Source: Rickettsia typhi (lineage in GTDB: Bacteria; Pseudomonadota; Alphaproteobacteria; Rickettsiales; UBA1997). Taken from it: DNA of 64,000 bases. Numbering within the stretch: position 1 is the first letter of the stretch; each line of letters starts with the position of its first letter. This document shows positions 1 through 64,000 of this stretch, piece after piece. Below the pieces are notes generated by a model that was not told the DNA's origin, searched no databases, and worked only from the letters and a program-made list of their open reading frames with translations. The stretch covers positions 119,505 through 183,504 of the forward strand of contig CAMBFC010000002.1 of the NCBI GenBank assembly GCA_945865905.1, given 5' to 3'. The position numbers and the translations under genes are program-made.

Positions 1-213
1 AAGCGGTCTTGATACATCATAAACGCAATTTTCAGCCGCATTATTAGAGGTGATTTCTAGAGTTTGGGTATCATATTCACCAAAATCATCAGCTTCAATA
101 CAGCCCTGATCAGAACAAGAAGATATAAAAAACAAAATAAATAAAACAGCAGACAGGGTCTTAAGGCAGCAAAACAGGCTATTTCCAGCACTCACTAACT
201 TTTTAAGTAGCAT
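1..213 (-). CDS. virB6: 5' part of a Rickettsiales-type VirB6 (RvhB6) T4SS protein; runs off the window start
   Basis: Not in the ORF track. Manual translation from ATG at 213: MLLKKLVSAGNSLFCCLKTLSAVLFILFFISSCSDQGCIEADDFGEYD..., a lipoprotein-like signal followed by the CI(D/E)xDDFG motif typical of RvhB6 N-termini. Confidence 0.7.
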   Translation of the reverse strand, partial: MLLKKLVSAGNSLFCCLKTLSAVLFILFFISSCSDQGCIEADDFGEYDTQTLEITSNNAAENCVYDVSRPL

Positions 214-218
214 AATAA

Positions 219-1226
219 TTAATTCTTCAACGCATTTTGAATTATCATCGCAACTCTTTTTGTTTCTTGCAACTTTTTTGCTGAAAAATTGTCTAATAGG
301 CAAGTTGTTTTATCAATTTTTTTTGCATAATTTTGAAAAATCAATTCTTGATGAAATTTTTTATGTTTCATAGAGGAAATATTTTTTTCATCAAAAATAT
401 ATACTGGTTTGCCCGTAGAGCACACTTCAGAGATCATCGAAACCGAATCTCCTGTGACAATAAAAAAATCGCTGAAGCCTACAATCGCTAAATAAGGATT
501 TTCTCCATCTTTTATTTCTTTCCAATTGAAAAATTTATAATCACCATGAAGAGCTGATTTTATTGCTCTTGTAACAATAGAGGAGGTTCTTCGGCTGTTT
601 AAAATTAATAATTTTGCGTTCATGTTTTTAGCAATTTCGCAAGATTTTTTGATTAATTTTATTGCTGATTCTTTGGTAAACTTGGTGCTTTTTGAATCGC
701 CCCCAATCAAAACTGCAACTTTAGTTTTTTTATAATCGCGAAACCATGAATCAAATTTTTCGCATTCTGCTGCAATTGATTGTTCATTGGTTTTTGTTAG
801 AGATCCTAGGGTGCGAATAATATTTTTGTGAATATTGATAATTTTATCATGAAAAGGCAGAACAATAAAATCGAACTTTTTATGTAAAGATTCGGGATTC
901 ATGATTTGCACAATTTTGCTACGATTTTGCGATTGTTTTTTGATGTAAAGCGCGACTGGCGCAGATCTTCGTCCTGCAGATATTATTAGTTTGGGAAAAT
1001 AGCCAAAATTTTGTAATTTAATTTTAGTTTCTTGCGTTATTCCGAACAAAGAAGTTCTTAAAATAAAGTTAGGCAAAAAAGAAAAAAATCCATAAGAAAT
1101 ATTAACAATGCGCGATTCGAAACCGATTTCATTGGCAAGACCTATGGCTTGAGAGTAGTTTCCGGGACGATTATCAACTAAAATCCAGATTTCGTCTTTG
1201 ATATTTTGTTGCATTTTTTCGCTCAT
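219..1226 (-). CDS. Mitochondrial-fission ELM1 family protein (DUF1022-like)
   Basis: Motifs LIISAGRR, VQIMNP, VAVLIGG, NSRRT, NPYLAIVGFSDFFIVTGDSVSMISE. Confidence 0.85.
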   Translation of the reverse strand: MSEKMQQNIKDEIWILVDNRPGNYSQAIGLANEIGFESRIVNISYGFFSFLPNFILRTSLFGITQETKIKLQNFGYFPKLIISAGRRSAPVALYIKKQSQNRSKIVQIMNPESLHKKFDFIVLPFHDKIINIHKNIIRTLGSLTKTNEQSIAAECEKFDSWFRDYKKTKVAVLIGGDSKSTKFTKESAIKLIKKSCEIAKNMNAKLLILNSRRTSSIVTRAIKSALHGDYKFFNWKEIKDGENPYLAIVGFSDFFIVTGDSVSMISEVCSTGKPVYIFDEKNISSMKHKKFHQELIFQNYAKKIDKTTCLLDNFSAKKLQETKRVAMIIQNALKN

Positions 1227-1258
1227 TTTATTACAGAATTTTAGTGCTTTAAATAAAA

Positions 1259-1759
1259 TTAAGCGGTCTTAATTTTTGTTTTGAGCTTTTTTACTACAGC
1301 AGGCGAAACAAATTTTGTAACATCGCCACCAAGACGCGCCACCTCTTTAACAAACTTAGATGCGATAAAATGATTATTTTCTGAAGCTGGCAAAAATATC
1401 GTTTGAATATTGGGATTTAATTTTGCGTTCATGCCAAACATTTGAAATTCATATTCAAAATCAGAGACGGCGCGAAGTCCACGAATGATTAGTCTTGCGC
1501 TTTTTTTAGCAGCAAAATCAACCAATAATCCCTCAAAATGCTCAACTGAAATTTTGGTATCGCCACCTAAATTTGCCACTTCATTCTTCACTAGCTCTAC
1601 TCTCTCAGCCAAGCTAAATAAAGGGTTCTTCGCTGTATCTTTAGCAACCGCAATTATCAAATGATCGACAATTTCACTAGCGCGCTTGATAATATCAAGG
1701 TGACCGAAGGTAATTGGATCGAAAGTTCCCGGATAGATTGCAATTTTTGTTTTATTCAT
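1259..1759 (-). CDS. coaD: Phosphopantetheine adenylyltransferase
   Basis: AIYPGTFDPITFGHLDII, IRGLRAVSDFEYEFQM. Confidence 0.97.
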   Translation of the reverse strand: MNKTKIAIYPGTFDPITFGHLDIIKRASEIVDHLIIAVAKDTAKNPLFSLAERVELVKNEVANLGGDTKISVEHFEGLLVDFAAKKSARLIIRGLRAVSDFEYEFQMFGMNAKLNPNIQTIFLPASENNHFIASKFVKEVARLGGDVTKFVSPAVVKKLKTKIKTA

Positions 1760-1798
1760 AAGAATATAGTTTGATAATTATCAAGAATCTCATTATGA

Positions 1799-2263
1799 AT
1801 GAAAATCACAATTATTTCAATCGGTAAATTTGAAAATTCTCCCCATCGCCTTGCTTTTGAAAATTATCTTAAGCGGATGAAATGGGATATTGAACTTAAA
1901 GAGCTTGAATTAAAAAATGCTCACAATTTATCAGTTGATAAAATTAAAGAAGGTGAAGGAAAATTAATTGCCAAAGCAATCAAATCAGGATCTTTGGTCA
2001 TTGCTCTTGATGAAAAAGGCAAAGAATTTACCAGTCAAAATTTTGCAAAATTAATTGCTGATTTTGCGGTAAAAGGAGATTCGCATTTAACATTTTTAAT
2101 TGGTGGCGCCAACGGCCTATCTAGTGATATTGTTGGTGAAGCTAAATTAAAAATTGCACTTGGATTAATGACATTTCCACATTTAATGGTGCGCACAATG
2201 TTGATGGAGCAGCTTTATCGGGCACAATCAATTATTGCTGGGCACCCTTATCATAAAGAATAA
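1799..2263 (+). CDS. rlmH: 23S rRNA (pseudouridine-1915-N3)-methyltransferase
   Basis: IALDEKGK, FLIGGANG, MTFPHLMVRTMLMEQLYRA...GHPYHK. Confidence 0.95.
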   Translation: MKITIISIGKFENSPHRLAFENYLKRMKWDIELKELELKNAHNLSVDKIKEGEGKLIAKAIKSGSLVIALDEKGKEFTSQNFAKLIADFAVKGDSHLTFLIGGANGLSSDIVGEAKLKIALGLMTFPHLMVRTMLMEQLYRAQSIIAGHPYHKE

Positions 2264-2266
2264 ATT

Positions 2267-2824
2267 ATGCTAAATAAACAAAAAATTTCTGAGATTATCC
2301 GCGTAAATCACGCTGGTGAATTTGGCGCCAAAGTTATTTATGATGGACAAATCGCCGCATTAAAATTAAAGCGCGACCATGCTAGCGTTAAACTGGTGCA
2401 ACATATGAAAGATCAAGAAGTTGTTCATTTTGATTATTTTAACAAAGAAATTTCTGCGCAAAAAATTCGTCCAACGGTGATGCAACCTTTGTGGAAAATT
2501 GGTGGATTTGCTTTGGGATTTGTAACTGGTTTATTAGATAAAAGAGCTGCAATGTGCTGCACTACGGCAGTTGAAGAGGTAATTGATGAGCATTATCAGC
2601 AACAACTAGATTTAATCACCAAAGAGGAAATAAATTTAAGTAACAACGAGCGTGACAAAATTTCTACTCTAAAAAATAAAATTGAAAAATTTCGTGAAGA
2701 AGAATTAGAGCATCGTGACATTGGCTATGAAAATAAAGCAGCCGATCTGCCTTATTTTAAGCCACTCTCGGCATTAGTAAAATTATCTACAAAATTTGCA
2801 ATTGCGGTTTCAAAAAGAATTTAG
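2267..2824 (+). CDS. coq7: Demethoxyubiquinone hydroxylase (Coq7, di-iron)
   Basis: IIRVNHAGEFGA, EVVH, AVEEVIDEHY, FREEELEHRD. Confidence 0.93.
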   Translation: MLNKQKISEIIRVNHAGEFGAKVIYDGQIAALKLKRDHASVKLVQHMKDQEVVHFDYFNKEISAQKIRPTVMQPLWKIGGFALGFVTGLLDKRAAMCCTTAVEEVIDEHYQQQLDLITKEEINLSNNERDKISTLKNKIEKFREEELEHRDIGYENKAADLPYFKPLSALVKLSTKFAIAVSKRI

Positions 2825-2877
2825 TTTTGATATGCTTCGATAATTTATTGTGATTTTTGAACCTACAATCATCTTCG

Positions 2878-3444
2878 CTATTTCGCCTTCACATTTTTGA
2901 TCATAAACGGCACTTGCGAAATTGTAAAAATCATCGAAATTGGAAAAACACCAAATAACTTAAAATTTACCCAAAAATCAGTGGGAAAATTGCGCCAGAT
3001 AAATTCATTTAAGATGGCTAAGAAAATAAAAAACAATCCCCAACGCAAAGATAAAATTAGCCAAGCGCGATCATCCATTTTTATGCTTTCACCAAACAAA
3101 TGCTTGATTAAAGGTTTTTTGGTAAAATAGCCGTAGAACAGCACAATCGCAAATAAAGAATTGATTAAAGTTGGCTTAATTTTAATGAATAAATCATCGC
3201 CCGAAATTAGCGTTAAACCACCAAAAATTCCTAAAATTATTGCAGAAATTAGCGGCATTTTCGCAATTTTCTTGGTTAAAATATAAGCAATTATTAACGC
3301 AACAAAACTAGAAACTAAAAGGCATAGAGTTGCTGGCAGCAATGGATCTGGCGCGGTAGAAAATTTATAGACAATGATAAAAATTATCAGCGGAAAATAA
3401 TCGCATAAAAATTTTGACCAATTTTCTTTTGATTTATTCTGCAT
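2878..3444 (-). CDS. yciB: Inner-membrane septation protein A (YciB/IspZ)
   Basis: DYFPLIIF, FIKIKPT, WVNFKLFG. Start reassigned to ATG 3444 (MQNKSKENW). Confidence 0.9.
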   Translation of the reverse strand: MQNKSKENWSKFLCDYFPLIIFIIVYKFSTAPDPLLPATLCLLVSSFVALIIAYILTKKIAKMPLISAIILGIFGGLTLISGDDLFIKIKPTLINSLFAIVLFYGYFTKKPLIKHLFGESIKMDDRAWLILSLRWGLFFIFLAILNEFIWRNFPTDFWVNFKLFGVFPISMIFTISQVPFMIKNVKAK

Positions 3445-4066
3445 CTTTTTTTGGTTGATCGTTATTGGTGGCACAGCTTGCGGCACCTTCGTTGGCAGCA
3501 CTAAATTTAAGTAAAGAAACGGTATATTGCAAAGCGGCTTCATTAAATTTTAATAAAAAAGCTATTTTTTTATTGCCCGATTTAAAATCACGAGGAATAT
3601 TTATTATTCTCACCCCACCAGTTTTCATACCTATAATTTTTTGCTCGAGTAAAGAGTTAGAGTTGCTGCCGATGATTAGATTTTCTTTTGTAACAAATTC
3701 AAGCGAGCTATTGCTGCCAAAGACGCGAACATCATAAGAAATTTCGGCCAAATCACCGCATTTTAATTGTTCATCTCCAGAACCTGATGCATAATCTTGA
3801 GCCGTAATAACGCTAAAGCTTTGCGATGGATCTTCTCCGGTGCCAAGCTCTTTGCCGCTCATTTGTTTAGCTCTATCAATATTAGATAAAATAAAATTAC
3901 TTTTTTCATGAATTTCGCTAAAATTTTCTTTTATATTTTGAGAAGATAGTCGGTTGCCCAAACTATCTGGATCTTGTTTATTAGAAAATAATCCAAAATA
4001 CATCACGAGCATCAGGCCAATAATTTTTACTAATGGTCTGCGCAATAGCTCCATTATTGTTTTCAT
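3434..4066 (-). CDS. Membrane-anchored FKBP-fold protein, degenerate PPIase
   Basis: N-terminal TM, then GDLAEISY...IGMKTGGVRIINIP...LQYTVSLL matching the FKBP pattern. Confidence 0.65.
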   Translation of the reverse strand: MKTIMELLRRPLVKIIGLMLVMYFGLFSNKQDPDSLGNRLSSQNIKENFSEIHEKSNFILSNIDRAKQMSGKELGTGEDPSQSFSVITAQDYASGSGDEQLKCGDLAEISYDVRVFGSNSSLEFVTKENLIIGSNSNSLLEQKIIGMKTGGVRIINIPRDFKSGNKKIAFLLKFNEAALQYTVSLLKFSAANEGAASCATNNDQPKKDAE

Positions 4067-4683
4067 AAGGTAGTTGAATTAATATTAAAACCTTCTCCTT
4101 CGCGCAAAATTGTAATCTTGTCGTCAATTTTTATTACCGCGGAAGGATTTTTTTTCTCACAAATTCCACCATCAATTAACAGATCAATTTCATTAAAATT
4201 AAAATATTTTTTTACTTGATCAGCTGAAATTGGCGCTTCAAACCCAGAAATATTAGCACTTGTTACCGCCATCACTCCACCAAAATTTTTTAATAATTCA
4301 GCGATAAACTTTTTCTCAACAATTCTGAATCCCAAAAACTTATCACCATTATTAAGATTAGAGGCTAATGTTATCAAGGGCTTGCGGCGTTTTTTTAAAA
4401 CTAAAGTTAGAGGAATTTCTAAGAATTTTTTTGCAAATTTTCTGGCCTCATAATTAAATGTAAAAATTTTTTTTGCCATTGATAAATTTGGTAAAAAAAT
4501 TGCAATTGGCTTATTTTTATCACGCTTTTTAACGAGATAAAGTTGCTCTATAGCCTTATAATTAGAGGCATCAACCGCAACTCCATAAACGGTATCTGCA
4601 GCAAAAGAAATAATTTTTCCTGCGCGCAAAAAATCAACTGCAAGAGAAATAGCCTGAGGATCTTTTTCAGAAATTATTTTCAT
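4063..4683 (-). CDS. tsaC: L-threonylcarbamoyladenylate synthase (Sua5/TsaC)
   Basis: DTVYG, KKRDKNKP, TSANISG, LLIDGG. Start taken at ATG 4683. Confidence 0.92.
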   Translation of the reverse strand: MKIISEKDPQAISLAVDFLRAGKIISFAADTVYGVAVDASNYKAIEQLYLVKKRDKNKPIAIFLPNLSMAKKIFTFNYEARKFAKKFLEIPLTLVLKKRRKPLITLASNLNNGDKFLGFRIVEKKFIAELLKNFGGVMAVTSANISGFEAPISADQVKKYFNFNEIDLLIDGGICEKKNPSAVIKIDDKITILREGEGFNINSTTL

Positions 4684-4710
4684 ATTTTTATTTAGCACTA
4701 ATTTCAAAAG

Positions 4711-5370
4711 CTATTTTGAGCCAGCATTTATAACATCTCGCACTGGGCCAAAAGTTTTGCGATGAAACTGACAAATTCCAAACTCTTTAATTCTATCAAC
4801 ATGAAATTTAGTTGGATAGCCTGCATTTTTATCGAAGCCAAATTGAGGATATTTTTGATGTATTTCTAGCATAATTTCATCACGCGTTTCTTTGGCTATA
4901 ATAGATGCTGCAGCGATTGATAGGCTTTTTTGATCACCCTTTACAATCGGTAAAATTTCTTGAATTATACCATTTTTTTTAAAAGGCACAAAGTTTCCAT
5001 CAACCAAAATTATCTGCGGAAAAATTGCGCTTTTTATACAAAAATCTTCATACGCCTTAAACATAGCTAATTTTGTAGCCTGAAGAATATTTATCTCATC
5101 AATAATTTTTTCGTCAACCACTCCAACACCAAATTTTATGCGCTGTTTTAGATGCAAAAAAATTCCCTTTCTTTTTGTCGCAGAAATTTTTTTTGAATCG
5201 TTGATTTTGCCACAAATTTCATCGCTTAAAAAAGTTGAATCTAAAAAAGCACAAGCAGCAACAACTGGCCCAGCAAGAGGCCCCCTGCCCGCTTCATCAA
5301 TTCCTACCACACATAAATTTTTATATGATTTTTCAATATCATAATTGGGAATAAATTTTAACCTTTGCAT
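4711..5370 (-). CDS. rnhB: Ribonuclease HII
   Basis: GIDEAGRGPLAGPVVA, DSKK, LVDGN, KGDQKSLSIAAASIIAK, GYPT...HRKTF. Confidence 0.97.
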   Translation of the reverse strand: MQRLKFIPNYDIEKSYKNLCVVGIDEAGRGPLAGPVVAACAFLDSTFLSDEICGKINDSKKISATKRKGIFLHLKQRIKFGVGVVDEKIIDEINILQATKLAMFKAYEDFCIKSAIFPQIILVDGNFVPFKKNGIIQEILPIVKGDQKSLSIAAASIIAKETRDEIMLEIHQKYPQFGFDKNAGYPTKFHVDRIKEFGICQFHRKTFGPVRDVINAGSK

Positions 5371-5445
5371 TCGTAAATTGAGTAATTAATATAAATGAAG
5401 TCTATTTGTTTTTTTTCATTTTTATAAATAATTTTTAAAAAATAT

Positions 5446-6285
5446 ATGTTTCTTAATTCAAAGTTTGGCAAACCCTCAATAGTTAAGCCAGTTATTATTG
5501 CTGTCGCTATTCTTTTAGTTATTGGCGGCGCTTATTCTATGTTTGGTAAAAAATCTGAAAATAAAGAAGGCGCAGAACAGCCAGCCGTTCAATCAAGCGG
5601 ACTTGATAAAGATCAAAAAATTCACACCGTTGCAGATGTTGAAGAAGTTTTGGTAAAATGGGTTGATGCTAATCCACAAGCAATCATCAATTCTGTTAGC
5701 AATATGCAGCGCAAAGCAATGGAAGATCAAGCTAAAGTTGCACAAAAAAACATCGGGCCAAAAAAAGATGAATTATTCAATGACAAAAACTCTCCCTCTT
5801 ACTCTCCAAAAGGATTTAACGCTACTGTAGTTGAATTTTTTGATTATAATTGCGGCTATTGCAAAAAAACTAATCCAGTTATTGAAGCTTTGATTAAAGC
5901 TGATTCAAAGGTTAGAATCATATATAAAGAATTTCCAATTTTAGGTCAAGCATCAGAAGATATTTCATCGGTTGCTTTGGCGGTTAACATCATCGAACCA
6001 TCTTCTTACAAAAAAGTTCATGATGCTTTAATGAACTCAAATGCTACAAACAAAGAAGAGGCAATCAAAATTGCTGCTAGCGCTGGCGTTAGTGCTTCTA
6101 AAATTGAAAGCGCTCTTAAATCACAAAAAGATAAAATCACTTCTATAATCACAGCTAATCGCGCTTTGGGTGCGGCAATCGGTGTTAATGGAACCCCTGG
6201 ATTTGTGGTTGGAGATGAATTAATCCCTGGCGCAATTTCAGTTGAAATGTTGCAACAAAAAATTGCTGAACAACGCAAAAAATAA
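5446..6285 (+). CDS. DsbA-family thiol-disulfide oxidoreductase (Com1-like)
   Basis: EFFDYNCGYCKK (CxxC), KEFPILG, GVNGTPGFVVG; N-terminal anchor. Confidence 0.9.
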   Translation: MFLNSKFGKPSIVKPVIIAVAILLVIGGAYSMFGKKSENKEGAEQPAVQSSGLDKDQKIHTVADVEEVLVKWVDANPQAIINSVSNMQRKAMEDQAKVAQKNIGPKKDELFNDKNSPSYSPKGFNATVVEFFDYNCGYCKKTNPVIEALIKADSKVRIIYKEFPILGQASEDISSVALAVNIIEPSSYKKVHDALMNSNATNKEEAIKIAASAGVSASKIESALKSQKDKITSIITANRALGAAIGVNGTPGFVVGDELIPGAISVEMLQQKIAEQRKK

Positions 6286-6296
6286 TTGAATTTTCA

Positions 6297-6327
6297 GCGG
6301 GGCTTTAATTTTTAAGGCCCCGCTTTT
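6297..6327 (+). terminator. Intrinsic terminator after the DsbA gene
   Basis: gcggggctt-taattttt-aaggccccgc stem followed by tttt. Confidence 0.8.
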
Positions 6328-6350
6328 ACTCTACCCACATCACAATTTAA

Positions 6351-7655
6351 ATGCCTCTCGACATCTTCAGCCACGCTGAACAAGAACTTCTCTCTCCTGA
6401 ACAAAAGCTCGTAATTCAAGAAATATCTCAAGGATCAAACATCTTAGTTACTGGTGGAGCCGGCACAGGAAAATCTTTTTTGCTCAATTATTTAAAACGC
6501 CATTATGGCAAGCTTGGCTTGGCGGTTACTGCCAGCACAGGAATCGCTGCGGTTAATATTGGCGGTAGCACAATTCATTCTTGGGCAGGAATCGGCCTTG
6601 CTAATCTTCCTATCGATCAAATTATTGCTAATTTATTTAGTGGCAAAATGAGCAAAATCAGGCGTCGTATCAAAGAAACGCGTATTTTAGCTATTGATGA
6701 AATATCAATGATTTCGGCTAATTTATTTGATATTCTCGATCAAGTTCTTCGTGCTGTTCGTGAAAATAATCAACCTTTTGGAGGCTTGCAAATACTGCTT
6801 TTTGGCGATTTTTTGCAACTTGCCCCTATCACCAGATATGGCGATGAAGAACAAAGTTTTTGCTTCACCTCACAAAGTTGGAAAAATCTTGATTTGCAAA
6901 CTTTTATTCTCCAAGAAATTTTTCGCCAACATGATAAAAAATTCATCAAAATTTTAAATAATTTACGCTTTGGAAATTTAGATGAAGATGATGTAGAGCA
7001 GCTAAATTTAAGGCTCAAAGCCAATGATGATAATCTGACAATTAAACCAACTATCCTCACTAGTCACAATGCTAAGGCGGCGCAAATTAACGAATTTGAA
7101 CTAAAAAAAATCCCCCGCGAAGAAAAATCTTTTGAAGCAAAATATTTTGGCGAAATAAACAAAGTTGAATTATTGCGCAAAAATTGTCTAGCGGTCGAAA
7201 GCCTAAAACTAAAGGTTGGAGCACAGGTTATGATGATAAAAAATACCTTTCAAAAAGAAGGAATTATCAATGGATCTCTTGGCGTGGTGCAAGATTTTTC
7301 ACCAAAAAAGTTTTATCCAATTGTTGAATTTTCTAATGGAAAAATTCTTACTATTGCACCAGAAGAATGGATTATTGATAGATTTGATCATGATACAAAG
7401 CAAGTTGTGACCGAGGCCGCAGCAACACAAATTCCACTGATTTTATCTTGGGCGATCACAATTCACAAATCACAGGGCCTAACATTGGATAAAATTTCTT
7501 GCGATTTATCTAATATTTTTAGCGCTGGGCAGGCCTATGTGGCGCTATCTCGCGCTAGATCGCTTGATAGTGTTTTTATTAGTTCAATTGATTTCAAAAA
7601 AATCATAACCAATCAAGATGCTATACAGTTTTATAGCCATACCAGATTAAAATAG
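6351..7655 (+). CDS. Pif1-family 5'-3' DNA helicase (SF1B)
   Basis: TGGAGTGKS, ASTGIAAVNIGGSTIHSW, IDEISM, PFGGLQILLFGDFLQL, FRQHD...LNNLRFG, QIPLILSWAITIHKSQGLTL, GQAYVALSR. Confidence 0.9.
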   Translation: MPLDIFSHAEQELLSPEQKLVIQEISQGSNILVTGGAGTGKSFLLNYLKRHYGKLGLAVTASTGIAAVNIGGSTIHSWAGIGLANLPIDQIIANLFSGKMSKIRRRIKETRILAIDEISMISANLFDILDQVLRAVRENNQPFGGLQILLFGDFLQLAPITRYGDEEQSFCFTSQSWKNLDLQTFILQEIFRQHDKKFIKILNNLRFGNLDEDDVEQLNLRLKANDDNLTIKPTILTSHNAKAAQINEFELKKIPREEKSFEAKYFGEINKVELLRKNCLAVESLKLKVGAQVMMIKNTFQKEGIINGSLGVVQDFSPKKFYPIVEFSNGKILTIAPEEWIIDRFDHDTKQVVTEAAATQIPLILSWAITIHKSQGLTLDKISCDLSNIFSAGQAYVALSRARSLDSVFISSIDFKKIITNQDAIQFYSHTRLK

Positions 7656-8552
7656 ATGAGGTATTTTTCTAAACTATCCAATAATTCCAAGGCTATATTT
7701 TTTGCCATTTTAACCTGTTTCTTGGTTTCGATCCTTATAGCAATTGTTCGCCATTTATCAGGGCACTTTCATGTGTTTTTTATTGTGATGATGCGCAATT
7801 TTTTTGCCTTTGCTTTTTTTATTCCACTAATGATCAAAAACCCGCGCCAATTGTTTAAAACTAAAAAAATACATTTGCATTTTTTGCGCAATTTAAATGG
7901 CTTGGTGGCAATGCTTATATGGTTCTACACCATTACATTAATTCCGCTGCCAGAAGCAGTTTCTTTTACTTTTATTGTGCCAATTATTACAACCTTAGCG
8001 GCAATGTTTTTTTTAAAAGAAAAAGTTCATGCTAGAGTTTGGACCGCTCTGGCAATAGGTCTAATTGGCATTATCGTTATTATTCGCCCCGGATTTCATG
8101 AATTTAAACTGGCTTATTTATTAGCAATTATTACAACATTTTTATGGTCAATTTCTAATATTTTAGTCAAGATGATGACCGACACTGATAAGCCCGAAAC
8201 CATTGTTGCCTATATGTCTTTCATCATGTTAGTTTTATCAATTCCGCTTGGAATTATGCATCCTGCCAGCATGAATTTTTCTGATATTTTTTGGTTGGCG
8301 ATGCTGGGGCTTTTCTCAAATCTATCTCATATGGCAATGTCTACCGCCTATTCAAAAGTTGATTTATCTGTGGTGCAGCCCTTTGATTTTACTCGCTTAA
8401 TCTTTACCTCAATCATCTCTTATTTTGTCTTTGGCGAATCTTTAGACTTTTGGTCAGGATTTGGAGCCTTAATAATATTGTTCGGAACAATTTTCGTTGC
8501 CCCTAAGAGAAAAAGAAAATATGATCCACTAACAAAAAACAATGAGGTTTAG
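7656..8552 (+). CDS. DMT/EamA family transporter
   Basis: About 10 TM segments with two EamA halves; IIIRPG, VVQPFDFTRLIF. Confidence 0.85.
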   Translation: MRYFSKLSNNSKAIFFAILTCFLVSILIAIVRHLSGHFHVFFIVMMRNFFAFAFFIPLMIKNPRQLFKTKKIHLHFLRNLNGLVAMLIWFYTITLIPLPEAVSFTFIVPIITTLAAMFFLKEKVHARVWTALAIGLIGIIVIIRPGFHEFKLAYLLAIITTFLWSISNILVKMMTDTDKPETIVAYMSFIMLVLSIPLGIMHPASMNFSDIFWLAMLGLFSNLSHMAMSTAYSKVDLSVVQPFDFTRLIFTSIISYFVFGESLDFWSGFGALIILFGTIFVAPKRKRKYDPLTKNNEV

Positions 8553-8613
8553 AGATTTTATATTGAATTAATAAAATTCAAAACTCTCTGAATCTTAACA
8601 AATATTATTTTAA

Positions 8614-9792
8614 ATGAATTATAGCGAGTTATTTCACAACTCAATAAACAAATTACGCGATGAAAATCGCTATCGTCAATTTGTCAACATTTCTCGCCTA
8701 AAGGGCAATTTTCCTTACGCCACCAATAATCACAATAGTCGCAAAATCACATTATGGTGCTCCAACGATTATCTTGGTATGGGGCAAAATGAAGATGCAA
8801 TTAACGCTGCAATTAACGCACTAAAAGACTATGGGGTTGGATCTGGAGGCACTCGTAATATTTCTGGCAACAATAATTTATTAGTTAAGTTAGAAAAAAC
8901 AGTCTCATCTTTGCATAAAAAAGAAAACGCTCTCTGCTTTGTTTCTGGCTATGTTGCCAATGATGCAACCATTCAGGCTTTGGCCAAAATTATTCCTGAT
9001 TTGGTTGTTTTTTCTGATGCCAAAAATCACGCATCAATCATCAGCGGCATTAGAAACAGCAAGCTTGAGAAACATATTTTTCGTCACAACGATGTTGAGC
9101 ATCTCGAAGAATTACTGCAAAAATTTACAACAGAAAAACCAAAAATAATCATCTTTGAATCAGTCTATTCAATGGATGGTGACTTTGGAAAAATTAGTGA
9201 AATTGCCGCTCTTGCTAAAAAATATAATGCCTTAACTTATGTTGATGAAGTTCATGCTGTTGGGCTTTATGGCAATACTGGCGGCGGTTTATGTGAAGAA
9301 CTTGGTCTTGAATCTCAAATTGATATAATTCAAGGAACCTTTGCCAAGGCTTATGGCTGCATAGGCGGATACATTACTGGCAAACAAGAAATTATCGATG
9401 CGGTGCGGCTGCATGCCGCTGGATTTATTTTTACAACCTCACTTCCGCCCTCTATTTGCGCCTCTATAATCACTAATATTAATCACTTAAAATCAAGCTC
9501 TAAAGAAAGAAAAATTCATCAAGAAAAAGTTGCTACATTAAAAAATGAGCTAAAAAAAGCTGGGATAAGAATCGTTGAGAACCAATCGCACATAGTATCC
9601 ATAGTAATTGGTGATGCAAAAAAAGCTGAAGAAATTTCAGCGCAGTTACTCAAAGATTTTGATATTTATGTACAACATATTAATTATCCAACAGTGGCAA
9701 AAGGCGATGAGCGCCTAAGAATAACAGTCACACCACTGCATAGTGATGAAATGATTTTGGGATTATTGAAGGCACTAAAAGCAAGCTTCTAA
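8614..9792 (+). CDS. hemA: 5-aminolevulinate synthase
   Basis: WCSNDYLGM, GSGGTRNISG, DEVHAVGLYG, GTFAKAYG (PLP lysine), INYPTV...ERLRIT. Confidence 0.97.
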   Translation: MNYSELFHNSINKLRDENRYRQFVNISRLKGNFPYATNNHNSRKITLWCSNDYLGMGQNEDAINAAINALKDYGVGSGGTRNISGNNNLLVKLEKTVSSLHKKENALCFVSGYVANDATIQALAKIIPDLVVFSDAKNHASIISGIRNSKLEKHIFRHNDVEHLEELLQKFTTEKPKIIIFESVYSMDGDFGKISEIAALAKKYNALTYVDEVHAVGLYGNTGGGLCEELGLESQIDIIQGTFAKAYGCIGGYITGKQEIIDAVRLHAAGFIFTTSLPPSICASIITNINHLKSSSKERKIHQEKVATLKNELKKAGIRIVENQSHIVSIVIGDAKKAEEISAQLLKDFDIYVQHINYPTVAKGDERLRITVTPLHSDEMILGLLKALKASF

Positions 9793-9797
9793 ACAAA

Positions 9798-10262
9798 TTA
9801 ATTGCCCTTAACCACATCAATAAAATCGCGCAAAATCACGCTAGCCGCAATATCATCAAAATGTTTCTGTTTTTTGCGCGAAGATATAGAATGCGATATT
9901 TCCTTTGCCTCAAAACTTGTCAACCTTTCATCAGCAAAAAAAATCTGCACCGATCCACCAAGAAATTTATCTAGTTCATCAGCAAATTTTTGAGTAAATC
10001 GCGACATTTCGTTAAAAGTACCATCCATATTGATTGGAAAGCCCATCACAATTGCAATCGCCCTCTCTTCTTTAAAAATATGAGCAATTTCGGCAAAATC
10101 CTTCTCGTTGCTTTGTCGATTGATAATTTTTTTTGGCGTTGCAAGAAAGCGCAATTCATCACAAACTGCTATGCCTAGGCGCTTGGTGCCAACATCTATA
10201 GCAAGCAATTTGCCTTGACTTGGCATGGATTTGTGGAATAATGCGTGATCTTTTATAATCAT
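9798..10262 (-). CDS. ruvX: YqgF/RuvX family pre-16S rRNA nuclease
   Basis: LAIDVGTKRLGIA, VMGFP, DERLTS, DDIAASVIL. Start reassigned to ATG 10262. Confidence 0.92.
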   Translation of the reverse strand: MIIKDHALFHKSMPSQGKLLAIDVGTKRLGIAVCDELRFLATPKKIINRQSNEKDFAEIAHIFKEERAIAIVMGFPINMDGTFNEMSRFTQKFADELDKFLGGSVQIFFADERLTSFEAKEISHSISSRKKQKHFDDIAASVILRDFIDVVKGN

Positions 10263-10302
10263 TTTTACTAAAATTAAAAATAGGATTTTACTATAAAACC
10301 AT

Positions 10303-10593
10303 ATGACACAACTTACCAACGAAGATATCAAGAAAATCGCAAAATTAGCTTGCATTGAAGTAAGCGAAGATGATTGCAAAACCCTAACCGCGCAAGTTGG
10401 TGGCACAATATCTTGGATCGAACAGCTCAACGAAGCCAATACTGATGGGGTTGAGCCACTCACTAGCGTGCATCAAGATAGTCTGCGCTTAATGCCTGAT
10501 ATAATCTCTGACGGCAATATTGCTGACGATATTTTGCGCAACACAAAAAATGCAAAATATAATTATTTCTCCGTTCCCAAAGTTATAGAATAA
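10303..10593 (+). CDS. gatC: Asp/Glu-tRNA amidotransferase subunit C
   Basis: IAKLACI, IEQLNEANTDGVEPL, YFSVPKVIE. Confidence 0.93.
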   Translation: MTQLTNEDIKKIAKLACIEVSEDDCKTLTAQVGGTISWIEQLNEANTDGVEPLTSVHQDSLRLMPDIISDGNIADDILRNTKNAKYNYFSVPKVIE

Positions 10594-10601
10594 ACAATTC
10601 C

Positions 10602-11276
10602 GTGAATCAGACGCAATTAATTTTTGATTTTTCAACAAAGCAAAATCAGGCTAATTTTAGAGAAGAGGATTTTGTTTTTTCTGCTGAAAACAAAAATGCT
10701 GTCGATTTTTTACAAAAATTCTTCGATCAAAAATCATTCGCTAAAAATACTATTCCATCCTTTATTCTCAATGGTGAACATGGTTGCGGAAAAACACATC
10801 TTTTGCATATTTTTGCACAAAAATTTCATGCGGTTTTTTTGCAAAAAGATGAATTAAATGATATAAAGTCACCAACATTTTTTGCTGAAAATAGTTTTTA
10901 TATTCTTGAAAATATTGATGAAATAAAAAATGATGAAACCCTGCTGCAGATAATAAATTCGGCAGCAGAGGCAGGTGCATTTTTGATTTTAAGCGCAGTG
11001 AATTTAGATGATTTTACATTGCGCGATTTAGTTTCGCGTATTAAAAATATTTTTACCGTTGAGATAAAAAATCCTCAACCAAATTTGATAAAAATATTGC
11101 TTTCACAAGGGCTATCGCGGCGACAATTAAAAATTAGTGATGAAGTTGTAGAGTTTTTATCCAACAGCTTAAGGCATAGCTATACAGCGATTCGCGATGC
11201 CTTAAAGATGATCGAGTTTCACTGCCACGAGAATAAGAAAAACTTCACGCTGGCAGAGGCAAAAAAACTGCTTTAG
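10602..11276 (+). CDS. hda: DnaA-related regulatory protein (Hda/HdaA-like)
   Basis: QLIFDF N-terminal clamp-binding-like motif, EEDFVFS..NKNA, Walker A GEHGCGKTHL, DLVSRI. Confidence 0.8.
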   Translation: MNQTQLIFDFSTKQNQANFREEDFVFSAENKNAVDFLQKFFDQKSFAKNTIPSFILNGEHGCGKTHLLHIFAQKFHAVFLQKDELNDIKSPTFFAENSFYILENIDEIKNDETLLQIINSAAEAGAFLILSAVNLDDFTLRDLVSRIKNIFTVEIKNPQPNLIKILLSQGLSRRQLKISDEVVEFLSNSLRHSYTAIRDALKMIEFHCHENKKNFTLAEAKKLL

Positions 11277-11336
11277 TATTTTTTTTGATATTGATTTCTT
11301 TGCTCCAGTATCTCTCAAATATTGCATAATAAATAA

Positions 11337-14300
11337 TTACCACATCATTGCGTCGGCTGTGGCTTTTTTTTCATAAGCAGCCTTCTTATCCGCATCGCTC
11401 GCACCTTCTGCAGGCTTTTCTGGTGCCGCCGAAGCTTGCGAGAAACTTTGAGCCTTGTCATCCGCAACCGGCATAGCATCTGGCGCGCGATTACTAGTTG
11501 GCTCCGGTTTATCAGCAGCCACTGCTGCATCTGGCGGCGTTGCATCTGGGGCCTTAGGAGATAAAGAAGGCCTCTGACCACTACCCTGATAACCCTTCTG
11601 GGCCAGTTTATTCTCAGCCCTTGAAGCAACCGCTTTCGCAGCCGCCCCACCATGCTTGATCATGCCGCGCGTAGCCCTCTCCTGAATAGCATTGAGCGCT
11701 CCAAATGATTTTTTGGCCATTGACATTGCAGACATTGAATTCGATTTTAACTCAGATCCACCAACTAATTTAGCTGCAAGTTCAGATATTTTATCGATAA
11801 ATCCAGCAAAAATAAACATTATAAAGGCAGATTTAATAATCGTATTCATTTTCTCTTTATTCATCGAAGTTAGCACCGGCAGGCCTATTCCTATTACTTC
11901 AAGACCACTAAAAGTTTTAAGATCTGCAACGCGAAAAATACAATAAATACTGGTATTTGCTGATTCAGAATTACAGACAATTGATTTTTGCGTGTTATGT
12001 CCATCACCATTGAAGGTTGCTTTACCAATTACAATATTGTCAAACAACGCAATATAAACTCCGAGATAGGCAAATAATATAACTGGCTGCAATGCTAATC
12101 CAAGAACCTGCTTCCACCATCCATCAAAAATGCCTTTAGTGCGCTCAAACATCGCCAGAGTGATCGTTATTGGCGATACATAAATGAGAATAACAATTGC
12201 TACCGAGGCCATCAAAAATATATGAATCGCCCGCATAGTAACAGATAGCATAAAAAAGGCGAACATAAAAGTTGCAACAAGGAACATGATTCCGAGGCCA
12301 CCAGTTAAAAATCCAGCAAAAATCATTTTGACAAGATTAGGAACTGATAATTCTGGCCCAAAACCTAGAGCACGCGCGAGCTTACAATCCAGCGTATCCC
12401 AAATTTTGAGATATTCTCTTCCTGGAGAATAGGCTGGATTATCATATTTTGTTGCCTCATTTTGATCGGCATAATTAAAGCGCGGAAATTGACAGCCGTC
12501 TTTTTTGTTTTCAGGGGCATTAGGATCGTCAATCCGCATCATAATATCGGAAATATAATTTGAGGATCCTAAAATACCATCAACAAAACCAAACTGCCAG
12601 CCAGTTCCTACTGCAAAATACATCACTAGACCTATTTTAAGAATATACATCAATAATTGCTTCTTGCTGAGCGGACTTGCACCGAGAAGCACCATAGCTC
12701 CCAACAAAGTAATCGAAATAGTCAGCGCTATTTTTATTATGTCTCTGAGACCGTTTTGAATTTTAACAAAAAATGAAGAGGTTGCCGCTAAAGGTTGATC
12801 TTTTTTATAAAGATATCCACTTGAGCAAAAATCATGCGACGCCGTCTCATCGGGATTTTTGCATTTAGTATCGCCAGCTCTATTCAATAAAGCATTTTCG
12901 ATACTTTCTTTGAAGCACTGAACCAGAGGCGCTGCAAAACCACGACTGCTTATTGGCAATAAATCTGCGCTATATGAATAAACATTTTGGCTATCTCCTT
13001 TTAAGTTTTTGCAAGCGGCAGAAATATATGCGCCCTCTAAGCTGCTCATCCTAACATATGGCATCACTGGAATTTTTACGCAATGTTTTCTGTATTGGCA
13101 AAAATTTTCTATATCATTGGTTACAGCGCCACCAGGATCTGTTATATATTTTCCAACTTCTGTTCCGCCGCCAAGAAGATGATTGTAAGGGCATACGGAG
13201 TAAGTTTTGGCACAAATAAAATTAGAGGCTTTCTTTGAGCTGTATGTTTCAAATATTATACCAGCAACCGAGCATTTAGAATTAAGTTCACAAAAAGTAC
13301 TATCGTAAGAGCCTTGAATGCTTCCCATTGCCATTGGGGCATTTTCAATACAGATTGTTTCTTGACTTCGTCGCTTGCAACATTCATAGGCGTCACTAGC
13401 TGAAGGATCAGAACCCGCTTCTAAAATAAAGCGATGACAAGCATAGTTTGAAGCGCCTCCGGGCCCAGTCATATAATATCTTTGAGCGTTACTAGTATAG
13501 CCAAGATTTTTTAACCTATGTGCGGCATCCCATCCTGTAGGGTTATTACAAGATCCACCGCCCTCATCCTCTTTCTCTTCTCCAGCATAAAGATATTCAC
13601 GAAAATATTTATTTTTTATAGTAAGGGCATTAGCTGCAAAACCACCTTCTCCACTATAGCCACAGCTATTATAGACAACATCATTGCTATTTCGAGGTTG
13701 ATGCCCAACAAAAATATCTTCAACACAATATTGCCTAGAGCCCGGATAAACTCCGAGACGCCATCTTGTTTTTGTTAATCCGCTATCAAAATCACCGTTA
13801 TCATCAACTTGTTTCCAAGAATTCCAATCATATCCGCAAATTCTTGCACTTTCATAAGCACCTTTTGCCGAAGCATAAATTATAGCAAGAGCAGCTACGC
13901 CCAAAGCAACAGCAGCGGCATAAGCGGCATAAGCTGTACAGCATCTTGTTTGATCAAGCGTTGCTTTTCCAACCTCTATTGAAATTGGAATGCACATAGT
14001 CGCTGAGGCACCAAGGGTAGCGGTAGCCTGCGCCATACATGCAGTCATAGCTGATGTAAGCAATGTAAGCTCCCCAGCTCTGGTCGTACAATAAGTAATT
14101 CTTGCTGTAAGCTTGACAAGTGTGATTGGTGTTATGAACGGGGTATCTGGAGCAGACGCTTCTTGCGCCGCTTCTACAGATGCTTTTGGTTGGCCATAAG
14201 TGTTGGTTGGCCTGCACATTGCGGCCACAACATAACCAGCCCCCATTATCAACAGACCCTGAATTGCAATAAAAGAAAGACAAATTGGATTATCTAGCTT

Positions 14301-14498
14301 CCATTCAATATCTTTATTGGATCCAAAAGGATTGAAGTCAAATGAGCCAGTGCTACACATGTGACTACTCTCTGAATAGCCAGTCGACCTATCGCCATCA
14401 TAAATCGCATAGCTATCTTGCACTTGTAAAAAAAATGACGCAACTAAAACCAGAGAGATAAAATTAGCAACCTGTCTTTTTAAAATCGCTTTTAGCAT
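11337..14498 (-). CDS. virB6: Giant VirB6/TrbL family T4SS protein (RvhB6 type)
   Basis: Signal peptide, Cys-rich N-terminal region, YLKIWDTLDCK, multi-TM core with VSPITITLAMFERTKGIFDGWWKQVLGLALQP, low-complexity Ala/Pro/Asp tail. Confidence 0.88.
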   Translation of the reverse strand: MLKAILKRQVANFISLVLVASFFLQVQDSYAIYDGDRSTGYSESSHMCSTGSFDFNPFGSNKDIEWKLDNPICLSFIAIQGLLIMGAGYVVAAMCRPTNTYGQPKASVEAAQEASAPDTPFITPITLVKLTARITYCTTRAGELTLLTSAMTACMAQATATLGASATMCIPISIEVGKATLDQTRCCTAYAAYAAAVALGVAALAIIYASAKGAYESARICGYDWNSWKQVDDNGDFDSGLTKTRWRLGVYPGSRQYCVEDIFVGHQPRNSNDVVYNSCGYSGEGGFAANALTIKNKYFREYLYAGEEKEDEGGGSCNNPTGWDAAHRLKNLGYTSNAQRYYMTGPGGASNYACHRFILEAGSDPSASDAYECCKRRSQETICIENAPMAMGSIQGSYDSTFCELNSKCSVAGIIFETYSSKKASNFICAKTYSVCPYNHLLGGGTEVGKYITDPGGAVTNDIENFCQYRKHCVKIPVMPYVRMSSLEGAYISAACKNLKGDSQNVYSYSADLLPISSRGFAAPLVQCFKESIENALLNRAGDTKCKNPDETASHDFCSSGYLYKKDQPLAATSSFFVKIQNGLRDIIKIALTISITLLGAMVLLGASPLSKKQLLMYILKIGLVMYFAVGTGWQFGFVDGILGSSNYISDIMMRIDDPNAPENKKDGCQFPRFNYADQNEATKYDNPAYSPGREYLKIWDTLDCKLARALGFGPELSVPNLVKMIFAGFLTGGLGIMFLVATFMFAFFMLSVTMRAIHIFLMASVAIVILIYVSPITITLAMFERTKGIFDGWWKQVLGLALQPVILFAYLGVYIALFDNIVIGKATFNGDGHNTQKSIVCNSESANTSIYCIFRVADLKTFSGLEVIGIGLPVLTSMNKEKMNTIIKSAFIMFIFAGFIDKISELAAKLVGGSELKSNSMSAMSMAKKSFGALNAIQERATRGMIKHGGAAAKAVASRAENKLAQKGYQGSGQRPSLSPKAPDATPPDAAVAADKPEPTSNRAPDAMPVADDKAQSFSQASAAPEKPAEGASDADKKAAYEKKATADAMMW

Positions 14499-14570
14499 TA
14501 AGATTTAAATAGCGCTATTATTTTATTAACTGCATCTTTTTTTATTTTAAGTGATGCTCGGCTTACAATC

Positions 14571-14622
14571 AAAGTTTTTTATGTAACGGCAGCGCTTGTA
14601 TTTAAAAGTTTTTTATGTAACG
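14571..14622. repeat. 18-bp direct repeat duplicating the last codons of the porin gene
   Basis: aaagttttttatgtaacg at 14571-14588 and 14605-14622. Confidence 0.85.
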
Positions 14623-15819
14623 CACCAAAACCCCAAAGGTATTTTTTGTATCAATAACAAAATGATTATCTGTGCGTAAATTTCTATAAGCAGTTTGAAT
14701 AACCAAGCTATCAAAGAAAGCATTTTTATCAAAACGATAACCCGCAGAAATTTCTGCCATATTTTGATCAAAGCCATTTTGACCAAGATTAAAACTTTGG
14801 CGACTGCCATAAGCAGTGGTTATGTTCCAATTTTGAAAAATATTTCCTACTAAGCTTGAGTTAAAATATCTATCACCCAAATTAGAATTTCCACCAACAT
14901 TTTTCATTGAAACATATTCTGCCAAACCATTTAAATTAAAATCTTGCGAAAATGGATATTGATAATTCATCGCCGCAGAAAAACCTTTTTGATCACCAAT
15001 TTTAGATGGCGGCACGGCAGTAGCAAGGCTATTTACCGCAAGATCAATATAGGCAAAACGATAAAATAATTTTTCATCAGCAGCAAAGTCAAACGAAACA
15101 TCAAGCGAGGCAACATATGATTTTAAAGACCTAGTATCGCCCGGAAGTGCATCGGTCTTGGCCGCAGAGACTCTATTGTTGATAATAGAATTGTCTAAAT
15201 TTTTGCGATCATTGGTAAAAAAACTTAAGCCAAGCTCGTATTTTCCAACAGTTTTAGCGTTGCCCGATTTAACAACGCCTCCAGCTCCTAGTTTTTCTGT
15301 TTGCGAATAATTATTTGCGATTATATCGGTCCACATGCCTCGCGTATTGTTATAATCAAATTGCTCTTGATTATTTGTGGTATAATCCATCCAGTTATTG
15401 CGGCCGTTGCGCCAAGCAATGCCAAAAAATGGGCGAAATTTTCCAACAAAAAGCATCATATCGCGATCATTATAACCAAGCCTAATCTCGCGCAAATAGG
15501 CGCCCTCGCCTCCGTAGTTTTTATCATCAACATTTTGCTGTTTTAGTTGCTCGGCACGAAAATTTACCTCTAAAAACCATTTTTGATTTAAGGTAGCATT
15601 TGAAATAAAGTTAAATTTTGCCGCAGAATTAAGATATTGGTCGGCAGAATTAGTGGCTTGATAATCTTTGCTAGTGATATTTTCTGCGCGCAATTGGGCA
15701 ATAACCTTTAAGGCTGGCTCGGGAGGATCTGTTATTATTCTGGGATCTCGCACAAACCCCGATGCAAAAGAGTTGATCGGCAAAAGTAAGGCAAGAAAAA
15801 ATAAAAAATATTTTTTCAT
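14602..15819 (-). CDS. Outer-membrane beta-barrel (porin-like)
   Basis: Signal peptide, alternating beta strands, C-terminal VLVRYIKNF ending in Phe. Confidence 0.7.
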   Translation of the reverse strand: MKKYFLFFLALLLPINSFASGFVRDPRIITDPPEPALKVIAQLRAENITSKDYQATNSADQYLNSAAKFNFISNATLNQKWFLEVNFRAEQLKQQNVDDKNYGGEGAYLREIRLGYNDRDMMLFVGKFRPFFGIAWRNGRNNWMDYTTNNQEQFDYNNTRGMWTDIIANNYSQTEKLGAGGVVKSGNAKTVGKYELGLSFFTNDRKNLDNSIINNRVSAAKTDALPGDTRSLKSYVASLDVSFDFAADEKLFYRFAYIDLAVNSLATAVPPSKIGDQKGFSAAMNYQYPFSQDFNLNGLAEYVSMKNVGGNSNLGDRYFNSSLVGNIFQNWNITTAYGSRQSFNLGQNGFDQNMAEISAGYRFDKNAFFDSLVIQTAYRNLRTDNHFVIDTKNTFGVLVRYIKNF

Positions 15820-15861
15820 TTTATTAAAAATTTAAACAAAATAATAATGAATTTTATGTTA

Positions 15862-15870
15862 TTATCCACA
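15862..15870 (+). promoter_or_regulatory. Consensus DnaA box
   Basis: TTATCCACA exact match in the divergent porin/TauE intergenic region, flanked by an 11-bp inverted repeat (15835-15845, 15881-15891). Confidence 0.4.
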
Positions 15871-15994
15871 TAATAATCATATTATTTTGTTCGCCCAACT
15901 TATTTTCTAAATTTCTACTTTAGAATTAAAATTTTTACCACTAAATTCCTATATCTTAACAAGATCTTGTGCGCCACAATTTCATCAATTATTT

Positions 15995-16705
15995 ATGCCG
16001 ATTCCGCTTTTAATTGCGCTATTTTTTTCTATTGGGTTTTTTATCGAAAGCATTATTGGTTTTGGTGGCGGTCTAATTACCTATTCGATCCTTGGATTTT
16101 TTATGGATGTCAAAACAATGGTAATTATTGGGCTTTATATAGGAAGCTGTTCTAGTGTTTATATTTTTATCACGGATCATCAATCTTTCTCTAAAAAAAT
16201 ATTTTTTCAAAGCATGCCGATTTGCTTTTTGGGAACAATGATCGGCTCTCTAATTTTTAGCAATATCGATTCACAAACCATGCTGACACTATTTGGCGCC
16301 TTTGCTATTATACTATCTGCTAAGGTTATTTTTTTTGATAAAATAAAATTTCCAACTTTATTTAAAAACGGATTATTGTTAACTGGCGGCATCTCTACTG
16401 GTTTATTTGGCATTGGCGGCCCATTTATCGTCAACGCCCTAAAAGATACTTTTAAAGGCAAATCAGAGCTTCGCAGCACCATGGCAGGCATTTTTGTTGC
16501 AATGAACATGGTGCGAATCATTCAACTCTCAATACAAGGAGAAATTCACTTAGAATTTTTTGCAGACACTTGGTGGACTATAATCCCAGTATTAATCGCC
16601 ATTTATTTTGGTTATAAAGCGCATCTTAAAATCAGCGAAGTATTCTTCAAAAAAATGGTCGGCGCCATGACGCTATTCTCAGGAATCGTATTTTTATTTA
16701 AATAA
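15995..16705 (+). CDS. TauE/SafE (TSUP) family exporter
   Basis: IIGFGGGL and GLFGIGGP repeats, hydrophobic throughout. Confidence 0.85.
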   Translation: MPIPLLIALFFSIGFFIESIIGFGGGLITYSILGFFMDVKTMVIIGLYIGSCSSVYIFITDHQSFSKKIFFQSMPICFLGTMIGSLIFSNIDSQTMLTLFGAFAIILSAKVIFFDKIKFPTLFKNGLLLTGGISTGLFGIGGPFIVNALKDTFKGKSELRSTMAGIFVAMNMVRIIQLSIQGEIHLEFFADTWWTIIPVLIAIYFGYKAHLKISEVFFKKMVGAMTLFSGIVFLFK

Positions 16706-16731
16706 AAAACCCAACACATCCGTTCGTTCCC

Positions 16732-17412
16732 CTACCGATCCAACTCCCGAGAAAGCGCATTCATCAATTGCAGCGAAAAATTATTAGCCCGCTCAACAAA
16801 TTGATTAATTTTATTCGAAAATATATTATAAAAAAACACCGCCGGAATCGCCGCAAATAAACCAATCCCTGTTGCAAGCAAAGCCTCTGCAATGCCCGGA
16901 GCCACCACCGCAAGACTAGTATTTTTTGAAACAGCTATCCCCTGAAACGAGCTCATAATCCCCCAAACTGTTCCAAAAAGCCCGACAAAAGGCGCTACCG
17001 AACCAATAATCGCCAAAAAATTTAATCCCGCCTCTAATTTTTGCATCGAGCGATTAGATGCCACCTGCATCGCAGCTGAAAGCCTTTCTTTGAGAGCGGC
17101 TTTTTTTTCAACACCTTCAGCAGTAATTTGTTTTACATTGTTGGTTTTCCATTCTTTCATGCAAGCAATGAAAATGCGGCTCAAAGGATGATTATCATTT
17201 TTTTTAGCCTCTCCATAAACATCTTCTAGCATTGCTTGTTCAAACACATTTTCAAAATTATCGCTACGAATTTTTAACAAACGAAACTTCATTATTTTAT
17301 CAAAAATAATCGCCCAAGACCACAAAGAAGCCGCAAACAACAAGAACATCACCAGCTGAACCACTGCATCAGCCTGAAAAATTAAATTGATTAGCGAAAC
17401 TGATTTTTCCAT
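16732..17412 (-). CDS. tolQ: TolQ (MotA/TolQ/ExbB family)
   Basis: SWAIIFDK, FLAIIGSVAPFVGLFGTVWGIM, SLAVVAPGIAEALLATGIGLFAAIPA. Confidence 0.93.
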   Translation of the reverse strand: MEKSVSLINLIFQADAVVQLVMFLLFAASLWSWAIIFDKIMKFRLLKIRSDNFENVFEQAMLEDVYGEAKKNDNHPLSRIFIACMKEWKTNNVKQITAEGVEKKAALKERLSAAMQVASNRSMQKLEAGLNFLAIIGSVAPFVGLFGTVWGIMSSFQGIAVSKNTSLAVVAPGIAEALLATGIGLFAAIPAVFFYNIFSNKINQFVERANNFSLQLMNALSRELDR

Positions 17413-17444
17413 ACAATTATTATTCTTTTAAAATAAAGAATGCT

Positions 17445-17975
17445 CTATTTTTTATTTCTTGTGATACCCTCTTCGATCAATTGGCGAGCCTTGGCAGCGC
17501 CTTCAAAACCAGTAACTTTAACCCATTTTCCTTTTTCTAAATCTTTATAATGCTCAAAAAAATGTTTGATTTTTGCAATCAAATTTTGCGGTAATTCTTC
17601 ATAAGATTCGATTGCTTCAAACTGCGAGTTTAATTTAAGCGCTGGCACTGCGATGATTTTTTCATCCATGCCTTTTTCATCTTCCATCATCAAAACACCA
17701 ACTGGTTTAACTGCCATAACCGCACCAGCAATCACTGGAAAATCAGAAACCACCAAAACATCACACGGATCACCATCGTCAGAAAGTGTGTGCGGCACAA
17801 ATCCATAGTTGCACGGATAATACATTGGCGTTGCAATAAATCGATCAACAAAAATTGCTCCAGATTCTTTATCCATTTCGTATTTAACTGGATCGGAAGA
17901 ATTCATTGATACTTCGATGATTGCGTTAACTTGATACGGCGCATTTTTGCCGATAGAAATTTTTGAGATATTCAT
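17445..17975 (-). CDS. ppa: Inorganic pyrophosphatase
   Basis: VKYEMDK, YPCNYGFVPHTLSDDGDPCDV, DEKGMDEKIIAVP. Start taken at ATG 17975. Confidence 0.96.
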   Translation of the reverse strand: MNISKISIGKNAPYQVNAIIEVSMNSSDPVKYEMDKESGAIFVDRFIATPMYYPCNYGFVPHTLSDDGDPCDVLVVSDFPVIAGAVMAVKPVGVLMMEDEKGMDEKIIAVPALKLNSQFEAIESYEELPQNLIAKIKHFFEHYKDLEKGKWVKVTGFEGAAKARQLIEEGITRNKK

Positions 17976-18206
17976 TTTGTAATATTTTAATGGATAAGAT
18001 AAAGCTAAAAACAAGTCGATATTTTAATAGAAATTTATTTTTTTACTAGCTTTTATTTGATAAAACTTTTAAATCGCAGGCCTTTAATTTGCAACCACCA
18101 TCATCAAAAAAATTGACTTTATAGAATTTTTTATTAACAACTAAGAAAAGGCATCTCTTCTCTTGATCAGATTTAAAATTAATTTACGGACTATTTATTT
18201 TTTATT

Positions 18207-21200
18207 ATGGATCATAGCAAGGCAGCTAAAGGCAAAGAAACAAAAAAAGACCTCTCGATAGGAGGCCTTATGGATAAAATTATTAAAAATCTCGATAATT
18301 CTCTTGGGTTAGTTAGTCAAGATTATTGCGCGCAAGCTATAGTCAAAATAGTTGGTGACCTCACAACAAGAACCGCAGGGCGCTTTATGGAAATTATTCA
18401 CAAAATATTGCAAACCGACTTTTATAGCAGCAAAGAAACAGGATTAACCGACGATGAGTTAGAATTGACGGTTTTGATGTATTTTGCGATTGCTCAAGAT
18501 CTAAAAGAAAAGGCGCTTCCTGGAGCTAACTATTATTACGATCTAGCGTATCGCTGTCATCCAATTGAAGATTTGGCGCTCAATCCTTATAAACTGCTAT
18601 ACGCAAGAAGTCTAAATACAATATCGCCGCATTCGCGCTTAGAATTGCAGCGAATCATAGCTCTTTACTCAGAAATAAGCAGGGTTCAATTTTCTATGGA
18701 AGCCGCTTTAGCAGAGTTAAAATTAGCGCTTCTAAATAATAAAACTTTTGCAAATGTTAAGTTAGATTTAGATGCCTTAATAATAAAACATCCACCTCTT
18801 GCCAGCAGTATAAATGCAGAAAAAGCTTGGACAGAATTATGCGATTATGCAAAAAACCTCAGATCCAAAAATCCATCGATACAGGCTCTTCTTGATTATT
18901 TAAGGCAAACAACTGTGCTCGACTATCCATCTATAAAACAAGATCAGTTAGGAGAAGACTTAAAACTAGCTAACGAAGATGATGATAAAAAACTATTAGC
19001 CTTATTGGATTTGGCAAAGAAATCGCGAAATACCAATCCACCAATAACCGATATTATTAATTCAGACAAAACTGCCGAGGCTCTTCGAATTTATTATGGC
19101 CCAATCACTGAAAAAAATGTTAATGGTCAAAAAGCAGCATTAAATCTAGTTCAATCTTTGCGAAAAAATAATTGCAACTCTTTTTATTATTTTTATCAAA
19201 ATTATGATGCTTTAAGCAAAAATCGTGCCATGATTCAATTGTGTCGAGGATCTATTTTGCAAGAAACACCGCCGATATATTTTCTTGAAATGGCGGCGTG
19301 GAACGGCAACAGAGAAGCTCAATACGAATTATCAAAACATTATTTAGCTCAACATCTTGAAAGAGGCGCCAAAGATATATCATTAAAAGGAAAATGGTTA
19401 TATTTTCTTGAATTAGCCGCAAATAATAATGTTGCTGAAGCTCAATATGATTTATCGGTCGCCATTAAATCTAAAAAAATATCCGCTCAAGATGGTGCTG
19501 AATTTTTATACCTTCATGACGCTTCTTCAAATGGCCACCAAATGGCCGTTGAAGAATGCGTTCGATTACAAGAATACATTGATCAATGCACCTTCGAAAC
19601 ATCCAAAACAAAAGATAAAGATCTAGTTCAGCCCAAAACAAGCGGCCAAGAAACAATAAAAATCGCACTTGCAGAACTTGGAAAAAAATTAGAAGATCCG
19701 CTTGGCTTTGTTGATCATGACGAACATTCAAAAATCCTAATACTTGAATTGTTAGAAAAAAAAAGCCCCTCAACAGCATCTTTGCTATCAAATTATCTAA
19801 CTGTCGCAAAAAAATATAGCGAACTTCAGACTGCTGATCCATCAAATTATAAAGCAATAAAAAAAGCACAAGAAGTCCTGAATTCTTTTTTATATTATGT
19901 TATATATCAATCCAACCCAGATTTAGATTATTACGCTGAACTTGCCTATAAATGCAATCCTGAGCAAGATCGATGGAATATTGGAATTACTTATAATTAT
20001 GCAAGATTTCTTGAAAAATCATCGCAAAATTCTAAGGAGAAAAAACAAGAGGCTTTAAATTTATATTATTTAATAATAGCTGCCGCAGAAAAAACCCCAG
20101 ACCCATCGCTTTCTGTTGTTGGGTTAGCTAAAATCAAAGTTGCAATGTTAACTGGCAAATCTTTTGCCGAAATCATAAGCTCTTTAAAAGCTATTCAAAA
20201 AGAATATCCTGTTTTAATCCAAAATGTAGAGGCAGAAATAACTTGGATAAATTTATACGACTTTGCCAAAAAATTCAGATCACCCAATGATTCAAAGATA
20301 CAAGAATTTCTTGATCATGCAAACAAAGTTATTGCTCAAGAATTTCCTTCTTTATCGGCAGATCCAAATGGACCAAGCCAAGAAAAAGAATTACTAAAAA
20401 TAAAAAACAGAGAGCACTTATTGTTGCTCTTTAATCGAGCAATAACATCTCGCAGTCAATTTACATCAGATATTGAAAACAATGATATAATCTGCAAAGA
20501 CAGGGGGCCTGAATTTTCTCAAATTATTGATAGCGATGAATTAAAGCCAATTTCTTATTTAAGATCTTTGATCAACAAAGATCCCGATGCATTATATTAT
20601 TTTTATTTAAATTATGATCGTTGCACTTCACCAAAAAGTGAATCATTTTATAAAGATATCAATCTAAAACTATATCAAGGATTTGCAAAAAGACCAAAAG
20701 AACAATTTCTTAGAGAAGCCGCTTTAAATGGCAATGCTTTCGCTCAATACGATCTGGCGCAGCAATCTTTAAGTGAGGCAAAAGAATTAAAAAAAGCAAT
20801 AACTTTAGAGCAAAACCCAGATGAATTAATTCGACAAAATACAAAATTAGAGATCCTTAAAGCAAGATTCAAATATTTTTTGGAATTGTCTGCGAACAAC
20901 AATCATAAAGAAGCAATACTTAAAATAGCTGATTGCTTAGTCCTAAATGATGATCCTGCAAATCATGATAGATTAGATCGCATAACCACAGATCCAGCTT
21001 TTGCATTTATTTATTATAAACAAGCGAGCAAAGTTGGCCATAAGGCAGCCAAAACTAGATATGAGCAAGAGTTAGCAAGGATTGAATCATTAAATCTTAG
21101 AGAAATATCTGCAGATGATTTTTTATTTATAAAAAAAATATCTCACCATGATCACTCCGCCATGATGATCTATGCAATTTGTCTTGAAGGAGGATTGGGT

Positions 21201-23360
21201 ACAGAGCGAGATTTGGCTGCAGCAATCAGAATCTACAAATACTTATCTCCCCATAAAGAATTAGCTAAATTTAAAATTGCCCTCGCAAATTTATTAGAAA
21301 CAAATAATCCCGAATCCTTAATATCGATTTTACAAAATACCGCCGAAAATCCTGATTCTCTTCCTTATCTAGCCGCATTTGCAGAAAATGAATCATTCTC
21401 ACCAGAAATAAAATATAATATAGCTTGCGAACTAAACAAATTATCATTTGCAAAAAAGCAAAAGAAAGATGCTGATCAAATATACAAAAGACTCATTCAA
21501 AACTCCGCCTCCAAAGGATTTGTGGCAGCTCATATTGAATTTGCTAAAATTCTAATTTTGCAATCCACAAAGCAAGATGAAGATCCTTTGGCTAATAAAA
21601 AAAAGGCTTTTGCAATAGTTTTAGATATAATTAATGGCAATAATTCAGACACACTAAAAGCCGAAGCTGCTCAACAAATGCTTGCTTTACTAAAAACAGA
21701 AGATCTTCTTTCTGCGGATCTAGCTATTGAAAAAATCAAGCCGCTTCTTGTGCAAAATTTTCTTACATCACTTGAGGCTAAAAAAATAGACACCAAGCAA
21801 ACTCTAGGAAGCACAATACAATTTAAATTAGCAGAAAAAATCGAACAACTTGCGCAAAAAATAGCCGAGCCAAATAAGGGAATTTGGCTTCAACAAGCTA
21901 TGGCTCTAACCAGATTAAGCGTTGACGCTCGCACCCCTTATCTTCCTGCGCAAGCAAAAATAATTTTATATTTTATTAATGGAGAATATAATTCAAATAT
22001 CGCAGAAATTAAAGAATTTAGAAAATGGTGCAAATCACATGACATAAAAAATCCTCTCGCAATAGCAAATCGTCTTTATGAAATTGGAAAAGAAATTACC
22101 GAAGAAAGCGTATTGCAAAGATACAAAGATGAGTTTAAATATTATTTTGAACTTGTTGAAGCAAAGCTTGCAACGAAGGAGGAAAAATCCGCATTAAAAC
22201 AGCAATATCCTGAATGGATAAAGCCCGAGATTGAAAAAATAATTGCATCTCCTTCAGCTACAGCAAAAGTGGCATCACCAGTTGCATCACCAAAAAAAGA
22301 ATCTCCGCCGCCGCCTCTAGCGCCACCTATCTTGGCTCCAATAGCTATTTCCTTAGCAAAAGAACCTTCTCGCCAACAAGAAATGGAGGCATTTTTAAAA
22401 GAGAGGCGCAAAATATCGTCAATGCAAGACCTGCCAATATTTTTGCAAAAAATTCTTGCTAAAATGCCTCAAGAATCAAAATTTTGGATAAAAGGAAGTG
22501 TAATATCTTGCGCAAGAACCCCAAGATTGCCAAATGATCTTGATATTGCGTTTGAAATAAAAGGAATGAGCTCTTGGAGTGAGGCCCAAATCAAAGCATT
22601 TGTCAAAGACAATTTTGGCATTGATAAAGTAGAAATTTATAATAGAGATGGCGTCTTTACTGTTAATGCAAAAGATAGCGCTATTGATATTTCATTTTAT
22701 AGCGACAATAAAAAACCGCCACTTTATTTGGATTGGACAACAAATAGAGACATCACGCTCTCCTTTCGCGAAGATGGCACCTCATACAAAGAATACACCG
22801 CTGGTTTTAAAGAATATTTAACCAGAAGCAACCCACAAATAGCTCACATAAATTCGACGGGAGCATTTTTAATCAATCCCATTGCGCGGGGATTAATATC
22901 AAGGCTTTGTTTTCTTATGGCCATCAAAGAAATAACCCCAGAAGAAATAATATTGGCGATAGGAGCGATTTTGCCAAAGCACCCCGCAGATTTACTCTTT
23001 AGAGAATTCAAGCTCGATAAGTGCAATCCCGAAGAACGATCAACCCTAATTCAAGAAAAAATCACACAATTTGCAGATAATCACAAATTAAATCCAGAGC
23101 TAACTCAAGATTTTACATTTCATTTGGGTCAAATAATAAATTTAGATTGGTCATCTATTACAAAACAACATCCATTTGCAAACCCTCCCCATCCAAGCAC
23201 ATTAGCTATTTATCAAGAAATGTATAAAACTATTGATCATTTGGCAACAGAGATTTTTGCTGCCAAATCGTTAGCTAACATTCCAGCCTCTTCAACTACC
23301 CCAACAAATAAAACAACCTTATCTCTAAGTATACAAAATGAAAAAGGCAGACCACATTAA
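18207..23360 (+). CDS. 1717-aa SEL1/TPR-like repeat protein with internal duplication and a C-terminal nucleotidyltransferase-like domain; candidate effector
   Basis: SEL1-type motifs (AAWNGNREAQYEL, AALNGNAFAQYDL, YAICLEGGLGTERDLAAAIRIY), a Pro-rich linker, and GS-x12-DLD plus a third Asp near the C-terminus. Confidence 0.7.
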   Translation: MDHSKAAKGKETKKDLSIGGLMDKIIKNLDNSLGLVSQDYCAQAIVKIVGDLTTRTAGRFMEIIHKILQTDFYSSKETGLTDDELELTVLMYFAIAQDLKEKALPGANYYYDLAYRCHPIEDLALNPYKLLYARSLNTISPHSRLELQRIIALYSEISRVQFSMEAALAELKLALLNNKTFANVKLDLDALIIKHPPLASSINAEKAWTELCDYAKNLRSKNPSIQALLDYLRQTTVLDYPSIKQDQLGEDLKLANEDDDKKLLALLDLAKKSRNTNPPITDIINSDKTAEALRIYYGPITEKNVNGQKAALNLVQSLRKNNCNSFYYFYQNYDALSKNRAMIQLCRGSILQETPPIYFLEMAAWNGNREAQYELSKHYLAQHLERGAKDISLKGKWLYFLELAANNNVAEAQYDLSVAIKSKKISAQDGAEFLYLHDASSNGHQMAVEECVRLQEYIDQCTFETSKTKDKDLVQPKTSGQETIKIALAELGKKLEDPLGFVDHDEHSKILILELLEKKSPSTASLLSNYLTVAKKYSELQTADPSNYKAIKKAQEVLNSFLYYVIYQSNPDLDYYAELAYKCNPEQDRWNIGITYNYARFLEKSSQNSKEKKQEALNLYYLIIAAAEKTPDPSLSVVGLAKIKVAMLTGKSFAEIISSLKAIQKEYPVLIQNVEAEITWINLYDFAKKFRSPNDSKIQEFLDHANKVIAQEFPSLSADPNGPSQEKELLKIKNREHLLLLFNRAITSRSQFTSDIENNDIICKDRGPEFSQIIDSDELKPISYLRSLINKDPDALYYFYLNYDRCTSPKSESFYKDINLKLYQGFAKRPKEQFLREAALNGNAFAQYDLAQQSLSEAKELKKAITLEQNPDELIRQNTKLEILKARFKYFLELSANNNHKEAILKIADCLVLNDDPANHDRLDRITTDPAFAFIYYKQASKVGHKAAKTRYEQELARIESLNLREISADDFLFIKKISHHDHSAMMIYAICLEGGLGTERDLAAAIRIYKYLSPHKELAKFKIALANLLETNNPESLISILQNTAENPDSLPYLAAFAENESFSPEIKYNIACELNKLSFAKKQKKDADQIYKRLIQNSASKGFVAAHIEFAKILILQSTKQDEDPLANKKKAFAIVLDIINGNNSDTLKAEAAQQMLALLKTEDLLSADLAIEKIKPLLVQNFLTSLEAKKIDTKQTLGSTIQFKLAEKIEQLAQKIAEPNKGIWLQQAMALTRLSVDARTPYLPAQAKIILYFINGEYNSNIAEIKEFRKWCKSHDIKNPLAIANRLYEIGKEITEESVLQRYKDEFKYYFELVEAKLATKEEKSALKQQYPEWIKPEIEKIIASPSATAKVASPVASPKKESPPPPLAPPILAPIAISLAKEPSRQQEMEAFLKERRKISSMQDLPIFLQKILAKMPQESKFWIKGSVISCARTPRLPNDLDIAFEIKGMSSWSEAQIKAFVKDNFGIDKVEIYNRDGVFTVNAKDSAIDISFYSDNKKPPLYLDWTTNRDITLSFREDGTSYKEYTAGFKEYLTRSNPQIAHINSTGAFLINPIARGLISRLCFLMAIKEITPEEIILAIGAILPKHPADLLFREFKLDKCNPEERSTLIQEKITQFADNHKLNPELTQDFTFHLGQIINLDWSSITKQHPFANPPHPSTLAIYQEMYKTIDHLATEIFAAKSLANIPASSTTPTNKTTLSLSIQNEKGRPH

Positions 23361-23400
23361 TGATCCGCCTTTTTCTTGAAACAAAAACAAATGCGCAGAA

Positions 23401-25065
<1,665 letters not shown>

Positions 25066-25089
25066 TTAATTAATAATATTTTTGATTTT

Positions 25090-25377
25090 CTACTCAATAA
25101 CCGCTAAAATATCTGATTCTTTGAGGATGATTAACTCTTTACCATCAACTTTAACTTCAGAGCCGCCCCACTTAGCAAATAGGACCTTATCACCAACCAC
25201 AACATCAAGCGCAACAATTTTGCCAGATTCATCACGGCCACCTTTTCCAACGGCAACAACTTTGCCTTCAGATGGTTTTTCTTTTGCGGTATCGGGAATG
25301 ATTATTCCGCCAGCGGTTTTAGCCTGAGCCTCAATTCGTTCAATCAACACGCGATCATGTAGTGGTCTGATATTCAT
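25090..25377 (-). CDS. groS: Co-chaperonin GroES
   Basis: [31 protein letters not shown]. Confidence 0.99.
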
Positions 25378-25450
25378 AATAATTTGTGAAATTTATTGTT
25401 ATTTAAAACGCCAATTTGGCATTTAAAGAAAAAAACTCTTCTGTAAATCA

Positions 25451-25479
25451 AATATAATCACCTAATTGCATTTTGACAA
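25451..25479 (-). promoter_or_regulatory. Probable sigma70-type promoter of groESL
   Basis: Minus strand TTGTCA-N17-TATATT. The preceding C gives CTTG, so RpoH use is also possible. Confidence 0.5.
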
Positions 25480-25613
25480 GGGGTCGTTTTATTTTTACCA
25501 AATAATTCTTGGGTTTTAAATATTATTGCAATTTATTGTAAAGTGCAATACACTGCTTAGATATATATTTTTTTATATCATTGAGTTTTAACAAACTACA
25601 AATAAATAACATT

Positions 25614-27878
25614 ATGACTGACAATATTCCTGGCTTTCCTACTGCACCACAAGCCCCTTCTAATCCTCATGTGCTTTTACCAAACAGTACTAGCCCTTAT
25701 GATGGACTTAACACACCAAATACATTTTCATCAGGGAATCATAATTTAGTAACTATGACTGAAAGACCTTTCAATAGAAGAGGCAATCTAAAAGGAACAA
25801 CAGTCCATCATGCCGAATCTCGAGAGAAAAGAAAAGCTGCAATAAAAGATGCCAAAGCTGTTCGCACAGATGATAAACAAGCTGCTAAACAAGCTGCTAA
25901 ACAAGCTGCTGAAAATGCCACTAATAATCCTAGCCTATTTCAAGCATTTCGTACAACTGTTGCTGCCTTCTCAGATGGGATGGTCCAGCGCCTCAAGGGA
26001 ATCAGAGAAAGAGGATTAATACAACCCGAACCAACGATAGCTCCTATTGTTAGAACCACCACTACAAAAGCTCCTACTACAAAGACTTCAGCTACTGCTA
26101 CTGCAGCGCCTATTACAAATGCACCAACTTCCCAAATAACCATCACTACTCCACAAACAAACGCTACAAACGCTACAGATACTACAGCGTCTATTACAAA
26201 TGCACCAACTTCCCAAATAACCACCGCTACTCAACAAGCAACAATATCCCCAATCCAAGGATTATTCTTACAAGATAATTTAAAAATATTTTTCGATAAA
26301 TTTCAAGCGCTACCAGAATCTACAAAAACTCCAGAAATAGCACAGTTTTTAAACCTCTATAATGACCTTGTAAATAACATCGAGCAGAACAAGCCTCTCT
26401 ACCTAATAAGTGCAAACCTATTTTCTTCACTTCTAGCTCAAATAGGTCAAGCTGCAGCACCAACCATTTCAACAACGAGAACTATCACAACCACACTAGA
26501 GCCCATAGTAAATCCTGATTATATTACAGATAGATTAGAGAAGGAAGGCAAAATCATCACGGGTCGCAATGCAACCGATACCTCGGCAGAATTTACAAGA
26601 TTTAAAGATGCTTATAAGGCAATAAAGGAGCAACTAGCCGCAGGCAACAATGTATCATTAGCGCAATGGAATCAATATACTCAAGCATTTCTCACTTTCC
26701 AATTTCCTCCAACCACCACCACTTCCTCTACTACTACTACAACTCCTCCACCAACCGCTGCACCAGCACTATTGGTAGGATTGCAACCTATATATGAAGG
26801 CTATTTTCATAGATATAATACTCAGGGATCCGATTATTTAACAGATCCTCGCGTTAAAGACTCCGTCGCCTTATTTAATACTTTATTTATAAACTCATTT
26901 GCAGCGGCAAATCAAACTCAATTGTCAGTGCCTGAATCAAGCATAAACATGATGACTCAATTGATTCGCGCTATAAACACAGCACTTGCGGCACCAACCA
27001 GCACTTCAACCACTACCGCAAGCCCTAAAGCTACTATTGGATACGATCAAATTGTATTATTGAGAGACACTTTAGCTCTTAGTAATGCATATATTCAGCC
27101 TTATCTAGCAGCACATCCAAATGAAGCTACAAGAACCGTAGAGTTCACAAATTTTTATACGCTTCAGCAAGCTTTAGATGTCAAAGTTAATCCCAAAGAT
27201 GGCCCAGTATTGCCTGTGACAGAGCAAGAATTTAGAGAATATGGTGATGCTTTCACCGCCTCTTTAAACGGAACGACATTTCCGAGTCAACCCAGTGTAG
27301 GTAAGAGTGGTTTCTCTAGGCCTGAGTTAGCTGGAGTGATAATTGGTTCTATTTTGGCGGCGGCGGCGGTTGCAGCTGGGCTGATCTACAAGTACAAGAA
27401 TAACGCGGTAGCAGCACGAAAAACAAATGTGCAGAGCCCTCTCCTTTTTAACCAAAAACCTGATGCTGTTTGTCTGACTGAGTCTCATCTTGGTGATGAG
27501 TCTACTACTGATATGCCGACAGCATCAACAGTAGCAACAGCTGATAATAGTCGAGCTGAGGCGGTGAGGCGTATAGATGTTGCTCCTGCTCATAAATTTT
27601 TTCCTATGCCTACTGATGCAGCAATGCATTGGCGGCGGAATGCGGTAAATCAAAATCCTACTAATCCGGATGGTTCTATGTCGCCTACTGGATTAGCTAG
27701 CGTGGATGAGGTTGCTGCTCCGAAGCTTCTTGATCCGAATTGTATAAAGGCGAAATCAAAAGAGGCGGAATCAAACGCTGCAGAAAATCTCGAGAATTTT
27801 TACATTCCTGGAGCCGTACCCCAATCCATCCTAGTAGCGCCCATCTTACCAAACAATCTAGATCAACACAAACCCTAA
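25614..27878 (+). CDS. Thr/Pro-rich mucin-like protein with four helical modules and one C-proximal TM segment
   Basis: Poly-Thr linkers; TM LAGVIIGSILAAAAVAAGLIY followed by KYK; no N-terminal signal peptide. ATG 25614 preferred over TTG 25581. Confidence 0.7.
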   Translation: MTDNIPGFPTAPQAPSNPHVLLPNSTSPYDGLNTPNTFSSGNHNLVTMTERPFNRRGNLKGTTVHHAESREKRKAAIKDAKAVRTDDKQAAKQAAKQAAENATNNPSLFQAFRTTVAAFSDGMVQRLKGIRERGLIQPEPTIAPIVRTTTTKAPTTKTSATATAAPITNAPTSQITITTPQTNATNATDTTASITNAPTSQITTATQQATISPIQGLFLQDNLKIFFDKFQALPESTKTPEIAQFLNLYNDLVNNIEQNKPLYLISANLFSSLLAQIGQAAAPTISTTRTITTTLEPIVNPDYITDRLEKEGKIITGRNATDTSAEFTRFKDAYKAIKEQLAAGNNVSLAQWNQYTQAFLTFQFPPTTTTSSTTTTTPPPTAAPALLVGLQPIYEGYFHRYNTQGSDYLTDPRVKDSVALFNTLFINSFAAANQTQLSVPESSINMMTQLIRAINTALAAPTSTSTTTASPKATIGYDQIVLLRDTLALSNAYIQPYLAAHPNEATRTVEFTNFYTLQQALDVKVNPKDGPVLPVTEQEFREYGDAFTASLNGTTFPSQPSVGKSGFSRPELAGVIIGSILAAAAVAAGLIYKYKNNAVAARKTNVQSPLLFNQKPDAVCLTESHLGDESTTDMPTASTVATADNSRAEAVRRIDVAPAHKFFPMPTDAAMHWRRNAVNQNPTNPDGSMSPTGLASVDEVAAPKLLDPNCIKAKSKEAESNAAENLENFYIPGAVPQSILVAPILPNNLDQHKP
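25875..25910 (+). repeat. 12-bp tandem repeat x3 (KQAA)
   Basis: aaacaagctgct repeated three times in frame. Confidence 0.9.
26110..26223 (+). repeat. 33-bp direct repeat (ITNAPTSQIT), period 81 bp
   Basis: ctattacaaatgcaccaacttcccaaataacca at 26110-26142 and 26191-26223. Confidence 0.9.
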
Positions 27879-27906
27879 TCACCAAACCAAATAAAGTTAC
27901 TAAAAT

Positions 27907-28563
27907 ATGAAAAAAGCCATAAAAATCCTATCACTAATCACCGCCATCTACACAATAACCACAACAAGCATCGCCCAAGCCGATACCTCCAAATCTGGAT
28001 TATATGTTGGGGTTGATGCCTTGCGCTCTTTTGCAAAACATAAATATTTAGCAGAAGGTCATCATTTGCGAATCAACGGAACACATAGCAGAAATGAAAG
28101 CAATGGTTTCGGCGTCAATATGGGATATAAAGTTGCTGCGAAAAAAGCCTTTATCGCACCAGAAATTTTCTATGAAAAAATCAGCAATTCTGCAAAAGAT
28201 TTTGGCTATGAACAAAATCCACCAATAAGAGAAAACTCATTAAATGTCGATCAACGCTACGGCGCAAAAATTAATGTTGGCTATAATTTTGCTTCAAAAT
28301 TTAATGTTTTTGCAAATATTGGCATGACCAATACTAATTATACTATAAAACTATTGGGAATTCCTACCGGCGATCATATCACACAAAAAGTTGCACAATT
28401 TACCATGATTTATGGCGCTGGTCTATCTTATGATATCAACAATAACTGGTCACTGAAGGCCTCTTATGATTGGCAACAATTTAATGCTCGCTATGATCTT
28501 GGAGTTGAAAAAGATCGCATTCTTTTGCAAACTGTAAAAGCTGGCATTGCTTATAAATTCTAA
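27907..28563 (+). CDS. Small outer-membrane beta-barrel (OmpA-like/Omp25-type)
   Basis: Signal peptide, GLYVG, GFGVNMGY, YGAGLSYDINNNWSLKASY, terminal GIAYKF. Confidence 0.85.
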   Translation: MKKAIKILSLITAIYTITTTSIAQADTSKSGLYVGVDALRSFAKHKYLAEGHHLRINGTHSRNESNGFGVNMGYKVAAKKAFIAPEIFYEKISNSAKDFGYEQNPPIRENSLNVDQRYGAKINVGYNFASKFNVFANIGMTNTNYTIKLLGIPTGDHITQKVAQFTMIYGAGLSYDINNNWSLKASYDWQQFNARYDLGVEKDRILLQTVKAGIAYKF

Positions 28564-28595
28564 TTTAGAAAAAGCGTCAAATGGCAATGCTGGTA

Positions 28596-28850
28596 TTAAT
28601 CATCCAACATTGCGTCCAGGTTCCCCGCTGCTTCTAGCTCATAAAGATCATCGCATCCGCCAACATGCTGCTCGCCGATAAAAATCTGCGGCACCGTCAT
28701 TCTGCCACCAGATTTTTTGATCATTTCTTCACGCAACTCATCGCTGGTAATTTTAATTTCAACAAAATCAGCTTTTTTGCGCGCTAGCAACATTTTGGCT
28801 TTTATGCAATAAGGGCAAGGATCTTTACTATAAATAATAATTTTTTTCAT
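28596..28850 (-). CDS. grxC: Glutaredoxin 3
   Basis: CPYC, TVPQIFI, GGCDDL. Start reassigned to ATG 28850. Confidence 0.95.
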   Translation of the reverse strand: MKKIIIYSKDPCPYCIKAKMLLARKKADFVEIKITSDELREEMIKKSGGRMTVPQIFIGEQHVGGCDDLYELEAAGNLDAMLDD

Positions 28851-28857
28851 AATTTTT

Positions 28858-29256
28858 TTATCGTCTACCACTTGGACTATTTCCAATTTCTGGCGTGCCA
28901 TAATATGTTGGAGGCACATAATATTGATCGCTATCATAATAAGGATATTGCGGCGATGGCTGAAAAGCATAAGGATTTACATAAGCGCGCGATCCTCCTT
29001 GCTGTTGATAAGGCTGCGATGGCTGTCTATATTGTTGCGGTTGCGGTTGTGGTTGATATTGCTGCTGTTGCGGTTGCGAATAAGGTTGACTATAATAATA
29101 ATCTGGCGTTGTTTTAACTGGCGTAGGCGGTCTAGAATATTGCATTGGCTGCGAACCGCTATAATAAGCAGCGGGCTCTGTTCCTCGAGATGAACATCCT
29201 GCTAACAATAAGATAAAGCAACATCGTAATAAATTTTGTAAAATTATGTTTCTCAT
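28858..29256 (-). CDS. Tyr/Gln/Pro/Ser-rich disordered lipoprotein
   Basis: Lipobox LLAGC followed by low-complexity sequence with an NPYxF motif. Confidence 0.7.
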   Translation of the reverse strand: MRNIILQNLLRCCFILLLAGCSSRGTEPAAYYSGSQPMQYSRPPTPVKTTPDYYYSQPYSQPQQQQYQPQPQPQQYRQPSQPYQQQGGSRAYVNPYAFQPSPQYPYYDSDQYYVPPTYYGTPEIGNSPSGRR

Positions 29257-29568
29257 TTAGCGCAAATAATATTCACTTGGCAAGACATATGTAGTATCGT
29301 TATCACTGTTAGGGCTTTGCCCATAAGGCGGCTCAAAATCATAAGGGTTAGAATAAGACTGCGAATTAGGAGCCCCATAATACGGACTATTTTGTGGAGC
29401 CCGATAATATTGCTGCGCCGGATAGCCTCTCTGTTGCTGCGGAGCGGACTGTCTTTGAGATATTTTATTATCATCTCTTGCACATTGCGTCAAAATAAGT
29501 AGGCTAAAAAAAGCCACACAACACAGCTTAAGCTTTATTATGATTGATTGTATTGCGTTATTAGTCAT
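29257..29568 (-). CDS. Second Tyr/Gln/Pro/Ser-rich lipoprotein, paralogous to its neighbour
   Basis: Lipobox-like LILTQC; shares NPYxFxP...DxD..YVxP..YY. Confidence 0.6.
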   Translation of the reverse strand: MTNNAIQSIIIKLKLCCVAFFSLLILTQCARDDNKISQRQSAPQQQRGYPAQQYYRAPQNSPYYGAPNSQSYSNPYDFEPPYGQSPNSDNDTTYVLPSEYYLR

Positions 29569-29660
29569 TTAAATTAAATATTTATCAACAAATGTTTAAC
29601 CATTGTTAGCAATAACTACACCTATTGTACAATTTTCAAACACAAAATTGCCAGAAAAAA

Positions 29661-30779
29661 ATGGATGAAAAATTTATTAATATCGCACTTAATCTTGCCA
29701 AAAAAAACCTTGGCCTTACTGCGCCTAATCCCGTTGTTGGCTGCGTTATCGTAAAAGATGGCGTGATAATCGCTACTGGCGTTACCGCCCCTTCAGGTCG
29801 ACCTCATGCTGAAAATATCGCCATCAACAAAGTTAAAGACAAATCACATCTTGAAGGCGCAACACTTTATGTTACACTAGAGCCATGTTGCCATCTAGGC
29901 GCAACTGGCGCCTGCACTGATTTAATTATCGCTAGCAAAATCAAAAAAGTGGTGATTGCTTGTCAAGATCCCGATAAAAGGGTTAATGGTGGAGGCATTG
30001 CAAAACTGTGCCAAGCCTCTATTGATGTGGCTTGCGGCATTATCGAAAACGAAGCCCGCGAATTTAACAAGGCATTTTTTAAGCGACAAAAAACCGGCCT
30101 ACCTTATGTTACTCTAAAATTAGCAACAAGCTTAGATGGCAGAATCGCTACAAAAACTGGCGATAGCAAATGGATCACTGGTGAAAAATCACGACGCTAC
30201 GCCCATTATTTGCGCGCACAAAATGATGCAATAATAATTGGCGCCAACACTTTGCGCCAAGATAATCCAATGCTTGATTGCAGAATTAGTGGGCTCGAAG
30301 AATATTCTCCAACGCGAATCATCGTTGCAAATAATTTAGATTTTGATTGTGAGATGCAAATTTTTCAAACTGCTCACAAAATTAAAACTATCATTTTAAC
30401 CAATAAAATCAACGCCTCTGCGCAGGAAGAAAAAATCAATGAACTAAAAAAACTGGCTGTTGAATTTATTTTTTGCGAAGAAAATGTTGCAAAACATTAT
30501 GATAAAAATAACAAAATAGATCTGCGCCTAGCCTTGCACAAAATCGCTGAAAGCGGCATAAATTCTGTTCTGGTTGAAGGCGGAAAAAATCTCGCAACGC
30601 AATTTTTGCAAAAAGATTTAGTTGATGAATTAATCTGGATTAACGGTAATCAAATTATTGGTGAAGATGGCTTATCTGCGCTTGGAAATATTGGCGTAGA
30701 AAAAATAGGTGATGCGCTGCAATGGGTTGCAAATGGCGATTCGGATGGTTGTGCTAAATCTTATCGAAAACTGAGTTAA
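29661..30779 (+). CDS. ribD: Riboflavin biosynthesis deaminase/reductase
   Basis: PNPVVGCVIV, HAE, TLEPCCH, KLATSLDG, VLVEGG. Start taken at ATG 29661. Confidence 0.95.
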   Translation: MDEKFINIALNLAKKNLGLTAPNPVVGCVIVKDGVIIATGVTAPSGRPHAENIAINKVKDKSHLEGATLYVTLEPCCHLGATGACTDLIIASKIKKVVIACQDPDKRVNGGGIAKLCQASIDVACGIIENEAREFNKAFFKRQKTGLPYVTLKLATSLDGRIATKTGDSKWITGEKSRRYAHYLRAQNDAIIIGANTLRQDNPMLDCRISGLEEYSPTRIIVANNLDFDCEMQIFQTAHKIKTIILTNKINASAQEEKINELKKLAVEFIFCEENVAKHYDKNNKIDLRLALHKIAESGINSVLVEGGKNLATQFLQKDLVDELIWINGNQIIGEDGLSALGNIGVEKIGDALQWVANGDSDGCAKSYRKLS

Positions 30780-30922
30780 AAAAGATGGGGATGGAGTTTG
30801 GATTGGAGGCTCTGCTGCTCAGACACCGCGCTCATCTGATTTTTAAGCAAGCGTAGCTTGCGATGAGGCGCAGAACTCGCCTCATCGCCTCCAATCCAAA
30901 CTCCATCCCCATCTTTTTTAAC
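30775..30922. repeat. 148-bp palindromic element (MITE/RPE/REP-like), copy 1
   Basis: Perfect 36-bp inverted repeats at 30775-30810 and 30887-30922, enclosing three small hairpins. Confidence 0.85.
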
Positions 30923-30931
30923 GACCCACAC

Positions 30932-32101
30932 CTAAAGAATATCTCTATAAATCTTAATAGTCTCTTTACACATTTCTTGACTAGAAAAATGCTTCTCGAC
31001 ATTTTTTCTAGCATTATCAACAAGCTGCGCCTGTTTTTTCTCATTCATATTTAGCGCCTGATCAATTAAATTTGCCATTTTATCAACATCTCCAACATCA
31101 ACCAAAAAACCAGTTTTGCCATCAATAATGGTTTCTAGCGAACCACCAATATTAGTAGCGATGATAATTTTTTTCATTGCTTGTGCTTCAATGGCAATTC
31201 TGCCAAAAGCTTCAGCTCTAACACTAGCAGAAATTACTAAATTTGAAATTGCATAAGCAACTGGCATATCTTTGCAAATGCCAACAAATTTTGCCTTGCC
31301 GCCCAAATTTTGTGCAATGATTTTTTTTTCAATTTTTTTGCGAAAACTTTTGTGACCATGATCAGAGCCAACAAACACACAGAAAAATTCGCTTTTTACT
31401 TTTTCTAAAGCATTAATTAAAAATTCATGTCCTTTCCAAGATGTAATGCGAGCGGGAAATAAAATTATTTTTTTATCTTCGGGCAAATTCCATTTTTTGC
31501 TTAAATCAATTTTGCGAGCTAAAGAAATTGAATCAATGTTAAAGTAGCCAGTATCAACGCCTCTATGCACTACAGAAATTTTTTTGCTGAGATCATTTTT
31601 AATAAATGGCTGATAATTTTCTAGCACATAATTTTTGATAAATTCAGAAACCACAATAATGTGATCAGCCTTTAACATAAAAGAATTATAAAGCCTTTTT
31701 AGAATAAAATTTTTACAGAAAAATCCTTTTAAAGAATAATTGCCGTGAACTGTACTAATTAATTTTGTGCCTGTTTTTTTGCAAGCAAAATAGGCACTAA
31801 TCATTGGCGCTCTAGATCTAACATGCAATATATCAACTTTATATTTTTCGATTAATTCAACTATTTCATTGATGTTAAAAAAGATTCGCAGTGGATTTTT
31901 TGTTTTAACAAAAAGAGTAATATGCTGAATTTTTGCTTCACGCAATTGATATGTCATCAAGCCACCAGACGATACAACTATTGGCTCGAAACCATCTTGC
32001 TGCAAAGCCTTAGCAATATCAATTGTGCCGCGTTCAACCCCACCACTTTGCAAAGATGGCAAAATTTGCATTATAACCGTTTTTTTATTACCTCTGTTCA
32101 T
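30932..32101 (-). CDS. Glycosyltransferase family 4
   Basis: QILPSLQSGGVERGT, HVRSRAP, FPARITSWKGH, EAFGRIAIEAQAM. Start taken at ATG 32101. Confidence 0.9.
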   Translation of the reverse strand: MNRGNKKTVIMQILPSLQSGGVERGTIDIAKALQQDGFEPIVVSSGGLMTYQLREAKIQHITLFVKTKNPLRIFFNINEIVELIEKYKVDILHVRSRAPMISAYFACKKTGTKLISTVHGNYSLKGFFCKNFILKRLYNSFMLKADHIIVVSEFIKNYVLENYQPFIKNDLSKKISVVHRGVDTGYFNIDSISLARKIDLSKKWNLPEDKKIILFPARITSWKGHEFLINALEKVKSEFFCVFVGSDHGHKSFRKKIEKKIIAQNLGGKAKFVGICKDMPVAYAISNLVISASVRAEAFGRIAIEAQAMKKIIIATNIGGSLETIIDGKTGFLVDVGDVDKMANLIDQALNMNEKKQAQLVDNARKNVEKHFSSQEMCKETIKIYRDIL

Positions 32102-32102
32102 C

Positions 32103-33383
32103 TTATATAATTTTGCTGACAATTATTGTCTCATCACGCTTAGGGCCATTTGATAGAATTGCGATTTTTACTTCACATAATTCTTCAATTTTTTTCAAAT
32201 ATTTTTGTGCATTAATTGGCAAATCTGCAATAGCTTTTGCGGTAGAAGTTGATTGCATCCAGCCGTCAAATTCTTCGTAGATTGGTTCAATTTTTTCACA
32301 GAGATCAATGCTTTGGGGCAAGTATTCATAACGCTTGCCATCGATTTTATAGGCAACACAAATTTTAATTTTTGGCAATTTATCAAGAACATCTAACTTG
32401 GTAAGCGCAATTTCTTTTGCCGCAGAAAGTTTGATAACATGGCGCACTAATGCCGCATCAAACCAACCACAGCGGCGATTGCGACCAGTTACTGTTCCAA
32501 CTTCACCGCCTTCAATACGCAAAAATTCTCCTGTTGCATCTTCAAGTTCAGTAGGAAATGGGCCAGAACCCACGCGAGTTGTGTATGCTTTTAACACACC
32601 TAAAGTTTTTGTAAGTGCATCAGCACCAAGGCCACTTCCAAGAGCCACCTGCCCTGCCAGTGTATTTGAAGAAGTAACAAAAGGGAATGTTCCAAAATTA
32701 ACATCAAGCAATGCACCTTGCGCACCTTCAAACATCACATTTTTGCAAGCATATAATTTTTGAAAAATCTCATAGGCTGGCTTAACAAAAGGTGCGATCT
32801 GTTCTTTAATTTGCGATAATTCTGCCACTAATTCTGCAACATTTCGCACGGCAACGCCCAAACTTTTGCGCAATAAATTGTGATAAAATAATAGATTTTC
32901 TATGCGCTCTGGCAAAGTTTTTTCATCATATAAATCGCAAATTCTGATAGCGCGACGACCGGCCTTATCTTCATATGCAGGGCCGATTCCGCGACCTGTG
33001 GTGCCGATTTTTTTCTCACCTTTACTTTCTTCAAGAAATTGATCTAACTCGCGATGCACTGATAAAATCAAACAGCAATTATCTGCAATATTTAATTTTT
33101 GCGGAGAGATATTTATGCCCGCCTCACCAATTTTTTTGATTTCGCTAAATAACGCCACCGGATCAACAACTACGCCGCTTCCAATTACTGAAAATTTATC
33201 ACGAATAACACCAGAAGGCAACAAACTTAGCTTGTAAGTTTTATCACCAACTTTAATTGTGTGTCCAGCATTGTGCCCACCTTGAAAGCGAACTACCGCA
33301 TCAAACTGATCGGCCAAAAAATCCACGATTTTTCCTTTTCCTTCATCGCCCCATTGCAGGCCGACTATTGCGACATTAGCCAT
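32103..33383 (-). CDS. purA: Adenylosuccinate synthetase
   Basis: GLQWGDEGKGK, GGHNAGHT, EGAQG, GTVTGRNRRCGWFD. Confidence 0.98.
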   Translation of the reverse strand: MANVAIVGLQWGDEGKGKIVDFLADQFDAVVRFQGGHNAGHTIKVGDKTYKLSLLPSGVIRDKFSVIGSGVVVDPVALFSEIKKIGEAGINISPQKLNIADNCCLILSVHRELDQFLEESKGEKKIGTTGRGIGPAYEDKAGRRAIRICDLYDEKTLPERIENLLFYHNLLRKSLGVAVRNVAELVAELSQIKEQIAPFVKPAYEIFQKLYACKNVMFEGAQGALLDVNFGTFPFVTSSNTLAGQVALGSGLGADALTKTLGVLKAYTTRVGSGPFPTELEDATGEFLRIEGGEVGTVTGRNRRCGWFDAALVRHVIKLSAAKEIALTKLDVLDKLPKIKICVAYKIDGKRYEYLPQSIDLCEKIEPIYEEFDGWMQSTSTAKAIADLPINAQKYLKKIEELCEVKIAILSNGPKRDETIIVSKII

Positions 33384-33597
33384 TGTTTTTTGAGATTTTT
33401 TTTAAAATAGCAGGAGCCGTTTTTTGTAAAGTAAAATATTTGCTGCAATACGGGCAAATAACAAAATCATTTTTACCCATATCAAGATAAACCAAAGGGT
33501 GACCCGAGGCTACGCCCTTATCATCTCTAGTGCCATCACAAGCAACTTTTTTAGAGTTTGTGTGCAAAATTTCTAGTGGACTTGAAAAAGAAGTCAT
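33376..33597 (-). CDS. zf-CHCC zinc-finger protein (NDUFS6-like)
   Basis: VACDG...GHPLVYL...CPYC. Confidence 0.88.
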   Translation of the reverse strand: MTSFSSPLEILHTNSKKVACDGTRDDKGVASGHPLVYLDMGKNDFVICPYCSKYFTLQKTAPAILKKISKNNG

Positions 33598-33702
33598 GAA
33601 GAGAGTTGATTTTATACTGAAATAATATTTAATTCTTACGAAAAATGTCCTGCGATTAATTTATCTTCTGGCAAATTCTATTTCAAGCACGAAATCAAAC
33701 AT

Positions 33703-35547
33703 ATGCAAATAAACCAAAGATTTAAAATTATATTGGCCTTATTTTTAGCTTCGTTCTTGCTGATTGGCAAAGTTGAAGCAGCAAATAGCGAGTGGAAAAA
33801 TGCCCTTGAAAGCAATAGTGGTGCTAAAGTCAGAGTTTTATCAAGCTTTTATACTGATGATAAACAGCAAAAAAACTTAATACTAGGCCTGCAAATAAAC
33901 ATTAAAGGTGGCTGGCATGTTTATGGCAATGATTCTGGCGGCATCGGAATGCCTCCAAGTGTTGATTTTGCAGGTTCTTCAAACTATAAGCAACACCAAA
34001 TCTTTTGGCCACAAGCAATATCAAAGGAAGAAAAAATTGGCGCCGAAACAATAAAATACAGTGTTTATGAAGATGAAGTTATTTTGCCGATAGAAATTGT
34101 TCTCAAAAATAACGACCAACCAACTCAATTAAAATTAAAATTACAATATGGATTATGCAAAGATATTTGCATCCCTGCTAGCGCTGAGTTTGTGCTTGAT
34201 ATTGAAAATAAAGAAGATGCGGATTCTTTAAAAATGATTCAAAAATTTATTGATAAAAAAATTATCTTTGAAAATGAAGGCGACAAGATCGCAGAACAAT
34301 CTGCAGAAAAAAATTCTCAGTTGGCGACAATCACTTTACTTCCCGCACTTTTAGCAGCTTTTCTTGGTGGCTTAATTTTAAACATCATGCCTTGCGTGCT
34401 GCCAGTTCTTGGCATCAAATTAATGTCGGTGATTAAATGTCAAGAATCAAAAACTTCACGCATTCGCTTCGCTTTTTTTGCAACAACTCTTGGAATCATT
34501 TCTTGCTTTGCGGTTTTTGCAGTTTTTGCCATCATAATCATGCTTACGGGCAATATTTTTAATTGGGGATTGCAATTTCAAAATCCTTATTTTTTGATCT
34601 TTTTGATCATGATTTTACTTGGTTTTGCCGCCAATATGATTGGAATGTTTGATATAACTTTTGATCAATTTGCCTCAAACTTTATTAACAAAAAAATCAC
34701 TGAAAAAGAATCCGATAAAAGAAATATTTTTATGCCAAATTTTCTTTCAGGAATTTTAGCAGTATTGCTTGCAACCCCTTGCTCAGCGCCGTTTCTTGGC
34801 TCGGCCATTTCATTTTCAATAACGCAAAGCAGTCCAGTTATTATACTTGTTTTTTTGACAATGGGCTTGGGTTTGGCGTTGCCTTATATCATTATGATTA
34901 TCTCGCCAAAAATAGTTTATCTATTGCCAAAACCAGGAAACTGGATGCTTCGCATTAAAAATTTAATGACGATATTTTTGATCGCCACAATAGCTTGGTT
35001 AATTTATGTTCTTGCCAACAATATCGGCAATGCCGCAGCAGCAATAGCAGCAATAGCCAGCGTATTATTTTTTACTTGCTTCAAAATCAAAATAAAATCT
35101 CTTCAAATTATTTCTTTTGCCTTGCTAGCAATAACGATGATTATTCTGCCGCAAGTCTTTCAGGGCTTTAAAAAAGCTCGCCATCCCGCTGATGCGCTTT
35201 GGATACAATTTAACGAAGAAGGTCTTCATGCTTTGGTTGCAAATGGCCAAACCGTAGTGGTTGATGTTACTGCTGATTGGTGCATCACTTGCAAATTTAA
35301 CAAGCTTCGTGTTTTTCATGATACAGAAGTTGTTGATCATTTGCGCGATAACAATATAGTAGCGATGCGTGCTGATATAACTAAGCCCGATGAGACAGTT
35401 TTAACATTCATTCACAAAAAAGGTCGCTATGCCATTCCATTTAATGCAGTTTACGGCCCCAATGCTCCGGATGGTTTATTGACCAACGAATTATTAAACA
35501 AAAAAGAATTATTTGAGTTAATCGATAAAGCTTCAACCAAAAAATAA
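33703..35547 (+). CDS. dsbD: DsbD-family thiol:disulfide interchange protein
   Basis: [48 protein letters not shown]. Confidence 0.9.
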
Positions 35548-35549
35548 CA

Positions 35550-37013
35550 ATGTCAGATATTACAAAATTATCCATCAAGCAAAGTCTTGAAGGCCTTAAA
35601 AATAAACAGTTCAGCGCCGTTGAATTAACTTCGGCCTATATTAAAAATATTGAAAATAACCGTCGCTTAAATGCATTTATTACTGATAGTTTTGATACTG
35701 CTTTAGTACAAGCAAAACAATCTGATACAAACATTGCAAATGGCGTATTTCGTGATCTTGAAGGCATTCCACTTGGCATAAAAGATTTATTTTGTACCAA
35801 AAATATTCGCACCACTGCTGCCTCAAAAATGTTGGCAGATTTTGTGCCAACTTATGAATCAACCGTTACACAAAAACTTCTAGATGCAGGCGCATCAACG
35901 CTTGGCAAGCTTAATATGGATGAATTTGCGATGGGATCATCCAGTGCTACCAGTTTTTTTGGCCCAACAATTAATCCTTACAAAGCTAATAATTCAGATG
36001 AAGATCTAGTGCCGGGAGGCAGTTCTGGTGGTTCTGCGGCTGCAGTTGCTGCAAATTTATGCGCGGGGGCCACTGGCTCCGATACAGGCGGCTCTATACG
36101 CCAACCCGCATCATTCACTAACACCGTTGGCATAAAACCTACTTATGGCCGCTGCTCGCGCTATGGCATGGTTGCCTTTTCAAGCTCGCTAGATCAAGCC
36201 GGAATCTTTGCTAAAGATGTTTATGATGCTGCGCTTTTACAAAGAATAATCTCTGGTTTTGATATCAAAGATTCTACCTCAAAAAACATTGCGGTGCCAC
36301 AATTTGAAAAGCTTCTCACCCCTAACATTAAAGGTAAAAAAATCGGTATACCAAAAGAATATCGCGTTGATGGAATGCCTGCAGAAATAGAAAAACTATG
36401 GGATCAAGGCGCTACAATGCTCAAAGATCACGGCGCAGAAATTGTCGAAATTTCACTACCCCACACTAAATTTGCCCCTGCAGTTTATTATGTTTTGGCC
36501 TCTGCTGAATGCTCATCAAACCTTGCTCGCTTTGATGGCGTGCGCTATGGCTATCGCTGCAAAGATGATGGCTTATCACTCAATGAAATGTATGCCAGAA
36601 CCCGCGCTGAAGGCTTTGGCAATGAAGTAAAAAAACGCATTTTGGTTGGCACTTATGTTTTATCATCAGGATATTATGATGCTTATTACAAAAAAGCCCT
36701 GCGCGTGCGCAATTTAATCGCTCAAGATTTTAAAAATGTCTTTGGCAAAATTGATGCAATACTTGCTCCAACTACTCCCAACGCAGCTTTTCCGCTTTCG
36801 CAAACAAAAAATCCTGATCCGATAAAAATGTATCTTAATGATGTATTTACAATTCCGGCAAGTTTAGCGGGATTACCAACGATGTCTGTGCCAGCTGGCC
36901 TTAATGAGCAAGGTCTTCCAATGGGATTGCAAATTATCACTAATATTTTTGACGAACAAACCATGCTAAATATGGCATTGGCAATTGAAGAAACCGTCAA
37001 ATGCGCAAAATAA
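35550..37013 (+). CDS. gatA: Asp/Glu-tRNA amidotransferase subunit A
   Basis: [41 protein letters not shown]. Confidence 0.98.
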
Positions 37014-38695
37014 TTAATATTCTCAATAAAGGTTTTGGTGCTGATTTATTGGCAATCATAGCTCTTGTTGGATCAATATTAACTGCACAATATATCGCCG
37101 CCGCTTTATTGGTTTTTATGCTGCTTAGCGGCAAAGCTCTCGAAAAATACGCTTCACGCAAAGCCTCTTCTGTGCTTGAGGCTCTAGCAAAAAGGGTTCC
37201 ATCAATTGCCCATCTGCGCAACAAAAACATTATCACCGAAATCGCCATTACTAAAATTGTTATTGGCGATGAAATCGTCATCTATCCCCACGAAACCTGC
37301 CCCGTTGATGGCAGCATCATTGAAGGCAGCGGCACAATGGATGAATCTTATCTTACTGGCGAACCTTACCAAATTTTAAAAACCGTTGGATCGCTTGTGC
37401 TATCTGGCGCCATCAATGGTGATAGCGTCATCGTGATTCGCGCCGAAAAACTGGCGCAAGATTCACGCTACGCCAAAATTATGGAAGTAATGAAAGAGGC
37501 CGAAGAACGCCGCCCCCACTTGATGCGCCTCGCTGATGAAATCGGTGCAATCTTCGCTCCAATCGCATTAATTTTTGCCGCCGCCACTTGGTATTTTAGC
37601 GGCGATGTTTTGCGGTTCATCGCTGTGCTTACAGTGGCAACGCCTTGCCCGCTATTGATCGCCATTCCAATTACTGTTATTGGCGCGATTTCTTTAGCAG
37701 CAAAAAATGGTATTATTATCAAAGATCCAACCGCGCTAGAACGCCTACCCACCTGCTCCACCGCGATTTTTGATAAAACCGGCACGCTAACTTATGGCGA
37801 ACCAAAATTAACTGAAATCATTGTCGCTCAAGGCTTCGCAGCCAATGATATTTTGCAAAAAACCGCCAGCTTAGAACGCTATTCGCGCCACCCATTAGCC
37901 ATTGCAATCAAAAATGCATTAGAAGAAGAAAAGCTAGAATTATTAGAAGCCACCGAGGTATCAGAGCGCTCTGGGCAAGGCTTGCGCGGCATTGTCTCTG
38001 GCCAAGAAATAATGATCACCAGCCGCAATAAAGTTCTAAAACAAGATCCACAACTAGCCTCAATCATTGCGGTTAGCGGCTCTGGCCTAGAATGTATAAT
38101 TATGATTGATCAAAAATATGCCGCAACTTTAAGATTTCACGATGCTCCGCGAGCAGACAGCCATTCATTTATCAACCATTTAGGACCTGAGCATAATTTT
38201 AAAAAAGTGATTTTACTTTCTGGCGATAGAGAGTCAGAAGTCAATTATCTAGGGGCTTTGCTCGATATAAAACAAACTTACGCCTCGCAAAGCCCTGAAC
38301 AAAAACTTGAGTTTGTTAAAAATGAAACCGCCCTTGCCCCTACTCTATTCATGGGTGATGGCATTAATGATGCACCAGCACTAACTGCCGCAACTGTTGG
38401 CCTTGCCTTTGGGCAACATAACAACATCACCTCTGCAGCCGCTGGCGCTGTGATTCTAGAGAATACTCTAACTAAAGTTGATGAGTTAATTCATATTAGT
38501 ATTGCGATGCGAAAAATCGCCCTGCAAAGTGCTGGGGGAGGAATGCTATTAAGTTTAGTGGGTATGGGTTTCGCCGCCGCAGGAATGTTATCACCCGCTC
38601 AAGGTGCGCTGTTGCAAGAAATTATTGATGTAGTCGCAATTTTAAATGCGCTGAGGATTACTTGGAGTGTGAAGGTTGTTAGTGATGTAAAATAG
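37001..38695 (+). CDS. Heavy-metal P1B-type ATPase (P1B-5-like), apparently lacking the first TM segments
   Basis: [34 protein letters not shown] in the last TM. Confidence 0.85.
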
Positions 38696-38696
38696 G

Positions 38697-38723
38697 GGAA
38701 TGGTTGCGGGGGCTGGATTTGAA
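38697..38723. repeat. att direct repeat: copy of the tRNA-fMet 3' end
   Basis: ggaatggttgcgggggctggatttgaa, identical to 42727-42753. Confidence 0.93.
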
Positions 38724-38962
38724 ATGGGCTCGTTAGGCCTTGATATTGCTGGATCTGAATTTTGGCTGTACATGGTTTTGTGCATTAAAAATTCTTAACT
38801 TCTCATTTAGCGGGTTTAAATTTGGCTTCAGTTATAAATAAAATATTAGCCCGAGTTTGATTTATGGTTTGTAAAAAGAGTGCACCTTAATTTGCTTCTT
38901 AAATATTTTTAACAATTGATTTATGGTAAGTTTTTAGATAACATCCCCTATTCAGTATCAAT

Positions 38963-39949
38963 TTAAACTATTGCAGATGGATAAGGTTTATAACTATACT
39001 GACAACCACTTTTCTTTAGGCTATCTAAAAAATCAGAAAATTTCTCATCAATATTAACTTTATTAGGTTTGATTAGTGGGATAATTTCAGCAAATTTTAC
39101 CCAGCTTGAACCAGCGATTTTGGCAAACACTGTATTGATTTTTTTTATGTCCTCACCGACCTCAATTTCCAATACTCCATGATAAAATTTTAACCAGATC
39201 CAACCATTAACATAGCTATCTCTAAAAATTCTGGAATTCTTAAAGTCCTCCATGGAAACATAATCAGCAGCGTACAAAAAAATACTGGCATTAAAAATTA
39301 TCTCAATATCACTAAAATCATCACTATTTTCTGATGACGACTTGTAATCATTATAGTCATCAGATAATAACCCAGCACTACTAATATAAGTGGCAATCTC
39401 CTCCACAAATTTCAAATCTTTACTGCTTATCTTGCTTAATGCATCTATCGTAATTAAAGAAAAAGACCCTTTATTAACTATCTCTCCCGCCATTAATTTA
39501 GCCCAAAAATCACGAACATCCTCATCTGAAATATTTTTTATTTTGTCAAGAATTGTTAAAAATTTTGTGCTGCCAAAATTAGGTATATCGCAATCCTCTT
39601 CAATTTGCTTTACAGCCTTAATTACCACACTTGTCATATTCAGGGATTGCTGCCTTCTTATGCCTTCTATTGTATGTTCTTCGATTTTGCTGCATGCATC
39701 AAATATGGATAAGCCCTGAGAAAGAGAGACTTTTAAAAAAGCCTGAATAATCTTTTTATTGCGCTCAGAATTATCCGTCTTGTTTTTAAGAAGCAAAGAT
39801 TCAGCTACGACTTCTAAATCACTTTCGCTTGGATCAATAGGGCCTCTAAGTTCCGCAGAAAATTTGCCCCATGCAATTTTTTTAATTTTATAAAATATTT
39901 TAGGAATATTTCCAATTAAATTGAAAAATTTTTTTATATATTTATTCAT
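38963..39949 (-). CDS. DUF2806-like protein
   Basis: RRQQSLNM, NISDEDVRDFWAKLMAGEIVNKGSFSLITIDAL resemble the DUF2806 core as I recall it. Confidence 0.65.
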   Translation of the reverse strand: MNKYIKKFFNLIGNIPKIFYKIKKIAWGKFSAELRGPIDPSESDLEVVAESLLLKNKTDNSERNKKIIQAFLKVSLSQGLSIFDACSKIEEHTIEGIRRQQSLNMTSVVIKAVKQIEEDCDIPNFGSTKFLTILDKIKNISDEDVRDFWAKLMAGEIVNKGSFSLITIDALSKISSKDLKFVEEIATYISSAGLLSDDYNDYKSSSENSDDFSDIEIIFNASIFLYAADYVSMEDFKNSRIFRDSYVNGWIWLKFYHGVLEIEVGEDIKKINTVFAKIAGSSWVKFAEIIPLIKPNKVNIDEKFSDFLDSLKKSGCQYSYKPYPSAIV

Positions 39950-39968
39950 AATTCGATCGCAAAAATGT

Positions 39969-40637
39969 TTAGTTACTTTTTTTCCATCTCACAAACTCAT
40001 CAGCATTTGAAAAAATCTCTTTTAATATTTCAGCAGATTTTTTTATCCCGCCCCAATATTCAAAATTAGTTTTTTCATCAGGATGCTCCTGATGATGACC
40101 TCTTATCGCCATTCCAAGAGGATAATCATCTAACTCAATTTCAATATCATTTCTTAGTCTGTAAATTAATTCCTGTATATGACTTAACTCCTTACTAGTA
40201 TATGATTTTACAACTTTTTTCTGATCTTTCTCCCTTATTTTTTCAGAAGAAAGATTTCCCTCTTTCTTCTTGGGAGTTCCTAATATCAAATATCGGGTTG
40301 ATTCGTTATATTTGGAGTATTCTTCCAAATGCTTAATTTTATCTTTTTTATAAAAATTATATTTTTCTTCATTTGGTAATCGTAGAGCAAGTTCTTTTAA
40401 ATTATGACCCCAATGTGGTATATAAGGGTTTCCGGCACTATTTTTTGGCAAATGATCATTTTTATATTCTTGATCTGTATCAATTAATAAAACTTTTAAA
40501 TATTTTTCTATTGCTTGAGCAAAATGATAGTAGGACGGTAAATGAAGATGATATTTCCACAAAACCGCTGCAGCGAGCAAATCATTGTCCGCATCAAATA
40601 TTAGAGTAAGTTTGTTAGATGGTCTATTTTTTGTCAT
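39969..40637 (-). CDS. HEPN-domain protein
   Basis: YHFAQAIEKYLK, GHNLKEL, TRY are classical HEPN signatures; an RGHHQEH (Rx5H) lies near the C-terminus. Confidence 0.7.
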   Translation of the reverse strand: MTKNRPSNKLTLIFDADNDLLAAAVLWKYHLHLPSYYHFAQAIEKYLKVLLIDTDQEYKNDHLPKNSAGNPYIPHWGHNLKELALRLPNEEKYNFYKKDKIKHLEEYSKYNESTRYLILGTPKKKEGNLSSEKIREKDQKKVVKSYTSKELSHIQELIYRLRNDIEIELDDYPLGMAIRGHHQEHPDEKTNFEYWGGIKKSAEILKEIFSNADEFVRWKKSN

Positions 40638-40807
40638 AACTATATTTTTGTTAAAAATCTACAGAGCCATTGTGCTCAAACAGTCAGATGAAAATTATGG
40701 AAAGCGTCATTGGAACAACTAACATAATGGTATCAATTATCATCAATTTAAGGATATAACTGATACAATAATATCTTTTATTACCGATAGTTATACCTAC
40801 CTGATAA

Positions 40808-42061
40808 CTAAATTTTATTCGCCCTCTCCAAATCCTCATGCTCAAAAGCAGAAGACATCCGCTCAATTTCTTTTTTTCTTAAGTTAAAATTTTTAGCTAC
40901 CTCGCGCCATTTAGCAGTCGATTTTGCAACTTCTTTAATAATTTTATTCGCTTCATTTTTATTTAATCTGAAGTTTTCAGAGACCGAGAGCGCAGTTTCT
41001 AATGAGGCAGAGTTATTATTGAAATCGATTGCAGTCGTTAGGATTCTAGGTTTTATTTCAGTTGGTGTTGGGTTAAGGTCATAAGCGGGAGAAAGTCTCC
41101 AACCCTTTTGGCTTTCATAAAGAAATCCGTGATTACGCAAGTGATCATCCGTATTCGAAATTAACACATTAAAAACTATACGCCTCCATAGTTGCTTCAT
41201 ATCTTCATCGGGTGCTGCTCCATATTGCGCTAAAGCATCAGCAATTTCGAGATAGCTGTGTTGCTCATTATCTCTTGCTTGCAACATGCTCATAGCCGAA
41301 AGAAAAGGAATGCGGATTTTTTTGATCCGATCAAAACGCTTAACAATCAAAACTGGCTTTTTGTTAATTTTTTCTAAACTAAATGAAGGCGTTGTGATTC
41401 CTGCATTTTTTGCCAAAGTCAGAGCAACTGCTTCCCATTTTTCTATTTCAAATTCGTCATCTTTTCTTGGAAATTTCGCAATTGCAAGATTGCCATTTTT
41501 ATCAAGCACTGATGATTTAGGCCTCGCACCTCCAAGAGAAGAGCCGGGAGCTAAGAGTAGCTTTAGGTCTTGAGAATTTTCCTTATCGTCAACAAACTTT
41601 TCCGAAGCAGCAAGAAGTTTTGGCAAATCTATTAATGGCGGGATGGATTGTTTGTCTTTCGGGCTTAAAAAATCACCATCAATTTTTTCAGAAAAACGCA
41701 GCGCACCTTGACGCAATTCATCACTTACACCAAGCAGATAATCAGCTTCACTCAAACTGCGAGCCGTTTCTTTTTCATTTTTTGCGCGTCTGCTTTCAGC
41801 TCTTCGCATTAAAACTCTTCCCCAACGATCAGGTGCAGAATCGCCAATTGCACCAAAAATATCTTGATTAATTCCAGTGTGAAATACTCCCTCAGTAAGC
41901 TTCAAAGCCGGTTCAAGTGCAAATCTCTCAGGATAAACAAGCCAGCTTTTATCATATTCAAAAGAAGCGCTCTCTTTACCTCTTTTGGAGTGAAACCAAA
42001 GTCTGCCAATAAAAATATTATTTTCGCCTAAAGCGATGTGGACAAAAATTTCTCTACTCAT
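40808..42061 (-). CDS. hipA: HipA-family Ser/Thr kinase toxin
   Basis: SFEY N-terminal domain, GSSLGGARPK, IAKFP, NTDDHLRNHGF, LSPAYDLNP. Confidence 0.92.
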   Translation of the reverse strand: MSREIFVHIALGENNIFIGRLWFHSKRGKESASFEYDKSWLVYPERFALEPALKLTEGVFHTGINQDIFGAIGDSAPDRWGRVLMRRAESRRAKNEKETARSLSEADYLLGVSDELRQGALRFSEKIDGDFLSPKDKQSIPPLIDLPKLLAASEKFVDDKENSQDLKLLLAPGSSLGGARPKSSVLDKNGNLAIAKFPRKDDEFEIEKWEAVALTLAKNAGITTPSFSLEKINKKPVLIVKRFDRIKKIRIPFLSAMSMLQARDNEQHSYLEIADALAQYGAAPDEDMKQLWRRIVFNVLISNTDDHLRNHGFLYESQKGWRLSPAYDLNPTPTEIKPRILTTAIDFNNNSASLETALSVSENFRLNKNEANKIIKEVAKSTAKWREVAKNFNLRKKEIERMSSAFEHEDLERANKI

Positions 42062-42383
42062 TTGTTATTGTTATTTTTCTTGATCTAATTCTTTTAGGTA
42101 AATTCTCTTCATCAATTTGTCTTCCAACTAAATCATGATTAGAATCAACTAAATCAGAAATTCTACTTATCATCCCAAGCACAAACAAAACTGATACATA
42201 GTTACCCATTGATGTTGTTGGATCACCTTTTTCAATTTTCGCTAAAGTACCACGCGAAATTCCAGCGCGCTCTGCCATTAATTTAGTTGCAATACGACGA
42301 CGGCGACGAGCTTCAGAAATATCCTCACCAATTTTTCGTAACGCTTTTGTAACCGGAATAGGTAATTCTAATGTATTTTTCAT
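42054..42383 (-). CDS. hipB: XRE-family HTH protein, HipB-like antitoxin
   Basis: ARRRRRI...MAERAGISRGTLAKIEKGDP; overlaps the hipA start by 8 bp. Confidence 0.8.
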   Translation of the reverse strand: MKNTLELPIPVTKALRKIGEDISEARRRRRIATKLMAERAGISRGTLAKIEKGDPTTSMGNYVSVLFVLGMISRISDLVDSNHDLVGRQIDEENLPKRIRSRKITITNE

Positions 42384-42420
42384 AAAAAATATAAGGTCTT
42401 ATTTAATAGGCAATATGAGT

Positions 42421-42459
42421 TATAATGACTATTATATAAAGCATTATGCTTTAATGCAA
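42421..42459 (-). promoter_or_regulatory. sigma70 promoter of hipBA with a palindromic candidate operator
   Basis: TTGCAT(42454-59)-N17-TATAAT(42431-36); AAAGCAT-T-ATGCTTT at 42438-42452; TATAAT-gact-ATTATA at 42421-42436. Confidence 0.6.
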
Positions 42460-42726
42460 TAAAAATTCTTAATATTTATAGGTCATTTATACATGAAAAA
42501 TTCATACCATGCAAAATTTACTTATTTTTACAGAGTGTCATGAAGCATCTAGAATCAAGGCTTTAGAGGCTTATAATGGAGCCAAAAATGACATTTTCGT
42601 ATATGGTTTTGTACATGGAAAATTTTTGGATTCAGGCGAAATTAGCTGGATTTCTTTGGAAAGAGGAATGGCCATGAAGCCTCTCGTGCGTAGAATTATC
42701 GGACTTTATTGGATTTCTTTGAAAGT

Positions 42727-42753
42727 GGAATGGTTGCGGGGGCTGGATTTGAA
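42727..42753. repeat. att direct repeat within tRNA-fMet
   Basis: Identical to 38697-38723. Confidence 0.93.
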
Positions 42754-42807
42754 CCAACGACCTTTAGGTTATGAGCCTAACAAGCTACCGGGCTGCTCTA
42801 CCCCGCG
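42731..42807 (-). tRNA. Initiator tRNA-fMet (CAT)
   Basis: CGCGGGGTAGAGCAGCCCGGTAGC...GGCTCATAACC...GGTTCAAATCC...CAACCA; C1:A72 mismatch; encoded CCA. Confidence 0.95.
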
Positions 42808-42845
42808 ACAAAACTATAAACTATCGCAAGTTAAAGCGCAAGTTG

Positions 42846-44042
42846 TTAGTTTGCTCTAACCTCAATCACCTTATCAATAGCGCGAAGCCTCGCCAAATCT
42901 GCTTCATCGAGCAAATAATTTTCTGGCAATGCAACATTGGCTTTTTTATCACCCATCTCTACCACAAAAATTACTTTGGTTTTTTTAGCAAAACTTGCCG
43001 GCGCCAAAAGCTGTGAAAGCACGGTTTTAGAGGTTAGAATAGGATCTCGTTCTTTAACAAAAATTTGCACTTCACTAAAAATTTTTTTCGCTTCAAGCTT
43101 CTCGAGCTTTTGTTTGTAATGGTCTACGACTGGCGCGGCTTTTGCAAAATTATTGCCAGAAGAATTTTCTCCGCCCTTATTATAATTATTTTCTCCACCT
43201 TTATTATATCCCCCACCCCCGCCAAACCTGCGCTGCGGTTGTTTTTTAATATCCTCAAAAGGCTCTTTTGCCGCCTTCACATTTTTGATAAAATCAGCTA
43301 ATTTTTGCACATCACGAATCAAAATCCGCACCCCCCCATCATCTTTTTTTATCAAACACTCAATCACAACTTGGCTGCCATCAACTAATATATCGCGAGC
43401 GTTGGTAATTATAGCTTCGTCAAAAATCATCGCTTCAAAAATCCCCAGCGGATCAGAAATTGTCATATAGGCAAAACGACCGCGCGGCCCCGATCTGTGC
43501 TTGCTGCCAGCAATTACTCCCGCCATTTTTATCAGATTACTATCTTGCAATTCATCTTTCTCAATCTTCTCAGAGAAGACTACGCCTCGCTTCTTAAGCT
43601 CTAACAAGTGATCATCAAGCGGATGTTCGTTCAAAAAAAATCCAAAAGCATCGAACTCTTTTTGTAGACGCTCTTCCTTTGTCCAATCTGCAACTTTTTT
43701 AAGCTCGGGCTTAGATTTTGCTTCATCGAGAAGCTCTCCAAACATGCTCATTTGATTGCTTGAAGCTTCATCTTTTTTTTGATTTGCGGTGGCTGCAATC
43801 AGCTCAAATGATTCAAAAATTTGACGACGATTATCGGCGATAGAATCTAGCGAGCCAGATTTGGCAAGGGCTTCGATTGATTTTTTGTTTATTGCTTTTG
43901 CATCCATTCTGATTGCAAAATCATGAACATCTTTAAATTTTCCTGCTGATTTTCTTTCTGCAACTGCCGCTTCCATCATGCCCAAACCCACGGCTTTAAT
44001 GCCTCCAAGACCAAATCTGATTGCGTATTTTTCTTGCGTCAT
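42846..44042 (-). CDS. dnaE: C-terminal fragment (about 398 aa) of DNA polymerase III alpha: HhH, OB fold and CTD only
   Basis: AIRFGLGGIKAVG, INKKSIEALAKSGSLD, NQMSMFG clamp-binding motif, EFDAFGFFLNEHPL, MAGVI...FAYMTISD. No PHP or palm domain upstream. Confidence 0.85.
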   Translation of the reverse strand: MTQEKYAIRFGLGGIKAVGLGMMEAAVAERKSAGKFKDVHDFAIRMDAKAINKKSIEALAKSGSLDSIADNRRQIFESFELIAATANQKKDEASSNQMSMFGELLDEAKSKPELKKVADWTKEERLQKEFDAFGFFLNEHPLDDHLLELKKRGVVFSEKIEKDELQDSNLIKMAGVIAGSKHRSGPRGRFAYMTISDPLGIFEAMIFDEAIITNARDILVDGSQVVIECLIKKDDGGVRILIRDVQKLADFIKNVKAAKEPFEDIKKQPQRRFGGGGGYNKGGENNYNKGGENSSGNNFAKAAPVVDHYKQKLEKLEAKKIFSEVQIFVKERDPILTSKTVLSQLLAPASFAKKTKVIFVVEMGDKKANVALPENYLLDEADLARLRAIDKVIEVRAN

Positions 44043-44043
44043 T

Positions 44044-44841
44044 TTATAATACAAAAAACAAGATCACTATTCCAAGCACGATTCTGTAGATCGCAAATGG
44101 CACAAAATTATGTTTGCTAACATAACCAATGAACCATTTTATTACTAAAATTGCCGAAATAAATGCCGCGAGAAATCCCACCAAAATTAGCTCAGCACCT
44201 GAAAATGTAAGATTAGCGTAGTTTTTATAGAGATCATAAAAAGTTGCGGCAGCGATTGTTGGAATCGACAAAAAGAAAGAAAATTCTGTAGCGGTTTGAC
44301 GATTAAATTTAAGCAAAAGCCCACCAATTATGGTTGCGCCCGATCTTGATATTCCGGGAATCATTGCAATTGATTGAAAACATCCAATAGCAAAAGCCTT
44401 GAGCGGCGTAACTTCATCGATGTTTTTAATGTTGGATTTTCTTTCTTTGCGATCAACCAAAATCATCACTGCGCCACCAACAATTAACGCCCAAGCAATC
44501 ACTGCACTTGAAAATAAAACTTGTTTTATAAAACTATGAAAAGCCAATCCCAGAAAGGCCGCAGGCAAGAATGCAATCAGCAAATTCAGCAATAATTTTT
44601 GATTATTTTTTTTGTGAAAATCCACTAATAAAGAAAAAATCCGCACGCGATAAATCACCACCACCGCTAAAATAGCACCAAACTGAATGACAATTTCGAA
44701 TAAATTATTTTGAATAGAATTAAAATCAACCAGCCAAGAAAATAATAAAAGATGCGCGGTTGATGAAACTGGAAGAAACTCGGTGAGGCCTTCAACCACA
44801 CCAGAAGCCATTGCTTTTATGAGATCTGGAAAATAATGCAT
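44044..44841 (-). CDS. uppP: Undecaprenyl-diphosphatase (BacA)
   Basis: GVVEGLTEFLPVSSTAHL, IQFGAILAV, IPGISRSGATI, EFSFFLSIP. Confidence 0.97.
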   Translation of the reverse strand: MHYFPDLIKAMASGVVEGLTEFLPVSSTAHLLLFSWLVDFNSIQNNLFEIVIQFGAILAVVVIYRVRIFSLLVDFHKKNNQKLLLNLLIAFLPAAFLGLAFHSFIKQVLFSSAVIAWALIVGGAVMILVDRKERKSNIKNIDEVTPLKAFAIGCFQSIAMIPGISRSGATIIGGLLLKFNRQTATEFSFFLSIPTIAAATFYDLYKNYANLTFSGAELILVGFLAAFISAILVIKWFIGYVSKHNFVPFAIYRIVLGIVILFFVL

Positions 44842-44887
44842 GAGATTGCTTGGGATTTTTTACCCCTCTAATATCGAGGGGTTTAAG

Positions 44888-44973
44888 TGGTACCTCCGAT
44901 CCGAATCGAACGGACACATCCTAGGGATAATAGATTTTGAGTCTATCGCGTCTACCAATTCCGCCACAGAGGC
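44888..44973 (-). tRNA. tRNA-Leu (CAA)
   Basis: GCCTCTGTGGCGGAATTGGTAGACGCG-ATAGA-CTCAAAA-TCTAT, long variable arm, GTTCGATTC, terminal ACCA. Confidence 0.95.
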
Positions 44974-45120
44974 CCAAGTTAAACAAAATCAAATCAAGCT
45001 AAAATGGCTGAAAAGAAAATGCGTCTATTAATCTAAACTAAAATTTTTAAACCGCAATTTTCATTTTCAACCAATCCCAAATGTAGTAAAATCTAAAAAG
45101 TAATAAAAATGGGGAGGCTG

Positions 45121-45149
45121 ATTATAAGGGGGGCGCGGCTAAAAGTCAA
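45121..45149 (-). promoter_or_regulatory. sigma70 promoter for tRNA-Leu, possibly also uppP, dnaE-C and tRNA-fMet
   Basis: TTGACT-N17-TATAAT followed by a GC-rich discriminator (CAGCCTCCCC). Confidence 0.7.
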
Positions 45150-45154
45150 TGCGG

Positions 45155-45314
45155 ATGGTGATTCTGGTTAAAAGAGAGGGGAAAGAGGCTCCTCTGCCTC
45201 TCAGACAGTGATGGTCTAAGGGAGATCTCGTTTGAACTTTTGCTATTTTTATAAGACCATCAAAACTCGATTCAGAGGAGCCTCTTTCCCCTCTCTTTTA
45301 ACCAGAATCACCAT
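45155..45314. repeat. 160-bp palindromic element, copy 2
   Basis: Perfect 42-bp inverted repeats at 45155-45196 and 45273-45314; inner gatggtct/agaccatc stem. Confidence 0.88.
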
Positions 45315-45375
45315 TGACATATTTTATTTTTTGAAACATATAATACTGTCATTATTTAAATTATTTTCTTAAAAA

Positions 45376-45819
45376 ATGAAAACTTTAGGCAAAAAAACTA
45401 ATTATCAATTGCAGCATCCCGATAAAAAAATTTTAGAAGCAGTGAAAAATCCGCATGTTGATGTAGATTATGCGATCAGCTTTTCATGCCCAGAATTTAC
45501 TTCGCTCTGCCCTATTACTAGTCAGCCCGATTTTGCGCATTTGGTTATTGATTATGTGCCCGATAAATCAATTTTAGAAAGCAAATCACTCAAACTTTAT
45601 TTGTTTTCTTATCGCAATCATGGCGCGTTTCATGAGGCTTGCACAGTACAAATTGCTAAGGATATAATCGCTTGTATTAAGCCAAAGTGGCTGAGGATTG
45701 GTGGTTATTGGTATCCGCGCGGCGGCATTCCGATTGATGTATTTTTTCAACAAGGAAAATTACCTGCTAATGTTTTTGCGCGAGAACATAAAGTGAAAAG
45801 CTACAAAGGCCGCGGGTAG
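45376..45819 (+). CDS. queF: NADPH-dependent preQ0 reductase (short type)
   Basis: [38 protein letters not shown]. Confidence 0.96.
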
Positions 45820-45838
45820 TAAAATAATCAAGATAATA

Positions 45839-46963
45839 TTATTTTACGCGATCGATAATTTCTTCCGCAATTCTTCCAATTAAAATTGCAATTTCTGAAT
45901 GTGGTTTTGCCGATACTACAGGCACCCTCACCTCGCTCGAATCAGATATTTCCTGCATCAAAGGCACTTCACCCAAAAAATCAATTTTCATTTTTTGCGC
46001 TAAATTTTTTGCACCATCTTTACCAAAAATATATTTTTTTTCACCGCCAATTTCTAGATAAGCCATATTTTGAATCAATCCCAAAATCGGAATTTTCAAT
46101 TTGTTAAAACAATCAACAGAACGCACCACATCAATAACGGCAAGGCTTTGCGGCGTTGATATAATTACCACTCCTGCGAGTGGAAATTTTTCAGCGAGAC
46201 TGAGATAGACATCGCCTGTTCCGGGAGGCATATCGATAATCATATAATCAACATCCTTGCCATCAAATTGCCAATTTACACTGCGAATTAATTGGTAGAG
46301 AATTTTAGTGATCATTGGCCCGCGCCATACGCCAGCAGCAGATTCATCGATTAAAGATCCAACAGAAATACATTTTACATCGTGAGAAATTAACGGAATA
46401 ATCAATCCATCTTTCATCGCTGGCTTTTCTGTAAGATTCATCAAATGCGGGATTGACGGACCATAAATATCAGCATCAACCAACGCCACTTTGTGACCGA
46501 TTTTTTTCAATGAAATTGCGATATTTGCTGCCAAGGTAGATTTGCCCACACCACCTTTAGCTGAGGCGATTGCGATGATTTTTTTAACGCCAATTACTGG
46601 CAAAATTTCTTGCCCTAAAAGATTTTTTTGCAGAACGGGATTTTCTTTTTTATCCGCCGAATCTTGTTCAGGCTGATGCGCAGAATCTTTTTTAGAATGA
46701 TTACAATTATCTCCATGAACATGCTTATGCACTTTCGCCGCATTTTTATCTGCCGTTAAAATAATACTAACTTTTTTAATTCCATCTAATTTTTTAATCT
46801 CATTTTCACAATTTTTAACAATTTTTTCTGCCTCATTTTTTGCTAATTCTAAAACACCAATATCAATGGTTAACATCACGCTTCCATCCTTAAAAATCAT
46901 GTCTCCGACGCTTTCCGATAAAATCGAATATTTAGCGAGAATTTTAATAATCTTATCTTGCAT
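45839..46963 (-). CDS. mrp: Mrp/ApbC Fe-S carrier ATPase
   Basis: IASAKGGVGKST, DADIYGPSIP, WRGPM, DMPPGTGD. Confidence 0.94.
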   Translation of the reverse strand: MQDKIIKILAKYSILSESVGDMIFKDGSVMLTIDIGVLELAKNEAEKIVKNCENEIKKLDGIKKVSIILTADKNAAKVHKHVHGDNCNHSKKDSAHQPEQDSADKKENPVLQKNLLGQEILPVIGVKKIIAIASAKGGVGKSTLAANIAISLKKIGHKVALVDADIYGPSIPHLMNLTEKPAMKDGLIIPLISHDVKCISVGSLIDESAAGVWRGPMITKILYQLIRSVNWQFDGKDVDYMIIDMPPGTGDVYLSLAEKFPLAGVVIISTPQSLAVIDVVRSVDCFNKLKIPILGLIQNMAYLEIGGEKKYIFGKDGAKNLAQKMKIDFLGEVPLMQEISDSSEVRVPVVSAKPHSEIAILIGRIAEEIIDRVK

Positions 46964-47069
46964 AATTCAGCTTGTAAAAAGTGTTGAGATAACTATAATT
47001 GACCCATAAATATTATTTTTGAATATTCGCGCCTAGAATCATTCTATTCAAAACCATTTTAACTTTCTA

Positions 47070-48260
47070 ATGCTAAAATTTTTTACTTTAAAAATGAATC
47101 AAGGCCCTTGGGGACCATGGAGTGGTGGCGATGCACCAAAACCACAAAATCCTAATCCACAAAGTGACTCTAATAAAAATTCTGGTGGGGGTTCGCAAAA
47201 CGGCTTCGGTGGCGGCTCAAACAAAAACTCTGGGCAAAATCCAAAAAGCGACAATGATTTTATCAAAAAAATTACCAACTATTTTCAAGCCAATAAATCT
47301 CCTAAACAATTAGCTGGATTAATCACTCTCAGCGTTACTGCATTATGGCTCTCATCTGGTTTTTACAAAATCAATCCCGATGAAAATGGCATAGTTTTAT
47401 ATTTCGGAAAATTCTATTCAATTGCCACTCCCGGATTAAATTATTATATCCCCTACCCATTTGGTGAGCTTGTAAAAAAAAGCGTGACCATAGTTAATAC
47501 CGAAGAATTTGGCTATAATTCTAATGATAAAAAAGATAGCAAAAAAGGTGGTCGCAACTTAGAGGCTGAAAGCCTAATGCTTACTGGTGATGAAAATATT
47601 GTTGATATTGAATTTCAAGTTCAATGGCAAATTAGCAATATTGAAGAGTTCGCTTTTAATATTACTGATAACAATCTGACTATTCGCAAAGCCGCTGAAA
47701 GCGTGATGCGCGAGGTGATTGCTCGCACTCCAATCTCTGAAGCCTTGTCGGATGGAAAAAGCAATATTGAGCAAACCACTCGAGCACTTTTGCAACAAAA
47801 CCTCGATTCTTATAAAGCTGGTGTGCGCATTACATTAGTGCAGCTACGCCGCGTTGATCCACCATCACAAGTGATTGATGCCTTTCGCGATGTGCAAACC
47901 GCTAAGGCCGATAAAGAAAAAGAAATCAACCAAGCGCAAGCTTATGCCAACGATATAATTCCTCGCGCTCGTGGTGCTGCGGCACAATTGCAAGGCCAAG
48001 CAGATGCCTATAAAGCAGAAGTTGTTACAAACGCCGAAGGTGAAGCGGCGCGTTTTATTGCGGTTTATAATCAATATAGCAAATCAAAACAAGTTACTAA
48101 AAAAAGAATTTATCTTGAAACAATGGAAAAAATTTATCGTGAAGCTGATAAAGTTTTAATCGATAAAAACGCTGCCAAATCAAGCGTAACCTCATATTTT
48201 CCACTTAATGATTTAAGTACTAGCGCAATAATAGCAAAACCAAAAACTGAAGCAAAATAA
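47070..48260 (+). CDS. hflK: FtsH modulator HflK
   Basis: GPWG and Gly-rich N-terminus, MLTGDENIVD, VIDAFRDVQ, AQAYAN. Alternative start at 47094. Confidence 0.95.
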   Translation: MLKFFTLKMNQGPWGPWSGGDAPKPQNPNPQSDSNKNSGGGSQNGFGGGSNKNSGQNPKSDNDFIKKITNYFQANKSPKQLAGLITLSVTALWLSSGFYKINPDENGIVLYFGKFYSIATPGLNYYIPYPFGELVKKSVTIVNTEEFGYNSNDKKDSKKGGRNLEAESLMLTGDENIVDIEFQVQWQISNIEEFAFNITDNNLTIRKAAESVMREVIARTPISEALSDGKSNIEQTTRALLQQNLDSYKAGVRITLVQLRRVDPPSQVIDAFRDVQTAKADKEKEINQAQAYANDIIPRARGAAAQLQGQADAYKAEVVTNAEGEAARFIAVYNQYSKSKQVTKKRIYLETMEKIYREADKVLIDKNAAKSSVTSYFPLNDLSTSAIIAKPKTEAK

Positions 48261-48264
48261 AAAT

Positions 48265-49146
48265 ATGGACGAATTTCTTCAAAATAAAAAAGCGATAAAA
48301 ATTGTAGTTGTTAGCACGCTACTTTTAGTATTACTTATTAGCACAATTTTTACTGTTGATCAACGCCAGCAAGCTTTGGTGTTGCAATTTGGCGAACCAA
48401 TCAGATTGATAAAAACTCCCGGATTAAAATTCAAAATGCCATTTTTGCAAAATGTAATTTTGTTTGATAAAAGAATTCTCGACCTTGGAATTCAAGAGCA
48501 AGAAGTAATTTCATCTGATCAAAAACGCCTCATTATCAACGCTTACGCTAAATATAAAATCATTGATCCGCTAAAATTTTATACCACCGTGCGCAGTCAA
48601 TATGGCCTAAACGGAAAACTTAGCGCAATTCTTGATTCTAGTATGCGTCAAGTTATCGGCGAGGTTACTTTAAGTGAATTATTAACCATTGATCGCGCTA
48701 ATGTTATGGCTCGCATCAAAGAAATTGTCAGCAAAGAATCAGTAATTTTTGGCGTTGAAATTGTCGATGTGCGCATCATGCGCGGCGATTTGCCAAAAGA
48801 AAACAGCGAAGCGATTTTTGCTCGCATGCAAACTGAGCGAGAAAAAGAAGCTCGCGAAATTCGCGCCAAAGGTGCCGAAGAAGCAGAAAAAATAAAGGCC
48901 GAAGCCGATAAGCAACGCACAATTATTTTGGCCGATGCCAAGAAAAAATCCGATATCGCCAAAGGTGATGGCGAGGCCAAGGCGGCAATAATTTTTGCTG
49001 GCTCTTACGGCAAAGATCCAGAATTCGCCGATTTTTATCGCTCAATGCGCGCCTATAAAGAGGCTCTGCAAAGCGATAAAACCAGAATGGTGGTTTCTCC
49101 CGATGGCGAATTCTTTAAATATTTTGGTAATAGCAATAGCCGTTAA
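48265..49146 (+). CDS. hflC: FtsH modulator HflC
   Basis: VLQFGEP, PGLKFK, DQKRLI, RMQTEREKEA, FYRSMRAY. Confidence 0.96.
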   Translation: MDEFLQNKKAIKIVVVSTLLLVLLISTIFTVDQRQQALVLQFGEPIRLIKTPGLKFKMPFLQNVILFDKRILDLGIQEQEVISSDQKRLIINAYAKYKIIDPLKFYTTVRSQYGLNGKLSAILDSSMRQVIGEVTLSELLTIDRANVMARIKEIVSKESVIFGVEIVDVRIMRGDLPKENSEAIFARMQTEREKEAREIRAKGAEEAEKIKAEADKQRTIILADAKKKSDIAKGDGEAKAAIIFAGSYGKDPEFADFYRSMRAYKEALQSDKTRMVVSPDGEFFKYFGNSNSR

Positions 49147-49151
49147 AATCT

Positions 49152-50168
49152 ATGAAAAACACATCTATAAAAATTTTATTTATTTTGTTGGCTCTTACAG
49201 GCTCAGCATTTGCAGCGGTAGAAAAAAAACCGCACGAAGAAAAAATGGAAATCATTTCCAAACAAATTACTACCGATGGCTTTGCTGATATAGTAGAAGA
49301 TTTATTGCCAACCACAGTCAACATTTCAACCACGCAAGAATTCAGCAATAATGGCACTGGCTTTATCATTGCAAGTGATGGCTACATTGCAACTAGCAAT
49401 CATGTAATCGAAAATGCTAACGAAATTAATGTTACTTTAAGTGACGGCTCAAAATACAAGGCAAAAGTTGTTGGTATTGATAAAAAAAGTGATCTAGCTG
49501 TTATCAAAATCAACACTGAAAAAACCCTGCCTTTTGCAAAATTTGGCGATTCTAACAAGGTAAGAATCGGTGATTGGATTATTATTATTGGCAACCCTTA
49601 CGGCCTTGGCGGGTCTGTTTCGGTTGGAATTGTATCGGCTCGTGGCCGCAGCATTAATGGCGATGTAGATCGTGATTTTATTCAAACTGATGCCGCGATC
49701 AACAAAGGAAATTCTGGCGGCCCAATGTTTAATATTAAGGGCGAAGTAATTGGAATCAACACCGCTTTATTTTCACCTTCTGGCGGCAATGTTGGCATTG
49801 GTTTTGCATCTCCCGCATCAATTGTAGCGCCACTCATCAAGCAACTTAAAGAACAAGGTGAAGTATTGCGCAGCTGGATCGGAATTTCTATTCAAGATAT
49901 TTCTAATGAAATGGCCGAAACCCTTGCTATTCCTAAATCTAAAGGCGCTCTAGTAACCGATGTTACGCCCGAAGGACCGGCAGAAAAAGCAGGCATTATC
50001 GCTTCTGATGTCATCATAAAAATTGGCAATCAAGAAATAATTGAGATGAAAACTTTGCCACAAATTATCTCGCAAACAGCAATTGGAAAAAGTGTTCCCC
50101 TTACTATTTTGCGCAACGGAAAGGCCAAAGTTCTGAGTGTAAAAGTTGCCAAAATGCCGAAGAATTAA
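49152..50168 (+). CDS. htrA: HtrA-family serine protease with a single PDZ domain
   Basis: Catalytic triad SNHV / SDLAV / GNSGGP; FIQTDAAIN; one PDZ. Confidence 0.9.
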   Translation: MKNTSIKILFILLALTGSAFAAVEKKPHEEKMEIISKQITTDGFADIVEDLLPTTVNISTTQEFSNNGTGFIIASDGYIATSNHVIENANEINVTLSDGSKYKAKVVGIDKKSDLAVIKINTEKTLPFAKFGDSNKVRIGDWIIIIGNPYGLGGSVSVGIVSARGRSINGDVDRDFIQTDAAINKGNSGGPMFNIKGEVIGINTALFSPSGGNVGIGFASPASIVAPLIKQLKEQGEVLRSWIGISIQDISNEMAETLAIPKSKGALVTDVTPEGPAEKAGIIASDVIIKIGNQEIIEMKTLPQIISQTAIGKSVPLTILRNGKAKVLSVKVAKMPKN

Positions 50169-50177
50169 GGGGTAAAA

Positions 50178-51023
50178 GTGAAACAAAAATCTTATGCTAA
50201 AATCAATCTCTTTCTTAAGCTTACAGGCAAAAGGGCTGATGGCTTTCATGAATTAGAATCTTTATTTGCTTTTCTTGATCTTGCCGATGCTTTAGAAGTT
50301 ATTTCTAGTGATAAATTTGATTTTATAATTGATGGTGAATTTGCTACAGAGCTAGATCCACAACAAAATATCATCACTAAAATTTTAGATTTTTTTGTTG
50401 ATAATTTTAAAATTTCGCACAATCTAAAAATTCATTTAACAAAAAATATTCCGGTGGGAGCCGGCTTGGGAGGTGGCTCGAGCAATGCTGCTTATTTTAT
50501 GAAAGCATTAAATAATATTTTCTCACTTAAACTAACCAAAGAAGAATTACAGAAAATTTCACTACAATTTGGTTCAGATATTGCTTTTTTCTTTGAAGAT
50601 AAGGCCAGCATTGTCAGGGGTCGCGGCGATATAATAGAAAATTATAATAATTTCAACGAAATATCCGCGCTACTAATAAATCCCAAAATTAACCTCTCTA
50701 CCAAAGAAGTTTTTGCAAAATTTGATAATCATTTTTCAACAAAAATTTTAGCGCAAGAATTGCAAAAAAAAGAGGTTTTTGATTTGATAAATAATTTTTC
50801 TAATGATCTTACTAAGCCAGCAATAACAATACTTCCCGCAATAGCAGATATTTTAAATCAACTAAAAAACCAACAAGCAAAAATTGCCAAAATGTCGGGC
50901 AGCGGCGCCAGTTGTTTTGCAATTTTTGCTGATCAAAATCAGCTAAATTTAGCGGAACAAAATTTAAGCAAATTATTTCCGAATTATTTTATTAGGCAGG
51001 TGAAAATTTTATCATGCATATAA
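50178..51023 (+). CDS. ispE: 4-diphosphocytidyl-2C-methyl-D-erythritol kinase
   Basis: AKINLFL, KNIPVGAGLGGGSSNAA, GSDIAFF, MSGSGASCF. Confidence 0.96.
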   Translation: MKQKSYAKINLFLKLTGKRADGFHELESLFAFLDLADALEVISSDKFDFIIDGEFATELDPQQNIITKILDFFVDNFKISHNLKIHLTKNIPVGAGLGGGSSNAAYFMKALNNIFSLKLTKEELQKISLQFGSDIAFFFEDKASIVRGRGDIIENYNNFNEISALLINPKINLSTKEVFAKFDNHFSTKILAQELQKKEVFDLINNFSNDLTKPAITILPAIADILNQLKNQQAKIAKMSGSGASCFAIFADQNQLNLAEQNLSKLFPNYFIRQVKILSCI

Positions 51024-51535
51024 TAAATAAAAATGAATCATCGGCAAAATCCGATAACCGAATTTACGGTCTCCAATCACTAGATCAAAAACTCACCAGC
51101 CTGCTTAAGCCAATGTTCCAAGGCAATAAAAAAGAATTTCTAATTATCAATAATTTAGTAAAAAATTGGGAAGAAATCGTCGGTAAAAAATATTCAAAAT
51201 CATGTTATCCCAAAGCAATAAATTTTAGCAAAAACCCACGCGATAGTTTTTCACAAGCTAAACTTACTATCGCGGTTCACAATTCATCAATTGGGTTTTT
51301 TTTAGAGAATAATTCAGAATTTTTGCTAGAAAAGATTGCTGCGCTTTACGGCTTTAAAGCGGTTCATAAAATCATCATTAAGCAAGAGCTCAAGCCTTCT
51401 GAAGCTATAGAAGAAGATGCAAAATTATCTCCAACGGAAGAGAAAAATCTCCAAGAAAAAATCAAAGACATCACCGATCCAGAACTAGCAAAAACCTTAG
51501 CAAGATTAGGCAGAGAAATTCTATCCAACAAATAG
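51014..51535 (+). CDS. DUF721/DciA family protein
   Basis: LVKNWEEIVG...P, LLEKIAALYGFKAVHKIIIKQ, ELAKTLARLG. Confidence 0.75.
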   Translation: MHIINKNESSAKSDNRIYGLQSLDQKLTSLLKPMFQGNKKEFLIINNLVKNWEEIVGKKYSKSCYPKAINFSKNPRDSFSQAKLTIAVHNSSIGFFLENNSEFLLEKIAALYGFKAVHKIIIKQELKPSEAIEEDAKLSPTEEKNLQEKIKDITDPELAKTLARLGREILSNK

Positions 51536-52525
51536 CTAGTTAATGGCGCGCGCCACCTCAATTGCCCCATAAGTAATAATCGCAGCAGCCCCCGCCCGCT
51601 TGCACGCAATCAAACTTTCCATCATCGCCTTCTCAAAATCAAAACTTCCCTGCATTGCAGCAAATTTTAACATCGCATATTCTCCACTAACCTGATAAGC
51701 AATCAACGGCAAATTAAAATTCTGCGAAACTTCTTTTAACACATCGAGATATGGCAAAGCAGGCTTGATAATCAACATATCCGCACCCTCAATAACATCT
51801 TGCTCAACCTCACGCAGAGCCTCGCGCCCATTGCGAAAATCCATCTGATAAGTTTTTTTATCAGAATTTTTAAGATTGCCAGCAGATCCAACCGCATGAC
51901 GAAATGGCCCATAAAAATTAGAAGCATATTTTGCCGCATAACTCATAATTGCAACATCAACAAAACCAGCCGAGTCAAGCGCTTCGCGGATCGCCAGCAC
52001 TCTACCATCCATCATATCTGATGGCGCAATAATATCACAACCAGCGCGAGCCTGCACTACAGCTTGCTCGCAAAGCAATGCAACCGTTGCATCATTCAAC
52101 ACATAACCATTTGCATCAATCACCCCATCATGGCCGTGAGAAGTGTAAGGATCTAGCGCCACATCACAAATCACCCCAATTTCTGGCACTTGTTTTTTGA
52201 TCGCAGCAACCGCGCGACACATTAAATTTTTTGCATTAAATGCCTCACGACCATCGACTGTTTTTAATTTTTGATCAATCGCAGGAAATAGCATCAAAGC
52301 AGGAATACCAAGATCTCGCGCCAATTTCGCTTGCTTCACCACCAAATCAATTGATAGACGACTAACTCCCGGAAGATGCTCAATTTTTTGCTCAACATTT
52401 TTGCCCTCAATCACAAAAATCGGCAAAATTAAATCTTGCGGCCGCAAAGCGGTTTCAGCAATCAATTCGCGCATCCATGGCGCTTTACGATTTCTTCTTA
52501 ATCTAGTCGGTAAAAAATTTTGCAT
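51536..52525 (-). CDS. hemB: Porphobilinogen synthase
   Basis: RLRR, DVALDPYTSHGHDG, APSDMMDGR, YQMD, KPALPYLD, YQVSGEY. Confidence 0.98.
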   Translation of the reverse strand: MQNFLPTRLRRNRKAPWMRELIAETALRPQDLILPIFVIEGKNVEQKIEHLPGVSRLSIDLVVKQAKLARDLGIPALMLFPAIDQKLKTVDGREAFNAKNLMCRAVAAIKKQVPEIGVICDVALDPYTSHGHDGVIDANGYVLNDATVALLCEQAVVQARAGCDIIAPSDMMDGRVLAIREALDSAGFVDVAIMSYAAKYASNFYGPFRHAVGSAGNLKNSDKKTYQMDFRNGREALREVEQDVIEGADMLIIKPALPYLDVLKEVSQNFNLPLIAYQVSGEYAMLKFAAMQGSFDFEKAMMESLIACKRAGAAAIITYGAIEVARAIN

Positions 52526-52552
52526 AAATCAATTAAAGTTTTAAAAAATGAA

Positions 52553-53134
52553 TTATATTAACGGACCACCGCCCTCTTGCCCCTTATTAGTTTCTGTGTT
52601 TTTGCGCCACTGCATCAATTTTGCCACGTGACTCAAAGTTGCTCCCGCTGCTTCATTATGTTTTGCTTGCAGATTCTTTTGCTTCGCCACATGAATAAAT
52701 CCCTGAGCTCGCGATGATTTAGAGGCATTATTTAAATCCTCCCCACCATGAATCGTTTCGCTAATTTGTTCACCTCGATCATCCCAAGCATCTTTTTCAG
52801 AAACTCCCATGTCTTGTTCGGACTCTAATCCACCAGTTTCGCGATCAAGATTTCGCTGCTGATTTCCTTCTGGTCTAACTCCATTTTGAGCTGTCTCCAA
52901 ATCTTGAACCACATGATCCAAATTAGATTTAATATCTTGAAAAACCCCCTCTCTTTTTTCCTCAGCGCCATCTTTTTTTATAAAATTTTGATCATCATCT
53001 TCATCTTTATTACCCTTTTCATCTCTAGTGCCATCACTATTCTCATCACGATTAGACAGCTTCTTATCCTCAAAAATTACATCATTTAATTTAATTTCCT
53101 CCCCTTCATTTTGCTCAATCTTATTTGCACTCAT
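52553..53134 (-). CDS. Acidic hydrophilic hypothetical protein
   Basis: 193-aa ORF rich in D/E/Q/N, with a basic C-terminal HVAKL...RK segment. Confidence 0.65.
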   Translation of the reverse strand: MSANKIEQNEGEEIKLNDVIFEDKKLSNRDENSDGTRDEKGNKDEDDDQNFIKKDGAEEKREGVFQDIKSNLDHVVQDLETAQNGVRPEGNQQRNLDRETGGLESEQDMGVSEKDAWDDRGEQISETIHGGEDLNNASKSSRAQGFIHVAKQKNLQAKHNEAAGATLSHVAKLMQWRKNTETNKGQEGGGPLI

Positions 53135-53225
53135 AAAAAATTTATTGTTAATTTTTAATAATATACTTTATTTTTTCTTTTTATAGCTGTATGAAAAGAG
53201 GGTGAAGTAAAAATATTTTTTTAAC

Positions 53226-53828
53226 ATGAAGAATCTTCCAAACATTTTAACCGGAACGCGCATTGCGATAATACCAATCTTAATATTGGTATTTTATCTT
53301 CCAAGCCTGATCACCAATGTAATAGCAGCAATTTTATTTGCCATTGCTGGCATTACCGATTATTTTGACGGCTATTTTGCCCGCAGCATGCATGCTCAAT
53401 CAAATTTTGGCAAATGCCTCGATCCCATCGCCGACAAGCTCATTGTGATCGTTGCTATTGTAATGCTAATCAGCTTTAGTAATCAAGATCCTTGGATCCT
53501 AATCCCCGGATTAATCATCATTTGTCGCGAAGTCTTGGTTTCTGGGCTGCGTGAATTCTTGGCCGACCTACGGGTTAGCATTCCCGTCAGCACTTTATCA
53601 AAATACAAAACCATGGTGCAAATGGTGGCAATCACCCTACTCTTGCTTGGCGAAAAGGGCGCTAGCTATGTGGCCTATTATTGGATTGGCGGATTTGTTA
53701 CAATTGCCGCAAAAATGATGTTTGTAACAATGGTTGTTTTAATTGGCAAAGCCTTGTTTTGCCTAGCCGCCTGCCTCACCGTTATCACTGGCTATGTTTA
53801 TTTGCGCGTTGGCCTAAAAAACATGTGA
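53226..53828 (+). CDS. pgsA: CDP-DAG:glycerol-3-phosphate phosphatidyltransferase
   Basis: NLPNILT, TDYFDGYFAR...FGKCLDPIADK, REVLVSGLRE. Confidence 0.95.
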   Translation: MKNLPNILTGTRIAIIPILILVFYLPSLITNVIAAILFAIAGITDYFDGYFARSMHAQSNFGKCLDPIADKLIVIVAIVMLISFSNQDPWILIPGLIIICREVLVSGLREFLADLRVSIPVSTLSKYKTMVQMVAITLLLLGEKGASYVAYYWIGGFVTIAAKMMFVTMVVLIGKALFCLAACLTVITGYVYLRVGLKNM

Positions 53829-54446
53829 ATCTTTGTTGCGTCTTTTGTGAATTACAACATAAACAACCACCAAAACCACACAAAAAATCATCACTCCAAT
53901 CACCAGAAAATGCAGATATTGCTTGATCAAATCTTGATTTTTACCAATAAAATATCCGAGCACCGTTAGCGTAGTCGTCCAAATTGCTGATCCCAATAAA
54001 GTATATAAACAAAAGCGCGGAAAATTCATTTTTGCAACCCCAGCAGGCAGCGAAATTAGATGCCTCACACCAGGAATGATGCGTCCAATAAAAATAGAGA
54101 TTTCGCCATGACTATTAAAAAAATTCTCGATTTTGATTATCGCCGAGGCTTTAAGAAAAAAATATTTTCCCACTTTGAATAAAATTGCCCTTCCAACTGA
54201 TGCCGCAACAAAATAGCTAAAAATTGCTCCAGCAACATTTCCTAAAACTCCAAAGATTATTGCTAGATAAAGATTCATCACCTCATGTGAAGCCGCTATC
54301 CCGGCAGGAACCATGATTAATTCGCTTGGCAATGGAAATGGCGTGCTTTCTAAAAACATGCCGACAAAAATTCCTAAATAGCCAATTTCACTAATGAAAG
54401 TTATTAAAGAAGAGACAGCAGAATCAAAAATTGCGTGTAAATCCAT
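53814..54446 (-). CDS. DedA family membrane protein
   Basis: LESTPFPLPSELIM, GRIIPGVRHLISLPAG. Confidence 0.93.
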   Translation of the reverse strand: MDLHAIFDSAVSSLITFISEIGYLGIFVGMFLESTPFPLPSELIMVPAGIAASHEVMNLYLAIIFGVLGNVAGAIFSYFVAASVGRAILFKVGKYFFLKASAIIKIENFFNSHGEISIFIGRIIPGVRHLISLPAGVAKMNFPRFCLYTLLGSAIWTTTLTVLGYFIGKNQDLIKQYLHFLVIGVMIFCVVLVVVYVVIHKRRNKDSHVF

Positions 54447-54541
54447 AAAAAATAGTAGTGATGTGATTAGTTGCGATAAGTAACACTAGTAACGCAGATA
54501 ATTGCAATAAGCAACTATTTTAATAAATTTGCTTGCAGAAT

Positions 54542-55165
54542 TCAATTAAATTGCTTAACCAGATTATTAATCTGCTGCTTAGAAAGCCTCTCAACCCTCT
54601 TGGCTTCTATGATTGCACGAATTTTATTGTAAGTGCTGTTAAGATCATCGTTAATAAGAATATAATCATATTCAGCATAATGACTGATTTCATCGCGAGC
54701 TTTTTGCATACGATTTTGCACTGTTTCTTCGGGGTCTTGGGCGCGATTGCGCAGTCGTCTTTCTAGCTCTGCCAAAGATGGTGGCAAAATAAAAATTGAA
54801 ACAATTGAATCCTTGTCAAATTTTTCTTTAATTTGACGAGCACCCTGCCAATCAATATCAAACAGCAATTCATTGCCATTTTTTAAGGCATCATCGACCA
54901 TTTCTTTTGGCGTGCCATATTGGTTATCAAAAACAGTGGCATATTCTAAAAACTCACCTTCTTCAAACATTTGCGCGAATGTTTTGCTATTTACAAAATG
55001 ATAATGCGCCCCATCAACTTCTTGCGGCCTTTTTGGTCTTGTAGTAACAGAAATTGATAGCTTGATCAGTGGATCATTTTGGATGATCATGCGGCAAAGC
55101 GTTGATTTTCCTGCTCCTGATGGCGATGAAATGATGATTAAAAATGGTTGGTGAGAAATGAACAA
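54542..55165 (-). CDS. gmk: Guanylate kinase
   Basis: SSPSGAGKST, SVTTRPKRPQE, YGTP, DIDWQGA, FILPPS. Confidence 0.97.
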   Translation of the reverse strand: MFISHQPFLIIISSPSGAGKSTLCRMIIQNDPLIKLSISVTTRPKRPQEVDGAHYHFVNSKTFAQMFEEGEFLEYATVFDNQYGTPKEMVDDALKNGNELLFDIDWQGARQIKEKFDKDSIVSIFILPPSLAELERRLRNRAQDPEETVQNRMQKARDEISHYAEYDYILINDDLNSTYNKIRAIIEAKRVERLSKQQINNLVKQFN

Positions 55166-55223
55166 TGGTTTAAAATTTGAATTATGAAATAGTTTCTATA
55201 ATGCAATATTGCGGTGAAAGATA

Positions 55224-55255
55224 TTTTGGGGAGGCAAAATAAATTGCCTCCCAAA
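55224..55255. other. GC-rich hairpin between fabI and gmk
   Basis: ttttggggaggcaa-aataaa-ttgcctcccaaaa. T-run before and A-run after, so not canonical terminator polarity. Confidence 0.6.
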
Positions 55256-55259
55256 AAAC

Positions 55260-56075
55260 TTATTCGTCTTTGGCCAAATTAATATCTGGTGCGTCAGGGG
55301 CTTTCATGCCAACCACATGATAGCCAGCATCAACATGCAAAACTTCACCAGTAACGCCTGAACCAAGCTCACTCAATAAAAATACACCAGCACCGCCCAC
55401 ATCTTTTAAATCGATGTTTCTGCGCAATGGAGCGTTATATTCGTTCCATTTAAAAATAAGTTTGAAATCGCCGATTCCACTAGCCGCCAAGGTTTTAACT
55501 GGACCAGCAGAAATTGCATTAACGCGAATATTATCCTTACCCATATCCATTGCAAGGTAACGCACGCTTGCCTCTAAGGCAGCTTTTGCAACACCCATTA
55601 CATTGTAATGTGGCACGACTTTTTCGGCGCCATAATAGCTTAGAGTGATGATGCTTCCTGCTCCAGCGGCTTTCATTAAAGGCTCTGCAGCTTTAGAAAC
55701 CACGGCTAGTGAATAAGCAGAGATGTTCATTGTGTTGGCAAAATTGCTAGCGCTTGTATCAACAAAGCGGCCGCGCAATTCTTCTTTATCAGAATATGCA
55801 ATGGCATGAACCAAAAAATCAAGTTTTCCCCATCTTTTTTCTAATTCAGCAAAAACTGCTGCAACTGAAGCTTGATCAGTAACATCACAAGGAAGGACGA
55901 TATCGGATCCAACTGAGGCAGCTAAAGGCTCTACACGCTTTTGTAAAGCTTCACCTTGAAAAGTGAAGGCTAATTCTGCACCATATTTTTTTGCTTCTTC
56001 AGCAATGCCCCAAGCAATAGAGCGGTTGTTGGCTACGCCCATGATCAGGCCTTTTTTTCCTTGTAGGATTGTCAT
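55260..56075 (-). CDS. fabI: Enoyl-ACP reductase
   Basis: GVANNRSIAWGIA, YNVMGVAKAALE, ISAGPVKTLA. Confidence 0.98.
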   Translation of the reverse strand: MTILQGKKGLIMGVANNRSIAWGIAEEAKKYGAELAFTFQGEALQKRVEPLAASVGSDIVLPCDVTDQASVAAVFAELEKRWGKLDFLVHAIAYSDKEELRGRFVDTSASNFANTMNISAYSLAVVSKAAEPLMKAAGAGSIITLSYYGAEKVVPHYNVMGVAKAALEASVRYLAMDMGKDNIRVNAISAGPVKTLAASGIGDFKLIFKWNEYNAPLRRNIDLKDVGGAGVFLLSELGSGVTGEVLHVDAGYHVVGMKAPDAPDINLAKDE

Positions 56076-56229
56076 AAGATTTTTTGTTAAATTAAAAAAT
56101 AAGTGAGGCTATTTTCACGCAAATATTTAATTTGTTAAGTAAAAAATTAATTTTATTATAATATCCATAAAAAAATAGGGTTATTTTTAGTTAGATTATC
56201 GAGTTAAAAACTATTGTAAATTATAAAAA

Positions 56230-57378
56230 ATGCAAATTTCTGAAAAAGAAGAAATTACTTCAAAATGGTTTGGGTCCTTGCGAGACAAGATCTGCGCTGA
56301 GTTTGAAAAAATTGAGGAAGATTATTTGGTGGCCAATTTTGCTGCAAAATCCCACCCCTCTCATAATAATTTAAAATTTTCAACTCCACAAAAATTTGCA
56401 CGCAAACAATGGAAACGCGCTGTTGCGGAAGATGATGTGCGTGGCAGCAATGTGAAAGATGGCGAGGATGCAAACATAAATGGAGCACAAGGTGGTGGTG
56501 GCGAAATGTCTGTGATGAAAGGTAATGTTTTTGAAAAAGTCGGCGTAAATATCTCAACAGTTTTTGGCGAGCTTTCGCAAGAATTTCGCGGGCAACTTCC
56601 CGGAACTGAAAATAGCGCAAAATTTTTTGCTACAGGCGTATCGCTGGTGGCACATATGGCCTCACCCCTAGTGCCAGCTGTTCACATGAACACGCGATTT
56701 ATTCACACCGAAAAAGAATGGTTTGGTGGTGGCGCAGATTTGAATCCGATGTTCGAGGTTGAGCAAGATACGCAGGATTTTCATCAAGCTTTTAAAAAAG
56801 CCTGCGATGCTTATGATTTAAGCCTTGGGAAGAATAATCACTTTGAGAATCCTACTCACGAAAGTATCGATCTTAAAAATTCTTCCGACCAAAATAATCA
56901 CTCCAAAAATTCTTCCTACGAAAAATTTAAGAAAGAATGCGATGAATATTTTTTTATTAAACATCGCGGTGTTTCACGCGGTGTTGGCGGGATTTTTTAT
57001 GATTATTTAAATAATGGTTTTGCTGATAAAAAATTTTCTCACCTACAAAATTCTGATGGAAATTCCGCTAATAATTCTAAAAATACAGCAGAACATTTTA
57101 CTCAAAACAACGATAAAAATTTAACAGATATATTTACTAAAGATTTTAATTTTACCAAAAATGTCGGCTTGGCATTTCTAGAAATTTTTCCAAAGCTAGT
57201 GCGCCAAAATATGCTCAAACATTGGGCAGAAGAGCAACGTGAACATCAACTAAGAAAGCGCGGATTATATGCGGAATTCAATTTAATTTACGATCGTGGC
57301 ACCAAGTTTGGCTTGATGACCGGCGGAAATGTGGAGGCGATTTTGATGTCGCTTCCACCAGTTGCGAAGTGGGATTAA
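56230..57378 (+). CDS. hemF: Oxygen-dependent coproporphyrinogen III oxidase with four loop insertions
   Basis: FEKVGVN, HMNTRF, WFGGGADL, CDEYF, RGVGGIFYD, RGLYAEFNL..DRGTKFGL, ILMSLPP. Confidence 0.95.
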   Translation: MQISEKEEITSKWFGSLRDKICAEFEKIEEDYLVANFAAKSHPSHNNLKFSTPQKFARKQWKRAVAEDDVRGSNVKDGEDANINGAQGGGGEMSVMKGNVFEKVGVNISTVFGELSQEFRGQLPGTENSAKFFATGVSLVAHMASPLVPAVHMNTRFIHTEKEWFGGGADLNPMFEVEQDTQDFHQAFKKACDAYDLSLGKNNHFENPTHESIDLKNSSDQNNHSKNSSYEKFKKECDEYFFIKHRGVSRGVGGIFYDYLNNGFADKKFSHLQNSDGNSANNSKNTAEHFTQNNDKNLTDIFTKDFNFTKNVGLAFLEIFPKLVRQNMLKHWAEEQREHQLRKRGLYAEFNLIYDRGTKFGLMTGGNVEAILMSLPPVAKWD

Positions 57379-57389
57379 TTATTAATATT

Positions 57390-58349
57390 ATGAAGAACGG
57401 AACTGCATTTTTCCACTGTGAAGCATCTCTTAAAATTGGCACTGGCCATGTAATGCGCTGCCTAACACTTGCCGAAAAACTTTTAGAAAACAATTGGAAT
57501 TGCAGCTTCATCACCTCTGAAATAAGCGTCAATCTAATTCCGAAATTACAAAATTTCTTCCACCTAAATCCCGAAGAATTTTATCAAGCACCAAAAAAAT
57601 GTGACCTCATGATATTTGATGGCTATCAAATTGAAATAAATCACGAAAAACATTTTCGTGATTTTACAAAAAAAATCTTGGTCATAGACGATTTGGCCGA
57701 TAGGAGCCACGATTGCGATATTTTAGTTGATCAGAATTTAGGAACAAAAATTGAAGACTACCAAAATTTAGTAAGTAAAAATTGTAAAATATTAACCGGA
57801 ACAAAATATTGTATTTTGCGCGAAGAATTTTCTCGACTGAGAGAAGCCGCTTTAGAAAAGCGCCTGCAAACAAAAACGCTGAAGAATATCTTGGTAAATT
57901 TTGGTGGATCAGATTTACAAAATCACACTCTAAAGGCATTGGAAGAAATAGAGAATTCTCAATTTCTTGGAAAAATAAATGCGGTACTCGGATTTAATGC
58001 GGAGCATTTACAAGCTATTCAGAATTTCTCTAAAATATCGAAAAACAACATCATGGTTCACCAGCAAGCAAATATGGCTGAATTAATCTATGAAGCAGAT
58101 TTGGCATTTGCCGCAGGAGGCACTAGCACATGGGAAAGATGCTGCCTCGGGCTTCCTACATTTTTGGTAAAAATTGCCGATAATCAGGAAAAGATTTTTA
58201 AAGAACTCGGTCAAAAGGAGGGTTTCGCAGAATTCTATAAAAAGGTGAATAGCGATTACCAAAAATATTTCAGAAAAATAAAAGACTATACTGATGGTAG
58301 TGGCGCAAACAAAGTAACAAACATAATTTATGAAACACTTATCTTATAG
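57390..58349 (+). CDS. pseG: PseG/SpsG family UDP-sugar hydrolase or glycosyltransferase-like protein
   Basis: IGTGHVMRCLTLA, IDDLADRSHDCD, NFGGSD, AGGTSTWERCCLGLP, ADNQ. Confidence 0.8.
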   Translation: MKNGTAFFHCEASLKIGTGHVMRCLTLAEKLLENNWNCSFITSEISVNLIPKLQNFFHLNPEEFYQAPKKCDLMIFDGYQIEINHEKHFRDFTKKILVIDDLADRSHDCDILVDQNLGTKIEDYQNLVSKNCKILTGTKYCILREEFSRLREAALEKRLQTKTLKNILVNFGGSDLQNHTLKALEEIENSQFLGKINAVLGFNAEHLQAIQNFSKISKNNIMVHQQANMAELIYEADLAFAAGGTSTWERCCLGLPTFLVKIADNQEKIFKELGQKEGFAEFYKKVNSDYQKYFRKIKDYTDGSGANKVTNIIYETLIL

Positions 58350-60255
58350 AAAAGATATTGATGGGTTAATAGCCCTAGCGGTTCTAGCTGTCGTGATCTT
58401 TCATTATTTTCCCAAAATTCTAAGAGGCGGATTTTTTGGCGTTGATGTATTTTTTGTTATTTCGGGATTCTTAATTTCAAGCATCATACTTAAATCTCTT
58501 GAGGCAAATAATTTTAGTTTTATAGATTTCTACTTCCGCAGAATAAAAAGAATTTTCCCAGCCTTAATAGCAATGCTTCTGTTTTGTATCATTGCTGGGT
58601 GGTTCTTTTTGCTGCCCGATGAATATTCGATGCTTGGCAAACACATTATTTACTCCACCTTCTTTGCCACGAACATAGGTCTATTACAAGAAAGCGGTTA
58701 TTTTGATATTGCCTCAAACAGCAAGCCGCTACTACATTTGTGGTCTCTTGGGGTTGAAGAGCAATATTACTTATTTTGGCCGATAATTCTGATTTTTGTT
58801 TATCGCGCAAGAAGCCTCTTACTTCCAACAATATTAATTTTCATTATAATTTCTTTTATACTTTCTTTTGGCTCGAATAAAGATCTTGTCTTCTTTATGC
58901 CTTATACTCGCCTCTGGGAATTCACAATGGGTGCAATGTCCCCATTTTTTAAACAAAAAATTACTTCCAAAAACCGTAATTACGGCAGCCTACAAAATAC
59001 AGGCTCAATATTAGCTCTATTAATGCTGGTTATTGCACTTAGACATAAAAACTTCGACCATTATGGTCTTTTATTAACAATAGCTGGAACATTTTTATTA
59101 ATTTCCTTAGAAGGCAAAGCATTTATTAATACAAGAATTCTAAGCAGTAAATCGATGATTTATATTGGCCTAATCAGCTATCCTCTGTATCTATGGCATT
59201 GGCCTATTCTTGTAATACTATCTCTTTACAAAGAAAATGTTACGAATATCGACAAATTAATCGCATTTTTTATATCTTTTATTTTGTCTTGCGCCACCTA
59301 TGAATTTCTTGAAAAGAAATTGCGGCACACAAAAAGTAAAGCCATTCCAATAATACTATTATCCATCTTTACCATTATAGGATTTACCGGTTTCTTAATT
59401 CATAAAAATAATGGATTTTACGGCAGATTCAAAAAAGAACTACTGCCTATTATACAACTCAAAGCAAATTCAAAAGATGTTCGATATGAGGAATGTCTTT
59501 TAAACGATAAAAACCAAGATAGCGCTTCATTTGGCAAGAGCTGCCTTGAAGAAGGAGAAAGGCCTCTAATTTTTCTCTGGGGAGACTCCCATTCTGCGCA
59601 TCTTTATCCTGGATTACTCAACCTACAAAAACATGGGGAAAACTTTAGGTTAGGACAATTCAATATAGGCTCCTGCCCTCCAATCTTAGGCAAAGAATTT
59701 AATAAATTTGGGAATAAGTTTTGCGAAACAAATAATAATTATGTATTCAATAAAATTTTATCATCAAAACCCAATACTGTGATTCTATCATTTTCTCTTG
59801 CGGCGCTATCTCATCAAGACCTTCAAAAACTCAACGATACAATTCAATTGCTCAAAAAAAACAAAATTAAGAAAATAATCCTAATTGGCACAATGCCATT
59901 ATATAAAATATATACCGGTAAAGAAAAGGGCAACTTTAAGAAATTTTTATTGAAAATTAGCAAAGATAATGGTCTTGCGCAAAGAAATAAAATTGGCATA
60001 AGTAATTTAGATGAGGAAGAAGTAATTCTTAAAACAATAGCGAAGCAAAATGGAATAACCTATGTTTCAATTATAGACTTGCTGTGCAACGAAGAGGGGT
60101 GCATGATAACAACAGATGAGGCGGGTCAAGATATACTAACCTACGACGGCGGCCATCTAACGACTTTTGGATCAATATTTGTAATAAATTCTATATCAAA
60201 AATAATATTACCACCAAAGCAGCCTCAGAAAAGCATTATGCATGAGTTGCGGTAA
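58330..60255 (+). CDS. Acyltransferase-3 fused to an SGNH domain (OafA-like O-acetyltransferase)
   Basis: YRKDIDGL, GVDVFFVISG, RRIKRIFP, HLWSLGVEEQYY, SYPLYLWHWP, GDSH, DGGH. Confidence 0.92.
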   Translation: MKHLSYRKDIDGLIALAVLAVVIFHYFPKILRGGFFGVDVFFVISGFLISSIILKSLEANNFSFIDFYFRRIKRIFPALIAMLLFCIIAGWFFLLPDEYSMLGKHIIYSTFFATNIGLLQESGYFDIASNSKPLLHLWSLGVEEQYYLFWPIILIFVYRARSLLLPTILIFIIISFILSFGSNKDLVFFMPYTRLWEFTMGAMSPFFKQKITSKNRNYGSLQNTGSILALLMLVIALRHKNFDHYGLLLTIAGTFLLISLEGKAFINTRILSSKSMIYIGLISYPLYLWHWPILVILSLYKENVTNIDKLIAFFISFILSCATYEFLEKKLRHTKSKAIPIILLSIFTIIGFTGFLIHKNNGFYGRFKKELLPIIQLKANSKDVRYEECLLNDKNQDSASFGKSCLEEGERPLIFLWGDSHSAHLYPGLLNLQKHGENFRLGQFNIGSCPPILGKEFNKFGNKFCETNNNYVFNKILSSKPNTVILSFSLAALSHQDLQKLNDTIQLLKKNKIKKIILIGTMPLYKIYTGKEKGNFKKFLLKISKDNGLAQRNKIGISNLDEEEVILKTIAKQNGITYVSIIDLLCNEEGCMITTDEAGQDILTYDGGHLTTFGSIFVINSISKIILPPKQPQKSIMHELR

Positions 60256-61027
60256 AATTACCGTCATCGCTATATATGAATAAAAGCGGCTTTGCATTAT
60301 CACCGCACAAAGATTTAACTCCAATCTTTACATAAGCAATTTCATCTCTGATTTTTTTAATATTATATACAGTTTTTTTAATATTTCTGATTTTCATAAA
60401 ATAATAATTTTCATCAATTATTTTATTGCTTTTCGCATCGATTAATTCAGTTCCGGATTCTATTTCCCAAGCCTCTAGCACACTTAATTGATAAACCTCA
60501 ACTCTAATAATATTCTTCGTATTTATAACATATTGAGATACCCAATAATATGGCTTTATTTTATTATAACGATGCAAAGTTAAAAAGTGCTGAGGATGAA
60601 TCAATGCTATAGATTTATCTATTATAGATTGATAAAAGGCATAAAAATGACAATTTAACAGCCCAAGATTTTTGTTTTTATTAGAAAAATTGTTTAGCGA
60701 TAGCGCTTGTGCTGCAAACATACCAATTTTTGGAATATCGCAATTAAATTCTATTTCTGGCTTAATTGCTTTCGAACCAAACTTTGGTAAAGTTATGATT
60801 TTATCTGCCAATAGAGATCCATCGCAATTATAAAGCTCTATCTTGTATTTTGAACTTTCATAAGCATTTTCAGGATCAAAAAATGATGCAGCGTTTGTTA
60901 TCGAAAATTCAGTTTTAATTTTTCCATCATTTAAGAAAAGTTGTACTATTTTGTTATTTTGATTCGCGCCAAAATTCTTATGGAGAAATTTTCTTACCTT
61001 TTTGGGCAATAGTTTTTTTAGCTTCAT
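60236..61027 (-). CDS. Hypothetical beta-rich protein
   Basis: 263-aa ORF, no family recognised. Confidence 0.6.
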   Translation of the reverse strand: MKLKKLLPKKVRKFLHKNFGANQNNKIVQLFLNDGKIKTEFSITNAASFFDPENAYESSKYKIELYNCDGSLLADKIITLPKFGSKAIKPEIEFNCDIPKIGMFAAQALSLNNFSNKNKNLGLLNCHFYAFYQSIIDKSIALIHPQHFLTLHRYNKIKPYYWVSQYVINTKNIIRVEVYQLSVLEAWEIESGTELIDAKSNKIIDENYYFMKIRNIKKTVYNIKKIRDEIAYVKIGVKSLCGDNAKPLLFIYSDDGNFTATHA

Positions 61028-61034
61028 TGGAGAT

Positions 61035-61886
61035 CTAGAAATTTTTAATAAAATTATCCCTTATTATTTTAATATCCGACGGAGATGCATAATAATATGG
61101 TGGCAATGAATGCTCTATCGCCATATCATGGCTGACAGAATTTCTTAACAAGCTGTAGATTGGATATTGAGAGTTAGAAGCGCTGGCAATAACATTAAAA
61201 AATGTCGCATCCTTACCAAATCTTGTTTCTTTCGGCAAATATTTTTTTAGGTCAAATTTAAATATCGAATTTAGATATATTTTTTCTTGACCAGAATAAA
61301 GCACCTCTCCCGCTTCATTTAAAATCTTTATCAATAAAGGATCAGGATTGATTACACTACCTTCAATCGAGGTATTGAGATTACAAAAATATACATAACA
61401 ATCAATTTCCTCACTAACCCAGCATTTGTGGGCAAGTAAAGCAATGCGACTATACTCTTTTTTATTTGGGATGTGAGGAATTGCATCATATAGCACAGCA
61501 CATGTTTTTGTTTTGTCATTTTTATGATTAAAGAACACAGCCCCTTCTCTAGATGATGTTTCGTGATCTTTTTTATCTTTGTTGTATCTTATATTAATCA
61601 AATATTCTTTGGAGTAATCAAATTCACATTCTAAATCACTAGTTTTTAGTTCATAAAAGCTATGATATGGAACAACAGCATAATCTTGTTTTTCGTAGAA
61701 TTTATTGCCCTTTTCATCGTAGATTATCACATCAAAGGTCATTTCTTTTTTTGACTTATTTGCATTTTCAGAATGCTCGGTCTGACCTGGGAAATTGCGA
61801 ATCATGCATATAAACTCGAGATCGAGAGAAAATCCACTTCCGAAGAGAAAATTATTTCTGATAATCTCCCCACTAGTTATTGACAT
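61035..61886 (-). CDS. Hypothetical beta-rich protein
   Basis: 283-aa ORF, no family recognised. Confidence 0.6.
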   Translation of the reverse strand: MSITSGEIIRNNFLFGSGFSLDLEFICMIRNFPGQTEHSENANKSKKEMTFDVIIYDEKGNKFYEKQDYAVVPYHSFYELKTSDLECEFDYSKEYLINIRYNKDKKDHETSSREGAVFFNHKNDKTKTCAVLYDAIPHIPNKKEYSRIALLAHKCWVSEEIDCYVYFCNLNTSIEGSVINPDPLLIKILNEAGEVLYSGQEKIYLNSIFKFDLKKYLPKETRFGKDATFFNVIASASNSQYPIYSLLRNSVSHDMAIEHSLPPYYYASPSDIKIIRDNFIKNF

Positions 61887-61991
61887 ATTCCATCCGTATA
61901 GTTAATAATGAAGCGCGATCAGCTTAATATGTTTTAGATGCGCGTATAGGAAACCAATTTACAAAACAAAACAACTAAAGTCAAATTCCTT

Positions 61992-63413
61992 ATGAATAGC
62001 TTTATCATTGGATTCTCTGAGGAATGCTCCTTTCCTGAAATTATAGAAAAACTTGTAGAAAATAAAACTATAACAATAGGAGAATGGGTTACCACAAATT
62101 CACGCGGAACCATTGATCTGTTTGATTTCTATTTAGGCAGAACTTTCAATAATCATGATCTTCCCTACAGTGTACCAGACGCAATACTTGAGGAAGTTAA
62201 AAAATATATATTTGAATTTTCCTATGTTAATTCACGCAGCTTTTTATCACACAAATATATCAGTGCGACTCGCAGTGATATATGTCAAGAAACCCACGAG
62301 TTTCATAAATTTGTAAATCTAATTTTTAATATTTTTATCAAGAAACAAATTTCTTTGGTGCTATTTCAAGAAATTCCGCATGATGGGGCAGAAGTTATAC
62401 TTTATCGTCTTGCAAAAGTAATGAAGATAAACACCATAATTCTTGCCAACCTTCCACATTTTTGGGGCAGAACTATACTTTGCTATTCATTAGATGATTT
62501 TGGAAAATTTGATCAAACCCCAGCATTATCTGATGTTGCTGACGATTTCAAATTCAATCAGAAGAAATTTCAATCCAAAATGTTCTACATGAAGCATGTC
62601 GAGGGATATGTAGAAAAAAACAAACTTTTAGAAGATGTTGTTAAAAAACTTGAATCGAAATTGTTTTTTAAAACTTTATTAAAGCCTTTTCTCTCTAAAG
62701 AAAAGTTTCTTAAGTTACAGCTTAAATTTGCCAATGCTATTCTACAAAGAGATAAAATCGCCGAATATAAAAATAACATCGAAAGCATAATTGATAATAA
62801 TCCAGATTTAACCAAAAAATATATTTACTTCGCTCTACATCTTGACCCAGAAGTTCCAACCATGGAAGTTCTTGCTGAGCGCTATTACGATCAAGTTTTT
62901 GCGCTAGAAAAGCTAAGCCAAATAGTCCCCAAGGATGTTATGATTTACGCAAAGGATAATCCGAAACAAACCGATCTTTTTCGACCAGCACAATTTTTTG
63001 ACAGAATAAAAAAATTAAAAAATGTGAAGATGGTGAATGCAAATACAAATAAATTAATCGAAAATTCATGCTGCATCGCAACTATCGCCGGAACTGTGGG
63101 ATGGGAAGCTATTACCAGCGGCAAAAGCATGATTTCTTTTGGAAAGCCTTGGTATAGAGGATTTCCCGGCGTTTTTCCATTTGATGAAATATTAGACATA
63201 AATGAAGTTATAAATTACAAACCAAATATAAATGATATTGAAAAATCCGTACAAAAACTGCTGACAAAAACAAGTGAAGGAATGATTTATTTTGCTTTTC
63301 AAAATAAAGACTATTCTATAAAAGAAATTTACGAAAATTATGATAGATCAGAAAATATAACTAAGCTGACAAGCTCTATTACTAAAATGATTCAACATTT
63401 AAAGCAGAATTAA
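61992..63413 (+). CDS. Capsular polysaccharide biosynthesis protein (KpsS-like GT-B)
   Basis: [11 protein letters not shown]...DQ...IYAKDNP...GTVGWEA...FGKPWY. Confidence 0.75.
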
Positions 63414-63414
63414 C

Positions 63415-64000
63415 ATGATCATCTTAACTATAATAAACACTCTTGCTTTGGTTTTTATTGCAATACGCTACGCGCGAGGAAAATCAAAAAAAATTAGAGC
63501 TAAAAATATAACACAAGAAGTGAGGTACGGAAAATATTCGAATGTGTCTGGCAATAGCTTTGATGGAATTTGTAGCAACAGAAATACCACTATAGGAAAA
63601 TTTACCTCAATCGCCCTTAATGTAAAAGTTGGATTATCAGAACATCCAACCAGTTTTTTATCTACCCACGGCTTTCAATATCTTGAAAATGCTTTTGGAT
63701 TTATAAATAAAGACAATTTATACGATATTTCTCACCTGAACAAACCATGCAAAATAGGTAATGATATTTGGATTGGTGATGGTGCAAATATCAAGGCCGG
63801 AGTTGAGGTTGGCGATGGGGCAGTTGTTGGAGCTGGGGCAATGGTCACAAAAGATGTTCCTCCTTACGCCATTGTTGGCGGAGTTCCAGCAAAAATAATC
63901 CGATATAGATTTGACGAAAGAACAATTGCAGATTTGCTAGAAATTAAATGGTGGGATTTGCCAGAAGATTTTATTCAAAAACTTCCTTTTGATAATATTA
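63415..64000 (+). CDS. CatB/Vat-related hexapeptide O-acetyltransferase; runs off the window end
   Basis: Not in the ORF track. Manual translation: IGKFTSIA...HPTSFLSTH...IGNDIWIG...[29 protein letters not shown]...KWWD. Confidence 0.9.

Follow-up and report, generated by a model that had tools for sequence, protein, structure and literature searches.

Two palindromes in intergenic spacers

The DNA analysed here, hereafter the window, is a 64,000-nt stretch from an uncultured freshwater member of the Rickettsiales whose metagenome-assembled draft genome comprises 21 contigs and is 98.2% complete, and it contains two long palindromes (positions are counted from the first nucleotide of the window). 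Copy 1 is located between ribD (29625-30779, plus strand), which encodes deaminase and RibD_C domains, and a convergent GT4 glycosyltransferase gene (30932-32122, minus strand) that ends 9 nt from the palindrome; the first 5 nt of its 5′ arm, GTTAA, overlap the ribD stop codon. Copy 2 lies between a tRNA-Leu(CAA) gene (44888-44973, minus strand), transcribed away from it, and queF (45376-45819, plus strand), which starts 61 nt downstream, and this layout therefore places copy 2 in a divergent, promoter-side spacer.

An inverted-repeat scan confirmed the perfect 36-bp and 42-bp arms given in a preliminary description of the window. The arms of copy 1 (30775-30810 and 30887-30922, 36 nt) and of copy 2 (45155-45196 and 45273-45314, 42 nt) are 100% complementary, lie exactly 76 nt apart in both copies and are by a wide margin the longest inverted repeats of the window. 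Folding as single-stranded DNA yielded -57.0 kcal/mol (z = -12.9) for copy 1, GTTAAAAAAGATGGGG...GGAGGCTCTGCTGCTCAGACA, and -55.7 kcal/mol (z = -13.0) for copy 2, GTTAAAAGAGAGGGGAAAGAGGCTCCTCTGCCTCTCAGACA, and 0 of 200 shuffles folded as stably.

Read on the plus strand, the 5′ arm of copy 1 belongs to class A, with an A-tract followed by a G-rich tract, and its 3′ arm is the exact reverse complement. By motif and structure, the intervening type-1 core (30811-30886), the common type, consists of a clamp remnant, CTCAGACA (30818-30825), stem P2, a TGATTTTTAA bulge, the hairpin P3 (GCAAGC-GTA-GCTTGC) and AACTCG (30874-30879). A double substitution, GA>TC at 30885-30886, changes the family consensus CAGAG to CATCG. 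This change, unique to copy 1 among 53 type-1 cores, breaks the usual clamp and creates a perfect 11-bp alternative hairpin between GCGATGAGGCG (30860-30870) and CGCCTCATCGC (30878-30888), and it looks like a templated quasipalindrome correction.

Copy 2, also read on the plus strand, has a class-A-like 5′ arm (GGTTAAAAGAGAGGGGA) ending in the clamp CTCTG, and a 3′ arm that is its exact reverse complement. Its core (45197-45272) is one of the six copies in the genome of the rare type 2, with C-CT-CTCAGACA (45200-45207), P2 formed by GTGATGGTCT and AGACCATCA, a variable AT-rich apex and AACTCG (45264-45269). In a strain with 99% identical flanks (L078), copy 2 is identical. The preliminary description, which had seen 2 of the 60 copies described below, missed the difference in core type.

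A repeat family with a conserved centre and variable arms

Searches of the whole genome with nhmmer and with a covariance model agreed on 60 full copies and 3 fragments, bearing out the expectation that further copies exist; the 60 copies occupy 0.6% of 1.49 Mb. All 60 copies are intergenic and overlap ORF ends by at most 25 nt; the 25-nt overlap at C1:228396 is an ORF run-on into the arm, the orthologues stopping 6 residues earlier. The shared core is not due to chance: the genome contains CTCAGACA 70 times where about 34 occurrences would be expected, and the basal module pattern gave 55 matches against 0 for a reversed control. In 250 other genomes of the order the pattern matched at most once per genome, and the module is confined to part of a single genus.

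Types 1 and 2 have in common only the basal clamp and an asymmetric loop, CTCTG-C-NN-CTCAGACA ... AACTCG-NN-T-CAGAG. This module is also found in a type-3 core (genome G004, the members of which were missed by BLAST and recovered by the covariance model), in a minimal form with an 11-nt apex (G007) and in a lineage that is only 75-84% identical. While the centre is conserved, the arms fall into at least three classes plus about 30 unique sequences, with outer ends that are copy-specific across the family; arms measure 20-80 bp and the structured core 66-76 nt. The motifs first reported as shared are indeed present in both window copies, but GTTAAAA and its mirror TTTTAAC recur in only about 4 of the 60 copies, and related class-A arms start with TTGAAAAAG.

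A coding role, suggested by an ORF running through one class-A copy, was rejected, the frame being destroyed by indels between copies. Class-A hairpins as pre-existing targets were likewise rejected, with zero core-less class-A palindromes. Core orientation showed no association with local GC skew (30 of 60). Together with the arm-copying mechanism considered next, we regard it as probable that both palindromes belong to a superfamily of hairpin repeats that is genus-restricted, non-coding and non-autonomous. The family of intergenic palindromic repeats is real and apparently undescribed so far.

Mirrored arms and inverted cores

Comparison of 15 orthologous pairs revealed 43 arm columns with mirrored differences, of which 27 are substitutions and 16 are indel columns; a further 12 changes affect a single arm, and 6 mismatches are old and shared. 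Between species, two indels of 2 nt each recur in mirror form on the opposite arm. At C16:14191-14377, the terminal sequence of one arm is GCTCAAGATTTAA, the closing codons (...LKI*) of a gene of 358 aa, and the opposite arm ends in its exact inverse, TTAAATCTTGAGC, so that 13 nt of the gene end are mirrored. Because three genomes without an element at this site (G002, G004 and G006) conserve the gene end, the polarity of copying, from gene to arm, is fixed. Since some 'empty' sites with one arm are deletion products (L071 is a deletion derivative), such sites were dropped as general proof of pre-insertion states, and, on the sequences compared, only the C16 case proves mirroring of host DNA. 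At another locus (L065 versus C7:28137-28360) flanks and arms are the same and the cores are reverse-complemented.

The co-variation of the arms noted in the preliminary description is real, and the mirrored indels, the mirrored host coding sequence and the core inversion show that it arises mainly because one arm is copied onto the other at the DNA level, not by classical compensatory evolution under selection. Per locus, the core diverged at 5 of 276 positions (1.8%) and the arms at 33 of 526 (6.3%; p = 0.0045), for loci that were partly chosen by core patterns and with the estimate recomputed on positions unfixed by the metagenome pattern. Such per-locus core conservation would not be expected of DNA that is purely selfish, and may point to a host function. 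The inner arm (6-25 nt) was marginally more variable than the segment at 26-50 nt (p = 0.07).

Gain and loss of copies

Copies differ in presence or absence at both strain and species level. Window copy 1 is absent from the orthologous site in two genomes (G006 and G017) and copy 2 from that in G004; as read from these sites, each of the two is a gain specific to its lineage. An insertion takes the place of a few to about 40 nt of spacer, and what a deletion leaves behind is a solo arm or a truncated remnant. The TTAA or TA target duplication initially envisaged did not appear, nor did any other, at the resolved filled/empty junctions, and neither a transposition intermediate nor an exact excision footprint was seen.

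Search for a mobilizing enzyme

No RAYT, IS200/605 or IS630 gene, the candidates put forward in the preliminary description, was found in the 98%-complete genome by profile search: Y1_Tnp (PF01797) had no match, with a control search that matched 6 of 14 reference genomes, and PF13358 (IS630) had none. Genes for IS110, rve, reverse transcriptase and TnpB were also not found in the 98%-complete genome; for a Y2_Tnp search, the control gave zero matches. The genome encodes one IS5-like DDE transposase (C3:130562-131425) and a fragment (C2:2296-2538). The ends of this element bear no similarity to the hairpins, and the gene, present only in G000 and G004, was rejected as mobilizer for a distribution unlike that of the module. 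Two integrases mismatched the module's distribution as well, a 395-aa protein with close homologues only in G007 and a 383-aa protein that is a pseudogene in G004, G005 and G007. The tyrosine recombinase beside the copy on C19 has ordinary XerC/D-like domains. A RAYT-like layout, with one gene lying between two of the six type-2 copies, was set aside on identification of that gene as parA/soj.

Structured RNA and transposon explanations

The arms might instead be kept paired by selection on an RNA fold, the elements being a structured RNA family of small RNAs, 3′-UTR stabilizers or bidirectional terminators. We consider this doubtful, although it is compatible with the arm-copying explanation and not exclusive of it. 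The near-invariant unpaired segments of the core (CTCAGACACC, TGATTTAA, GTA and AGAACTCGCCT), alongside covarying P2 and P3, and the per-locus constraint on the core are what such a family would display, but the core flips between strains, and the mirrored indels and the 13 nt of mirrored host coding sequence require copying at the DNA level rather than selection. Mismatches between the arms are strand-asymmetric (33 A.C versus 7 G.T, p = 4e-5) and would amount to G.U wobbles on one particular strand, yet wobble-type arm pairs number only 40 of 2109 on either strand, far below the usual tolerance of RNA stems. Class-A arms, with an A-tract at the start and a T-tract at the end, resemble bidirectional terminators, and of the 11 cases in which an arm abuts or overlaps a stop codon, 10 have the gene upstream and in the same orientation as the core (p = 0.012). 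Across the family, however, orientation to the neighbouring genes is random (++17, --15, +-15, -+10), and copies occupy divergent promoter spacers too, as copy 2 does. In Rfam 15, the window gives two tRNAs only, and the family only microRNA-precursor models far under threshold, which are generic hairpin noise. The mismatch asymmetry, for its part, fits a single folded or transcribed strand being exposed or under selection, whereas passive template switching alone does not predict it.

REPINs are REP doublets that form hairpins and are associated with RAYT transposases (PMC3116915; TnpA-REP, PMC8266576). Like REPINs, the repeats of this family are high-copy and non-coding, lie between genes, measure 100-200 bp, form long hairpins with compensated or compensatory-looking stem changes (PMC3116915), leave no target duplication, decay into truncated remnants that look like REP singlets and persist vertically within a lineage. 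Movement by a RAYT (Y1 HUH) transposase, or as an IS200/IS605-type palindrome-associated element, is nevertheless very unlikely: the Y1_Tnp search, with a positive control, found none in the 98%-complete genome, TnpB was not found either, and the architecture is inverted, REPINs having two conserved flanking REPs around a variable spacer and this family a conserved centre between variable arms. Inverted copies of host gene ends in the arms and flipping cores are, moreover, not known for REPINs.

Conserved terminal inverted repeats and target duplications characterize MITEs, and Rickettsia palindromic elements (RPEs) are often inserted in-frame in genes. With Correia/NEMIS, RUP, ERIC and RPE repeats the family shares small size, non-autonomy, hairpin capacity and dispersal in a compact genome, and its host belongs to the same order as Rickettsia; judged by where RPEs insert, the family differs in that 60 of 60 copies are intergenic. 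A classical MITE derived from an IS5-like or IS630-like DDE insertion sequence, with terminal inverted repeats and a TTAA or TA duplication, is more improbable still. The elements are small, AT-rich, intergenic and non-coding, an IS5-like gene exists in the genome, and some class-B copies of the distant lineage have symmetric CTCTAGATCT termini; against this, termini are copy-specific, no duplication was seen at filled/empty junctions, the IS5-like ends are unrelated to the hairpins, the gene's restriction to G000 and G004 does not follow the module, and no IS630, rve or IS110 genes were found. Of the resemblance to MITEs, REPs, REPINs and RPEs first proposed, the broad likeness stands, but variable termini and a conserved centre are the reverse of REPINs and MITEs. 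An assembly artefact or chance palindrome, conceivable for a draft of 21 metagenome-assembled contigs, is already refuted by independent assemblies (a Baikal MAG and JGI metagenome contigs from several samples) that carry the same elements at the same loci, and runs counter to a fold z of about -13 and 60 copies with a conserved core.

Relation to other palindromic systems

BIMEs of enterobacteria (RIP, RIB) are inverted REP pairs around a conserved central IHF-binding motif and are thought to be protein-binding sites or mRNA stabilizers. They too have inverted arms around a conserved centre in intergenic positions, often between convergent genes; their conserved part is the REP arms, whereas here it is the core, which by eye lacks a consistent IHF-like consensus. 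The pattern of core conservation suggests a folded single strand, not a duplex site. In integron attC sites, the outer R and L boxes are conserved, with the order ...AAC/GTT..., and stems are imperfect. Both attC sites and this family rely on structure over sequence in a folded strand, with asymmetric unpaired bases marking one strand; the family differs in its conserved inner module, perfect arms, reversed GTT...AAC order and lack of integron organization.

The arm dynamics match quasipalindrome template switching (Ripley model; PMC7202029, PMC8604942), which shares with the family arm-templated multi-nucleotide and indel changes that perfect the repeat, arm extension, and spacer inversion via intermolecular switching. 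Published cases concern scattered short repeats, the arms of which span about 5-20 bp around a spacer of a few nt, with no dispersed family, in contrast to the 20-80-bp arms, 66-76-nt core and 60 copies found here, for which template switching is apparently the normal evolutionary mode.

Proposed mechanism and significance

Each copy is built from a conserved basal module (the CTCTG/CAGAG clamp with the loop of CTCAGACA versus AACTCG), an apical hairpin domain that can be exchanged (copy 1 has type 1 and copy 2 type 2) and long variable arms. We propose that the palindrome folds back during replication or repair and that one arm templates the other through intra- and intermolecular template switching, so that the arms stay perfect and grow; arm homogenization of inverted repeats and spacer inversion by template switching have been described (PMC8604942, PMC7202029). 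SbcD was not found in the genome, and a host without the SbcCD hairpin nuclease may tolerate such fold-back. The basal module would be the recognition site, probably on the folded single strand, for a putative factor of spreading or maintenance. We consider this overall account, a mobile hairpin family with arm copying and basal-module recognition, the likely one.

A bolder version, which we think unlikely, is that the hairpins form a dedicated self-templating system, in which a genus-specific factor reads the CTCAGACA/AACTCG loop on one folded strand and would nick or prime at the loop, fold-back synthesis then rebuilding one arm from the other. If true, self-templating would account for the core conservation, the mismatch asymmetry, the G-rich inner 5′ arm, the tendency of variability to peak beside the core and the uptake of host gene ends, and the element would spread or serve its host (for instance, by terminating or insulating between packed genes) by an undescribed mechanism and enzyme.

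Under the likely account of a mobile hairpin family with arm copying, the repeats provide an unusually clean natural record of palindrome dynamics in a host without SbcCD: arm homogenization, growth of the arms over host genes, inversion of the spacer and decay can each be seen among close strains. The logic of REPINs and MITEs is reversed here, with free ends and a conserved centre; therefore, the recognizer would read a small asymmetric loop in the folded strand, not terminal repeats, and finding this factor could reveal a new way to mobilize or maintain DNA hairpins. The elements, which form 0.6% of a streamlined genome, also abut stop codons and can rewrite gene ends, which makes them relevant to the annotation and evolution of uncultured Rickettsiales.

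The window palindromes and their family

Two inverted repeats stand out within the window: copy 1 at 30775–30922 (36-nt arms at 30775–30810 and 30887–30922) and copy 2 at 45155–45314 (42-nt arms at 45155–45196 and 45273–45314). In both, the arms are 100% complementary and lie 76 nt apart, bearing out the preliminary description of two long palindromes with perfect arms, and the sequence motifs that it listed are found in both copies. Folded as single strands, copies 1 and 2 reach −57 and −56 kcal/mol, respectively (z ~ −13, dinucleotide shuffles). Copy 1 is flanked by ribD and a GT4 glycosyltransferase gene in convergent orientation, copy 2 by tRNA-Leu(CAA) and queF in divergent orientation. 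In the related genomes G006 and G017, the orthologue of the copy 1 site is empty, and G004 is without the element at the copy 2 site; in a strain with 99% identical flanks (L078), copy 2 is identical. Both window copies are lineage-specific gains. A GA>TC double change at 30885–30886, private to copy 1, breaks the usual clamp at the base of the core and creates a perfect 11-bp alternative hairpin. At the copy 2 site, G006 has a different long palindrome (L042, contig C140, about 3060–3160), with arms TGCACAAATGCTAGAGCGCAGGG... flanking a core AGCGTCTCGAAGCTTGCTTCGTTCAGC, so that a second hairpin family occupies the same spacer.

The host genome (G000) is a 1.49-Mb draft of 21 contigs with 36.9% G+C; among named relatives, a Rickettsiales MAG from Lake Baikal is the closest. 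G000 contains CTCAGACA 70 times versus ~34 expected. An nhmmer profile search of this genome yielded 60 full copies and 3 fragments, and the covariance model that had been suggested at the outset, once built, recovered the same 60. Full palindromes measure 114–224 bp and account in total for 0.59% of the genome. All 60 copies are intergenic, with gene ends often only a few bases away, and their orientation showed no preference with respect to neighbouring genes (++17, −−15, +−15, −+10) or local GC skew.

A conserved core between variable arms

Alignment of 33 cores revealed two core types, type 1 in 54 copies (copy 1 among them) and type 2 in 6 (copy 2 among them), which have only a basal module in common. 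This module consists of a clamp (CTCTG/CAGAG), two pyrimidine–pyrimidine mismatches, one or two covarying Watson–Crick pairs and an asymmetric loop formed by CTCAGACA (5′ side) and (G/A)AACTCG (3′ side). On top of the module, type-1 cores carry a stem (P2), a conserved 8-nt bulge (TGATTTAA) and an apical hairpin (P3; GCAAGC-GTA-GCTTGC); P2 and P3 covary among copies, and the unpaired segments are nearly unchanged.

Within the genus, the basal module is carried by G000, G002, G004, G006 and G007, and it also occurs on lake metagenome contigs. In G004, it is topped by a third type of apical domain between arms of at least 63 nt, in G007 by a minimal 11-nt apex, and in a metagenomic lineage only 75–84% identical by a type-2-like apex. 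Searches of G001, G003, G005 and G008 of the genus, and of 54 genomes from 16 further genera in the family, did not find it. Each of 250 other genomes from the order gave at most one pattern match, which is chance level, against 55 in G000 and 0 in the reversed control. A search of Rfam returned no family matching the hairpins.

Arm sequences can be sorted into class B (12 copies), class A (8–12, copy 1 included), class C (7) and ~30 unique sequences. The 5′ arm is G-rich (632 G versus 198 C, with more G than C in 54 of 58 copies), most strongly in the 10–25 nt adjoining the core, and the outer arm is AT-rich, as is local spacer DNA. Outside the window, at C4:26189, C7:57870 and C1:107713, the class-C arm scaffold (TTAGATCT..GCTTTCAC-GATAAAT) also surrounds an unrelated 25-nt core (TTTCGCGCGCAAGCACAGCTACA), indicating that arm scaffolds and cores are modular across hairpin families.

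Arms are mirrored at orthologous loci

Mismatches affect only 58 of the 2109 arm pairs. Across 15 orthologous pairs matching G000 with strains or with the Baikal species, 590 arm columns were unchanged, 43 were mirrored (27 substitutions and 16 indel columns), 12 had changed in a single arm and 6 held old mismatches common to both lineages. Two separate 2-nt indels were mirrored in the between-species comparison. Because mirrored indels are very rarely expected from independent compensatory mutation, they point to one arm having been copied from the other.

Four further signatures of template switching or within-palindrome recombination are present: mirrored host DNA, a flipped core, the GA>TC double change in window copy 1, and decay products. 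At C16:14191–14377, one arm terminates in GCTCAAGATTTAA, the 3′ end of a 358-aa gene with its stop codon (...LKI*), and the far arm terminates in the exact inverse of this sequence, TTAAATCTTGAGC, abutting the stop codon of a convergent gene. G002, G004 and G006 all conserve the end of the 358-aa gene through its final residue and have no element at that site, which fixes the direction in which host DNA was mirrored. At C7:28137–28360, flanks and arms are unchanged in a strain (L065) whose core is reverse-complemented; such spacer inversion is known for template switching between inverted repeats (PMC8604942). A separate observation concerns L059, compared with C1:241580–241759: despite 99.3% flank identity and an identical core, the arms differ in 11 of 57 columns, every difference being mirrored and located in the inner 40 nt. 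This is far above the level predicted by flank divergence and suggests that the arms either went through a burst of turnover or were replaced from another copy.

Decay products and rearranged copies accompany the intact elements. L071 is a decay product that kept the whole 5′ arm and 12 nt of core, and three G000 fragments retain the 5′ part alone. Because deletions can leave a solo arm, several one-arm 'empty sites' were not counted as proof of arm growth, and only C16 counts. One of these three fragments, a degenerate copy at C1:160123–160240, has perfect 23-nt arms, and most of its core appears to have been replaced by a short inverted copy (TCTGAGC) of its own 5′ motif (GCTCAGA), as though arm copying had also rendered the core symmetric. 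In the Baikal MAG (L005:3865–3912), the 5′ arm and first 14 nt of core are tandemly duplicated (GAAGAAAAAAGATTGAGTTAAGGAGAAGGGGCGCTGCTGCTCAGAC twice) before a complete element. Where G000 has a class-A/class-B pair back to back (C6:92124–92499), the Baikal locus has a single chimera (L007:3618–3760), in which a class-A 5′ arm is followed by a core of class-B type and then by a 3′ side mirroring a class-B left flank, including its TAGATCT motif. The core at C6:49333 also appears to be a chimera, its P2 halves coming from different subtypes (GCGCCCATC pairing with GATGAAGCGC), which would imply exchange between copies within the core.

Core constraint and strand asymmetry

Between orthologous loci, 16 of 871 type-1 core positions differ, versus 43 of 651 arm columns (p = 3e-6), with a divergence of about 4.5% in the mostly coding flanks. 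The difference persists when the core is restricted to the bulge and P3 (5/276 versus 33/526 for the arms; p = 0.0045), the core parts left unfixed by the metagenome search pattern. By this comparison, the core is constrained at orthologous loci. Homogenisation among copies does not explain core conservation, since locus-specific P2 variants are retained between species.

Two observations lend some probability to a reading of the hairpins as RNA, or as having a host function. Read in the CTCAGACA orientation, arm mismatches comprise 33 A.C versus 7 G.T (p = 4e-5) and would thus be G.T wobbles on the complementary strand. In addition, among 11 cases in which an arm overlaps or touches a stop codon, 10 have the gene upstream of the core and in the same orientation. 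Together, these observations suggest that one folded or exposed strand matters.

Mobility and relation to known repeats

The preliminary description had suggested looking for a RAYT, IS200/605 or IS630 gene and for any TTAA/TA target duplication. Neither was found: the genome search found no Y1/RAYT, TnpB, IS110, IS630, rve, Transposase_31, serine recombinase or reverse-transcriptase gene, and no junction examined had a target duplication. Insertions instead replaced between a few and ~40 nt of spacer. The genome contains four tyrosine recombinases and one IS5-like DDE transposase gene (DUF772 and DDE domain, 287 aa; C3:130562–131425, at a contig end), which together with an 89% identical fragment (C2:2296–2538) is the only transposase-like sequence found; both lie outside the window. 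Among these, the two phage-type integrases and the IS5-like gene were compared with the family, and no link emerged from their distribution across genomes or, for the IS5-like element, from its ends. Homologues of the 383-aa phage-type integrase (C1:177638–178786) are pseudogenes in G007 (C177:102–1169, 9 in-frame stops) and G004 (C19:23127–24113, 2 in-frame stops).

In the 98%-complete G000, SbcD (sbcD, TIGR00619) was not detected, although the control search picked it up in 13 of 14 reference genomes. The host is probably without the SbcCD hairpin nuclease, and the absence of SbcD may be the reason that such long palindromes survive.

The initial proposal of a new MITE/REPIN-type family stands as far as behaviour goes: like REPINs and MITEs, the elements functionally behave as selfish, non-autonomous hairpin repeats. 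However, they depart from both on the defining counts, having no RAYT, no conserved termini and no target duplication, and their logic is inverted, with the centre conserved and the ends free. The arm dynamics match the template-switch process (PMC7202029, PMC8604942), on an unusual scale.

What the first reader, a model, noticed from the sequence alone, without database searches (positions are those of the whole stretch)
38697..42753. Integrase-less mini-island at initiator tRNA carrying only toxin or defence-type genes
A 27-bp repeat of the tRNA-fMet 3' end brackets about 4 kb holding hipB, hipA, HEPN and DUF2806-like genes on one strand. No integrase is present, so it is either a decayed element kept by addiction or a non-autonomous cassette mobilised in trans.
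Basis: partly seen in the sequence, partly recalled or inferred. Interest (0 to 1): 0.7.

Follow-up and report, generated by a model that had tools for sequence, protein, structure and literature searches.

The report
Integrase-less island remnant at initiator tRNA
A 4-kb piece of foreign DNA behind the only initiator-tRNA gene of this small Rickettsiales-type genome is a mobile defence island that has lost its integrase but kept both recombination sites. This is a familiar kind of relic, traced here to its intact relatives.

Summary
A 30-nt direct repeat (29/30 identical, 27 exact) lies at 38694-38723 and 42724-42753. It consists of the last 23 nt of tRNA-fMet plus 7 nt, and it brackets hipB, hipA, a HEPN-like gene and a DUF2806 gene. 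No integrase or integrase remnant lies inside.

The island is a deletion derivative of a family of islands specific for tRNA-fMet. Intact members in related genomes carry a P4-type integrase next to the tRNA, a primase, and defence systems (Hachiman, Qat). Besides the core, the window keeps a tandem ATGTACA motif on each side, at the same distances as in the integrase-bearing relatives; I read these as arm-type integrase sites.

One relative still holds the first ~20 integrase codons at the junction. A metagenome contig has exactly the window's junction, in a tandem array.

The island DNA is 83-91% identical across hosts whose core genes are only 68-77% identical, so it has spread horizontally. 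The own genome (98% complete) has no cognate integrase, and insertion sequences disrupt hipA or DUF2806 in other samples. No empty site was found.

The closest known kind is the cis-mobilizable element (CIME). This scan has noted similar integrase-less islets at tRNA-fMet in other phyla.

The parts
42731..42807 (-). Initiator tRNA-fMet gene, the only one in the genome. Its 3' 23 nt were supplied by the element (attL).
   Evidence: C1:A72 mismatch; the other two CAT tRNAs (C4, C7) have paired ends
42724..42753 (.). attL core: the tRNA-proximal copy of the 30-nt repeat (23 nt of tRNA 3' end plus 7 nt)
38694..38723 (.). attR core: the displaced original tRNA 3' end. It abuts the TAG stop (38693-38695) of the P1B ATPase gene.
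42599..42616 (-). Arm-type site on the attL side. In tRNA orientation it reads ATGTACAAAACCATATAC, about 115 nt 3' of the tRNA.
   Evidence: Same motif at the same distance in G001, G017, G031, G034, G033, L105 and L106
38768..38785 (-). Arm-type site on the attR side. In tRNA orientation it reads ATGCACAAAACCATGTAC, 44 nt inside the distal core.
   Evidence: Conserved in six elements. These are the only two copies in the own genome.
42486..42730 (-). attL spacer, homologous to the tRNA-to-integrase spacer of integrase-bearing islands. Homology stops about 38 nt before their integrase ATG.
   Evidence: 78% identity to G034 C1
42474..42485 (.). Integrase-deletion junction (GACCTATAAA|TATTAAG in tRNA orientation). 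L105 has the identical junction. G033 has 129 extra nt here, including the integrase 5' remnant.
40685..42474 (-). 1.79-kb hipBA cassette: hipB 42054-42383 and hipA 40808-42061 (8-nt overlap), with promoter and 3' tail. It recurs as one block in other tRNA-fMet islands.
   Evidence: 85-89% DNA and 93-95% HipA identity in G031, G032, G033, L105
39969..40637 (-). 222-aa HEPN-like cargo gene (all-helical; no conserved Rx4-6H motif)
38963..39949 (-). 328-aa DUF2806 cargo gene
   Evidence: a DUF2806 single-gene defence system (Belisama) is described in bioRxiv 10.1101/2024.07.02.601686
41956..41960 (.). Site of an IS (DUF772/DDE) insertion into hipA in other samples of the same species (5-bp overlap of the two contig ends)
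39382..39386 (.). Site of a second IS insertion, in the DUF2806 gene, in other samples (GROS21-1)
37001..38695 (+). Chromosomal flank: heavy-metal P1B ATPase, full length as in G004 and not truncated by the insertion
42846..44042 (-). Chromosomal flank on the tRNA 5' side: stand-alone gene for the DnaE C-terminal part. Its position is conserved in relatives, including G031.

Best explanation
The 4.0 kb between 38724 and 42723 is a degraded, integrase-less member of a family of integrative islands. These islands use a P4-type tyrosine integrase (arm-binding N-terminal domain) to insert into the T-loop-to-CCA end of the initiator tRNA gene.

Intact members have this order: tRNA, arm site, integrase, small genes, primase-helicase, defence and toxin-antitoxin cargo, arm site, displaced tRNA end.

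In the window's lineage a deletion removed everything from just upstream of the integrase start codon to the left edge of a hipBA cassette. What remains is attL core plus arm site, hipBA, a variable cargo slot (here the HEPN-like and DUF2806 genes), and arm site plus attR core.

Shown:
- the repeat, the conserved arm motifs, and the homology of the spacer;
- the integrase stub in a sister element, and the identical junction elsewhere;
- tandem arrays at the same tRNA;
- island identity well above core identity;
- absence of a cognate integrase in this genome;
- IS hits in the cargo genes in other samples.

Inferred:
- The ATGTACA repeats are the integrase's arm-binding sites.
- The integrase-less form moved between lineages after the deletion. 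The likely route is a helper island's integrase acting in trans, or accretion next to a helper followed by co-excision, as described for CIMEs.
- In this genome the element is now fixed in place and slowly decaying.
- hipBA acts as an ordinary HipA-kinase/HipB-repressor toxin-antitoxin pair.
For: Repeat, tRNA and genes.

Intact relatives:
- Integrases next to tRNA-fMet in G001, G017, G031 and G034 have Arm-DNA-bind_3 + Phage_int_M + Phage_integrase domains.
- Their islands carry Prim-Pol/DUF3987 or RepB-primase, plus Hachiman (HamA 7e-110, HamB 1e-301) and Qat (QatA 2e-265, QatC 1e-173).

Recombination sites:
- The arm motif is conserved on both sides at fixed distances.
- It occurs nowhere else in the own genome.

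Deletion history:
- The G033 element reads MPRIQRKFSNREIKETKLKG-stop where the relatives' integrases read MPKINRKLTDREIKEAKPKDK.
- The window equals the G033 form minus 129 nt, and L105 has exactly the window's junction.

Horizontal spread:
- Island segments are 83-91% identical in DNA to G031, G032, G033, G034 and L105.
- Flanking core genes of those hosts are 68-77% identical to the own genome.
- The nearer relative G004 (core ~80%) has other cargo and no repeat.

Accretion: tandem arm-core-arm junctions lie behind tRNA-fMet in L105 and L106.

No helper: the best match in the own genome to the family's integrases is 27-28% identical (C1:169.7 kb), and no ATGTACA arm motif occurs anywhere in the genome outside the island.

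Decay: IS insertions in hipA and DUF2806 in other samples.
Against: - No excised circle or empty site was seen in any contig of the species, and reads could not be examined. Mobility of this copy is therefore untested.
- Horizontal spread after integrase loss rests on identity contrasts from a few kb of flanking core genes per host. It also rests on the parsimony of a shared junction.
- Homologous recombination through the conserved tRNA/att ends could give the same pattern without any integrase.
- Each of the window's two arm sites differs from the consensus half-site by one base.
- Binding of the integrase to the motif is inferred from conservation only.
Confidence: 0.75

Rival explanations
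1. Purely vertical relic. The island integrated once in an ancestor, lost its integrase, and has only been inherited and eroded since. The shared junction then reflects common descent, and the high island identity reflects slow evolution or gene conversion.
For: All conspecific samples carry it at the same site, and none shows an empty site. IS hits show decay. No helper integrase is present in the genome.
Against: The island is 83-91% identical between hosts whose flanking core genes are 68-77% identical. The chromosomal flanks differ on both sides in G033, G034 and L105. The closer relative G004 lacks it, and G003 has no island. Non-coding att spacers would not be expected to evolve more slowly than core coding genes.
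Confidence: 0.17
2. Currently active hitchhiker. The cassette is excised and moved today in this organism by an integrase encoded elsewhere in the genome.
For: attL, attR and both arm sites are nearly intact. One P4-type integrase with an arm-binding domain exists at C1:169.7-170.9 kb.
Against: That integrase is only 27-28% identical to the tRNA-fMet family. The ATGTACA arm motif occurs nowhere in the genome outside the island, so none lies near that integrase. No empty site or alternative location appears among about nine samples.
Confidence: 0.05
3. The island is retained because hipBA makes its loss lethal (addiction).
For: hipBA is intact in the window, with kinase motifs (GGARPK, DDHLRNHG) present. 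A HipAB pair stabilises a tRNA-linked genomic island in Shewanella (PMC8978831).
Against: hipA is split by an IS at 41956-41960 in at least two assemblies, and contigs break there in three further runs, yet the rest of the island is unchanged. Without an integrase, loss would require rare recombination between 30-nt repeats, so no addiction is needed to explain retention.
Confidence: 0.1
4. The integrase-less configuration spread by homologous recombination through the conserved tRNA/attL and attR/hipBA sequences (allelic replacement of resident islands), not by site-specific recombination in trans.
For: tRNA-fMet is 95-97% identical across hosts. The att spacers and the hipBA cassette provide 0.1-1.8 kb of 80-90% homology. 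The cargo between hipBA and attR differs among window, L105, G031 and G033, which points to recombinational mosaicism.
Against: The flanking homology on the attR side is short (~90 nt). Tandem arrays with complete arm-core-arm junctions show that site-specific integration next to resident elements does occur.
Confidence: 0.2

Closest known systems
Cis-mobilizable elements (CIMEs) and accretion arrays at tRNA genes (definition in ICEberg 2.0, PMC6323972; review of IMEs, PMC5704250)
   Same: Both have lost the genes for integration and transfer but retain attL and attR. Both are related to autonomous elements with the same att sites. Tandem arrays with a second element are seen at the same tRNA in L105 and L106.
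   Different: Classical CIMEs derive from conjugative ICEs of Firmicutes. Here the parent is a P4-type integrase/primase defence island without conjugation genes, in small Rickettsiales-type genomes. Mobilisation has not been demonstrated.
P4-like satellite or integrative islands with P4-type integrase and primase that carry anti-phage hotspots (from my own knowledge: Rousset et al. 2022, not read here)
   Same: In the intact relatives: an integrase with an arm-binding domain next to a tRNA, a Prim-Pol/DUF3987 or RepB-type primase, and variable defence cargo (Hachiman, Qat, hipBA).
   Different: No capsid-hijacking or P4 regulatory genes were identified. The target is tRNA-fMet. The window copy has neither integrase nor primase.
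HipBA type II toxin-antitoxin modules on genomic islands (Shewanella GI21/CGI48, PMC8978831)
   Same: An HTH antitoxin gene overlaps a HipA kinase gene, and the pair is carried on an island at a tRNA gene.
   Different: A stabilising role is not supported here: hipA::IS variants keep the island. Here the cassette behaves as a 1.8-kb block found at different positions in related islands.
Integrase-less islets at tRNA-fMet noted earlier in this scan in other phyla (e1-1127335, e1-1456228, e1-813897)
   Same: Small foreign segments behind the initiator tRNA, bounded by a copy of its 3' end, with no integrase and with defence-type cargo.
   Different: Those are on unrelated DNA. Here the parent integrase family, the arm sites and the deletion junction could all be identified.

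Membership tests
CIME-like integrase-less island | Bounded by attL and attR produced by site-specific integration | tested here: met
   30-nt repeat (29/30 identical), plus conserved arm motifs on both sides
CIME-like integrase-less island | No integrase/excisionase and no transfer genes inside | tested here: met
   Only four ORFs, none with recombinase or transfer domains; tblastn finds no integrase remnant
CIME-like integrase-less island | Shares att sites with autonomous, integrase-bearing elements | tested here: met
   G001, G017, G031 and G034 islands have the same core, arms and spacer
CIME-like integrase-less island | Excision or transfer when a helper integrase or element is supplied | not testable with these tools
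   Tandem arrays occur in L105/L106 and the junction is shared across hosts, which is suggestive.
CIME-like integrase-less island | Parent element is a conjugative ICE | tested here: not met
   The parent islands carry integrase, primase and defence genes. No relaxase or T4SS genes were seen in the regions examined.
tRNA-integrating island of a P4-type tyrosine integrase | Integrase gene adjacent to the target tRNA | tested here: not met
   Absent in the window. Present in relatives, with a 20-codon stub in G033.
tRNA-integrating island of a P4-type tyrosine integrase | Variable presence among relatives and atypical composition | tested here: met
   G004 has other cargo and G003 has none. Island GC is 33.3%, against 36.9% for the genome and 40-44% for the flanking genes.
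HipBA type II toxin-antitoxin | HipA_C kinase domain with catalytic loop, preceded by an overlapping HTH antitoxin gene | tested here: met
   HipA_C E 2.7e-51; Couple_hipA domain; DDHLRNHG motif; hipB HTH; 8-nt overlap
HipBA type II toxin-antitoxin | Toxicity of HipA and neutralisation by HipB | not testable with these tools
   Needs expression assays
HEPN (PF05168) | Pfam score above the gathering threshold | tested here: not met
   20.8 bits against a 22-bit cut-off
HEPN (PF05168) | Conserved Rx4-6H motif | tested here: not met
   No invariant R...H pair in the 15-sequence alignment
HEPN (PF05168) | HEPN four-helix fold | tested here: inconclusive
   Model pLDDT 81. The best target-normalised matches are HEPN proteins 1ufb, 2q00, 2hsb and 1wol (TMt 0.58-0.65), but all have E > 0.5.
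DUF2806 (PF10987) | Pfam score above the gathering threshold | tested here: met
   36.9 bits against 24.5, covering profile positions 11-100 of 221; 681 remote relatives

The most novel reading that the evidence does not exclude
Integrase-less mini-islands of this family may be true hitchhikers, not dead relics. In this reading they are minimal att-arm-cargo-arm-att units, with a hipBA block and an exchangeable slot for defence-type genes. They would be moved between lineages of small-genome, probably intracellular Rickettsiales by the integrases of full-size tRNA-fMet defence islands, much as non-autonomous transposons ride on autonomous ones.
Probability: 0.35. Interest if true: 0.55.

Novelty: new member of a known kind. 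Interest (0 to 1): 0.35.

Why it matters
For this genome, the result settles the annotation of a 4-kb block next to the single, essential initiator tRNA gene.

More broadly, it documents a family of tRNA-fMet-specific islands with a P4-type integrase. These islands carry Hachiman, Qat, hipBA and other defence genes in uncultured Rickettsiales-type bacteria with 1.4-1.7-Mb genomes.

The family offers a clear series of stages: intact island, integrase stub, clean integrase-less form, tandem array, eroded remnant. This series could be used to test whether integrase-less islands are mobilised in trans.

It does not reveal a new kind of mechanism.

Tried and rejected
- Integrase remnant inside the island. 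A permissive tblastn with the G001 and G017 integrases gave only noise.
- Cognate integrase in the own genome. There are four tyrosine recombinases. Two (C19 and C9) were not examined further. The only P4-type one is 27-28% identical to the family, and no arm motif occurs anywhere in the genome outside the island.
- Empty site. Exact-protein look-ups of the ATPase and DnaE-C flanks in about nine samples always returned the occupied site. Contig ends at the tRNA are uninformative, because tRNA sequence is shared between species.
- HEPN plus DUF2806 as an obligate pair. Close homologues of each occur without the other. The only other joint occurrence is the eroded copy of this same island in G034.
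- PADLOC hits. There were none for the HEPN-like or DUF2806 proteins.
- attP-like pattern in viral contigs. No hits.
- Non-coding RNAs in the island. Rfam finds only the tRNAs.
- Third partial repeat at 42442-42470. I first took it for another arm site. It is the left end of the hipBA cassette and is not conserved as an arm motif.
Full report
**Observation**

ARAGORN and Rfam find a tRNA-Met(CAT) at 42731-42807 on the minus strand. It reads CGCGGGG...CCCCGCAACCA, so it has the C1:A72 mismatch of bacterial initiator tRNAs. The other two CAT tRNAs of the genome (contigs C4 and C7) have paired ends. This is therefore the single initiator tRNA gene.

The repeat finder reports a 30-nt direct repeat at 38694-38723 and 42724-42753 with one mismatch; 27 nt are exact. 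Twenty-three of these nt are the T-loop-to-CCA end of the tRNA. The remaining 7 nt lie just downstream. The 23-nt core occurs only at these two places in the 1.49-Mb, 98%-complete genome.

Four ORFs lie between the copies, all on the tRNA's strand:
- hipB, 42054-42383
- hipA, 40808-42061, HipA_C E 2.7e-51
- a 222-aa HEPN-like protein, 39969-40637
- a 328-aa DUF2806 protein, 38963-39949

The distal repeat touches the TAG stop of a full-length heavy-metal P-type ATPase gene. The tRNA's 5' side is flanked by a stand-alone gene for the C-terminal part of DnaE, then bacA. There is no recombinase domain and no detectable integrase remnant inside the island.

**The family the island belongs to**

Many relatives carry a partial second copy of the tRNA-fMet 3' end 12-62 kb from the gene. 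In G001, G017, G031 and G034 the gene next to the tRNA is a ~400-aa integrase with Arm-DNA-bind_3, Phage_int_M and Phage_integrase domains, i.e. the P4 type. It is followed by a primase-helicase (RepB primase/AAA_25, or Prim-Pol/DUF3987). Cargo follows:
- G017 carries Hachiman (HamA 7e-110, HamB 1e-301), a Ppl-like ATPase and a hipBA pair.
- G031 carries Qat (QatA 2e-265, QatC 1e-173), DUF6088 and a hipBA pair 93% identical in protein to the window's.

These are tRNA-fMet-specific defence islands.

**Recombination sites are retained in the window**

A tandem motif, TTTTTTcATGTACAAAAC(a/c)ATGTACA, lies about 115-127 nt 3' of the tRNA. It lies again 42-55 nt inside the distal core. This holds in the window (42599-42616 and 38768-38785), in all four integrase-bearing islands, and in further elements, while the surrounding sequence diverges. 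In the own genome the motif occurs only at these two places.

In a circular form the two copies would flank the core. That is the layout of arm-type sites bound by the N-terminal domain of such integrases. This assignment is an inference from position and conservation.

The 245 nt between the tRNA and position 42486 are homologous to the tRNA-to-integrase spacer of G034 (78% identity). The homology stops about 38 nt before that integrase's ATG.

**How the integrase was lost**

In G033 (an uncultured Rickettsiales MAG) the same attL spacer is followed by MPRIQRKFSNREIKETKLKG-stop. This is recognisably the start of the family's integrase (MPKINRKLTDREIKEAKPKDK...). The hipBA cassette follows.

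The window has the same right-hand junction (TATTAAG...) but lacks 129 nt that include this stub. A metagenome contig, L105, has exactly the window's junction. The simplest history is one deletion that removed the integrase and everything up to hipBA, followed by a second small deletion.

**Evidence for horizontal spread**

Island segments compared with the window:
- G033: 83-88% identical (attL spacer, hipBA, attR region).
- L105: 87% over 2.1 kb.
- G031 and G032: 85-86% (hipBA cassette).
- G034: 87-91%. This is an eroded copy behind a second tRNA-fMet, holding the hipA 3' end, the HEPN 3' end and an intact DUF2806 gene.

The flanking core genes of those hosts are only 68-77% identical to the own genome, and the chromosomal neighbours differ.

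The nearer relative G004 (core ~80%) has the same flanks but different contents at this site. It holds a PrrC-like AAA_13 protein and a hipBA pair only 25% identical, with no repeat. G003 has a core gene directly after the tRNA.

The island therefore arrived horizontally. The shared deletion junction suggests that the integrase-less form itself moved.

A pattern search for arm-core-arm found four metagenome contigs:
- In L105, the integrase-less hipBA mini-island (3.6 kb) sits between the tRNA and a second, ankyrin-gene element.
- In L106, a 10-kb element with a truncated integrase occupies that position in front of the same second element.

Such tandem arrays are what the accretion model for cis-mobilizable elements predicts (definition: PMC6323972). 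Homologous recombination through the conserved ends remains an alternative route.

**Present state in this species**

The own genome has four tyrosine recombinases. Two (on C19 and C9) I did not examine further. One is a P4-type integrase at C1:169.7 kb that is 27-28% identical to the tRNA-fMet family. No ATGTACA arm motif occurs anywhere in the genome outside the island. I conclude that no cognate helper is present.

Exact-protein look-ups show the same island at the same site in about nine metagenome samples. None shows an empty site.

In several samples the cargo is disrupted:
- An IS (DUF772/DDE transposase) sits in hipA at 41956-41960.
- A second IS sits in the DUF2806 gene at 39382-39386.
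- Another insertion lies near 39531.

This is decay. It also argues against retention through hipBA addiction, although HipAB does stabilise an island in Shewanella (PMC8978831).

**Cargo**

HipA has the expected kinase motifs (GGARPK, DDHLRNHG) and overlaps hipB by 8 nt. The 1.79-kb cassette recurs as one block at different positions in related islands.

The HEPN-like protein belongs to a small family of 16 sequences. It scores below Pfam's threshold and lacks a conserved Rx4-6H motif. Its model (pLDDT 81) only weakly resembles solved HEPN proteins.

The DUF2806 protein is a divergent family member. A preprint reports a single-gene DUF2806 defence system, Belisama (10.1101/2024.07.02.601686).

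The two genes are not an obligate pair, since each occurs alone elsewhere. The stretch between hipBA and attR holds different genes in L105, G031 and G033, so it behaves as a cargo slot.

**Verdict**

This is a CIME-like, integrase-less derivative of a P4-type-integrase island family, now locked in place and eroding. It is a new member of a known kind. This scan has already noted integrase-less islets at tRNA-fMet in other phyla. What this case adds is that the parent family, the arm sites, the deletion junction and the intermediate stages are all identifiable.

Noticed in passing
window 42846-44042 (-); own genome C14:~7743-10261: dnaE is split. A 398-aa gene for the C-terminal part (HHH_6, OB fold) follows bacA next to tRNA-fMet, and an 843-aa open frame holding the polymerase core lies on another contig. 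The C-terminal gene is conserved in this position in G001, G003, G004, G005 and G031.
   Followed up: partly
window 42731-42807 (-): The initiator tRNA has A29:U41 in the anticodon stem, so it has only two of the three G:C pairs that are usually conserved. The G034 copy shows the same.
   Followed up: no
L071 7095-7379 (G032): tRNA-fMet is followed after 185 nt by a second 28-nt copy of its 3' end, a 0.2-kb 'island' with no gene. Next come hipBA (93% HipA identity), HigB-like/HTH-M78, Mrr, a second hipBA and a FAST/RAP-domain (eukaryote-like) protein, all without an integrase.
   Followed up: partly
G034 C1:7474-69434 and C11:19584-19660 (L098, L099, L045): This relative has two initiator tRNA genes. 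One has an integrase-bearing region of up to 62 kb. The other has the eroded hipA'-HEPN'-DUF2806 remnant and a long palindromic element after DUF2806.
   Followed up: partly
L106 441-1274: The integrase of the tRNA-proximal element is truncated after the central domain (277 aa, no catalytic domain). This is another stage of integrase decay in the family.
   Followed up: no
own genome contig ends (C1, C3, C8-C10, C13, C15, C17-C20): The tails of the IS-interrupted contigs match sequences at the ends of many own-genome contigs. At least two multi-copy IS families therefore break this assembly.
   Followed up: partly
window 40717-40780 vs L039 18002-18065: A 64-nt stretch (80% identity) in the hipA-HEPN spacer also occurs just 5' of tRNA-fMet in G017, outside its island. 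It may be a small dispersed repeat.
   Followed up: no
L035 4304-9028 (G004): At the same tRNA-fMet/ATPase site the closest relative carries a PrrC-like AAA_13 protein (PADLOC PDC-S06, 3e-59) and a distant hipBA, with no att repeat. The site is a hotspot for defence-type cargo.
   Followed up: partly

Follow-up and report, generated by a model that had tools for sequence, protein, structure and literature searches.

The window analysed here, a stretch of 64,000 nucleotides from a reduced genome (assembly of 1.49 Mb, 98% complete), carries an islet of 4.03 kb with four co-oriented ORFs on the minus strand, which in order encode a hipB-type antitoxin, a HipA kinase toxin, a protein of the HEPN fold (P0002) and a DUF2806 protein (P0001) (Table 1). 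In relatives, too, the 30-nt repeat found at the borders of the islet corresponds to the 3′ end of the tRNA. The surrounding genes are housekeeping genes: a P-type ATPase gene adjoins one border, and the other is followed by a DnaE C-terminal fragment and BacA. The GC contents of the HEPN and DUF2806 genes are 0.30 and 0.31, respectively, and lie below those of hipA (0.385) and of the window as a whole (0.363). The annotation of the window places no integrase among the islet genes; the hotspot character of the tRNA-Met slot accounts for this, as the islet would probably be an element that has decayed or was mobilised in trans. One further ORF on the plus strand (42509-42859) was rejected as a gene, as it overlaps the tRNA and matches no family.

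Table 1. Features of the islet and its borders (positions counted from the first nucleotide of the window)
Feature	Position	Strand	Basis or remark
Distal 30-nt direct-repeat copy	38694..38723	.	Repeat search; 29/30 identical; duplicates tRNA-Met 3′ end; far islet border
DUF2806 gene (P0001), 328 aa	38963..39949	-	PF10987; very divergent, Belisama/Abi-alpha-like
HEPN-DUF2806 spacer, 19 nt	39950..39968	-	Sequence
Free-standing HEPN-fold gene (P0002), 222 aa	39969..40637	-	Fold match; rare family with C-terminal extension
hipA kinase toxin gene, 417 aa	40808..42061	-	PF07804 (HipA_C), E 2.7e-51; Couple_hipA N-terminal domain
hipB-type HTH antitoxin gene, 109 aa	42054..42383	-	HTH_3; TIGR03070 couple_hipB
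Proximal 30-nt repeat copy	42724-42753	-	Same repeat family as distal copy
tRNA-Met	42731-42807	-	ARAGORN; integration site of islet

The hipB and hipA ORFs overlap by 8 nt and form a standard type II hipB-hipA operon, which is separated from the HEPN gene by a gap of 170 nt and is a neighbour of the HEPN-DUF2806 pair rather than a part of it. A preliminary description of this DNA had reported the HEPN and DUF2806 genes as co-oriented and 19 bp apart, and both ORFs are indeed found exactly there on the minus strand. A terminator scan detected no terminator-like site between them, which together with the 19-nt gap suggests that the two genes are probably co-transcribed. The same description had read the two genes as a candidate anti-phage or toxin-antitoxin (TA) module, with HipA as a possible regulator in a four-gene circuit, and had named their domains as HEPN and DUF2806; both domain calls are right, the first by fold and the second by PF10987.

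For P0002 the profile match falls slightly short of the Pfam HEPN threshold (PF05168, 20.8 bits where 22 are required, residues 12-62). A six-frame search with the same profile gave 23.1 bits for the P0002 region once neighbouring pieces were summed, and PF05168 matches 10 of 15 members of the P0002 family, with a best E of 5.7e-8. The AlphaFold model of P0002, built on the family alignment A2, has a pLDDT of 81 and a pTM of 0.81, and when it was re-aligned with VIA-align the top 11 matches were all HEPN structures (Z 9.8-6.4, residues 5-169), among them 1ufb (Z 9.8), 2hsb (9.7), 4nqf (9.1), 1wol (8.7), SsR10 (7.8), Csm6 (7.0), AbiV (6.8) and HepT (6.4), while the next, unrelated match reached only Z 4.0. 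The Foldseek E-values of the model against the PDB are weak, and a sequence search of the PDB with the HEPN-family profile retrieved no relative. Its neighbours in the ESM atlas are PF05168 clusters, some of them with fused nucleotidyltransferases. Together the predicted structure confirms the HEPN fold of P0002, for which the Pfam evidence is weak and the fold evidence is firm.

The family of P0002 is rare and well conserved. When 5.8 billion proteins were searched by word index, only 16 clusters were returned; a GTDB-wide scan gave 3 loci and a scan of JGI metagenomes 26. The family thus comprises only ∼40 loci among the billions of proteins searched. Across the alignment A2 ∼25 residues are invariant, many of them charged, and these include Y37, H38, Q41, A42, E44, K45, Y46, L47, K48, H78, Y116, L161, R162, D170, D171, Y172, L174, G175, R179, G180 and R217, with R115 nearly invariant. 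The family shares the E-K-x-L-K, H-x-L and R-Y-P signatures with classical PF05168 proteins. Beyond the HEPN core, residues 170-222 form a family-specific tail of ∼50 amino acids with the invariant motif D-D-Y-x-L-G...R-G. Relative to classical PF05168 HEPN proteins P0002 also carries two insertions, as had been noted from its sequence, and the one at approximately residues 117-140 is common to the two closest homologues only (A2).

HEPN RNases such as AbiV have a catalytic arrangement of R and H, and the preliminary description had pointed to an Rx5H motif (RGHHQEH) in P0002. The motif is present at residues 179-185, but as an Rx4-6H catalytic site it was rejected, as conservation is limited to R179 and G180, the histidines are variable within the family, and the stretch lies outside the HEPN core (5-169). 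No conserved His is found in A2 at +5 to +7 after the conserved R115 or R162. The observation that the HEPN gene lacks an MNT partner in the islet does extend to the whole 98%-complete assembly, in which an MNT gene (PF01909) gave 0 matches, while 12 of 14 control genomes were positive. A second PF05168 gene was not found elsewhere in the host genome either.

P0001 belongs to the DUF2806 family, as it passes the gathering score of PF10987 (36.9 bits, with the cut-off at 24.5; E 4.6e-9) and its model has a family-like fold. The profile match covers residues 98-187 only, and P0001 is ∼20% identical to typical DUF2806 proteins. An exhaustive representative search gave 681 homologues at E ≤ 1e-3, of which only two fall below 1e-10, namely P0021, a fragment of 89% identity, and P0022, which is full-length and 40% identical. 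PF10987 is present in all 52 aligned relatives and Abi_alpha (PF14337) in 16 of these as well; on P0001 itself PF14337 scores 13.7 bits, below its cut-off of 29, and the TIGR03899 equivalog 31.8 bits, below its cut-off of 155.65. The P0001 model (pLDDT 77.5) has no fold counterpart in the PDB according to Foldseek, and a PDB sequence search with the DUF2806-family profile likewise found no relative. Among predicted structures the model matches a TIGR03899/DUF2806 cluster (TM 0.60/0.65, residues 60-324), a DUF2806 + Abi_alpha cluster and, with a TM of 0.39/0.54, an Abi_alpha cluster, and there is one fold match to a phage protein in BFVD (E 1.6e-8). When phage and plasmid collections were searched by tblastn, one weak match in a Sinorhizobium phage was obtained for DUF2806 and nothing for the HEPN protein.

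A check against known defence systems in PADLOC-DB 2.0, which the preliminary description had proposed, recognised neither gene: P0002 and all 15 HEPN-family members were without a match, as was P0001, and stray weak matches occurred in only 6 of the 52 DUF2806 relatives. Both genes are under purifying selection. For the HEPN gene the comparison of the window with the loci L006 and L007 gave dN/dS values of 0.31 and 0.29, respectively, and for the DUF2806 gene the comparison with L001 gave 0.49; the 3′ part of hipA compared with L007 gave 0.07.

The earlier statement that no function is known for DUF2806 no longer holds. Belisama, a single-gene DUF2806 cassette of the chromosomal integron of Vibrio cholerae with homology to Abi-alpha, protects against phage, is toxic if over-expressed, and at high MOI the culture lyses and cannot be recovered (bioRxiv 10.1101/2024.07.02.601686). 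Abi-alpha itself (ef2833 of Enterococcus faecalis prophage 6; DUF4393/PF14337, which is similar to PF10987) causes premature lysis (PMC6356687). Both are tested single-gene abortive-infection systems (bioRxiv 10.1101/2024.07.02.601686; PMC6356687). P0001 resembles Belisama in its above-threshold PF10987 match, similar size class, position as cargo of a variable slot and stand-alone occurrence in relatives; however, it is very divergent from typical family members and lies outside an integron. The likeness to Belisama is one of domain and description. With Abi-alpha, which also acts as a single gene, P0001 shares the superfamily and a resemblance in fold, but its PF14337 score is sub-threshold, its host is a Gram-negative with a reduced genome, and it is not located in a prophage.

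P0002 can be compared with known HEPN proteins in a similar manner. It has the same helical-bundle fold as the classical PF05168 proteins (TT1696, 1ufb; AF_0298, 2hsb; ST0689, 1wol) and as HepT of HepT-MntA (7bxo), but differs from these and from HEPN-MNT pairs in the lack of an MNT gene in the genome, the two insertions, the DDYxLG...RG tail and the missing Rx4-6H. As a free-standing HEPN fold it resembles Esos, a HEPN-like single-gene system of the V. cholerae integron (bioRxiv 10.1101/2024.07.02.601686), and to the HEPN RNase AbiV (9bj6, Z 6.8), which protect against phage alone or with a phage trigger. The likeness to Esos is one of description, and AbiV has the catalytic R/H arrangement, which the P0002 family is without. 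We infer that the HEPN protein is most likely an effector in stress or defence that acts by itself and either binds or cleaves its target, which would be RNA or a nucleotide ligand. Taken singly, each of the two genes is plausible as toxin or defence-type cargo.

If the HEPN and DUF2806 genes were a dedicated two-gene module, then their adjacency should be conserved across unrelated genomes. We ran the HMMs of both families over all retrieved loci. At ∼30 HEPN-family loci outside the lineage of the islet, many of them on short contigs but at least 10 with at least 2 kb of downstream sequence, no DUF2806 gene was found, and no neighbour family recurs at these loci beyond near-duplicates. The neighbours of the HEPN-family genes are mostly housekeeping genes and not defence islands, with one ApeA neighbour and one rve-type transposase gene. 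Conversely, of 30 DUF2806 loci none has a HEPN gene of the A2 family at a distance of up to 1.5 kb, and relaxing the threshold to E ≤ 1 does not change this. Elsewhere in the phylum, 27 out of 400 genomes carry DUF2806. Neither gene was found in 8 congeneric genomes, in another 28 of the family or in 24 of the order, with the exception of one weak DUF2806 match. The pair occurs side by side at no loci other than copies of the islet itself, namely L013 (99.6% DNA identity) and L001/L002 (91%). The adjacency is thus not conserved across unrelated genomes, and the neighbourhood search that was to decide on a two-gene or TA module essentially speaks against it.

Even within this narrow set the two genes part company. 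L001 and L002 have an intact DUF2806 gene of 330 aa, while the HEPN gene is cut down to its last 38 codons; this remnant is unconstrained, with 10 differences in 114 nt that are mostly non-synonymous, and is flanked on both sides by a 76-nt palindromic element, with a 3′ remnant of hipA upstream. The block of homology to the window in L001/L002 consists of DUF2806 and 130 nt upstream of it. L013 shows the reverse state, as hipB, hipA and the HEPN gene are intact and the DUF2806 gene diverges beyond window position 39531 (approximately codon 140); this break lies on a single short metagenome contig, is possibly an assembly chimera, and its tail matched nothing that was searched. Both the palindromic element of L001 and the tail of L013 are absent from the genome to which the window belongs. 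In L007 an insertion sequence cuts the HEPN gene, and its genes come after the 3′ end of hipA and HEPN codons 1-150. Finally, in L006 the homology block (87% DNA identity) is the HEPN ORF alone, with a DUF4160 gene 3 nt upstream, an rve-type transposase gene downstream and no hipA. The blocks of homology thus stop at gene borders, and each gene has been lost without the other. A poison-antidote pair is disfavoured by this, because one of the two single-loss states should then be inviable.

The nearest homologues outside the islet lead to the same slot of related genomes. L003, from a congener of the genome of the window (ArgG 91% identical), and L012 are syntenic for brkB, an acetyltransferase gene, argG, one variable gene and rhuM, and their argG genes are 82% identical at the DNA level. 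The variable gene is a HEPN homologue (P0008, 47% identity) in L003 and a DUF2806 homologue (P0022, 40%) in L012; neither slot contains a remnant of the missing partner or has room for it. The argG slot of the genome of the window holds neither a HEPN nor a DUF2806 gene. As this slot holds one or the other, both families are part of this lineage's flexible gene pool and each is able to fill a slot alone, and the common argG-rhuM location of the nearest outside homologues of the two genes could reflect a shared history.

The tRNA-Met slot in which the islet lies is variable as well. Between the same tRNA and ATPase gene G004 carries an 848-aa AAA_13 protein, a transposase fragment and a divergent hipBA, with neither HEPN nor DUF2806; in G001 the slot is taken by a tyrosine integrase together with a RepB-primase/AAA_25 element and in G003 by a 1607-aa TPS/haemagglutinin gene. 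An empty tRNA-Met/ATPase site was not found in these congeners, each of which holds other cargo. The presence of hipBA in the slot of G004 without the other two genes marks it as a unit independent of HEPN and DUF2806.

We consider it likely, with a probability of roughly 0.6, that the HEPN and DUF2806 genes are two independent single-gene cargo cassettes which lie with hipBA in a variable tRNA-Met hotspot. According to this model an islet without an integrase, of which the HEPN-DUF2806 stretch is the distal half, would have inserted at the tRNA-Met 3′ end and would stack three toxin or defence-type modules, each complete in itself (hipBA, the HEPN gene and the DUF2806 gene), the latter two being probably co-transcribed but not obligate partners. 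By analogy with its family the DUF2806 protein would most likely be an abortive-infection killer by itself, like Belisama and Abi-alpha, such that phage infection or over-production of the protein may lead to premature lysis or cell death, and the HEPN protein would most likely be a stand-alone stress or defence effector that acts on RNA or nucleotides. A number of observations run counter to independent cassettes, as the two genes are tightly spaced, have the same orientation and are both low in GC, their adjacency survives between copies with 9% DNA difference, and their nearest outside homologues occupy one slot of related genomes. In addition, the L013 break may be an assembly chimera, P0001 is far from typical DUF2806 proteins, the contexts of the HEPN family are mostly housekeeping, and PADLOC has no match. 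Part of this evidence is what would be expected of a lineage-specific functional pair, that is, a two-gene abortive-infection or TA-like unit in which, for example, a HEPN RNase is controlled by or controls an Abi-alpha-like protein, and of which the solo copies are degenerate or re-wired: the 19-nt spacing on one strand without a terminator, the common low GC, the adjacency kept in both L013 and L001/L002, and the argG-rhuM location of the closest outside homologues of both genes. Such a unit is nevertheless quite unlikely, as the families otherwise occur alone at ∼30 HEPN and 30 DUF2806 loci, both single-loss states are seen in close relatives although a poison-antidote pair should not tolerate at least one of them, the L006 block is the HEPN ORF alone and the argG slot has no partner remnant, and Belisama and Abi-alpha act as single genes. 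It is decidedly improbable that the two proteins form a working abortive-infection unit of this reduced-genome lineage in which one senses or restrains the other and the argG-rhuM alternation marks the break-up of an ancestral pair; in a weaker form of that reading, the HEPN family alone may be an undescribed single-gene defence or toxin family.

Extending the unit to hipB-hipA-HEPN-DUF2806, with phosphorylation by HipA gating the HEPN protein as the preliminary description had allowed, finds no comparative support. All four genes point the same way within one islet and keep their order in L013, but hipBA is a complete, overlapping TA pair by itself with a 170-nt gap to the HEPN gene, the GC of hipA is unlike that of the HEPN and DUF2806 genes, HEPN homologues of 81% (L006) and 47% (L003) identity have no hipA neighbour, and neither has the DUF2806 homologue of L012, while G004 has hipBA without either gene; the probability of such a circuit is close to negligible. 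Cargo without any role in defence, whether as passengers left from an old integrative element and now in decay or, for the HEPN protein, as a non-toxic accessory that binds nucleotides or RNA, would account for the lost integrase and for the repeated truncation of both genes in relatives, and would also agree with the fairly high dN/dS of DUF2806 (0.49), the missing Rx4-6H and mostly housekeeping surroundings of the HEPN family, the small host genome (1.49 Mb) and the lack of PADLOC matches. We regard this as unlikely, as neither ORF is disrupted and the dN/dS values of both are well under 1, the HEPN family keeps its ∼25 invariant residues, DUF2806 has tested defence members, and both genes are located in variable hotspots typical of defence cargo.

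With independent cassettes as the preferred reading, a candidate new two-gene system is removed and stacked cargo genes take its place. The tRNA-Met slot of a small-genome genus appears to gather interchangeable single-gene and TA cargo, namely hipBA, an AAA_13 ATPase, a HEPN gene and a Belisama-like gene, and Belisama-type DUF2806 genes, in a very divergent form, reach even reduced genomes of 1.5 Mb. The fresh element of this locus is the solo HEPN family, which is rare, well conserved and devoid of the usual catalytic motif, and in which a HEPN fold without Rx4-6H may still serve as an effector.

The genus has a variable hotspot at the tRNA-Met slot: in three congener genomes this slot holds an 848-aa AAA_13 protein together with a transposase fragment and a divergent hipBA (G004, locus L096), a tyrosine integrase with a RepB-primase/AAA_25 element (G001, L098), or a 1607-aa TPS/filamentous-haemagglutinin gene (G003, L097). 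In L001, a 91%-identical relative, a 559-aa ORF with no Pfam match is cargo in this same slot. In the window, the ORF adjoining the tRNA covers no more of DNA polymerase III alpha than its C-terminal HHH_6 and OB parts. The 116-aa ORF on the other strand was considered as a gene and is probably spurious, as it has no family match and overlaps the tRNA gene.

Coordinates of features at the tRNA-Met slot and in related loci
Feature	Location	Strand	Remark
402-aa ORF, DNA polymerase III alpha part	window 42846-44054	-	directly adjoins tRNA-Met
116-aa ORF	window 42509-42859	+	opposite strand, overlapping tRNA-Met gene
559-aa ORF	L001:3417-5096	-	between tRNA-Met and hipA remnant
Palindromic element	L001:5640-5860 and 6995-7075		~76 nt, MITE- or REP-like
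HEPN homologue	L003:6001-6594		argG-rhuM slot
DUF2806 homologue	L012:2944-3903		argG-rhuM slot
GC-rich hairpin repeats	L012:2780-2840 and 3880-3930		
DUF4160 gene	L006:151-603		150 aa

A second slot, the argG/rhuM(/Fic) interval, contains a homologue of either HEPN or DUF2806, never both, in two syntenic relatives (L003 and L012), and the argG locus of the window's own genome (L071) carries neither gene. Similar hairpin repeats lie on each side of the DUF2806 homologue in L012, and together they look like a cassette-like arrangement. In L001 the palindromic element occurs on both sides of the HEPN remnant and DUF2806; it is missing from both the window and its own genome. Finally, in L006 the DUF4160 gene ends 3 nt before an 81%-identical HEPN homologue, and the HEPN cassette therefore has a different tight upstream neighbour at this locus.

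Follow-up and report, generated by a model that had tools for sequence, protein, structure and literature searches.

Members of a large freshwater clade of Rickettsiales encode the alpha subunit of DNA polymerase III (Pol III) by two unlinked genes, dnaE-N and dnaE-C, which derive from an old, clade-wide gene fission in the ancestor of the clade. On the strength of the gene sequences, we consider it likely (probability about 0.8) that their products, a catalytic core and a processivity and connection module, are made separately and associate non-covalently into a two-subunit alpha. Bacteria depend on Pol III alpha as their chromosomal replicase, and to our knowledge this subunit is regarded as a single chain, with the exception of the intein-rejoined cyanobacterial form. 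With about 90 or more species carrying two unlinked and intein-free genes, the covalent link between the core and the module that binds the clamp, DNA, and tau would be dispensable in nature. The break also provides a natural cut site at which Pol III could be engineered in split or modular form, and it permits direct tests of what the tether contributes to processivity and to polymerase exchange.

The window, by which we mean the whole stretch of 64,000 nucleotides that was analysed, belongs to a draft genome of 1.49 Mb in 21 contigs with a completeness of 98%. In this window, dnaE-C is an intact reading frame of 398 aa counted from its ATG (405 aa from stop to stop) that matches the C-terminal third of DnaE alone, namely the HhH/clamp-binding domain, the OB fold, and the C-terminal domain (Table 1). 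A sequence-only reading of the same DNA had already described it as the last 398 aa or so of DnaE, with a clean start at MTQEK-YAIRFGLG in a loop ahead of the HhH region, one base after the stop codon of a complete uppP, and with its clamp-binding motif, OB fold, and C-terminal domain intact. These points were borne out. Pfam searches, which matched HHH_6 and the OB fold only, and an alignment of dnaE-C residues 8-248 with residues 831-1073 of E. coli alpha established the extent of the module, and the letters of the junction (...GTA TTA TAA A ATG ACG CAA GAA AAA...) gave both the single spacer base and the predicted protein start. The range of 42846-44046 that had been assigned to the gene was right at its beginning and slightly too long at its end, where it took in the uppP stop codon.

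Table 1. Location of the two dnaE genes, of the parts of dnaE-C, and of the neighbouring features of dnaE-C; positions refer to the window unless a contig is named
Feature	Position	Strand	Remarks
dnaE-C, stand-alone C-terminal Pol III alpha module, 398 aa	42846..44042	-	stop codon 42846-42848
HhH/clamp-binding domain, dnaE-C residues 4-74	43821..44033	-	PF14579, E 6.1e-19; aligns with E. coli alpha 831-905
Internal beta-clamp-binding motif QMSMF, dnaE-C residues 97-101	43740..43754	-	counterpart of the motif at E. coli residues 920-924 in the alignment
OB fold, dnaE-C residues 174-248	43299..43523	-	PF01336, 28.4 bits (cut-off 27); AF2 strands 169-247
Gly/Asn-rich disordered linker, dnaE-C residues ~274-304	43131..43223	-	pLDDT <50; alignment gapped there
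C-terminal alpha/beta domain, dnaE-C residues 305-398	42849..43130	-	pLDDT ~90; occupies the position of the tau-binding domain of canonical alpha
uppP (undecaprenyl-diphosphatase, BacA family)	44044..44841	-	PF02673, E 1.7e-83
uppP/dnaE-C junction TAA-A-ATG	44040..44046	-	uppP stop, 1 spacer base, dnaE-C start
tRNA-Leu(CAA)	44888..44973	-	head of the probable transcription unit
Promoter-like site TTGACT-17-TATAAT	45121..45149	-	11/12 consensus match only
tRNA-Met(CAT)	42731..42807	-	directly downstream of dnaE-C
dnaE-N, 842 aa	contig C14, 7731-10259	-	PHP, DNA_pol3_alpha, and finger domains

Across 73 dnaE-C orthologues, 43 positions are invariant, including Q97 of the clamp-binding motif, while M98 and F101 of the same motif are conserved in at least 90% of the sequences. 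The AF2 model obtained from this 73-sequence alignment (mean pLDDT 84) displays a helical HhH region, an OB barrel, a disordered linker whose length differs between orthologues, and a confident C-terminal alpha/beta domain. Foldseek searches with the model returned full-length Pol III alpha structures as best matches (4IQJ, 7PU7, 2HPI, 3E0D, and 5FKU; E-values down to 5e-13). The alignments extended over about 390-395 columns with the full-length Taq and E. coli alpha subunits, and over about 395 columns with Taq alpha complexed with tau-C, with a global TM-score of only 0.40-0.45, a modest value because the domain orientations differ.

The position of dnaE-C behind uppP is a common feature of the group. 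In about 70 of the 80 loci described below, uppP is the upstream partner of dnaE-C, and in 58 of the 72 complete orthologous loci its stop codon lies -13 to +11 nt from the dnaE-C start. The 1-nt spacing in the window suggests that translation of dnaE-C may be coupled to that of uppP. The promoter-like site, tRNA-Leu(CAA), uppP, dnaE-C, and tRNA-Met(CAT) probably form one transcription unit.

The N-terminal ORF that such a truncated gene implies was found elsewhere in the genome. The polymerase core family PF07733 has a single match in the whole genome, which falls in the intact dnaE-N ORF on contig C14, and neither a full-length dnaE nor a second C part was found in this 98%-complete genome. 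The dnaE-N product ends with ...PPSLNESEAYFSIEAIN, directly followed by the stop codon, and an mfd homologue of 1193 aa, called by its own sequence and its conservation in relatives, starts 1 nt after this stop, a junction of the same 1-nt form as that between uppP and dnaE-C. Domain searches identified the PHP domain (PF02811, E 2.2e-38), the polymerase core (PF07733, E 8.6e-100), and the fingers (PF17657, E 2.7e-67), and the catalytic-aspartate motifs PDFDIDF and KFDFLG can be read in the translation.

The two products fit each other closely. On NF004226, the NCBIfam DnaE equivalog profile (1146 positions, cut-off 1002 bits), dnaE-N covers positions 6-818 with 1190.6 bits, which is above the cut-off by itself, and dnaE-C covers positions 820-1127 with 185.8 bits. 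Residues 2-837 of dnaE-N align with residues 6-824 of E. coli alpha, and the break point falls at about E. coli residues 825-830, in the loop that leads from the fingers to the HhH/clamp-binding domain. The residues left unaligned at the break, about 5 at the end of the N half and about 7 at the start of the C half, differ in sequence and length among genera. Since just these few residues are unaccounted for, there is no room for intein halves, and none was found in dnaE-N or dnaE-C with the E. coli alpha alignments and the NF004226 profile; the sequence-only reading, which had seen no intein at the start of the C half, thus holds for both halves, neither of which carries extra sequence of intein size. 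By their predicted domains, N and C together are a DnaE1-type alpha, with a putative tau-binding domain at the C-terminal end, and the feature that departs from this type is the single polypeptide: in place of one chain of about 1150-1250 aa, the genome has two shorter ORFs, of 842 and 398 aa, located on separate contigs, and no long frame. The replication genes dnaN, dnaQ, and dnaX are present as well. DnaX is short across the family (419 aa) and is devoid of the usual tau C-terminal region, a point against the two-subunit reading that renders a tau contact of the C-terminal domain of alpha-C doubtful. In the window's own genome, the PF12170 model (tau domain V) gave only a 14.7-bit match full of stops, and the same model matches only 3 of 14 control genomes.

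Searches of 40 relatives with each half revealed that sister genomes have the same split. Among the genomes of the same family, 16 have a dnaE-N frame of 827-879 aa, ending 2-6 residues past the motif YF.[IV]E, and 14 have a dnaE-C frame of 385-422 aa, starting a few residues ahead of AIRFGLG; the same break point thus occurs in other relatives, 15 for N and 13 for C. In two of these genomes the halves are located on one contig yet apart from each other, by 74 kb in G017 and by 8 kb in G021, where C lies ahead of N on the strand, and simple contig breaks are therefore excluded. A scan of species-representative genomes yielded 80 loci, all with a short C-part frame (376-452 aa). The MAGs concerned are of freshwater origin and are recorded as Rickettsiales or Alphaproteobacteria, with UBA1997 and UBA2645 among the labels. 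In a survey of the family comprising 126 species genomes, 115 were matched and about 88 had a short frame; three of the latter contain a single in-frame TAA inside the C part, which could be an assembly error or a case of occasional decay. Short frames were found in ten genera, to which an eleventh is added by its N part, and six genera of the family are unsplit, with frames of 1205-1383 aa.

Beyond the family, dnaE was found in long frames in 16 other families of the order and, when 300 further Alphaproteobacteria were sampled, in nearly all of the approximately 150 matches listed, seven of which have frames of 755-1012 aa. The three shortest frames listed for this sample were inspected, and none of the three represented a second lineage with an established split: in two (G345 and G214) a contig end truncates a full-length gene, and the third (G257) has one in-frame TGA within the same loop. 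An apparent second split in G025 (family f2) was likewise rejected, a run of 10 N in the scaffold shifting the frame. A dnaE-C gene of 96% identity is also present in genomes that were assembled independently, namely an NCBI MAG, a Logan run assembly, and one assembly from ENA, and both of those whose upstream flank extends to uppP exhibit the same uppP junction. Such C parts make up 377 clusters in public databases, where JGI names them 'DNA polymerase III alpha subunit' and the NCBI names include 'hypothetical protein'. Completeness and marker-gene pipelines may thus miscount dnaE in such genomes.

In the maximum-likelihood tree inferred for the N region, a branch with a support of 100/99 sets all 15 split sequences apart from the others, and one change is needed to explain their distribution. 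This single split clade indicates that the fission occurred once and has persisted, with dnaE-C having diverged to 41-43% identity. Where the family has kept dnaE unsplit, the loop at the later cut site comprises roughly 25-40 residues between the motifs YF.VE and ELAIRYGLG, as compared with about 10 in outgroups, and a prior expansion of this loop probably made the break site permissive. The genes that flank the unsplit dnaE of relatives are dispersed over other contigs of the window's genome and do not adjoin uppP or mfd.

Strong purifying selection acts on both halves, with dN/dS values of 0.05-0.08 that are similar to those of their neighbours (0.04-0.12). Compared with an independently assembled relative of 96% identity, dN/dS was 0.060 for dnaE-C, 0.066 for uppP, 0.037 for queF, and 0.067 for mrp. 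Compared with one congener (G004), it was 0.076 for dnaE-C, 0.055 for dnaE-N, and 0.124 for uppP, and the comparison with another (G007) gave 0.081 for dnaE-N. A value for hipA was disregarded, the pair being badly aligned at 29% identity. The view that the C part shows no sign of decay is supported by its intact ORF and by its range of 0.06-0.08, and selection is not relaxed on the N part either (0.055-0.08).

The following mechanism would account for these observations. Fission split dnaE, the gene of the catalytic alpha subunit of Pol III, within the surface loop at the break point. The upstream product alpha-N, encoded ahead of mfd and comprising PHP, palm, thumb, and fingers, would provide the polymerase active site, and its PHP domain may bind epsilon, by analogy with E. 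coli. The downstream product alpha-C would contribute the duplex-DNA-binding HhH region, the internal clamp-binding motif, the OB fold, and a C-terminal domain of the tau-binding type. The two would be translated separately and then bind to each other non-covalently to give a functional alpha, with neither protein splicing nor RNA splicing involved. We infer that alpha-N and alpha-C associate physically and function jointly in the holoenzyme. At the break itself, judging by the sequence pattern, the last strand of alpha-N may pair with the first strand of alpha-C, a contact that receives no support from the AF2 model of dnaE-C, of which residues 1-10 are of low confidence. A more modular form of the enzyme is conceivable but doubtful: alpha-C would remain at the clamp, DNA, and clamp loader as a free-standing adaptor for processivity, alpha-N cores would bind to it and exchange on it, and the two modules, one produced with uppP and the other with mfd, could differ in amount.

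The two-subunit reading has to be weighed against the view that no stable alpha is formed, alpha-N alone being the polymerase and alpha-C an independent accessory, for instance an adaptor for the clamp, DNA, or the clamp loader that acts transiently at the fork or in some other process. This view finds some support in the new termini, which show no added dimerisation segment, and in the DnaX proteins of the whole family with their missing tau C-terminal region. E. coli alpha truncated at residue 917 also folds and crystallises (PDB 2HNH and 2HQA), but alpha-N ends about 90 residues short of this 1-917 construct and is left without the HhH domain and the clamp-binding motif. An independent role for alpha-C is also hard to reconcile with the retention of all canonical motifs in the C part at a dN/dS of about 0.06 and with the joint occurrence of N and C in almost all genomes searched. 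Moreover, Dohrmann and McHenry are said to have found in 2005 that the internal clamp motif of Pol III is essential for processive replication. Taken together, we regard this alternative as unlikely.

Two further explanations deny either the separateness of the two chains or the split itself. The halves might be joined covalently by an unrecognised route, such as a small or atypical split intein, another type of protein ligation, or mRNA trans-splicing, and the only known natural split dnaE, that of cyanobacteria, is indeed rejoined by a split intein (PMC5054071). The cyanobacterial break, however, is located about 77 residues further upstream, and the mere 12 or so residues that remain unaligned at the present break vary in sequence and length among genera. 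With the mfd ATG 1 nt past the N stop and the C ATG 1 nt past the uppP stop, there is no space for intron halves either. Covalent rejoining is thus very unlikely, because there is no spare protein sequence and both new gene ends lie within 1 nt of their neighbours. It is practically excluded that the split stems from faulty assembly or binning, or that dnaE-C is a pseudogene fragment in decay. The draft state of the genome, in 21 contigs, and the run of N that mimicked a split in G025 would speak for such an error, but the same architecture occurs in at least 80 independently assembled species genomes, clean ORF ends abut intact genes, and both halves lie on single contigs in G017 and G021. 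The dN/dS values of 0.05-0.08 and the lack of any other dnaE in the 98%-complete genome also argue against an artefact or a gene in decay.

Canonical single-chain DnaE1 alpha subunits (E. coli 5FKU/5FKV, T. aquaticus 2HPI/4IQJ, and M. tuberculosis 7PU7) share an identical domain order with N and C taken together, namely PHP, palm/thumb, fingers, HhH/clamp-binding, OB, and C-terminal domain. The catalytic and clamp-binding motifs are retained, and N and C span the equivalog profile end to end. The difference from the canonical enzymes is that two unlinked genes are present and that the chain breaks off after the fingers and resumes ahead of the HhH domain.

The split DnaE of cyanobacteria (DnaE-N and DnaE-C of Synechocystis and Nostoc; NF007079 and NF005616) is likewise one enzyme encoded by two distant genes. 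Both halves of the cyanobacterial enzyme are required, and they are characterized by an N-intein of about 100-123 aa after the N-extein and a C-intein of about 36 aa before the C-extein. In contrast, intein halves are absent from the Rickettsiales proteins, the product of which is expected to remain two unligated chains. The break is also placed differently, being nearer to the C-terminus here, and positions 34-105 of NF005616, the cyanobacterial C-half model, match residues 765-836 of dnaE-N. The lineages themselves are unrelated. Full-text literature searches returned no report of an intein-free split dnaE, the cyanobacterial intein case and family-B splits being all that they brought up, and a preprint describing UBA1997 as a freshwater family of epibionts of cryptophyte algae that peaks during spring blooms of cryptophytes makes no mention of dnaE (10.1101/2023.01.31.526412).

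By their mode of working, the closest analogues are split family-B polymerases, which are not homologous to the family-C enzyme described here. As presented in PMC3061061 (with reference to Kelman et al. 1999 and Petrov et al. 2006, 2010), these include the PolB of Methanothermobacter thermautotrophicus, encoded without an intein by a pair of genes separated by 85 kb, and the intein-less split gp43 of some T4-like phages. According to the same source, reassembly of the fragments into an active enzyme without a covalent link has been shown biochemically (PMC3061061). The same working mode is proposed for the split alpha, and the two intact, conserved, and selected genes with no ligation element are those expected of an intein-less split replicative polymerase. 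Whereas the family-B enzymes are broken inside the fingers or the palm, the break in dnaE separates the catalytic core from the processivity module.

In the genome containing the window, the neighbourhood of dnaE-N, which lies on another contig, begins with atpH, atpA, and atpG, assigned by eye from the sequence, followed by an ORF of 253 aa that is kept upstream of dnaE-N across the genus and has no Pfam match. Neither atpD nor atpC was found after atpG in this neighbourhood, which suggests a local rearrangement. A different arrangement was found in CANEUK010000066.1, where dnaE-N adjoins dnaE-C, the two genes being divergently transcribed from starts about 150 bp apart, and dnaE-C has no uppP upstream. 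At the dnaE-C locus of the window, a toxin-antitoxin-type pair sits just downstream of the tRNA-Met gene, and the same pair occurs in a relative with 96% identity, where its products were assigned to the Pfam families HTH_3, Couple_hipA, and HipA_C.

Coordinates of the features described in this section
Feature	Location	Strand	Remarks
HTH (109 aa) and HipA-like kinase (417 aa)	window 40808-42383	-	toxin-antitoxin-type pair
dnaE-N neighbourhood	G000:C14:4148-14182		atpH-atpA-atpG, 253-aa ORF, dnaE-N, mfd
dnaX	G000:C6:24103-25359 (= L129:1372-2631)	-	419-aa product
dnaE-N and dnaE-C, adjoining	L074:2-3368		CANEUK010000066.1
dnaE-C frame, one in-frame TAA	G003:C49:5279-6499		family genome
dnaE-C frame, one in-frame TAA	G118:C28:2393-3517		family genome
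dnaE-C frame, one in-frame TAA	G087:C34:689-1813		family genome
dnaE, one in-frame TGA	L133:3231-6713 (G257:C13)		unrelated alphaproteobacterium, 5.3 Mb
dnaE, apparent split	L035:7560-7720 (G025:C2)		another family; rejected

The TAA codons inside the dnaE-C of three family genomes could be assembly errors or reflect occasional inactivation of the gene. An apparent split of dnaE in a genome of another family was rejected, its cause being a scaffold gap of 10 N, a case illustrating that the length of an open frame can by itself mislead. In the unrelated alphaproteobacterium, dnaE is full-length apart from a single in-frame TGA, located exactly at the loop where the gene is broken in the split genomes of the family (...FTVETGE*GIAIRYALAAL...). 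The frame of a congener runs uninterrupted over 1161 aa, and the genome with the interrupted gene carries a second gene of the polymerase core family PF07733, with a frame of 1410 aa. This TGA could represent a sequencing error, a site of read-through, or an incipient split.

The DnaX of the window's genome comprises domains I-III followed by a short conserved tail; of the 616 positions of the alphaproteobacterial gamma/tau model, it covers only 24-407. In every genus of the family, whether its dnaE is split or unsplit, the DnaX frame measures about 410-490 aa. Based on these short frames and the partial coverage of the model, the usual tau C-terminal region, which binds alpha and DnaB, therefore seems to be absent from DnaX across the whole family. 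In the other families of the order, DnaX frames measure 517-639 aa in nearly all cases and 404 aa in one.
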